Source: Microcystis aeruginosa NIES-843
GTDB taxonomy: Bacteria; Cyanobacteriota; Cyanobacteriia; Cyanobacteriales; Microcystaceae
Assembly: GCF_000010625.1 (NCBI RefSeq)
Contig: NC_010296.1
Location: forward strand, 630,001 to 662,000
Length of the DNA stretch: 32,000 nt
Direction of reading: 5' to 3'
Positions 1 through 32,000 of this stretch are shown here, piece by piece. Position numbers and translations under genes: made by a program. The notes beneath the pieces were generated by a model. It did no database searches, was not told the origin of the DNA, and was given only the letters and a program-made list of their open reading frames with translations. Position 1 is the first letter of the stretch. Every line of letters starts with the position of its first letter.

Positions 1-479
1 AACCCCGTTCAAGAAATTAGTCTAGATGGAGGAAAAGTGCGCTTAAGAACCGAAACTAAGGGAGAGGCTTGTATCTGGAAAGATTATCAAGCAATCTGTG
101 TTGATACTTTCCTAAGAAAAGCTTGGTTTGGAGAGAATGAATCGTTAATATATTGGGTTAATCAACAACCTTTATCTGACCCCCTTACCTGTTTGGGAGA
201 CGGACATCCCGGTATTGGGAAAATTGTGAAAAACTGGGATTGTCCAGGAGAAAAAAGAGAAATACTTGACTGGTTTCATTTGGTAGAAAATCTTCATAAA
301 GTCGGCGGTTCAGTGAAGAGATTGAAAAAAGCAGAAAGTTTATTATGGCAGGGCAAAATTGAGGAAACAATAGCATTAATCTCTCCTTTAAAAAACGAAC
401 GAGCTGAAAATTTCTGTCGTTATTTAGAGATTCATCGTCATCGAATTGTTAATTATAATTACTATCAACAAGAAGAGAT
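1..479 (+). pseudogene. ISKra4-like transposase, central fragment (reading frame open from window edge)
   Basis: Frame 1 is open from nt 1. 'SLDGGKVRLRT..IWKDY..CLGDGHPG..ILDWFHLVENLHKVGGS..HRHRIVNY' parallels ORFs 14428..14838 and 15770..16237. The homologous reading stops at 479, where foreign DNA begins. Confidence 0.7.
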
Positions 480-499
480 GGTTCTTCGTTACTTGGTAT

Positions 500-2664
500 C
501 CCACATTCCGCACCCTCAACTGTCACATAATACCAAATTTCTAAATCCATGACAGACATCCACGCTCGAATGCTTGCCAAGCCGGTGTTCGTTGTGACGC
601 GAATAAAGAAAAATGGTGTAAGCTGTCCCCCTCCAGAGACTTGAGTAAAAATACCTAGCTGGTGAAGGTTTTCTCGGTGGCCGCTAGGGGGGTCTTGAGA
701 CCCCTAATTATGAAAAAATAGGAATTGTTGGAAAACTGAGGCGAGTGGACTGTTCGACCATGAATCAATCAACAGAAATTGAAGTCAAAAATCTAGACCA
801 TCTGGGATTAGTAGCCGGAATTATCGATGAAATAGGAATCGTTGAAATTATCAACGAACAAGTCTCAATTGAGCGAGGAGAAATTGTCACAGCGGGGCAA
901 GTAGTGAAAGCAATTATCCTGAATGGATTGGGATTTGTCTCCCGAGCCTTGTATTTATTTCCTCAATTTTTTGAAGATAAAGCAACCGAACATCTGCTGG
1001 GAGAGGGCATCGAACCCAAGCACTTGAATGATGATAAAATTGGTCGAGTAATGGACAAACTTTATCAACTGGATGTTTCGGGTATTTTCCTACTCATCAG
1101 TTTAGCCGCCGTGAAAAAATTTGGTGTAGCAACCGAGAACTCCCATTTAGATTCGACTTCTCTATCAGTAGAAGGAGAATATAAAAAGGAATACCCAACA
1201 GTAGAAATCCTGAAATCAGGAGCAGTGGGAGAAGAAATTGAAACCAGACAACAGCCAATAAAAATTACCTACGGATACTCCCGCGACCGAAGACCTGACT
1301 TAAAACAATTTATGATTGACTTAATCGTAAGTGGGGATGGAGATGTACCTTTATTCCTGAAAGTAGGGGACGGAAATGAAGCGGACAAAGCGGTTTTTGG
1401 TCAAATCGCCCGAGAATTTAAAAAACAAGTTGACTTTGACAGTTTAATAGTCGGCGATAGCGCCCTCTATAGCAAAGAGAATTTAAAACTAATGAAAGAA
1501 ATGCGTTGGTTGTCTCGAGTACCATTAAGCATTAAAGAGGCTCAAGAGTTGGTTGATAGCATCTCAGAAAAAGAGTTAACCGATTCAGAAATACCGGGTT
1601 ATTCCTGGCGGGAAACCATCTCTAACTATGGGGGGATAGAACAAAGATGGTTGCTAGTTGAAAGTCAAGCTAGACAAGAATCAGACTTGAAAAAATTAGA
1701 GAAAAAAATCGAGCAGGAAAAGAATTCTGCCCAAGAAAAAATCCGGCAACTATCCCGAAGAGAATTTGAGAATAGAGCGGTGGCGTTGGCGATAGCCAAA
1801 GGATTATCTGACTCCTTAAAATCTCATCAGTTAACGGAGATTAAAGTCAATCTCATTCCGCCTGAGTCCCAGGGGTCAAAACTCAAATCAAAAGACGATT
1901 TACCCTCTCAAAGCTATCAAGTTCAAGCCGAATTAGAGTTGAATTTGACCGCCATTGAGAGGCTAAAGAAACGAGCAGGACGATTCGTTTTAGCAACTAA
2001 CGATTTGGAGAAACAACGATTAAGCAGTGAGGATATACTCAAAAAATATAAAGGGCAACAAGCTCCGGAAAGAGGATTTTCTTTTCTCAAAGACCCCTGC
2101 TTTTTTGCCCACAGTGTCTTTCTCAAATCTCCCCATAGAATCGAGGTCATGGCCATGCTCATGGGCTTGTGCCTGCTGGTTTATACTATTGGTCAAAGAC
2201 AACTTCGTTTAAGTTTAAAACAGCAGGAGACGGGACTGAAAAATCCGTTGGGTAAGTTAACTGACCGACCGACGTTACGCTGGATATTTCAGGGCTTTCA
2301 AGGGATTCATCTCGTCCGTATTCAAGACAATCAAAAGATTAGCAACTTAACGGATGAGAGGCGCAACATTTTGAGATTTTTTCCCAAACCTTGCCAGGAA
2401 TATTATCTCTTATCTTGACCAGATGGATTGACTTCAAGGGGTGACAAAACAAAGCGAGCAACTGGAACATCTCCCCCTAGATGTTAAGTCTGATTGCCTA
2501 GTCATTCTCAACAAGCACTGTTTATTGAGAATGACCGGGGGAACTCTGAAATTTTCGGCTTAGTTGCCGGCAGCTTGCCGCCAACTCACTCCTCTAGATA
2601 AGTATTTTGACTCACGCCCCTTCCTCTTTTGAGACGTTGTGACACTTAGGGTGCGGAATGTGGG
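500..2664 (+). mobile_element. IS1634-family (IS4 superfamily) insertion sequence
   Basis: Terminal inverted repeats 'cccacattccgcaccct' (500..516) and its reverse complement (2648..2664), extending imperfectly to about 26 bp. Flanked by a 7-bp direct repeat 'ttggtat' (493..499 and 2665..2671). Encodes one long transposase. Confidence 0.7.
745..2418 (+). CDS. IS1634-family DDE transposase
   Basis: 557-aa ORF. The N-terminus 'VKNLDHLGLVAGIIDEIGIVEIINE' is typical of the DUF4277 + IS1634 transposase architecture. The true start may be Met6 (nt 760). Confidence 0.85.
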   Translation: MDCSTMNQSTEIEVKNLDHLGLVAGIIDEIGIVEIINEQVSIERGEIVTAGQVVKAIILNGLGFVSRALYLFPQFFEDKATEHLLGEGIEPKHLNDDKIGRVMDKLYQLDVSGIFLLISLAAVKKFGVATENSHLDSTSLSVEGEYKKEYPTVEILKSGAVGEEIETRQQPIKITYGYSRDRRPDLKQFMIDLIVSGDGDVPLFLKVGDGNEADKAVFGQIAREFKKQVDFDSLIVGDSALYSKENLKLMKEMRWLSRVPLSIKEAQELVDSISEKELTDSEIPGYSWRETISNYGGIEQRWLLVESQARQESDLKKLEKKIEQEKNSAQEKIRQLSRREFENRAVALAIAKGLSDSLKSHQLTEIKVNLIPPESQGSKLKSKDDLPSQSYQVQAELELNLTAIERLKKRAGRFVLATNDLEKQRLSSEDILKKYKGQQAPERGFSFLKDPCFFAHSVFLKSPHRIEVMAMLMGLCLLVYTIGQRQLRLSLKQQETGLKNPLGKLTDRPTLRWIFQGFQGIHLVRIQDNQKISNLTDERRNILRFFPKPCQEYYLLS

Positions 2665-2839
2665 TTGGTATGGTTCGATCAGGGGGCATAAATAGGCTAA
2701 ATCCTTATCTGGCAAGAGACTTAATTGATTAGCTCGTTCTAGATTGAAAACAATTGGCAAAAATCGAAGCAATGTCTTTCTATATAAGGGTTTCATCCCT
2801 TATAACTCCCGTCCATTGCATAACACAAACCGAAGAACC

Positions 2840-2989
2840 GAAGAGATTTGCTCTATTGCTTCGGGAGCCGTTGAATCCACGGTTAAACAGATTGACCGAC
2901 GACTGAAAATTTCTGGAGCCCAGTGGAATGAAGAAAATATCCCTCAAGTGCTTAAACACCGCTGTGCTTACCTAAATAACAGTCTTTAG
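2840..2989 (+). pseudogene. ISKra4-like transposase, C-terminal fragment
   Basis: 'EEICSIASGAVESTVKQIDRRLKISGAQWNEENIPQVLKHRCAYLNNSL' matches the C-terminus of ORF 15770..16237. Deleting 480..2847 joins it in frame to 1..479, giving ..NYNYYQQEE|ICSIASG... Confidence 0.7.
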
Positions 2990-3041
2990 CTATTGAATAG
3001 TATTTATGTTCTGACAAAACTGACTTGCTCCCAGAGAGCAC

Positions 3042-3619
3042 CGCCTAAATCAGTCCCTGCCAGATTGCCCCCTTGCCGATTAGAATTATGTAAACGAGCG
3101 AGGCAAAATTTAGCATTAATTAGGGCTTGCTGAAAAAGTAGGGGCGAAGCATTCGGGCAATAACCTATCGCTGAAACCGTAGATTTCCTATCCGAATGCT
3201 TCGCCCCTAAAGGACGCAATCGCCGATGCAGATGCAAGGTTTTGAACCAAGATTCTCTCAAAACCTTGGACATATTTCGCACAAAAAAGCGACAGAACCC
3301 TTACCTCGTCTATATTTAACATTTATTCAGTAAGCCCTAATTAAAGTGGTATATTGTCAATTAATATAACCGAGATTAGCATGATCAACAAGGGCATTTT
3401 CTAGATTAGCATATTTTAAATTTGCCCCTTGAAAATTAGCTGCAATTAATCGACTATTTTTCAGGATAGAATGACTAAGATTAGCTCCCGTTAAGTTGGC
3501 ACCATCGATTAAAGCTCCTTCTAAGTTTGCCCCTTGCAGATTAGCCCCTTGTAGATCGGCACCGCATAAATACACTTTTTCTAAATTGGCTCCTTCTAGA
3601 TTAGCTCCTTTTAAATCGG
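3042..3619 (-). pseudogene. Pentapeptide-repeat protein gene remnant (truncated at both ends, MITE inside, in-frame TGA)
   Basis: A(D/N)LxG-type repeats ('GANLEGANLEK..GADLQGANLQGANLEGALIDGANLTGANL') run up to the MITE edge at 3620. 'AKFCLARLHNSNRQGGNLAGTDLGGA' runs up to the IS end at 3041. Removing 3123..3343 (221 nt) puts both parts in one frame, separated only by the TGA at 3357..3359. Confidence 0.55.
3123..3337. mobile_element. MITE with IS5/IS1182-type termini (non-autonomous relative of the IS at 20455..22136)
   Basis: Ends are 'gggcttgctgaaaaagt' and the reverse complement of 'gggcttactgaataaatg'. 6-bp direct repeat 'taatta' (3117..3122 and 3338..3343). Internal 16-bp perfect stem 'ggggcgaagcattcgg' (3141..3156) / 'ccgaatgcttcgcccc' (3192..3207). 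Confidence 0.65.
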
Positions 3620-3812
3620 CCGGGAGCATCTCACTTACGCGATAAGTAATTATACTTAGCCTAAAAGCCACTCTTAATCGTGTCTTGGAACGAAATAGAG
3701 GCTTTTAAAGACTGCGTACATGGAGAATTAAAACAAGAATTACCCTCGAAAAGCCTATTTTTCCACTAAGTATTTATGCTCATTGCAAAGGTGAGATGCT
3801 CCCACTGATCAC
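3620..3812. mobile_element. ~190-bp MITE derived from the ISKra4-like IS (both IS ends, no transposase)
   Basis: The left ~40 nt ('gggagcatctcacttacgcgataagtaattatacttag') aligns with the IS left end at 14080..14118. The right ~45 nt ('tatttatgctcattgcaaaggtgagatgctcccactgatcac') aligns with the IS right end at 16262..16301. Confidence 0.6.
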
Positions 3813-4408
3813 ACGATCATACTCAGAAGGCTTAGGAATAGCATATTCTCTTTCTTTATCAGAAGAAAATAGCTTAACAGAGCAAAAACTAACCATAACA
3901 ACTTATAGGAGAAAAAAATCCCCATCATTCCCAGTTGCCAATTTTCCAAAAATATTTTGAACACAGATACTTCTGAATGAGTTGCTAAGGCATTAGCCAT
4001 ACTTCCGCGTGTAGCAAACCAAATTAGAAGATAAAATAGGATGGCAAGTAAAGCTTGAAAAATTTCTTTTTTAGGAAAACAAAAAATAATTAGTGGCACA
4101 AGGGCAAATAGGCTAGATTCATGATTAAGTAAACAAAGAGCAATGACTGACATTCTTCCTTGACTACTCATGGGAATAATCGCCATTAAAAGGATTAAAA
4201 TAAAACTTATTTGATCCACATAACCAACCCAGATAAAATCAACCATTATATAGCTACTGGTAGCTAGGGATAAGTAGAATAAGAACTTCTGAGTTGGTGA
4301 TAGAGAAGATGCAGTCCACTGTTTTTGGGGATTATCAAGGTAACGAAAATATTTTCTAGCTTCAAAAAATATTAAAGTTATCCAGATAAGTAGGTAGGTG
4401 TTGACCAA
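3809..4408 (-). CDS. Hypothetical polytopic membrane protein (boundaries uncertain)
   Basis: 199-codon ORF, very hydrophobic, AT-rich. The track start is TTG with no Shine-Dalgarno sequence. The frame stays open upstream to a TAA at 4490..4492, and the last codon and stop lie in the MITE terminal repeat. It may be a fragment. Confidence 0.35.
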   Translation of the reverse strand: MVNTYLLIWITLIFFEARKYFRYLDNPQKQWTASSLSPTQKFLFYLSLATSSYIMVDFIWVGYVDQISFILILLMAIIPMSSQGRMSVIALCLLNHESSLFALVPLIIFCFPKKEIFQALLAILFYLLIWFATRGSMANALATHSEVSVFKIFLENWQLGMMGIFFSYKLLWLVFALLSYFLLIKKENMLFLSLLSMIV

Positions 4409-4484
4409 AGAGAAAATATAGTAAAGAAAAAAACCTCTGAATTGTAAAAAGTAAGCAATGAAAGGTTTTAAAATTCTGCGATAA

Positions 4485-4575
4485 TAAGCTTAGACGCACT
4501 TACATTGCACTTTAATATCCTGGAACGCCTTGTAGATAGGGATACGAGTAGGAAACTTAAATGCGTCTAAGCTTA
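4485..4575. repeat. 14-bp perfect inverted repeat bounding a ~63-nt spacer
   Basis: 'taagcttagacgca' (4485..4498) and 'tgcgtctaagctta' (4562..4575). Confidence 0.6.
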
Positions 4576-4725
4576 CCAGCCTGTATTTTCCAAAAAAGGG
4601 TCTCTAGTCATTCTGCCATATTCTATTCCCATTCCCGATAGCCCATATACATTTGAATTTAATCCTTCGGGATAAGAGTAAGGAAATAAGTACCTAAGCA
4701 AAATTAATTACACATTTCGATCAAG

Positions 4726-4754
4726 CTTTTGCCTTTTGCCTCTTGCCTTTTGCC
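4726..4754. repeat. Heptanucleotide tandem repeat (CTTTTGC)x4, one variant unit
   Basis: 'cttttgc cttttgc ctcttgc cttttgc', immediately 3' of the minus-strand ORF ending at 4754. Confidence 0.7.
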
Positions 4755-5185
4755 TATCCTAACCAAGAAATTAATTTTGCACGACTACTTACTAGCAGAG
4801 ACAAAATAATAAATATAATTAATGCCACGCAAGCTAAATATCTAATTTTTATCTTTTTCCAAACCGATTTAGAATTAAATAAATCGATAATTAATGGTGA
4901 TATTATTATCAAAAATGAGACAGAAAATAGTAACCCTTTCAGAGGAATTAAAATTTGATACAGGATAGTATTTTGCAGGGATGTTACATTCAGATATTCT
5001 TTGAAAATACTCAATAACTTAGTTAAAGCCCCTGATAATTTATCCTTAGGAGCATTAACTATACAATAGGAAATAATAATAGCACTCCACAGAAGTACAT
5101 TGCTTATGGCAACATTAGGAACATAAGTATTAAAAGATACGTACTTTCTGTACCTTTCCGATAAGGGGGCTGTGAAGATATTCAA
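4754..5185 (-). CDS. Hypothetical membrane protein
   Basis: 143-codon hydrophobic ORF. It has a TTG start preceded by a strong Shine-Dalgarno sequence (minus strand 'ccAGGAGGtaatattTTG', plus-strand coordinates about 5186..5203). Confidence 0.5.
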   Translation of the reverse strand: MNIFTAPLSERYRKYVSFNTYVPNVAISNVLLWSAIIISYCIVNAPKDKLSGALTKLLSIFKEYLNVTSLQNTILYQILIPLKGLLFSVSFLIIISPLIIDLFNSKSVWKKIKIRYLACVALIIFIILSLLVSSRAKLISWLG

Positions 5186-5485
5186 ATATTACCTCCTGGA
5201 TTTAAAACTATAAGGGTATATATAAACTCGATTTAAATCTGCTGTAAATTGCCCTAGAGCCTAATTTTATGAGTTCTGACAAGGAACGATGGTAGAAAAA
5301 ATAAATCGATAAACTGCGCTAGTATTTAGCCCCAAACCTCAAATCATTTTGCTTTTCCTCGTCTTATTTGTTATGAACTTATATATTTCCGTACATATTA
5401 TGTTCAATAGCACTGACAAAATATAAATTTTATTTCTGAATTGTAATCAGAGTCATCGAGATTGACAATGAGTATAAACACTTAA

Positions 5486-5803
5486 TTATTTCGGACTTAT
5501 GATTTTCTCCCCTTTCTCTGTTTCCTTTTTGGCTAAAATTGCCTGACGAAAACCTAAGACGACGAGAATATTGGAGAGGGTGAGGAAAAGTTCGGCGCTG
5601 CCGTGTAACCAATCGACGTTGGCTAATTCTTGACCATAGTGGATTTTGGCGTAGATACCGGCAGGAATGGTGATAAAAACGAAGATTAACAGCACATAAA
5701 AGCCAATTAGGGCTAAAAGAGGCATTTTTCCCGAACGAGTGACAAACCAAAGAAACCCCAGATAGGGAAACAGGGAAATGGCAAATAAACTCTCTTTATT
5801 CAT
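5486..5803 (-). CDS. Small membrane protein, DUF3593-like
   Basis: The likely start is the internal ATG at 5803 ('MNKESLFAISLFPYLGFLWFVTRSG..'), which overlaps the upstream stop in 'ATGAATAA'. The family is assigned from memory of the cyanobacterial ycf49/DUF3593 gene pair. Confidence 0.6.
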   Translation of the reverse strand: MNKESLFAISLFPYLGFLWFVTRSGKMPLLALIGFYVLLIFVFITIPAGIYAKIHYGQELANVDWLHGSAELFLTLSNILVVLGFRQAILAKKETEKGEKIISPK

Positions 5804-6107
5804 TGTTAACGCTAATTTTACTGGAACGCCACAGCCACCAACCGGCAGCACAGAGGGTAAAATTTCCTAAGACAGTCATGGCTGCCTGTAGGGTGACTAA
5901 CCAGGATAAGGCACTGATATTATCAAAAAAATGCCATGTACAGGCACACATGGCCCCAATTAAAGCGGGTAACATTCCCCAAGATAACATTCGCCACGAT
6001 CGATCGCTACTGATGTCGCCATAGGTCCAGACTAACCAGATTGCCGCTATCCATTCTACGACACTCGATACATGAACTATCCACGTCGGTATTGATAAAG
6101 CATTCAT
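5796..6107 (-). CDS. Ycf49-like membrane protein (DUF2499)
   Basis: 103 aa, 'MNALSIPTWIVHVSSVVEWIAAIWLVW..', with three or four predicted helices. The family call is from recollection of Ycf49 sequences. Confidence 0.6.
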   Translation of the reverse strand: MNALSIPTWIVHVSSVVEWIAAIWLVWTYGDISSDRSWRMLSWGMLPALIGAMCACTWHFFDNISALSWLVTLQAAMTVLGNFTLCAAGWWLWRSSKISVNNE

Positions 6108-6114
6108 TTTTTTA

Positions 6115-6167
6115 CAGTTATCAGTTATCAGTTATCAGTGGGTAAGTTATCAGTTATCAGTTATCAG
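6115..6167. repeat. Heptanucleotide tandem repeats (CAGTTAT)n in two blocks
   Basis: 'cagttat'x3+'cag' (6115..6138), spacer 'tgggta', then 'agttatc'x3+'ag' (6145..6167). A degenerate copy of the same motif lies at 9706..9737. Confidence 0.8.
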
Positions 6168-6184
6168 ATTTGAGTTCTTATCTC

Positions 6185-6228
6185 GTTCCCAGGTAGAACC
6201 TGGGAACCCTTTGTTCAGGTTCTACCTG
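6185..6228. repeat. Two overlapping, mutually exclusive inverted repeats
   Basis: Stem A is 'gttcccagg' (6185..6193) / 'cctgggaac' (6199..6207). Stem B is 'caggtagaacctg' (6190..6202) / 'caggttctacctg' (6216..6228). No U-tract follows on either strand. Confidence 0.6.
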
Positions 6229-6264
6229 AAGGATATTTTAATACAGAGCCTTAAATATTGTGTG

Positions 6265-7245
6265 TCAAGACAGAGCCTTGGCACAAGCAAAATTTTCTAG
6301 CCATTTAATCACCTGTTGACCTAAACTAACATTGTTTAATCGATCGATCTCGCGAATGCCGGTGGGACTGGTGACATTAACTTCCGTCAGATAGCCACCA
6401 ATCACATCCAATCCGACAAAATATAGGCCATCTTCTCGTAATTTTGGGGCTAAAGTGGCACAGATTTCTAATTCTTGATCGCTGATTTCTGTTTTTGCTA
6501 CTCGTCCACCCACGGCCATATTACCGCGAAATTCTGAACCGGTGGGAATGCGATTAACTGCCCCGATCGGTTCACCATTGAGGACAATAATGCGTTTATC
6601 TCCTTCTTTGGCAGCTGGTAAATAATCTTGAATCATTACCGGTTCTTGTCCCCATTTTGTGCTAATTTCAATCATTGAATTGAGATTGCGATCTTCGGGA
6701 CTAAGAAATAAAATTCCCTCCCCTGCTTTGCCACCCAAAGGTTTCATAACTGCCGCCCCTTTTTGGTTGACAAATTCCCTAATCGTCGCTTTATCTTGGG
6801 AAACAATTGTGGCGGGCATTACCTGAGCAAAGTGAATAGTATATAACTTTTCGTTGGCATGGCGTAAACCCCTAGTTGAGTTAATTACTTGGGTTTTTTG
6901 GGGGTCGATCAGGTCTAATAAATAGGTGGCATAAAGATAGGCAATTGTCACGGGTGGGTCTTTTCGCATCCAGACAAAATCGAAGTTTTCTAGGCAGGTA
7001 AAAACTGTCTCTTGTCTCTGATACCATTGAGATACAGCCTCCCAATGATTATCTTTTAACTCCACGGGAACCAGTTCAATTTTAGTTAGTTTTGCCCAAG
7101 CTTTTCCCGCAATCGCACTGAGATCAGTGATGGAAGTCATCCAGACTTCATGTCCTAATAATTGCGACGCTTCCATGATAGCTACACTGGTATCATGGCC
7201 CGGATCTAAATACTCGATCGGATCGATAATAAAGGCTAGTTTCAT
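6265..7245 (-). CDS. gshB: Glutathione synthetase (ATP-grasp)
   Basis: 326 aa. 'MKLAFIIDPIEYLDPGHDTS..' and 'MRKDPP..YLYATYLL..VINSTRGLRHANEKLY..MKPLGGKAGEGI' are typical of prokaryotic GshB. Confidence 0.9.
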   Translation of the reverse strand: MKLAFIIDPIEYLDPGHDTSVAIMEASQLLGHEVWMTSITDLSAIAGKAWAKLTKIELVPVELKDNHWEAVSQWYQRQETVFTCLENFDFVWMRKDPPVTIAYLYATYLLDLIDPQKTQVINSTRGLRHANEKLYTIHFAQVMPATIVSQDKATIREFVNQKGAAVMKPLGGKAGEGILFLSPEDRNLNSMIEISTKWGQEPVMIQDYLPAAKEGDKRIIVLNGEPIGAVNRIPTGSEFRGNMAVGGRVAKTEISDQELEICATLAPKLREDGLYFVGLDVIGGYLTEVNVTSPTGIREIDRLNNVSLGQQVIKWLENFACAKALS

Positions 7246-7260
7246 TAATAGTTTTTATCC

Positions 7261-7521
7261 TTAATTCTGCAACAGGGGAGCTAAACCACCACTTCTATCT
7301 AAAGCATAGATGTCATCGCAGCCCCCGATGTGTTGATCGTTTATAAAGATTTGTGGTACACTTGTACGACCATTAGCTCGATCGGACATTTTGGCCCGCG
7401 CTCTTTCATCACCATCGATACAATATTCGGTAAACTCCACCCCTTTTTTCTTGAGTAATGCCTTAGCGCGGATACAGAAAGGACAGGAACTCCAAGTATA
7501 GATCTCAACATTAGCGGCCAT
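7261..7521 (-). CDS. grxC: Glutaredoxin (Grx3-type, CPFC active site)
   Basis: 86 aa, 'VEIYTWSSCPFCIRAKALLKKKGVEF..TSVPQIFINDQHIGGCDD', located upstream of gshB on the same strand. Confidence 0.85.
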   Translation of the reverse strand: MAANVEIYTWSSCPFCIRAKALLKKKGVEFTEYCIDGDERARAKMSDRANGRTSVPQIFINDQHIGGCDDIYALDRSGGLAPLLQN

Positions 7522-7589
7522 AAAATTTATCTCCCTTCTTTACATATCTTAAATTTTAGCCGATAACCGAGCAGTGATCTTCCTTCAGG

Positions 7590-7703
7590 TCAGAAAACGC
7601 CAATTAGGGCGATTCCACTGATATATTGCTTGTATTTCCCATTCTTCACCGTTTTGAAAGCGAATACGGCAACTAACAGGGCGAGAATCATCCTCACTTT
7701 CAT
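7590..7703 (-). CDS. Possible 37-aa small hydrophobic protein (not in track)
   Basis: Hand translation gives ATG..TGA 'MKVRMILALLVAVFAFKTVKNGKYKQYISGIALIGVF'. There is no Shine-Dalgarno sequence and no homology evidence is available. Confidence 0.2.
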   Translation of the reverse strand: MKVRMILALLVAVFAFKTVKNGKYKQYISGIALIGVF

Positions 7704-7814
7704 TTACGGCGTTGTCAGATCAGAATAGGTAAAGATGCAATGCAATCCTTGCTATCAAAGTAATTTCAGTTCCGGTGCTGATTCGGAGCATCTTTCAATT
7801 TGACAACGCCTATT

Positions 7815-7842
7815 GTAGGGCTAATTCATGAATTAGCCCTAC
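7815..7842. repeat. 28-bp perfect palindrome
   Basis: 'gtagggctaattca|tgaattagccctac'. A related 30-bp palindrome lies at 22341..22370. Confidence 0.8.
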
Positions 7843-7992
7843 ACCTATTACCTCACAGGTAAACCCGTCGCAACTATCGGGAGCGTCTGTGGGAATCCAT
7901 TCCCATGAGAGTCCTAAAAAAGCTGATTTCAAAGGGTGACGATCCACGATAATCTAAGTATTGGGGAAATCATACCGTAAAATCACTCATCT

Positions 7993-8433
7993 ATGACACC
8001 ACGCTCGCTCACCGTTTTACTGCTTTCTGCTCTCTTCTGGCTGTCTAGCTGGCTTATCATCCCTATTGCTCAAGCTTTGACCCCAATTCAACTATTAGAT
8101 GTATCTTACAAAGACTGTCCCCCCGAATTAGCCGAGGGGAGTGTCACCAGTGGAGGAACCAGTTTTCCGGCTAATTGTTTTTTAATCACCGGCAAAGCTA
8201 AAAATAATTCTGGAAAAACCGTCTATGATGCCGATGTTTTTGGTCGGATTTACGATGCTAACGGGGAACCGGCTTTACAAAATCGTAGCCGAGTCGGGGC
8301 AATTCCCGAAGTGCCACCGGGGATTAGTGATTTCGAGATCAGAATTTCTGTTTCTACCAATCAACCAACCCCCTTGCGACTGGAAAAATTCAAAGCTTCC
8401 GGTTTTACCAGCAGCGTGGATCCGCGGATTTAG
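7993..8433 (+). CDS. Hypothetical exported protein (signal peptide)
   Basis: 146 aa. The N-terminus 'MTPRSLTVLLLSALFWLSSWLIIPIAQA' looks like a cleavable signal peptide. No family was recognised. Confidence 0.6.
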   Translation: MTPRSLTVLLLSALFWLSSWLIIPIAQALTPIQLLDVSYKDCPPELAEGSVTSGGTSFPANCFLITGKAKNNSGKTVYDADVFGRIYDANGEPALQNRSRVGAIPEVPPGISDFEIRISVSTNQPTPLRLEKFKASGFTSSVDPRI

Positions 8434-8735
8434 AAACTGCTACTGACCAGACTGCTGGCCCCTGTGGCTACGACACTCTGAACAACGTTGAGCAGCAGGA
8501 AAGCGAGGATCGGGGACAAGTCCATCCCGCCTAGGGGTGGGATAATCGAGCGAAAGAGGTTTAAATAGGGATCGGTAATCGGACTGAGAAAAGACATAAT
8601 CTGATAGGCCCAACCGGCATTTTGGAACCAAGTCAGTAAAACCCTAACAATTAGGATTACCGAGTAAATTTGCAGGAAATTGTTGATTATCGTCAAAATA
8701 AACCCTATATCGCTCATAAATAAATCTTTCCTCAA
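8430..8735 (-). CDS. YggT/Ycf19-family membrane protein
   Basis: 'FLQIYSVILIVRVLLTWF..ITDPYLNLFRSIIPPLGGMDLSPILAFLLL' is the YggT signature. The start may be Met7 (8717). Confidence 0.8.
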   Translation of the reverse strand: MRKDLFMSDIGFILTIINNFLQIYSVILIVRVLLTWFQNAGWAYQIMSFLSPITDPYLNLFRSIIPPLGGMDLSPILAFLLLNVVQSVVATGASSLVSSSF

Positions 8736-8936
8736 GAGGGCGTGATGGTTAGTTTAGCTTTGATCTTACCAAAAAAATAGTCTTTAGTTACTCTCGCCGC
8801 CCTGTCTTACTGGTTTTAACCAGCTATCGGCATTCCTCCCAGTTGACGGACACTGGGTAAGAAAACTGAATACAGCAGTTATCTTAATGGTGAGGTACGA
8901 AGTTTTCCTTTTGGGGAGACTCGGATTGTTCAAGTA

Positions 8937-9127
8937 GGGTTTGCGGCAAAAAGTTTTTCGTGGGGGTAGGGTGTGGGGTGTGGGGTGTGGGGTGTGGGGT
9001 TTTACCCATTTTCAGGGAAAAAGTCCAGGAATTTTCCCCCCAATCACTCCAATGGTCGGCAGTTTTTGAGGGAAAAAAAGTCTAAAAACCTTATCCAACA
9101 AGGTTGTTAGATTTATTCAGCAAACCC
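8937..9127 (+). mobile_element. MITE (IS5/IS1182-type termini) carrying a (GGGTGTG)n tract
   Basis: Ends are 'gggtttgcggcaaaaag' and the reverse complement of 'gggtttgctgaataaatcta'. 6-bp direct repeat 'caagta' (8931..8936 and 9128..9133). It aligns along its length with the reverse complement of 18150..18362. Confidence 0.7.
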
Positions 9128-9231
9128 CAAGTAGTTTTTCCATAGCTAACTGACAGTCCGGATGGGAGGACAGATAAAAACGATTGCATGGTATGATAGG
9201 GGTTTTGGAACTATTGTTTTAGGTCAAGATC

Positions 9232-9690
9232 ATGGCGAAACGAATGCAGGTTATCCTCAATCAAAAAGTCAGCAAATTAGGTGAAAATGGCGATGTGGTG
9301 GAAGTGGCCCCCGGTTATGCGCGCAATTACCTTATCCCCCAAGGTGTGGCCGTTTTAGCCACCAAGGGCGCGATTAAACAGGCAGAATTTAGGAAAGAAA
9401 AAGAGCGTCAACGTCTCCTCGCTGAAAAACAAGAAGCGGAAACCAGAAAAACTGCGATCGAAAAACTCAGTCCCTACAGCATCCCTAAACAGGTGGGTGA
9501 AAACGAGGCCATTTTCGGTACTGTCACCAGTCAAGATGTGGCTACGGTTATTCTAGAAAATGCTAAATTAGAAATCGATCGCCGTGGTATTACCGTCCCC
9601 GATATCGGTCAATTGGGAGTCTATAAAGTACAAGTCAAACTCCATCCCGAAGTTAGTGCCGATATCGAAATTAAAGTAATCGCACAATAA
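9232..9690 (+). CDS. rplI: 50S ribosomal protein L9
   Basis: 152 aa, 'MQVILNQKVSKLGENGDVVEVAPGYARNYLIPQGVAV'. Confidence 0.92.
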   Translation: MAKRMQVILNQKVSKLGENGDVVEVAPGYARNYLIPQGVAVLATKGAIKQAEFRKEKERQRLLAEKQEAETRKTAIEKLSPYSIPKQVGENEAIFGTVTSQDVATVILENAKLEIDRRGITVPDIGQLGVYKVQVKLHPEVSADIEIKVIAQ

Positions 9691-9789
9691 CAATTATCGG
9701 GGCATAGTTATCAGTAATCAGTGAAAATTTATCAGAGCGATTAACTAGCTGATGGCTGCTAGCTAATAGCCATTCACATCTCAAAAACT

Positions 9790-10374
9790 ATGACTCATCC
9801 CACGGATATAAAAACCCTAGCGCGCTGGATGGCGGCGGATTTTAGTAATCAAGAACAAGCTTTTGCTAATCCGCCTTTTTTTGCCCATATTCGCGTGTGT
9901 ATGCGCCCTTTGCCCGATGAATTACTGAATGGAACCAGCTTATTTTTAGAGCAGGCCTACGATTTTATGCTCAATACTCCCTATCGTTTGCGAGTATTTA
10001 AATTATCGTTAGTCGATGATCATATTGAACTAGAAAACTTTAAAGTTAAAGAGGAAGCTAACTTTTTTGGTGCTTCTAGAGAACCCCAGCGTCTCAAAAA
10101 TCTCACCTTAGACTTGTTAGAACCGATGCTGGGTTGTGATATGAATGTCACTTGGACAGGTAACAGTTTTAAAGGGGTGGTGAAACCGGGTAAACAATGT
10201 TTAGTCTTTCGCAAAGATAGAATGACTTATTTAGATAATAGTTTTGAAATTAGTGAACGGGGATTAATTAGCGTTGATCGCGGTTTAGATCCCGAAACCG
10301 ATCAATTAGTCTGGGGTTCGATCGCCGGTCCTTTTGAGTTTGTGCGTCGCACCAGTTTTGCTGAGGAAGTGTGA
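9790..10374 (+). CDS. cpcT: Phycobiliprotein bilin lyase, CpcT/CpeT family
   Basis: 194 aa. 'LARWMAADFSNQEQAFANPPFFAHIRVCMRPLP' is the conserved CpcT (DUF1001) N-terminal region. Confidence 0.8.
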   Translation: MTHPTDIKTLARWMAADFSNQEQAFANPPFFAHIRVCMRPLPDELLNGTSLFLEQAYDFMLNTPYRLRVFKLSLVDDHIELENFKVKEEANFFGASREPQRLKNLTLDLLEPMLGCDMNVTWTGNSFKGVVKPGKQCLVFRKDRMTYLDNSFEISERGLISVDRGLDPETDQLVWGSIAGPFEFVRRTSFAEEV

Positions 10375-10396
10375 GAAAAATTATCGGTTTTTAGCT

Positions 10397-11197
10397 ATGA
10401 AAATCGCCACATGGAATGTCAACTCGATTCGCAGCCGACAAGAGCAGGTAATTAATTGGTTACAACTCAATCCCGTTGAGGTTTTATGCTTGCAAGAAAC
10501 TAAGGTAATCGATCGAGATTTTCCCAGAGAAGCTTTTGAATCTTTGGGTTATCATCTCTATATTTCTGGACAAAAATCCTATAATGGTGTGGCGATTTTT
10601 AGCCGAAAACCCCTGGACGATATCACTGTGGGATTTAGTCCCATTATCGGCGAAAATTTAACAGGAGAACTAGACGAACAGAAACGGGTAATTACTGGAG
10701 TAATCGGCGATATTCGGATTATCAATCTCTACGTTCCTAATGGTTCTTCCCTAGATAGTGACAAGTATATTTATAAGCTTAAATGGTTAGAAACTCTCAG
10801 GAAATATCTAGATAAAATTATTAATTCTCAACCAGAAGAATTATGTATCTGTGGGGATTTTAATATTGCCTTAGAAGATAAAGATATTTATGATCCCAAG
10901 GGCAAAGAAAATCATATTATGTCTTCAGCTAAAGAAAGAGAAGCTTTAGAAAAGGTGTTAGAAATTGGCTTACAAGATGCCTTTAGAAAATTCACCTCGG
11001 CAGCGGGACATTATAGTTGGTGGGATTATCGCAGCGGTGGTTTTGCTCGTAACCGAGGTTGGCGAATCGATCATCTTTATTTAACTCCTCAGCTATACGA
11101 AAAAGCCGTTAATTGTCTGATCGATCGAGAACCCAGAAAACAAGAAAAACCTAGCGATCATACCCCTGTTATTCTGGAAATATCAAGCCAAAAATAG
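10397..11197 (+). CDS. xth: Exodeoxyribonuclease III
   Basis: The start is taken at the ATG at 10397 ('MKIATWNVNSIRSR..LCLQETKV..'). The C-terminal 'DHLYLTP..PSDHTPV' is typical of the EEP nuclease fold. The track ORF from 10334 overlaps the cpcT end. Confidence 0.88.
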   Translation: MKIATWNVNSIRSRQEQVINWLQLNPVEVLCLQETKVIDRDFPREAFESLGYHLYISGQKSYNGVAIFSRKPLDDITVGFSPIIGENLTGELDEQKRVITGVIGDIRIINLYVPNGSSLDSDKYIYKLKWLETLRKYLDKIINSQPEELCICGDFNIALEDKDIYDPKGKENHIMSSAKEREALEKVLEIGLQDAFRKFTSAAGHYSWWDYRSGGFARNRGWRIDHLYLTPQLYEKAVNCLIDREPRKQEKPSDHTPVILEISSQK

Positions 11198-11335
11198 CTA
11201 AAGGATCAACCTAGACTTTGCACAGCCAGAATTTTGCTCTCTTAGCTTCCCTAACCAGGGACTTTCACCTTGAGGATTTATTCGGCAACGAGAAAATGCT
11301 ATGATTCGGGTTGAATTTACCAAGTTTATTAAATT

Positions 11336-11890
11336 ATGCGTTCTCCCCAATTAATTGTTCTATTGCTCGGTTTATCCCTTCTCCCCGGCATCTCCCCCGC
11401 TTTTGTCCATGCTAATCCCTCGATAGTGCCAGTGAAACAATCGAGTAATCGCGATTGGGGACAAAAAATCAGCGAAGCGGAAATTAAAGCAATGATTGAA
11501 GACATTCAAACCGCTATTAAAGATAAAAATATCGCCCTAATCCTCAAACACTATGCCCCGTTTATTTCCTCGCAATTGACCATTAAAACCGATGCTAGTA
11601 CCGAAATTTTTGAGTTAGATGGCATCACGGAACATAAAATATTTTTAGAGGAATCCTACAAAAATATTAAAAGTATAGAGGTTCTTTCTGAGAATTGGGA
11701 CGTGGATATTCTTGCTAATAACGAGATGGCGATTGTCACTCGCGAGCGAGTAGTCAATATTACCAACACCGAGGGTGATAACTATATAGTTGCATCGGAA
11801 GCGGTGGCTAAAGTCGCTCCCATCGACGGCAAATTGAGGATATTTTCCATTCAAGAAACCGCCGAAGTGGGACGCAGACCAAAAAAATAA
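11336..11890 (+). CDS. Hypothetical exported protein
   Basis: 184 aa with signal peptide 'MRSPQLIVLLLGLSLLPGISPAFVHA'. No family was recognised; an NTF2-like fold is only a guess. Confidence 0.55.
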   Translation: MRSPQLIVLLLGLSLLPGISPAFVHANPSIVPVKQSSNRDWGQKISEAEIKAMIEDIQTAIKDKNIALILKHYAPFISSQLTIKTDASTEIFELDGITEHKIFLEESYKNIKSIEVLSENWDVDILANNEMAIVTRERVVNITNTEGDNYIVASEAVAKVAPIDGKLRIFSIQETAEVGRRPKK

Positions 11891-12223
11891 TCAACCTCTC
11901 CGGTTGGGACTAGACCAACCCGACTCCCGCCGTCTTCTTCCCTCGATAAAACCGTCATCATAGTCTCTAGAATTGCGCGGATTATCATAGCGGGCAAAGT
12001 TAAACCCGTCCTCTAGTCCGCGCTGAAATTCTTGCTCTGGTGGCACAAATCGATAACGTTGTCTATTATCCTGTACCGCCCGGTTGATTAACAAGGCCCC
12101 CGCTCCAATACCCACGGCCTCACCAAAGGTTAAAGACTTAGCATAATCGATGTTAATTGTCAAGAAAGTTGTTGTTAAAATTAAGGCTTTTCCCCAATGC
12201 TGACCCATAAAATCCTCCTTCAA
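11891..12223 (-). CDS. Hypothetical protein with N-terminal hydrophobic segment and charged C-terminus
   Basis: 110-codon ORF whose likely start is Met6 (12208). It abuts the convergent gene with no spacer. Confidence 0.4.
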   Translation of the reverse strand: MKEDFMGQHWGKALILTTTFLTINIDYAKSLTFGEAVGIGAGALLINRAVQDNRQRYRFVPPEQEFQRGLEDGFNFARYDNPRNSRDYDDGFIEGRRRRESGWSSPNRRG

Positions 12224-12327
12224 AAAATCAAGTTGACAACGAAACCAGTACAGATACAGAGTTTCTCATAAAATCGACCACCGACTCCCCAAAACGAAAA
12301 CCTTGTACCTCACCATTACGATAACTG

Positions 12328-13221
12328 CTATGAGCTAGATTTAGAAGAATGGGAGTGAAAGCGAATCCCCAAGAAGACATCGTAGAGGAAACTCCAGAAA
12401 TTCTTACCTTGCAGTAAACCTAAAGACTGTTCACAATCTTTCGCATCTAAAAGCGGTTTAGTGGCATAGTATGCCGGTTGGTATTTGTACCAGGGAATCG
12501 ACGGCCAAAGATGATGCACTAGATGATAATTCTGTCCTAAAATCAGCAGATTTAAGAGGGGACTGGGGTAAACTCGGGCATTTTTCCAACGATTGCGCTC
12601 TTGGAAAGGACGATGGGGGAGATAATCGAAAAATAAACCGAGGGCAATTCCCACCACTAAAGCGGGAACAAACCAAAAATTCATCACATAGCTGATAAAA
12701 CCGTATTGACAGGCGAAGATGACTATGGTAGCAACAAAAAGACGACTGAGGAACCATTCCAGCAGTTCGTATTTCCGCCAGAGTTGCCGCTTAAAAAAGA
12801 AGATTTCATGATAAAAAAATCTGGCCGCAATCATCCACAAAGGGCCGCCAGTGGAGACAAAATGATCTGGATCATTTTCGGGATCGTTAACGTGAGCGTG
12901 GTGCTGTAAATGGACTCTAGTGAAGACCGGAAAGGCAAAACCGAGCATTAAAGCACTGCCATGACCTAAAATAGCATTAAATAGCCGATTGCTATGGGCA
13001 GAATTATGAGAGGCATCGTGGATAACTGTCCCCGATAAATGTAAAGCGAGGACATTAGCACTAAAACAAATCCAGTCGGGCCAGGACCATAGCCAATAGC
13101 CACAGGTAGATAGGGTTATTAGGCTCAAGGCACTAAAAAACATGGTAACGTTTGGGTTGAAGCCCCCCGGTGCTTTTAAATACTCTTTGGGGACTGTCAG
13201 CAACATCTCGGCCGACTGCAT
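12328..13221 (-). CDS. crtR: Beta-carotene hydroxylase, desaturase-type di-iron enzyme (CrtR)
   Basis: 297 aa with histidine boxes 'HDASH', 'HLQHH' and 'HLVHH'. Overall it resembles cyanobacterial CrtR. Confidence 0.8.
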   Translation of the reverse strand: MQSAEMLLTVPKEYLKAPGGFNPNVTMFFSALSLITLSTCGYWLWSWPDWICFSANVLALHLSGTVIHDASHNSAHSNRLFNAILGHGSALMLGFAFPVFTRVHLQHHAHVNDPENDPDHFVSTGGPLWMIAARFFYHEIFFFKRQLWRKYELLEWFLSRLFVATIVIFACQYGFISYVMNFWFVPALVVGIALGLFFDYLPHRPFQERNRWKNARVYPSPLLNLLILGQNYHLVHHLWPSIPWYKYQPAYYATKPLLDAKDCEQSLGLLQGKNFWSFLYDVFLGIRFHSHSSKSSS

Positions 13222-13382
13222 TATGGGTGTTGCTCCTTATTGTGTTCGCTTTACTGGCGTAAATTATCATACTACGGCTTTTTCATAAAGTTTTGTAACA
13301 TTATCTTAATTAATCTAAAGTTATGAAGAAAGTAAGGATTTGTTATATGGTCTTCCCCCCCAGTCCCCGAGGGAAAGCGAGG

Positions 13383-13802
13383 CTACAAGAGAAAATCACG
13401 GGCGCTTAACGCCAGTTTCGCACTTAAACGATTAAAAAATTCGGCTAGAGACTCGGCTTGAGAAGGAGCGATCGCCTGTTTCCCCCCTATCACCGATTCT
13501 ACTCTATCCCGATCGCCGAAAATATCGACAAGACACTCCCTATCGATATCGAATTCATCAAGTAAAGATTCTAAGGTAGCGGTAGGATTTGTTCGGGCGA
13601 TCGGATAATGTTTCCGCTCGTATTCTTCCACTAATAACACCAATAAATCGAATAATAGTCCTTCGTCATTGCTTAACTCCCGTGACATCATCCCTTCAAT
13701 TATGCTTAAAAATCGCTCGTATTCTTGGGAGTTATTAATCGGTTTCGGTTGATACTGCAAGAGTAAATCACCATAGGTTAATGGATTAGAAGTAGGGATC
13801 AT
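13383..13802 (-). CDS. higA: HigA-like antitoxin (C-terminal HTH)
   Basis: 139 aa. It lies downstream of higB and overlaps it by 17 nt. The architecture resembles E. coli HigA, with an N-terminal helical region followed by an HTH-like C-terminus. Confidence 0.65.
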   Translation of the reverse strand: MIPTSNPLTYGDLLLQYQPKPINNSQEYERFLSIIEGMMSRELSNDEGLLFDLLVLLVEEYERKHYPIARTNPTATLESLLDEFDIDRECLVDIFGDRDRVESVIGGKQAIAPSQAESLAEFFNRLSAKLALSARDFLL

Positions 13803-14091
13803 TTTTCCAGTTCTCCTTATTGTATTCAGCGTGACTTAGAATATATTTAACGAAAATGGTTTGACGAGAATAATTGATGTCAGCGATTAAACGGTATTTG
13901 TTTCCCTTGATATTAAAAACTGTAAAATTTCCCACCGCCTCCGCCTTCGGGTAGCGACCTTGAACCTCTACTAAATTTTTCCAGTTAGCCTTACTAGCGA
14001 AGTTATACCAATCCCTAAGAGCGTCTTCTGCGTCCGAGTGGCGTTCCCAAAACTCTCCTAATTTGACTTTACTGATCAGGGAGCATCTCAC
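13786..14091 (-). CDS. higB: HigB-family toxin (RelE-fold mRNA interferase)
   Basis: 'ISKVKLGEFWERHSDAEDALRDWY..WKN..EVQGRYPKAE.VGN.TVFNIKGNKYRLI..INY..IFVKYILSHAEY' matches the HigB_toxin pattern. The only start is a GTG inside the IS terminal repeat. Confidence 0.75.
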   Translation of the reverse strand: MRCSLISKVKLGEFWERHSDAEDALRDWYNFASKANWKNLVEVQGRYPKAEAVGNFTVFNIKGNKYRLIADINYSRQTIFVKYILSHAEYNKENWKNDPYF

Positions 14092-14800
14092 TTATGCAAT
14101 GAGTATTAATACTTATAGCCGTCAACAACTAGAAAATCTTCAACTTGATCACAAAGAGAAATGAGATTATAATAGTTATAACTTACAATTCAGAATAGCT
14201 CTCGATGGGAGGAATAATTCAATGTTATCAGAAAATGAAAAAAGAATTAAAGAGTTATGTCAAGAGTTAGGGCAATGTCTCTATGAGCAATCCCCAATTA
14301 ATAAATTTAATAACTTGGGAGAGATAGAGGAGACAGTCAGAGATTTAATGATTCAGTATGTCAACCCAGAAATCGGTATTTTTTTGTCAAAACAAGCACA
14401 GGAGAAACAGCTGGTCGGACAAGAAAAGTGAAAAGTATTTTGGGGGAATTACCAATTACAGAAAAACAAGCGAAAAAATTAGAAATAAAGTCTCGGACTC
14501 AGATGAGTCCAATGTTAGAGAAGAACTGTTTGCTATTAAGTGGCGATGAATCCTACGAGAAATCGGCGCAGAAAATCAAATCATTGACAGGGATTGCTGT
14601 TTCTCACAGTACCCAACAACGCCTCGTACATCGCTATGCTTTTGAAGAATTACCGTCTAACCCAGAAGTGGAAGTGGAAGAAATGAGCCTAGATGGCGGT
14701 AAGGTACGACTAAGAACTGCCAAGGGAAAAGCCTTAATTTGGCGTGATTATAAAGCAGTGAGTTTTCATCAACTGGGGGTAGCGGCTTTTTTTCAAGATA

Positions 14801-15750
14801 TAGTCATTTCAAATAAGTGTGAGACGAGGGAAAAATAAGGTAAAATCAAGAGAAACGAGCAACCCATACAGAAAAATGTCTTATAGCCTAGACTTGAGAA
14901 AAAAAGTAATCGATTATGTAGAGAATGGGGGAAGCATAACCAAAGCCGCCGCTCTATTTAATATAGGAAGAGCGACGATATATAGATGGCTAGGTAGGGA
15001 AAAACTGGAAGCAACAAAGGTAAAACACCGTCAGAGAAAGCTGGACTGGAAAGCACTGTCAAAAGATGTCCAAGAAAATCCCGAGGCAAGATTAAGAGAC
15101 AGAGCCGAGAAATTTGGAGTGAGACCAAGTGCCATTTGCTATGCCTTAAAAAACATGAAAGTTACCAGAAAAAAGAAGGAACTTCGTTATAGAGAAAGAA
15201 ACCGAGAAGAAAGAATGAAATACTACAGAGTGCTGAGAGAATTGATTAAAATATATGGAAGTGAAAGCCTTGTATTTATTGATGAGTCAGGGTTTGAAGA
15301 ATTTCAAGCCTGTTTTTATGCTTGGTCAAAAAAAGGGAAGAAAGTCTTTGGAGATAGACAAGGAAAACGAGGAAAAAGAGAGAACCTTGTCGCTGGTAGA
15401 AGAAAGGGAAAAAAAGACTTTATTGCACCGATGGTATTTACGAGAAGCCTGAATGCCGAAGGTTTTGAAGGGTGGTTATCTTTATATTTGTTGCCCTCTC
15501 TAACCATAACATCAGTATTAATTATGGATAATGCACCAATTCATCGGAAGACAGTCATTAAACAACTGGTAGAGGAAGCAGGTCATCAGGTCGTGTTTTT
15601 GCCAAAATACTCTCCTGATTTAAATGATATCGAACATGATTTTAGTGCATTAAAGAGGGCAAGAATGTATGCTCCTGTGGGGACACCCCTTGATGAAATT
15701 ATTCGTACTTATTGTGTCGCCTAGTGTCTCGTTCTTATTTGAAATAACTA
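14801..15750 (+). mobile_element. IS630-family insertion sequence (nested)
   Basis: Inverted repeats 'tagtcatttcaaataag' and the reverse complement of 'tagttatttcaaataag'. A TA dinucleotide flanks both sides (14799..14800 and 15751..15752). Confidence 0.8.
14876..15724 (+). CDS. IS630-family DDE transposase
   Basis: The start is taken at 'MSYSLDLRKKVIDYVENGGSI' (HTH). DDE-type motifs 'FIDESG', 'LIMDNAPIH' and 'YSPDLNDIEHDF' are present. Confidence 0.8.
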   Translation: MSYSLDLRKKVIDYVENGGSITKAAALFNIGRATIYRWLGREKLEATKVKHRQRKLDWKALSKDVQENPEARLRDRAEKFGVRPSAICYALKNMKVTRKKKELRYRERNREERMKYYRVLRELIKIYGSESLVFIDESGFEEFQACFYAWSKKGKKVFGDRQGKRGKRENLVAGRRKGKKDFIAPMVFTRSLNAEGFEGWLSLYLLPSLTITSVLIMDNAPIHRKTVIKQLVEEAGHQVVFLPKYSPDLNDIEHDFSALKRARMYAPVGTPLDEIIRTYCVA

Positions 15751-16409
15751 TAACTCAGCTTTATTAGATTTGGTTAATTCTCAAGTTTTGGCCAAGCCTT
15801 TAATTTGTTTAGGAGATGGACATGATGGTATCTGGAATTTATTTCGTGAGATAGGAGAGAAACAGGAAAGAATTGAAATATTGGATTGGTATCATTTAAT
15901 CGAAAACCTCTATAAAGTTGGCGGGTCATTCCAGCGAATTGAGGAGGTAAAATGTTTTCTCTGGAAGGGGGAAGTGGAGGCGGCTATCTCTTGTTGTGAA
16001 GGATGGTCAGAGCCGCAAGTTGAGAATTTTATTACTTATTTAAACAAGCATAAACATCGAATTGTCAATTATGGTTATTTGCAGGCAGAGGGGATTTCCA
16101 TTGGCTCTGGCTCCGTCGAATCAAAAATTAAACAAATTGCTCATCGTCTTAAAATTACTGGTGCAAGTTGGGAATCTGGTAATGTACCGCAAGTCCTTCG
16201 TCATCGCTGTGCTTATCTAAATGGTTGCCTTTTTTAACTTTTTTATTGAGATCATTAAGCATTTCTACTTATTGCAAAGGTGAGATGCTCCCACTGATCA
16301 CGCCCATCGATCGCTAGTTTTATTGTTGTTTTTAACTTAGATAAGTAGCTGGTTATAATTAAATTAAAAATGGATTTTAGGTTCGATCCCCCCTGCCCCC
16401 CTTGATAAG

Positions 16410-17996
16410 CTATCCATTAGTCACATCTTTCTTAACATAAAATTTGACAAAAAGAGAAAAGTGTGCCAGATGGCTCAAGGGGGTTCTATAGGGGGACTAA
16501 TTTGATGAGATAGTTTCCAAGTCTGGCTGATATCATGTAACCTTCGCAGTCCCAACCAAATAGTTTTAACACCAGGTTCACCGTCACCTTTTCTACCTAA
16601 AAACCCCCCAAGAGAAGCAATCATTCTGACCGCTTCTCGAAAGGAGGGCGGCTTTTCAGGTGGCGGACTCTTTTTATGAATAGTGGCACACAAAGATTGC
16701 CATTCATGTTCTTCCAAAAAACTTTCACAACTCTCCTCTCCGTGTAAGCGTGCTTGATAGGTTAACCAAAGTAATCTCCAAGCTACAATTGAATAGGTAG
16801 CTAAGGCCATCTCAATTCTCCTACCCGTTTCTAATTGCAGTTTTTCTAATCCACAACCACTTTTTAAAACAAAATGATAGCGTTCTATTAACCAGCGATA
16901 ACTATACCAGCGCACACAGGTTATCGCTGATTCAAAGCTACTAATGTCTAGGCTAGTTAAGAGCAGCCAACTGATAGGATTAACTCCGCTATGCGGATTT
17001 TCTTCTTCAGCTAAAATTACCTGTAATTTGACCGGTTGACGAGGGGTCGCCTTGGAGTGATGGCTAGGTACTTGTATTTCAAAACTGGCAAATCTAACTG
17101 TTAGTTTAGCTAGTCTAGCCTCGTGATTAGGATTGCGTTTTACTTGCACATCTAAGGTCCCACAGGCTTTTATTTCTCTGATGGATTGATGTAAATATTT
17201 AGGCTCTGAATGCCCTGACCTTTGCTTGTCTTCGAGATAGTTAACTTTTCGGTTATGAGTTCCTCGAATTAATAAATGAGAGTTAGGACTTCTTGATTGG
17301 GCAAATAAATCAAATATGTCTGCCTCACAATCTCCGATTGTTACTACTTGAATATCTTCGGGTATCTGTTGTTGTGTTTCTGACAAAGAATCTAACCATC
17401 TTTGACTTTCTTTTTCTTGGGTTTCTCTTTTTTTGCGTTGCTTGGCAATCCCTAAATTCTTTTCTTCTCTTGCCCAGACATATTGATTAATCAGTCCTAA
17501 AGGTATTCCGACTGGGGACACTCCTAAGGTGGTATGAACTTTGAGACCAAAGGATTTTTTATAATCTAGATAACCCATGCCTTTTTTGGCTTTTTGCGTC
17601 GTAAAGTCTAAACTTGTTGTGTCTTGCACTGCCAAAACTATTGGATGTTCTTTGATTCTTTCTACTGTACTTTTGGCCTGGGCGGCAATTATATCTGAGG
17701 GGTGAAAATAGGGGGAATTCCAAAAGTCGTAGGTGGCACTCGCTGCGGCTAGATTTCCTGAAGCTTGTGGCACACTTGTACTAGGTTGACTGGCCAAGTT
17801 TTCCACGATACTGATTAACCTTTTCTTTCTTCTGGTGTCCCCTAGGTCTGCATACTGTAATTCTTGGGCTGCCCATTTCTCCATTTTTTTGCTTACCTCC
17901 ACCTTAATTCCTTCTTTCAAAACTATACCTATCAATCGTTTCCCCTTTTTTTAAGTTTCTTCTCTTTTTGTTAAGAAAGATCCGACTAATGGATAG
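16410..17996 (-). mobile_element. IS4-family (Tn5/IS50-like) insertion sequence, apparently intact
   Basis: ~31-bp inverted repeats 'ctatccattagtcacatctttcttaacataaa' and the reverse complement of 'ctatccattagtcggatctttcttaacaaaaa'. Perfect 9-bp direct repeat 'cttgataag' (16401..16409 and 17997..18005). Confidence 0.85.
16475..17884 (-). CDS. IS4-family transposase (Tn5-like N-terminal domain)
   Basis: The start is at 17884 ('MEKWAAQELQYADLGDTRRKKRLISIV..LAVQDTTSLDF'), preceded by a GGAGG Shine-Dalgarno sequence. It resembles the Tn5 Tnp N-terminus and its first catalytic Asp region. Confidence 0.85.
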   Translation of the reverse strand: MEKWAAQELQYADLGDTRRKKRLISIVENLASQPSTSVPQASGNLAAASATYDFWNSPYFHPSDIIAAQAKSTVERIKEHPIVLAVQDTTSLDFTTQKAKKGMGYLDYKKSFGLKVHTTLGVSPVGIPLGLINQYVWAREEKNLGIAKQRKKRETQEKESQRWLDSLSETQQQIPEDIQVVTIGDCEADIFDLFAQSRSPNSHLLIRGTHNRKVNYLEDKQRSGHSEPKYLHQSIREIKACGTLDVQVKRNPNHEARLAKLTVRFASFEIQVPSHHSKATPRQPVKLQVILAEEENPHSGVNPISWLLLTSLDISSFESAITCVRWYSYRWLIERYHFVLKSGCGLEKLQLETGRRIEMALATYSIVAWRLLWLTYQARLHGEESCESFLEEHEWQSLCATIHKKSPPPEKPPSFREAVRMIASLGGFLGRKGDGEPGVKTIWLGLRRLHDISQTWKLSHQISPPIEPP

Positions 17997-18120
17997 CTTG
18001 ATAAGGGGGGTGCCGATAGGCGGGGGGATCCCCCTTAATAAGGGGGGTGCCGATCCCCCCTGCCCCCCTTGATAAGGGGGGTGCCGATAGGCGGGGGGAT
18101 CCCCCTTGATAAGGGGGGTG
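17997..18120. repeat. C6/G6 hairpin repeat array (two ~71-bp units once 16385..16409 is joined)
   Basis: Unit: 'gatcccccctgccccccttgataaggggggtgccgataggcggggggatccccctt(a/g)ataaggggggtg'. Degenerate partial copies lie at 20271..20300 and 22369..22385. Confidence 0.75.
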
Positions 18121-18149
18121 TCTGACAACTTTTAACGCCTACCTACTTA

Positions 18150-18362
18150 GGGCTTGCTGAATAAATCTAAAAACCTTGTTGGGTAAGACTTTTAGACCTT
18201 TTGTCAATCAAAAAGTAATGGATATGGGAGTGATCGGGGGGAAATTTAGGCACTTTTTCCCTGAAAATTAGGTAATTGGCCACCTCAAAACTGGTAAAAC
18301 CCCACACCCCACACCCCACACCCCACACCCTGCCCCCAGGAAAAACTTTTTGCCGCAAACCC
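18150..18362 (-). mobile_element. MITE (same family as 8937..9127, opposite orientation) with a (CCCCACA)n tract
   Basis: Ends are 'gggcttgctgaataaatctaaaaacc' and the reverse complement of 'gggtttgcggcaaaaag'. 6-bp direct repeat 'tactta' (18144..18149 and 18363..18368). Confidence 0.7.
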
Positions 18363-18582
18363 TACTTAAACATCGATCGCTCTAATAATTATAGTGTATG
18401 CCAATTTTACCGATCGCTCCCCGCACCCCAGAAAAGCGCACCACTTCGCCGCTCTCTTGGGAGATCGCCCTAAATCCCCAATCGAGTAATCAATAGCTAG
18501 ATGAAGCATAAAAAATATAAATAACAAAAACCTTGACAAAATCGGGGGGGGGTGGTAAAATTCGTGGGAATTTAGCTAAACA

Positions 18583-19155
18583 ATGTATTCTATGCCACTT
18601 AAAAGTTCCTTTTGCTATTCCGTCGCCCTCGCCACGGTAGCCACCGCCACCCTCGCACCAGTTGCCAGCGCCGCAACTTTTAACTTTTCCTACACCTCCA
18701 GCGCAGGAACCATCACTGCGACGGTTGACGGAACCCTGCAACCAGATAACAACACGGTATTCGTCAGTTCTATCAGTAATACCACCTTTAACGGCTCTCC
18801 CGCCCCCGCTCTTCCGTTCGTAGGTTCTTTTGCCGGTGTCATCTCTAGTGGTTCTGTAACGGGTCAGGCGGTGCTATCCTTAGACGGATCGGGACTAGAT
18901 TTTGCCGCTTGTGACACGACGTTGTGTAATAATAATGGATTCGGCTTTTTAGCCAGCACGTTCGCTTCCATCGGTGGCTACGGTAGTCTTAGTGCTGGCG
19001 AACGCTTCGTTATCACCAATTATTCCCTGACCCCGGTTCCCGAACCAGCGACGGTTCTCGGTTTACTCTCTGTTGCCGGGGTGGGTTTATTGTGCAAAGG
19101 CCGGAAACTATACTTTGCACGGCTACAACTTGCATTTTTTACTCAAGGACAATAA
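18583..19155 (+). CDS. PEP-CTERM sorting-signal protein, 3' end altered by IS630 insertion
   Basis: Signal peptide, Ser/Thr/Gly-rich body, then 'VPEPATVLGLLSVAGVGLLCKGRK' (PEP motif + TM + basic cluster). The last 14 codons are read from the IS. Confidence 0.65.
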   Translation: MYSMPLKSSFCYSVALATVATATLAPVASAATFNFSYTSSAGTITATVDGTLQPDNNTVFVSSISNTTFNGSPAPALPFVGSFAGVISSGSVTGQAVLSLDGSGLDFAACDTTLCNNNGFGFLASTFASIGGYGSLSAGERFVITNYSLTPVPEPATVLGLLSVAGVGLLCKGRKLYFARLQLAFFTQGQ

Positions 19156-20248
19156 TATAGTTTAAGAGTCATAATTAGAAGCAAAGCACTCATTAAAAAC
19201 ATGATTAACCTAGAATTCACGGAAGAAGAAAAGAACTCACTGTATTATGAAAGATTTCATCATCCCCATCCCCGGGTTCAACTGAAGATGGAAGTTCTCT
19301 GGTTAAAAAGCCAAAAGATACCGCACCAAAAAATTTGTCAGTTAGCAGGAATCTCGCCAAATACCTTATTAACCTATCTTCGAGATTATCAAGAGGGCGG
19401 AATAGAAAAATTAAAAGAAATCAACTTCTATCGCCCTAAAAGTGAATTAGAGTCTCAAAGAGAAACGCTCAAAAAATATTTCGAGAAAAATCCACCAGCC
19501 ACAATAAATGAAGCTGTATATAGAAGAGAAGAATTGACAGGAATAAAACGAAGTCCTACCCAAGTGAGAAAATTCTTAAAATCCTTGGGAATGAAATGTT
19601 TAAAAATAGGTTCTCTTCCTTCTAAAGCTGACCCAGATGAACAAGAAGAATACAAAGAAAAAAAGCTAGAACCCAGACTAAATGAGGCTAAAGAAGGAAA
19701 AAGGGCTGTTTTTTTTGTTGATGCCGCTCACTTCGTCATGGGAGCATTTCTCGGTTTTGTTTGGTGTTTTGAGAGACTTTTTGTTAAGTCACCGAGCGGG
19801 CGTAAACGCTTCAATGTTTTAGGAGCATTAAATGCAATAACTCATGAAGTTATTCTGGTTACGAATGACACTTATATTACGGCAACTCAAGTCTGTGAAC
19901 TCCGGTCAAAAATAGCTGCTTTAGGACTAATGATTCCCATCACTCTAGTCTTAGATAATGCCCGCTATCAAAAATGTCAAATTGTTGAAGAATTAGCTCT
20001 TTCTTTGTCAATAGAACTGCTCTATCTGCCGTCTTATTCACCTAATCTAAATTTAATTGAAAGGCGGTGGAAATTTGTCAAAAAGAAATGTTTATATGGT
20101 AAATATTATGAAAACTTTTCTGACTTTTCTTCAGCCATTTATGAATGTTTGAATGATGCCCATTTGAAACATAAAAAAGAACTGGATTCCTTGCTGACTC
20201 TACGATTTCAGAAGTTTAATAAATCTCAGATTATGAACGTCTAAAGTA
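19111..20248 (+). mobile_element. IS630-family insertion sequence, apparently intact
   Basis: Termini are 'tactttgcacg' and the reverse complement of 'tactttagacg'. TA flanks both sides (19109..19110 and 20249..20250). 1138 bp with one 347-aa transposase. Confidence 0.7.
19201..20244 (+). CDS. IS630-family DDE transposase
   Basis: 347 aa. N-terminal HTH region, then 'FFVDAAHF', 'LVLDNARYQK' and 'YSPNLNLIERRWKFVKK' motifs. Confidence 0.85.
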   Translation: MINLEFTEEEKNSLYYERFHHPHPRVQLKMEVLWLKSQKIPHQKICQLAGISPNTLLTYLRDYQEGGIEKLKEINFYRPKSELESQRETLKKYFEKNPPATINEAVYRREELTGIKRSPTQVRKFLKSLGMKCLKIGSLPSKADPDEQEEYKEKKLEPRLNEAKEGKRAVFFVDAAHFVMGAFLGFVWCFERLFVKSPSGRKRFNVLGALNAITHEVILVTNDTYITATQVCELRSKIAALGLMIPITLVLDNARYQKCQIVEELALSLSIELLYLPSYSPNLNLIERRWKFVKKKCLYGKYYENFSDFSSAIYECLNDAHLKHKKELDSLLTLRFQKFNKSQIMNV

Positions 20249-20308
20249 TAGAAAAGTAATTTTGACCGACTGATCCCCCTGCCCTCCTTATCAAGGTGGG
20301 GTTGACTC

Positions 20309-20450
20309 ATAAGACCTCTTGCAAAAGTCTTAAGTCGATCCTTGTACAGCAACATTTTTGAAGATTATCAACTACTAATAAATAATTAACTGAAAGTCCT
20401 TCCCATTATTGTTTCTATCGTTTGTTTTCGGATTTATGCAAGAGGTCTAT
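20309..20450. mobile_element. MITE-like element (12-bp perfect terminal inverted repeats)
   Basis: 'agacctcttgca' (20312..20323) and 'tgcaagaggtct' (20437..20448). AT-rich interior with no ORF. Confidence 0.45.
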
Positions 20451-20454
20451 AGTA

Positions 20455-22136
20455 GGGTTTGCTGAAAAAGTCATTGAAAAGTACAGGTCTCTTAATCAAT
20501 GATTTCACTTAGCTACAAGCATAAGCTTTAGTTGTTGATTAATTTTTAAGTTATAACTTATCCTAATCATTGACCGAGAAAAAGTGCTGTTTTTCCATTT
20601 CAGACATAAAAAAGCCCAAAAAACCTGCCTCAACAGGTTAGAAAGATTCATGACTAAAAAAGTAATAGCAATCGCTGAAAAGGAAGTATGAGGAAGTTTA
20701 GCCATCACTTTACCTAAGCTAAATCTTCTTTTCCCTTGTCCAAATTTGCCCTCTATACAATTCCGAATCCTCTCATCATCAGTAGCTTGTTTCTTTTGTT
20801 CTTTACTAACATTTTTGGCTGGTCTTCCTAATGGGGGACCACTGATTCTGATTCCCCTTTCTTTACACCAAGCTCGGTTTTCTCTGGTTCGATAAATTTT
20901 GTCCACATGAACTGATTCTGGATAGTATCCTGTATAGTCATAATAAGCTTCTATTTGTGCTTTTAAATCTCCCGATTCATTAAAGTTATCCCAACTAATC
21001 CGGTCTAAAAATATGTAACCATCTATACAGCTTGCTGAGAATTTGGCCCCAAATTCTACGGGTTTTCCAGCTTTTCCTCTGACTATCGGACGGATGTGGG
21101 GTTGAGTTAAGCTGACAATTCTGTCTTCAATACTCTGTTTGTTATTTTGGTACATCCAGAGTTGTTGACGATAAACTTCTGTGACTACTAACAACAGTTT
21201 ATAGTCTCTTTTTTTCAAGCTTTGTAGAGAGGCTCCTTCTGCTAAAAGTTGTTCAATATGGTCGAGATTTCTTTTCAGATATTGCAGCTGTTTTTTCAGG
21301 GCTTTTCGTCTTTGTTTGACGGTAGGTTTTCTTTTTTTCGCTACTTCTAAATAACTTTTTCTGGCTAGAAGACGATAGGTTCTCGGTTTTTGAACAAGTT
21401 TTCCTTTTAAAGTTTCCTAGAGAATATCAATAATTTTTTCGGTTTGTTTTCTTCCTTGATTTAACAGGTTTAAATCCGTAGGATAACTAATATCTGCGGG
21501 CGCACAACTGGCATCTAAAATTAATTTACCTCGATTTTCTGGTTGACTTTGGGTTTCGCTCTCTAACTTTTTTTCGGTGTTTTCTTCTTCTTTTATTTCT
21601 CTCGAATTTTTGACCATAAAGCGATTCACTTTATTAATTAGTTCCCGAGTGATTCTTTCTCGAAAGTGAACCAACATTGACGCTTCAAACCGGGGTTCAT
21701 TGCTGTAGGATGAAAACCCCAAGAAGTATTGTAAATAAGGATTTTCTTTGATTTGTTCTACCGTTTCTCTATCGCTTGTTCCTAATTTTTCTTTAATAAT
21801 TAATGCTCCTAGTGCTGTCCTAAATGTTTTGGCGGGTGCGCCCATTTCTTCTGAAAAAAGTGATGCGTATTCCGCTTCAAATTCTGACCAGGGAATGAGG
21901 TTGGCCATAATTACCCAACGATTATCTTGGGATAATTTCCCCTCAAAGGGCAGCTCGAAGTTTTCTGGTGGGGTTGAGGGTAACTCGCTTTTACGGTACA
22001 TTAGCACTAATTAGAGAAGATGCAAGGGTGATGCAAGGGTTTTAAGAGATTCTAGCAGATTTAAGTGCATTTGGGAAGCTCTCAATCAAGCTAAAAGCCC
22101 TTTCCTGTAAGGTTTTTAGATTTATTCAGCAAACCC
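20455..22136 (-). mobile_element. IS5/IS1182-family insertion sequence (autonomous-type relative of the three MITEs)
   Basis: Ends are 'gggtttgctgaaaaagtc' and the reverse complement of 'gggtttgctgaataaatctaaaaacc'. Direct repeat 'tatagta' (20448..20454 and 22137..22143). Confidence 0.75.
20505..22007 (-). pseudogene. IS5/IS1182-family transposase with a single in-frame TAG
   Basis: ORFs 21417..22007 (InsH-like N-terminal domain, 'RWVIMANLIPWSEFE..ALIIKEKLGTSDRE..NPYLQYFLG') and 20505..21218 (DDE C-terminal part) are in the same frame. My translation of 21219..21416 is open, and the only interruption is the TAG at 21417..21419. Confidence 0.75.
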
Positions 22137-22157
22137 TATAGTAGGGTTGATTCATAG

Positions 22158-22338
22158 TGGGACTTAGGCGTTTTCGGTCAGCAAAAAAGGCTCAAACCAT
22201 TACGGGACAAAGGGTTAACCTCGATTTATGATTTTCCTTGATATATCTGGGTTTCAGCGATTTTGGGCTTCTCGAAGTAAATCCCAAGCGGGGATTGGAG
22301 TTGAGGCTTTTCTCGATTTGTTTTTTGTCTAAGTCCCA
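22158..22338. mobile_element. MITE-like element (10-bp perfect terminal inverted repeats)
   Basis: 'tgggacttag' (22158..22167) and 'ctaagtccca' (22329..22338). Possible 4-bp duplication 'atag'. Sits between two copies of 'tagtagggttgattcat'. Confidence 0.45.
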
Positions 22339-22340
22339 AT

Positions 22341-22370
22341 AGTAGGGTTGATTCATGAATCAACCCTACT
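22341..22370. repeat. 30-bp perfect palindrome
   Basis: 'agtagggttgattca|tgaatcaaccctact', related to the palindrome at 7815..7842. Confidence 0.8.
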
Positions 22371-22410
22371 TATCAAGGGGGGTGTCTGACAACTTTTAAC
22401 ACCTACCTAC

Positions 22411-22818
22411 TTAACTAAAGGGATTAACGATCATCAATTGATTCTCGATTCGCTGACCATCTTGTAAATCTTCACTGTAGAGAATTTGACAGCCCGCTTC
22501 CAGAGCGCTGGCCAGTATTAAACTATCAAAGTAACTATATTGATAACGTTCCGCTAGATTCAATGCCATCTCTATCGTATTAACAGAAACGAGGACGATT
22601 GGGAATCCCTCGGAAAGCTCTTGTACAGCGTCTCGAATTTGCGAATAGCTTAGGGAAAATTTCCGTTTTAATACATTTATCGTTTCATTTAAAACCTGTG
22701 TACTAATCCAAGCCTCACCCGATCGAACACAATCAATCGCTCGCTGTCGTTTATCCGGCTCATCCTCAGAATACGCGTAAATTAAGACATTAGTATCGAT
22801 AAAAACTTTATCGGGCAT
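22411..22818 (-). CDS. vapC: PIN-domain toxin (VapC-like)
   Basis: 135 aa. 'VFIDTNVLIYAY' (first acidic residue), 'TQVLNE' and a 'FDSLILASA' motif. Overlaps the upstream small ORF. Confidence 0.75.
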   Translation of the reverse strand: MPDKVFIDTNVLIYAYSEDEPDKRQRAIDCVRSGEAWISTQVLNETINVLKRKFSLSYSQIRDAVQELSEGFPIVLVSVNTIEMALNLAERYQYSYFDSLILASALEAGCQILYSEDLQDGQRIENQLMIVNPFS

Positions 22819-23029
22819 TAGCCTCGTCCCGATCGAATCTAAATCCCCGTGTATTTAAAGAAATCGCCTCGAACATCGTTTTTTCAGTTTTCTGGCTCGG
22901 ATCGGGGACGATTTCCGAGTCATCCAAAACAATCACCCGCATCATCTTACCTTCCCATCGAGAAGAATATCGGGGGGGAACGCTCACCTGACCGTTATGA
23001 ATAACCGTCCTAAATTCGATCGCTTCCAT
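22808..23029 (-). CDS. Putative VapB-type antitoxin
   Basis: Small ORF (start taken at 'MEAIEF', 23029) overlapping vapC by 11 nt. The assignment rests on position only. Confidence 0.5.
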   Translation of the reverse strand: MEAIEFRTVIHNGQVSVPPRYSSRWEGKMMRVIVLDDSEIVPDPSQKTEKTMFEAISLNTRGFRFDRDEANAR

Positions 23030-23143
23030 ACATAGCTCCAATTAAACCCTATCTCTACTTTAGCTCTAGAGTCAAGCTATCATAGCTCGGACGTATTTTA
23101 GAAACTAGAATAAGGTTAAAAATCGCTTGCAGGGTTTAAGGTG

Positions 23144-23311
23144 ATGGACGAAAAAGAAACAGGACTAAATGAACGGGAACTAGAGGAAATTCTGAAAATG
23201 GCACGGGATGCGGCGGAAAAAGCCCGATCGATGTGCGAGGTAATTACAGAAAATTCAAAAAAATGGCGAGAAAGAGCGAAACAATCGCCGCAAGTGAGAT
23301 CGGGTGGCTGA
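23144..23311 (+). CDS. Possible 55-aa charged helical protein (not in track)
   Basis: Hand translation gives 'MDEKETGLNERELEEILKMARDAAEKARSMCEVITENSKKWRERAKQSPQVRSGG'. There is no homology evidence. Confidence 0.15.
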   Translation: MDEKETGLNERELEEILKMARDAAEKARSMCEVITENSKKWRERAKQSPQVRSGG

Positions 23312-23395
23312 AGTAACCGAACCGATATTTATGGGGAATAGTCGGGGGTTCGATCGATACGATAAACTAAACGATATCCACTCCAGAAAACCGCG

Positions 23396-23677
23396 ATGGT
23401 TCAAGCGACCGAATATCTCTATATCGTTCGAGACGACGAGATTTTACACGGGGAACCAATTATCAAAGGAACGCGTACACCCGTCCGCGCCATCGTCGAA
23501 ACTTGGCGTCTGGGGGTCGCTCCCGAAGAAATACCCCTAGGAATGCCCCATCTGACGTTAAGTCAGATTTTCAGTGCGTTGACCTATTACAGCGACCATC
23601 TAGAGGAAATTAACGCTTATATCGAGCATAACCGCGTTCCCGACGACTTAATCGATCCGCTGCTAAAAAATTCGTGA
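23396..23677 (+). CDS. DUF433-domain protein (putative antitoxin)
   Basis: 'IVRDDEILHGEPIIKGTRTPVRAIVE....G..PEEI....PHLTLSQIFSALTYY' fits the DUF433 pattern. Its stop overlaps the next start (GTGA). Confidence 0.7.
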   Translation: MVQATEYLYIVRDDEILHGEPIIKGTRTPVRAIVETWRLGVAPEEIPLGMPHLTLSQIFSALTYYSDHLEEINAYIEHNRVPDDLIDPLLKNS

Positions 23678-24021
23678 ATAATCTCTTTATCCGTCTCTAT
23701 CTAGATGAAGATGTTAACGTTTTAATCGCCGAGTTGTTGAGAGCGAGGGGGTTTGACGCGATTACTGCGAGGGATGCGGGACAACTTAACGCCACAGATA
23801 AAGCACAACTCGCTCACGCGGTGAGTCAGGGGAGAACCTTAGTCACTCACAACCGAACCGATTTTGAAGAACTGGTTCGCGATTACTTCGATGCCAATCG
23901 AACCCATTACGGGGTGATTTTCGCCGTCCGTCGCCCTCCGCGAGAGATCGCAACCCGTTTACTGGTTATTCTTGATCGAGTGACTGCGGACGAAATGCGA
24001 AACCAAGTTCGATATATTTAA
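23674..24021 (+). CDS. DUF5615-like (PIN-like/Mut7-C-like) protein, putative toxin
   Basis: 115 aa, 'IRLYLDEDVNVLIAELLRARGFDAITARDAG..D...L..A...GRTLVTHNRTDF'. It is the usual partner of DUF433. GTG start. Confidence 0.65.
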   Translation: MNNLFIRLYLDEDVNVLIAELLRARGFDAITARDAGQLNATDKAQLAHAVSQGRTLVTHNRTDFEELVRDYFDANRTHYGVIFAVRRPPREIATRLLVILDRVTADEMRNQVRYI

Positions 24022-24230
24022 TCGCCAAGAAAAATCGCCGTGACCCATTTTTAGGTTCTAGAATGGTCGGAAGTTGGATTCGGTGTAAAGGAACCCTTGT
24101 CACATCGAAACATTTCCTTAAGATATAAGACCGAAGGTCCAGTCTGGATACAAAATTGATATACCTAGAATCGCTACTCTGGCTCACCCTCTAGGCCATT
24201 CCCTTCCAGACTGCTAGGCTATTAGACAAG

Positions 24231-27200
24231 ATGAATAACAATCAAACTCCACGGAAACAAGGACTATACGATCCCCGATTTGAACATGATGCTTGTGGTG
24301 TCGGTTTTATCGTTCATAAAACGGGTAAAAAGTCCCACGATATTGTTGAACAAGCCTTAACAATTTTACTAAACCTCGATCACCGTGGCGCGTGCGGTGC
24401 GGAAAAAAATACGGGAGATGGGGCGGGTATTTTATGCCAAATCCCCGACCTATTTTTCCGGAAAGTGACCAGTAATCTAGGTTTTACCTTACCGGCAGCG
24501 GGACAATACGGGGTAGGAATGCTCTACACGGCCCCTGATGCCGAAATTCGCGGGAAAAGTCGCCAGGAATTCGAGAAAATCGCCGCCGAAGAGGGGTTAA
24601 AAGTTCTCGGTTGGCGTGATGTTCCCACGGATAACTCCAGTTTAGGCAATTCGGCCAAATCTACCGAACCCTTTATCGAACAGGTTTTCATCGAACGCGA
24701 TGCCAATTTAAGCGATGATCTGGCCTTTGAACGCAAATTATACGTTATTCGCAAACGTTCCCACCTCAGTCGTCAATCCTTTAATCGTTACTGGTATCCT
24801 TGCAGTATTTCTAGTCGTACCATTGTCTATAAAGGGCAATTAATGCCGGTACAGGTGGGTGACTATTTTCCTGATTTACACGACCCCGACTTTCAAAGTG
24901 CTTTAGGATTAGTCCATTCCCGTTTTAGTACCAATACCTTCCCCAGTTGGGAACGCGCCCACCCCTACCGTTATATTGCCCACAATGGCGAAATTAATAC
25001 CCTGCGAGGTAATATTAACTGGATGCACGCCCGTCAGTCGATGTTTGCCTCACCCTTGTTCGGGGAAGACATCAAAAAAATCCAGCCGGTTATTAATATC
25101 GAGGGTAGTGACTCCTTAATTTTTGATAATGCCCTAGAATTAATGGTTTTATCGGGGCGTTCTCTCCCTCACGCTGTCATGATGATGATTCCTGAACCCT
25201 GGGCGGCCCACGAATCGATGAGTGACGAGAAAAAAGCCTTTTATGAATACCATTCCTGTTTGATGGAACCCTGGGATGGTCCGGCCTCGATCGCTTTTAC
25301 CGATGGTACGATGATGGGAGCAGTGTTAGACCGCAATGGTTTACGTCCTTCCCGTTACTACGTCACCAAAGATGACCTAGTAATCATGGCATCGGAAGCG
25401 GGAGTTTTACCCATTGAACCAGAACGCGTCGCTTTTAAAGGTCGTCTGCAACCCGGCCGGATGTTCCTTGTGGATATGAAAGAAGGTCGTATCGTGGCCG
25501 ATGAGGAGATAAAAGAAGGTATTGCCAAAGCTCATCCCTATCGCCAGTGGTTAAACGAAAATTTAGTCAATTTAGATGATTTACTGGCCGTTGAAACTGC
25601 GCCACCGGAAACTGCTGTTTCCCTAATTCAACAGCAAACCGCTTTCGGTTACACTTTTGAGGAATTACGTCTTTTATTAGCTCCCATGGGCCGGGATGGA
25701 GTGGAAGCAGTGGGTTCCATGGGTTCCGATACACCCCTAGCCGTCTTGTCCGATCGCCCAAAACTGCTTTATGATTACTTTCAGCAGTTATTCGCCCAAG
25801 TCACTAACCCCCCGATTGACTCGATTCGCGAAGAAATTATCACCTCTCCCATCACCACTATCGGCGCGGAGAGAAATCTCCTGGATCCGCAGCCAGAAAG
25901 CTGTCACCTGATTAAACTTAACTCTCCCATCCTCACCAACGCCCAATTAGCGCGTTTACAGGGCAATAGCGAATTTAAAACCGTGACTATTCCCATTCTC
26001 TTTGATCCCACTTCGGGAGTCGAGGGAATGCGTAGCACAATTGAGGCAATTTGTCAAGAGGTGGACGAGGCAATTTTAGCGGGCGCGAGCATTATTATTT
26101 TAAGCGATCGAGGTATCGATAAAAATCACGCCCCGATTCCCTCACTGCTGGCGGTTGCTGGTTTACACCACCACCTCATCCGGCAGGGAACCCGTACCAG
26201 AGTCGGTCTTGTCCTGGAATCCGGCGAACCCCGGGAAGTGCATCACTACGCCCTTTTACTCGGTTATGGTTGCGGTGCGATTAATCCCTATCTAGCCTTT
26301 GCCACCCTCGGCAGTATGATCGAGGAAGGTTTATTGGTAGGAGTTGACCACCAGAGTGCCTGTAAAAACTACATAAAAGCCGCCACCAAGGGCGTAATTA
26401 AAGTGGCCTCTAAAATTGGCATTTCTACCCTGCAAAGCTACCGTGGGGCGCAAATATTCGAGGCTATTGGCTTAAATCGATCGGTAGTCGATCGCTATTT
26501 TACTTGGACAGCTTCCCGCATTGAAGGGGCCGATTTAGAAATTATTGCCAAAGAATCCCTACTCAGACACGGCCACGCTTTCCCCGACCGGGACGTGAAT
26601 GTGCATACCCTCGATATTGGCGGTGAATATCAATGGCGTAAGGACGGGGAAGCCCATCTTTTTAGCCCAGAAACCATTCACACCCTGCAACAAGCGGTAA
26701 AATTGGGCAAATACGACCTCTTTAAGAAATATTCCCAACTGGTCAACCAACAAAATCAAAAATTCTTCACCCTGCGGGGATTATTAACCTTTAAAAACCG
26801 GGAAAGTATCCCCATCGAAGAAGTGGAACCGATTGAAGCGATTATGAAACGCTTTAAAACCGGGGCCATGAGTTACGGGTCTATTTCCAAAGAGGCCCAC
26901 GAATCCCTCGCTATTGCCATGAATCGTATCGGTGGCAAGTCGAACACCGGGGAAGGGGGCGAAGATTCCGAGCGCTACACTTGGACAAATGAACAGGGAG
27001 ACTCGAAAAATAGTGCCATTAAACAGGTGGCTTCCGGCCGTTTTGGTGTCACCAGTCTTTACCTCTCCCAAGCGCGAGAATTGCAGATAAAAATGGCCCA
27101 GGGGGCAAAACCGGGCGAAGGCGGTCAATTACCGGGTAAAAAAGTCTATCCTTGGATTGCCAAAGTCCGTCACTCCACCCCCGGAGTCGGTTTAATCTCT

Positions 27201-28805
27201 CCCCCACCCCACCACGATATCTACTCGATTGAAGACCTCGCGGAGTTGATTCATGACCTAAAAAATGCCAATCGCGCGGCGAGAGTGAGCGTAAAACTGG
27301 TTTCTGAGGTGGGAGTTGGCACAATCGCCGCCGGAGTCGCTAAAGCTCACGCCGACGTGGTTTTAATCTCTGGTTTCGATGGTGGGACCGGTGCCTCACC
27401 GCAAACCTCGATTAAACACGCGGGTTTACCCTGGGAGTTGGGACTAGCAGAAACCCATCAAACATTGGTGTTAAATAATCTTCGCAGTCGCATTGCGGTG
27501 GAAACCGATGGCCAGATGAAAACCGGCCGCGATGTGGTGGTGGCGACCCTATTGGGGGCCGAAGAATTCGGTTTTTCCACCGCGCCACTGGTAACGTTAG
27601 GCTGTATTATGATGCGGGTTTGTCATCTTAATACCTGTCCGGCGGGGGTAGCGACCCAGGATCCGTTATTACGGAAGAATTTCATCGGGGATCCTGAATA
27701 TACGGTGAATTTCATGAAATTTATCGCCCAGGAAGTGCGGGAAATTATGGCCGAATTGGGATTCCGCACCTTAAATGAAATGGTGGGGCGAACTGATGTA
27801 TTAGAGCCGAAACAGGCTGTAGAACATTGGAAAGCGAAAGGAATTGACCTAACTCCGATTCTCTATCAACCGGAGGTAGCTCCAGAGGTAGGACGCTATT
27901 GCCAGATTCCCCAGGACCACGGTTTAGATAAGTCCTTGGATATAACCGTTTTACTGGATTTATGCAAAGATGCCATTGAAAAAGGCGAAAAAGTCAAGGC
28001 GACACTACCGATTAAAAATATTAACCGCGTGGTGGGGACGATTTTAGGCAACGAAATCACTAAACGTCACTGGGGGGGTTTACCCGAAGATACCGTACAT
28101 CTCCATTTTCAGGGCAGCGCGGGGCAGAGTTTCGGTGCTTTTGTTCCCAAAGGGGTGACACTGGAGTTAGAAGGGGATGCTAATGATTATGTGGGTAAGG
28201 GTTTAAGTGGTGGCAAAATCATCGTTTATCCGCCCAAAGGTTCCACTTTTGTGGCCGAGGAGAATATTATCATCGGTAACGTGGCTTTATACGGCGCGAC
28301 CAGTGGTGAGGTGTATATTTCTGGGGTTGCTGGGGAACGTTTTGGGGTGCGTAACTCTGGGGTGACTACGGTGGTTGAGTCCGTTGGCGACCACGCTTGC
28401 GAGTATATGACTGGGGGTAAAGTCGTTGTTTTAGGGCCCACCGGTCGCAATTTCGCCGCCGGGATGAGTGGTGGTGTCGCCTACGTCCTCGACGAGTCGG
28501 GGGATTTCGCCACTCGTTGCAATACCCAAATGGTGGCTTTAGAGGCGCTAGAAGCGGAAGAAATCGACGATTTACGCGAGTTAATTCAACGCCATGCTGA
28601 TTACACCCAAAGTCAAAAAGCGGCATTGGTTTTAGCAAATTGGTCGGAAATGTTGCCCAAGTTTGTTAAAGTAATGCCCAAGGATTATAAGCGGATGTTG
28701 CAGTGTATTAAAGAGGCGTTAGATTCCGGTTTAACCGGCGATTCTGCCCTCGATGCGGCTTTTGAAGCCAACGCCCGCGATGTGGCAAGGATTGGCGGCA
28801 GTTAG
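24231..28805 (+). CDS. glsF: Ferredoxin-dependent glutamate synthase (Fd-GOGAT)
   Basis: 1524 aa. N-terminal 'HDACGVGFI' amidotransferase Cys, FMN/3Fe-4S region '[27 protein letters not shown]', and C-terminal GXGXG beta-helix domain. A single polypeptide with no NADPH subunit adjacent. Confidence 0.95.
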
Positions 28806-28813
28806 AGTTTCAT

Positions 28814-28840
28814 GGGGGCTTATTCAGCCCCCTTGTTTAT
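28814..28840 (+). terminator. Rho-independent terminator candidate for glsF
   Basis: Stem 'gggggc' (28814..28819) / 'gccccc' (28827..28832), loop 'ttattca', followed by 'ttgtttatt', beginning 9 nt after the stop codon. Confidence 0.6.
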
Positions 28841-28871
28841 TCCTGTGGTTATTCTGATAAATTGTTAGTAT

Positions 28872-29459
28872 TCAACCTTCCTTTTCGCTTTGGTATTGAA
28901 AAGGTAAAGCAATTCTGCCATGAAAATTATAAAATCTTTTAGAAAAATGTTCTAGATAAGGACTACTTAATATCGTTCTTCGTTTCGCCATACCAATTTC
29001 TAGTTGACGATATATTGTTTTAGAATCTAGCCCAAAAACCTTTTTAAAGTCAGCCGTTAGTTCTTGAACCCCTTCATTTTGTAGATCACAGTTATTAGGA
29101 ATTTTTTCAAAAAAATAATATCTTTCATCTCGCTGAGTTTTTATTAAGTTCCACGCGTCAGTCTTCCTAACTATATCTTTAATTTCTTGTGCTGACGATA
29201 TCTCACAAAAGATTATAGAGTTTAGTAACTTATGAGGCTGATTAATATCAGGTTGTCTAGCTTGGTAATCCCAATCTAAATCACAATCTTGAGAGACTAC
29301 AATGACAAAAGGATGTAAAATAGGATCAAAAGCAACATCTTCTGATTCTTGAGATAGATCACTGGCAACTGGATTATATTGAATTACATCAGTAAGTATT
29401 TCTCCTTGTCTCAACGCACTTCCTTCAATCGATTTTTTATAAATGATGTGATCGGCCAT
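28872..29459 (-). CDS. Hypothetical protein, third gene of the AT-rich operon
   Basis: 195-aa ORF 20 nt downstream of the preceding ORF. No family was recognised. Contains 'HPFVIVVSQDCDLDWDY'. Confidence 0.55.
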   Translation of the reverse strand: MADHIIYKKSIEGSALRQGEILTDVIQYNPVASDLSQESEDVAFDPILHPFVIVVSQDCDLDWDYQARQPDINQPHKLLNSIIFCEISSAQEIKDIVRKTDAWNLIKTQRDERYYFFEKIPNNCDLQNEGVQELTADFKKVFGLDSKTIYRQLEIGMAKRRTILSSPYLEHFSKRFYNFHGRIALPFQYQSEKEG

Positions 29460-29479
29460 AAAACATCCAGACTAACAAA

Positions 29480-29857
29480 TTATGGTTCTAAAATAATAGG
29501 TTGTCTAATCTGTATCGCTCTCAATTTACCTCTAATACTACTGGCTGGAATTACAGGTACAATTTTCTCAGGACTAAGATTAGAATAAAAACTCGCAATG
29601 TCTTCCAGTTGTGTTACCGATTCATCTAACGCATCTTCAGGAAGAGACTGTAATATTAACAGACATTTAATAAGTGCAATTAATTTGTCTTGAGGAAATT
29701 CTCTCCAATGAGTTGTTAAAGACAAGGAAGAGTCAGACATCGTGAGATCGAAACTAGGATAGTTTCCAGTTATCGTTCTACCAGCTTTTCTATCAATTAA
29801 CAAATTTACTAGAAAATCACCAGTTGAGGTTTGACTTTTGTTAGGACGGATCGACAT
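29480..29857 (-). CDS. Hypothetical protein, second gene of the AT-rich operon (start uncertain)
   Basis: The track ORF runs to 29959, overlapping the upstream gene by 119 nt. The internal ATG at 29857 ('MSIRPNKSQ..') reduces the overlap to 17 nt. No family was recognised. Confidence 0.4.
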   Translation of the reverse strand: MSIRPNKSQTSTGDFLVNLLIDRKAGRTITGNYPSFDLTMSDSSLSLTTHWREFPQDKLIALIKCLLILQSLPEDALDESVTQLEDIASFYSNLSPEKIVPVIPASSIRGKLRAIQIRQPIILEP

Positions 29858-30632
29858 TGGTCGGTCGTAATGCGTCGTGGAGAGTTTCGCTAATACTGCA
29901 CCGGAAGAGCTTTCTGGCGGATTTGTTGAAGCTATCGAGTATGTTCCAGACATTTTCATCCCTCGCTATTTTTCTTTCTGTGTAAAAATCTGCATCTAAT
30001 AGATAGGCTTCCTCTTCATCATTTGCTTTAGTATTTTCAACATATACTAATCCATGATTAAAATTCACCTGTCCATTATCTACTTTCAAAACCAAACTCT
30101 TGTTTATCGATTGAATAGATGCAGAAAAATCAGAATCGTAAAGTTCTGAAGCAATTCTTCTTGTGATTAGCTCTGACCACTTTTTACTCTCTAATTGTAG
30201 TTCGGAACGTACAATTAAATCTCGATATCTCAATCCAACTCTTGTGTAAAAAGATGGTTTATATATTCTTTCAAAAATTGTAACTGCGAACTCCAATTTT
30301 TCCCTGAAATATTCGTATCTTTCGTATGCAGATGTCGTGAGCGCAATCAAATCTTTATCAACAGCTAACTTCCATTTTTGATCTTCTGATTTAAAAATAT
30401 AGGCACTATTGTTAGGTAGCGGCAAATTAAATTGTTGAACGACCTTGGCAATTTCAGGAGGTATCTGTGGTTGAGTACGTTCAAAAAGTGGATATTGAAA
30501 TCTGATCTCATCTTGAAATTCAACAGGTTCTTGATGAGATATTTTTAATATAGGTGGAAAGGTCAATTGACAAACCACCTCGAATAATGGATTGTACTCG
30601 TAAATGACACGATCAAACTCTGGTAGTTTCAT
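29841..30632 (-). CDS. TIGR04255-like protein of unknown function, first gene of the AT-rich operon
   Basis: 263 aa. The N-terminal 'YEYNPLFEVVCQLTFPPILKI' and the ~260-aa length match my recollection of the TIGR04255 family. Not verified by search. Confidence 0.6.
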   Translation of the reverse strand: MKLPEFDRVIYEYNPLFEVVCQLTFPPILKISHQEPVEFQDEIRFQYPLFERTQPQIPPEIAKVVQQFNLPLPNNSAYIFKSEDQKWKLAVDKDLIALTTSAYERYEYFREKLEFAVTIFERIYKPSFYTRVGLRYRDLIVRSELQLESKKWSELITRRIASELYDSDFSASIQSINKSLVLKVDNGQVNFNHGLVYVENTKANDEEEAYLLDADFYTERKIARDENVWNILDSFNKSARKLFRCSISETLHDALRPTNVDPS

Positions 30633-30667
30633 TGACTCATGCTAATCTATGTAATGCTTGCATGGCA

Positions 30668-30697
30668 ATTATACCATAAAACGACAACGATTGACAA
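30668..30697 (-). promoter_or_regulatory. Sigma70-type promoter candidate for the three-gene operon
   Basis: Minus strand reads 'TTGTCA-(18 nt)-tgg-TATAAT'. The -35 is the reverse complement of 30692..30697 and the -10 is the reverse complement of 30668..30673, with a TGn extended -10. It lies about 35 nt upstream of the ATG at 30632. Confidence 0.4.
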
Positions 30698-31132
30698 TAT
30701 TTAGTAATATTTTAATAAAATGGCAGCGGTTTCGCCTGTATTATATCTATCTTTACACAAATAAACCCAAATAATTTTTTACATCTAATTGTCTGAATAT
30801 TTAAAAATCAATATTTAAAATATATTAAAAAAGTCGAATAAAAATTGAAAAGACGACTTGTGCTATAAAAACTCAAAAGGGATGATAGTGTCGAGTTTTC
30901 CGATAGGTTGGGAAAAACGATTACTGTTGTCACCATGGCCGAAAATTCCCTCCGTTTCCCCACCCACGAGGATCGACCTTGACCCTACAGGACTGATATT
31001 TTCCCATCTTTAGCAGAATATCGGCATCTAGAAGAGGGTGCGATCGCACGGCAGTTATAGTTGAGAGGGTGTGTTACACTAGCCTTAAGGCACTGTGTAG
31101 GCCGTAATCGAATTACTTCTCAACAATCCATT

Positions 31133-31381
31133 ATGATAAAAAATCTACGAGTTAGTTATGATGGAATGGTTTTCCGTCCCGAAGAAAAGATTGAATTAGA
31201 ACCCAATACCCATTACATCATCCAAATTATTTCTCGGGAAGATCCACTAGAAAATAACCATAAAAATGCTTGGGAACTGTTAGAAGAAATGGCTGGCACC
31301 TATGAAGCTCCAGAAGATTGGTCAAGGGAACACGATCATTATTTATATGATACTCCCAAAAGAAATATAAGCGATGAATAA
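31133..31381 (+). CDS. Putative antitoxin, AF2212/DUF104-like
   Basis: The start is taken at 'MIKNLRVSYDGMVFRPEEKIELEPNTHYIIQI', which resembles the DUF104 pattern 'YENGVFKPLE.V.L.EG..V.I'. Overlaps the PIN gene by 8 nt. Confidence 0.55.
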   Translation: MIKNLRVSYDGMVFRPEEKIELEPNTHYIIQIISREDPLENNHKNAWELLEEMAGTYEAPEDWSREHDHYLYDTPKRNISDE

Positions 31382-31784
31382 GTCCAAACTTTTTTTAGAT
31401 ACGGTCTTTATCCAAGCAATTCTCAATCCTCATGATCAATATCATCAAATTGCTATGCAGTTCCTCCCCTATGTAAAAAATGCAACAGCAGTTTGGGTTA
31501 CTGAAGCCATTTTTATGGAGGTTGGTAATGCTCTTAGTCATTACAATCGTCCTAAGGTTTCTGCCTTTATCAAGCAATGCTATCAAACCGATAATTTATT
31601 CGTTGTTACTATCACTTCTACTCTTTTTCAAAAAGGCTTAAAGCTCTACGAATCAAGAGCTGATAAAAGCTGGGGATTAGTAGATTGTTTTTCTTTTATT
31701 GTTATGGAAGAAAATCAAATTACCGACGCTTTAACTTCAGATGTTCATTTTATTCAAGCAGGTTTTCAAGCTTTACTACGATAA
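31374..31784 (+). CDS. PIN-domain toxin (VapC-like)
   Basis: 136 aa. 'LFLDTVFIQAILNPHDQYH', 'VTEAIFMEVGN' and 'LVDCFSFIVMEE..ALTSDVHF' fit the spacing of PIN acidic residues. Confidence 0.7.
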   Translation: MNKSKLFLDTVFIQAILNPHDQYHQIAMQFLPYVKNATAVWVTEAIFMEVGNALSHYNRPKVSAFIKQCYQTDNLFVVTITSTLFQKGLKLYESRADKSWGLVDCFSFIVMEENQITDALTSDVHFIQAGFQALLR

Positions 31785-32000
31785 TTAATTAGCGATCACC
31801 ATTTAGTTAAAGATATAATTTTACGGCAAGCGCGAAGATGAAAGGACTTTCTAGGCCGATAATTTCTCGATTCTAACCGATCGAAGCCCGGAAGGTGTAG
31901 GCGAACCGAAAACCCTCTCCATTAAGGACCCGTGTTAAAATCGTTAATCATGCTATTGTCTAGAAGCGACCTATGCCGAACTTAACCTTAAGCAATGAAC

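Follow-up and report, generated by a model that had tools for sequence, protein, structure and literature searches.

What is encoded by the three small, closely packed genes that lie between glsF and a PIN-type gene pair in Microcystis aeruginosa NIES-843, and what holds them together? The window, by which we mean the whole stretch of 32,000 nucleotides that was analyzed (NC_010296.1, positions 630,001 to 662,000), had been read from its letters in an earlier note, which proposed an uncharacterized accessory or defense module at this position. That reading is partly supported by the comparisons described here. An ORF check of the window found all three genes (g1, g2 and g3, in the order of transcription) on the minus strand; the proposed coordinates and the operon-like packing proved right, with a g2-g3 gap of 20 nt. 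The features of the locus are as follows.

29841..30632, minus strand: g1, 263 aa, TIGR04255 family by NCBIfam profile match
29480..29953, minus strand: g2, 157 aa (159 aa from the ATG at 29959), start placed by comparison of loci
28872..29459, minus strand: g3, 195 aa, single-domain, of a large unnamed family according to homologue searches
30668..30697, minus strand: sigma-70-type promoter-like site TTGTCA-N18-(TG)TATAAT, some 35 nt ahead of the g1 ATG
28814..28832, no strand assigned: G+C-rich hairpin in the gap between glsF and g3, which are convergent (7-bp stem with 6 G-C pairs and a T-rich plus-strand tail)

The near-consensus promoter reported ahead of g1 is present. Read from 30697 to 30668 it has 11 of 12 matches plus the TG extension and is the top scorer between 28600 and 31400, an interval in which the number of promoter-like sites (9 found, 9.7 expected) is not above chance. 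The hairpin is the terminator of glsF, as had been claimed, and it may also end the g3 transcript; the minus strand lacks a T-run after the hairpin. No Rfam match was found in the window. The foreign composition ascribed to the block stands in part: its G+C content is 0.344 and that of the window 0.414, so that it lies below the local mean. Among windows of its size only 3.6% reach such a low value, but values elsewhere in the window go down to 0.328, which makes the block AT-rich without being unique. Taking glsF (G+C 0.489) as the reference overstates the contrast. The adjacent DUF104-like/PIN pair is detectable, but only below the Pfam thresholds (AF2212-like, E 0.0054; PIN, E 0.0031).

Related loci were collected through g3 alone (n = 77). 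Of these, 67 have the complete trio with gene order and strand preserved, and g1 lies upstream of g3 in 72. The 67 complete loci come from Cyanobacteria, Chloroflexi, Acidobacteria, Planctomycetes and Gammaproteobacteria and have unrelated flanks, with no conserved fourth gene and no flanking family in more than seven loci. The trio is passed on as a unit in at least five phyla, and homology to housekeeping families turned up for none of them, in keeping with the idea of an accessory module. The copies of Methyloglobulus (Gammaproteobacteria) are 59–62% (g1) and 55–57% (g3) identical to those of Microcystis, and the Nostocales copies are less close to Microcystis than these (g1 52–56%, g3 50–56%). 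Judging from such comparisons, the cassette moves between phyla by horizontal transfer. Within Microcystis the trio occupies one glsF-adjacent place in all five assemblies inspected, and therefore no presence/absence polymorphism was seen.

The first gene had been likened to TIGR04255, and this is borne out: 170.8 bits (cut-off 30) and E 4.7e-50, with residues 11–255 on profile positions 2–251 of 252. By this comparison g1 is a full-length member of the family, whose name its homologues also bear in public records. NCBIfam describes TIGR04255 as a "sporadically distributed" protein of unknown function, and a full-text literature search gave no paper naming the family. The AlphaFold2 model of g1 (pLDDT 88.4) predicts a large antiparallel β-sheet backed by long helices. 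Its remote fold matches, the McsB/arginine kinase domain, AdoMetDC and TBP (E 2e-4 to 1e-2; TBP again among viral models), reach TM-scores of only 0.27–0.39 at an rmsd of 9–18 Å and point to a general architecture only. The g1 sequence gave chance-level matches only when compared with PDB chains. A weak Pfam match to PDDEXK_6 (E 0.05) finds no support in the predicted fold.

The other two genes had been taken for orphans, which they are not. We found 1,196 clusters homologous to g3 at 50% identity (E ≤ 1e-3), nearly all of 185–230 aa, and 520 homologues lack Pfam domains. Searches of Pfam, NCBIfam, the PADLOC families and PHROGs with g3 matched no family and returned nothing usable, and g3 profiles gave chance-level matches only against PDB chains. 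Residues R17, Q18, E20, Q57–D64, Y150, R160, R182 and P186 are invariant, and the longest run among them is the candidate active site.

29268..29291, minus strand: invariant loop Q57-D-C-D-L-D-W-D64 of g3, candidate active site from conservation and predicted secondary structure

This loop is invariant in 65 g3 sequences from several phyla and is predicted to lie right after a β-strand, at the start of a helix. The fold of g3 is uncertain. Only one of five models reached a pLDDT of 66, on an input alignment of sequences 55–98% identical, and with this query the top Foldseek matches in the PDB were MazF of S. aureus and of E. coli together with CcdB; the MazF matches are weak (E 0.2–0.3, probability 0.75, TM-score 0.53–0.63 on the target). 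Assignment to MazF or CcdB by profile is not supported: the hhalign probability is below 1% against MazF-family and CcdB sequences, and neither PemK_toxin nor CcdB in Pfam is matched at E ≤ 1.

The second gene likewise forms one family, alignable over all loci and with close homologues, its motif LP..AL.E..E.L..I..FY ... I.G.......RPP..L lying in the C-terminal half. It too matched no family and gave nothing usable in Pfam, NCBIfam, the PADLOC families and PHROGs, and neither Pfam nor profile comparison detected a DNA-binding or HTH domain. A Csm3/Cas7-like match (PASSIRGKLRA, 16 residues) was judged to be chance, since one short motif was matched by related models at E 0.01–0.04. The distance between g2 and g3 varies from −35 to +28 nt across loci, mostly 3–23 nt. 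The pair has the layout of generic type II toxin-antitoxin genes, being small, co-directional and closely spaced, with the better ribosome-binding signal before g2. Among the loci examined, no intact g3 was seen without g2.

The Microcystis trio sits within a run of PIN, PIN_3, DUF4926, DUF5615/DUF433 and NTP_transf_2/HepT genes, and in other genomes the nearest neighbors include type I and IIG restriction genes, MADS components, TniQ and PIN. These surroundings are rich in toxin-antitoxin and restriction genes, but most immediate neighbors elsewhere are not defense genes: from family counts we estimate that recognizable defense or mobile genes make up a minority of 10–15 of 130, and the remainder look like genes of ordinary metabolism or regulation. 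Defense catalogs did not recognize the locus. No system-specific match to g1, g2 or g3 was found among the 5,027 models of PADLOC-DB v2.0.0, and no component matched a PHROG of known function.

The reading that we favor, tentatively, is that of a mobile toxin-antitoxin-like or abortive-defense cassette, with an anti-phage effect suggested by genomic context. The block would be one transcription unit coding for a self-contained, horizontally mobile three-protein conflict cassette. In it, g3 would be the effector enzyme, with the invariant Gln-Asp-Cys-Asp loop as its active site, and g2 its dedicated partner, acting as inhibitor or adaptor. The putative toxicity of g3 would be neutralized by g2, which is expected to be made at least as abundantly as g3, since its ribosome-binding site is the strongest in the operon and g3 comes 5–23 nt behind it. 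Upstream of both, g1 could serve as trigger sensor or complex scaffold, offering a predicted large β-sheet saddle.

Tripartite toxin-antitoxin systems are known, in which the third component is, for example, a regulator or a chaperone. It is conceivable, if rather unlikely, that the trio is simply such an addiction or stabilization module without any phage role, with g3 as toxin, g2 as antitoxin and g1 as regulator or chaperone. Gene order and spacing suit an antitoxin followed by its toxin, g2 bears the strongest ribosome-binding site, and g2 and g3 survive without g1 in two genomes (loci L031 and L035). The Microcystis locus is itself a run of toxin-antitoxin pairs, the XRE-type HTH second genes of the distant arrays described below have weak matches to the Xre-like antitoxin HTH, and the g3 model has a weak MazF/CcdB-like fold match. 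The trio resembles MazEF and CcdAB in that a small upstream partner gene (g2) is closely followed by the gene of a protein of about 200 aa (g3), and it shares with these and with tripartite systems the stronger ribosome-binding site of g2 and a place among toxin-antitoxin genes; the best, though weak, fold matches of the g3 model are to MazF and CcdB. However, g3 is almost twice as large as MazF or CcdB, carries the invariant Q-D-C-D-x-D-W-D loop that is absent in those toxins and has neither a PemK/MazF Pfam match nor a profile-profile signal. In addition, g2 of the Microcystis branch has no detectable DNA-binding domain or recognizable DNA-binding fold, and no part of the arrays is better conserved or more constant than the 263-aa first gene, an unusual trait for an accessory regulator. 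A third gene that is swapped while the first stays constant is more typical of sensor-effector immune systems.

The junction of g1 and g2 was unexpected in that g2 starts inside g1. The 17-nt overlap quoted in the earlier note follows from the ATG at 29857. Comparison with 67 related loci places the true g2 start at 29953 or 29959 (the maximal ORF, 29480..29959, gives 159 aa at most), and the overlap is therefore 113–119 nt, the conserved overlap being about 113 nt.

29841..29953, minus strand: dual-coding stretch of 113 nt, with the g1 C-terminal helices in frame 0 and the g2 N-terminal tail in frame +1

Frame 0 of this stretch codes for the conserved helices at the C terminus of g1 (..LFRCSISETLHDALRP..), predicted at pLDDT 94–97 over residues 221–260. 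The +1 frame encodes the N-terminal 38 or so residues of g2, a Ser/Thr-rich, low-complexity tail that is probably disordered. Identical Microcystis loci have been given a g2 of 157, 125 or 86 aa by gene callers, and annotation pipelines therefore mishandle this locus.

Across loci, g2 starts 104–131 nt ahead of the g1 stop and in the +1 frame relative to g1. Over the last 40 codons of g1, stops in this frame have a per-codon frequency of 0.1–2%, as compared to roughly 2–18% (mostly 3–9%) elsewhere in g1 and 7–8% in the +2 frame. Synonymous shuffling leaves the +1 frame open in 26% of cases, whereas 63 of 68 real loci are open with an ATG. That ATG is formed through a NAT codon of g1 in 62 of 63 loci, compared to 64% T at other NAY codons, and the preference holds in G+C-rich loci (26 of 27, compared to 54%). 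A Shine-Dalgarno motif lies 3–18 nt upstream of the g2 ATG in 79% of the loci, against 14% for g1, 19% for g3 and 10% at control positions; in Microcystis the sequence GAGGGA lies ahead of the ATG at 29953. No RNA structure masking or exposing the start was detected (unpaired probability 0.444 at the start and 0.432 at controls, p 0.6). Both the overlap and the start signals that belong to it are conserved, in at least five phyla, on a plasmid and on viral contigs.

Start-codon mis-annotation accounts for most long bacterial overlaps; here, the conserved Shine-Dalgarno motif and ATG over 104–131 nt argue that it is not the cause. Viruses are well known for long out-of-frame overlaps (overprinting), which bacterial operons rarely conserve. 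The trio has in common with such overlaps that one DNA stretch is used in two frames, the newer of which codes for the Ser/Thr-rich tail of low complexity, and differs in that a 104–131-nt overlap with its own Shine-Dalgarno motif and ATG extends across phyla. Programmed +1 ribosomal frameshifting, yielding a fusion of g1 residues 1 to about 225 with g2, would equally place g2 in the +1 frame in every locus, keep this frame open for some 38 codons ahead of the g1 stop and leave the amino-acid sequence of the overlapped tail weakly constrained, as observed in the cyanobacterial core group. We nevertheless regard it as very unlikely given the ATG at the head of the open stretch, its NAT codon and the Shine-Dalgarno motif. 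Moreover, in a Nostocales subgroup g2 restarts 4–16 nt after the g1 stop and the old overlap has gained stops, and no common slippery site was noticed on reading the translations by eye. The trio thus stands apart from prfB-type +1 frameshift genes in that g2 has independent start signals. Because of its inheritance as a unit, the nested start and the toxin-antitoxin surroundings, the trio is, on sequence grounds, a credible candidate defense or addiction system.

More distant TIGR04255 genes show what happens around the constant first gene. Arrays at 31–40% identity keep the nested g2 start and differ in the third gene: one type with a GLTC[AS]T motif occurs on a Rhizobium plasmid, in Burkholderia phages and on an IMG/VR contig, and other forms have a 138-aa third-gene type or only two genes. 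Comparison of g3 by hhalign with the Rhizobium and Burkholderia third genes gave no sign of a relationship. At 26–30% identity, on plasmids of Chroococcidiopsis, Vibrio, Acinetobacter and Gloeocapsa, TIGR04255 is followed by an XRE-type HTH protein (matching HTH_3, HTH_19 or Xre-like-HTH) and a protein of 274–305 aa. The latter has three colinear motifs in common with g3 (hhalign P 2.9e-4); C59-D60 of g3, with the hydrophobic strand ahead of it, is found again as SQSCDI, SHDCDV and TQTCDI. The profile of these third genes gave chance-level matches only against PDB chains, and the g2 profile is not related to the HTH protein encoded second in the Vibrio array (hhalign probability 0.1%). The types of g2 and g3 change together across arrays; TIGR04255 arrays differ from one another by exchange of their second and third genes.

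These arrays lie on mobile DNA. That of Rhizobium adjoins a multiubiquitin/ThiF/DUF6527 operon and IS elements. The Burkholderia array, in P2-like phages, adjoins a toxin/antidote pair and has the portal gene on one side and a toprim-domain (replication-type) gene with an integrase on the other. The antiviral hotspot of P2 lies between the replication gene gpA and the portal gene gpQ (Rousset et al., 2022; PMC9122126), and by analogy the Burkholderia interval may correspond to it, the toprim gene being a candidate equivalent of gpA. PADLOC gave nothing beyond generic HTH similarity on the Rhizobium, Burkholderia phage, Vibrio, Chroococcidiopsis and Gloeocapsa arrays.

That the trio is a regulatory module of a mobile element, with sensor, repressor and protease as in ImmR/ImmA-type switches, appears highly improbable to us. 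It would fit the XRE-type HTH second gene of the distant arrays, the integrase directly beside two arrays (on the Chroococcidiopsis plasmid and in the Burkholderia phage) and the invariant Cys common to the third proteins. However, g2 of the Microcystis branch has no HTH, integrases do not feature among the nearest-neighbor families of the 67 loci, and the Microcystis copies are chromosomal, next to glsF and with no integrase within 8 kb. The g3-type cassette is also nearly absent from phage and plasmid collections: it was found in none of 72,556 plasmids and 50,697 phage records, and in IMG/VR on a single contig, detected by a g1 scan, with nothing found by a g3-pattern scan. Least probable is an ordinary accessory metabolic or stress operon with coincidental G+C content and neighbors: many immediate neighbors elsewhere are metabolic or regulatory, the remote fold matches of g1 include guanidino kinases and AdoMet decarboxylase and the trio has a fixed position in the Microcystis genomes inspected, but its patchy cross-phylum distribution does not track host relationships, no partner gene from metabolism is conserved, the second and third genes can be exchanged, and relatives occur in a P2-hotspot-like prophage interval and on conjugative plasmids.

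For the conflict cassette that we favor, a close parallel is offered by multi-gene anti-phage systems in which the sensor is constant and the effectors are exchangeable, among them those of the P2-like prophage hotspot (PMC9122126). In TIGR04255 arrays, too, the first gene is constant and the downstream genes vary, and their neighbors include restriction-modification, MADS and ubiquitin-like operons. The trio differs in having no PADLOC v2.0.0 match and in the chromosomal location of the Microcystis branch, which is rarely found on phages or plasmids. More speculatively, and with less confidence than in the cassette itself, TIGR04255-led arrays might form a large unnamed modular conflict superfamily with a constant sensor and an exchangeable adaptor and effector; in one major clade the ribosome-binding site, the start and about 38 codons of the adaptor would lie inside the most conserved part of the sensor, kept over at least five phyla, plasmids and temperate phages. 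The nested start may fix the ratio of sensor to adaptor, or serve as a conserved joint for swaps of effector modules.

What is new here is that TIGR04255 members lead two- and three-gene arrays on mobile DNA and that in one large clade the TIGR04255 gene contains the start of the next gene. If the proposed reading is correct, a widespread family, with about 1,200 g3 clusters at 50% identity, would join the bacterial conflict systems, spanning bloom-forming Microcystis and soil Acidobacteria and Chloroflexi. Two of its proteins, g2 and g3, would be invisible to Pfam, and all three to PADLOC v2.0.0, the only defense database tested. TIGR04255, so far a name without a function, would gain a context as the leader of mobile two- and three-gene arrays, and the nested g2 start would be a clear natural example of an ancient and long stretch of bacterial DNA that codes in two frames.

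The three minus-strand genes of the cassette, here called g1, g2 and g3 (together, the trio), lie between glsF, a core gene convergent on g3, and an AF2212-like/PIN pair beyond g1. The three ORFs and the promoter-like site reported in the earlier note were recovered, as were the glsF terminator, here a hairpin, and the TIGR04255 resemblance of g1, here a full-length match.

Features of the cassette in the window
28814-28832, G+C-rich hairpin between g3 and the convergent glsF
28872-29459, minus strand, g3, ORF of 195 aa
29480-29959, minus strand, g2, ORF of at most 159 aa
29841-30632, minus strand, g1, ORF of 263 aa
30697-30668, minus strand, promoter-like site TTGTCA-18-TATAAT with a TG extension, 11/12 matches, top-scoring in the region

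The genes g2 and g3 are separated by 20 nt, and promoter-like sites occur in the region in a number at chance level. The composition, previously described as foreign, is AT-rich, yet the block is no extreme outlier: at 0.344, its G+C content is below that of the window (0.414) and of glsF (0.489), and just 3.6% of windows of this size fall to such a value, but values down to 0.328 are reached elsewhere in the window. Two further stretches (4001-5500 and 20001-21000) are equally AT-rich (G+C 0.31-0.35). The 428-nt AT-rich spacer (30633-31060, G+C 0.353) between g1 and the divergent AF2212-like/PIN pair must contain the promoters for both, and has no match in Rfam. The pair itself, noted before as DUF104-like/PIN, is present, though visible only below the Pfam thresholds.

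The g1 protein is a full-length TIGR04255 protein (170.8 bits, cut-off 30) with no significant match in Pfam, and g2 and g3 have no significant match in Pfam, NCBIfam, PHROGs or PADLOC. Neither of the latter two is an orphan, as had been supposed. A word-indexed search with g3 identified 520 homologues, and an exhaustive HMMER search 1,196 clusters at 50% identity (E<=1e-3), nearly without exception single-domain proteins of 185-230 aa. Scanning of the g3 alignment against one genome per species yielded 77 loci, around which g1 and g2 were sought by tblastn with the three proteins of the window. The trio is a conserved unit: g1 lies upstream of g3 in 72 of the 77 loci, and 67 carry the complete trio, co-directional and in the same order, bearing out the proposed co-inheritance. 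Incomplete loci were mostly cut by contig ends; in addition, g3 is degraded in one locus (L070), approximately 1.27 kb is inserted between g2 and g3 in one Bryobacteraceae genome (L074, 4735-6000), and two genomes (Calothrix and Dulcicalothrix) carry g2 and g3 without g1. The g3 of the Bryobacteraceae locus is N-terminally truncated. Upstream of g2 and g3 in the Dulcicalothrix locus (L035, 3641-5227) lies a 528-aa ORF ending in SAGQLFR, the C-terminal motif of g1, which may be a g1 remnant fused to another gene.

The hosts of the trio are Cyanobacteria, Chloroflexi, Acidobacteria, Planctomycetes and Gammaproteobacteria, with a partial contig from Methylomirabilia. Compared with the Nostocales copies, those of Methyloglobulus are nearer to the Microcystis proteins, and therefore the cassette has been transferred between phyla. 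As the most recurrent flanking gene family occurs in at most 7 loci, the cassette has neither a fourth component nor a conserved context.

A word-indexed search with g2 returned five homologues only, all from Microcystis. The middle ORFs of all loci can be aligned in their C-terminal halves (LP..AL.E..E.L..I..FY ... I.G.......RPP..L) and, judged by this alignment, g2 is one family. Residues 139-149 of g2 (PASSIRGKLRA, 29510-29545), in the conserved I.G...... part of this motif, resemble the RAMP motif of Cas7/Csm3 (~16 residues matched at E 0.01-0.16 in PADLOC and NCBIfam), a likeness that is probably due to chance.

The start of g2 is nested in g1, and at all loci g2 is read in the +1 frame with respect to g1. 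An open +1 frame with an ATG at its head, 104-131 nt ahead of the stop of g1, is present in 63 of 68 cassettes. Across 71 sequences, +1-frame stops occur at 0.1-2% per codon in the last 40 codons of g1, compared to roughly 2-18% (mostly 3-9%) elsewhere in g1 and to 7-8% for +2-frame stops in the same 40 codons; after synonymous-codon shuffling of the g1 tail, the +1 frame stayed open in a mean of 26% of trials. The ATG is formed by a g1 codon NAT and the following G, and 62 of 63 loci use T at this NAY codon, compared to 64% for the other NAY codons (26 of 27 compared to 54% in loci above 50% G+C). GGAG, GAGG or AGGA is located 3-18 nt upstream of the ATG in 79% of loci, compared to 10% of control positions in g1, 14% of g1 starts and 19% of g3 starts. 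The homologous g2 start of the window is an ATG at position 29953 with GAGGGA ahead of it, which gives a protein of 157 aa; the overlap with g1, put at "at least 17 nt" in the earlier note, thus exists and measures 113 nt. The five exceptions form a Nostocales subgroup in which g2 starts 4-16 nt past the g1 stop and stops are now present in the former overlap.

In the g1 frame, the overlap encodes the best-conserved part of the protein (LFRW[SC]I..LH.AM.P, pLDDT 94-97), and in the other frame a Ser/Thr-rich tail of g2. In the distant group, synonymous-site variability of g1 is lower inside the overlap (0.763 versus 0.913, p 4e-5); in the cyanobacterial core group the difference (0.664 versus 0.705) is not significant (p 0.2). 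Together, the stop, ATG, Shine-Dalgarno-type and synonymous-site data indicate that the open frame and start signals are strongly constrained, and the tail sequence weakly. Special RNA accessibility at the g2 start was sought and not found. On these sequence data, independent initiation of g2 appears to fit the overlap better than +1 frameshifting, an improbable, minor alternative.

In Microcystis, an identical g3 protein is encoded by the complete M. aeruginosa genomes CP020664.1, CP191409.1 and CP086723.1, among others. The trio is next to glsF in all Microcystis assemblies inspected. The region is rich in toxin-antitoxin genes, as the trio sits within a run of PIN, PIN_3, DUF4926, DUF5615/DUF433 and NTP_transf_2/HepT genes. 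The content of this run (L084-L088, corresponding to window 30633-32000 and beyond) varies between strains, with the trio and glsF fixed. Gene callers give g2 157, 125 or 86 aa at identical loci (L084-L087), so that public annotations of g2 are inconsistent. In other genomes, the 130 nearest neighbours of the cassette include several defence or mobile families, namely type I restriction enzyme subunits (3 members) and specificity subunits (2), type IIG enzymes (2), MADS components (up to 4), TniQ (3) and PIN (3); most of the 130 are unrelated to defence.

No relatives of the window-type g3 were found in plasmid or phage record collections, in which g1 relatives are present. These lead modular arrays of a TIGR04255 gene with downstream second and third genes. 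On the Rhizobium plasmid pCB3060_2, the second gene of the array overlaps the TIGR04255 gene (35% identity) by 104 nt in the +1 frame, and a third gene is present; a multiubiquitin/ThiF-type E1/DUF6527 operon lies directly upstream (L078, 2174-4471) and IS110 and ISNCY transposases downstream; the region resembles an accessory-system island. Seven Burkholderia P2-like phages carry a three-gene array that is headed by a TIGR04255 gene (31% identity) and flanked by a toprim-domain (replication-type) gene with the integrase on one side, and by a toxin/antidote pair with the portal gene on the other. The P2 antiviral hotspot is the interval from the replication gene gpA to the portal gene gpQ (Rousset et al., PMC9122126); the toprim-to-portal interval would be its counterpart if the toprim gene corresponds to gpA.

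Six IMG/VR contigs carry g1 relatives at 33-40% identity, and in each a +1-frame ATG stands 104-122 nt ahead of the end of g1. The third genes of these contigs comprise one of g3 type (VVIVSQDCDL), one of the GLTCATF type common to the Rhizobium and Burkholderia arrays, and one unrelated 138-aa protein. Two contigs (L092/L093, 5001-6462) have only a nested second gene of 261 aa, lack a co-directional third gene and carry a DEAD/ResIII helicase gene just upstream; they may represent a two-gene form. In the sixth, a g2-type second gene precedes an unclassified ORF of 157 aa. Among the arrays, g2 type and g3 type change together. The alternative third genes (L078 6500-7156, L079 6321-7031, L094 2542-3237) have no match in Pfam or PADLOC; their H.(A/W)WH, GLTC[AS]T(F/Y) and D(T/S)W motifs suggest a Cys/His enzyme, possibly papain-like.

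On plasmids of Chroococcidiopsis, Vibrio, Acinetobacter and Gloeocapsa, more distant TIGR04255 genes (26-30% identity) are followed by an XRE-type HTH protein and a third protein of 274-305 aa, the junctions being ordinary overlaps of 4-10 nt or a gap of 119 nt. These third proteins have three colinear motifs in common with g3 ([LW].QG.., hhhh[ST][QH].CD[ILV] and R.[AG][LF]P..[FY]; comparing the g3 profile with their alignment by hhalign gave P 2.9e-4 over 149 columns). PADLOC models did not match the Rhizobium, Burkholderia-phage or distant plasmid arrays.

The second of the motifs shared with the distant third proteins includes C59-D60 of the invariant g3 loop Q57-D-C-D-L-D-W-D64, which follows a hydrophobic strand; R17, Q18, E20, Y150, R160, R182 and P186 are also invariant. 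Structure prediction for g3 was weak (pLDDT 66 in one of five models, 35-40 in the rest). The top PDB matches of the best model, MazF and CcdB (E 0.2-0.3, probability 0.75, TM 0.53-0.63 on the target), find no support from Pfam or hhalign and are therefore a lead only. For g1, a large antiparallel sheet backed by long helices is predicted (pLDDT 88.4), with remote matches to the McsB/arginine kinase catalytic domain, AdoMet decarboxylase and TBP (E 2e-4, TM 0.27-0.39, rmsd 9-18 A); no close solved relative was found.

We tentatively favour a mobile conflict cassette, in which g3 would act as effector and g2 as an inhibitor or adaptor of g3, with g1 as sensor or scaffold. The conserved unit, the nested start and the modular arrays are direct observations, and the functional roles are all inferred from them and from the setting. 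We infer this because the trio is inherited as a unit and has moved between phyla, combines a constant first gene with exchangeable downstream genes, is placed among toxin-antitoxin, restriction and prophage-hotspot genes, has a strong ribosome-binding site on g2 with g3 coupled closely behind, and because g2 and g3 survive without g1. The main rival, a pure addiction module, is appreciably less probable; a regulatory switch of a mobile element is quite unlikely, and an ordinary accessory operon slightly more so.

The trio family is absent from PADLOC v2.0.0, the defence catalogues being covered to 2023, and TIGR04255 is not mentioned in the collection of papers searched in full text. Mobile multi-gene defence or toxin-antitoxin cassettes are a familiar kind of system, of which the trio appears to be an unnamed family. 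Its conserved g2 start, nested 104-131 nt inside g1, is unusual and directly testable.
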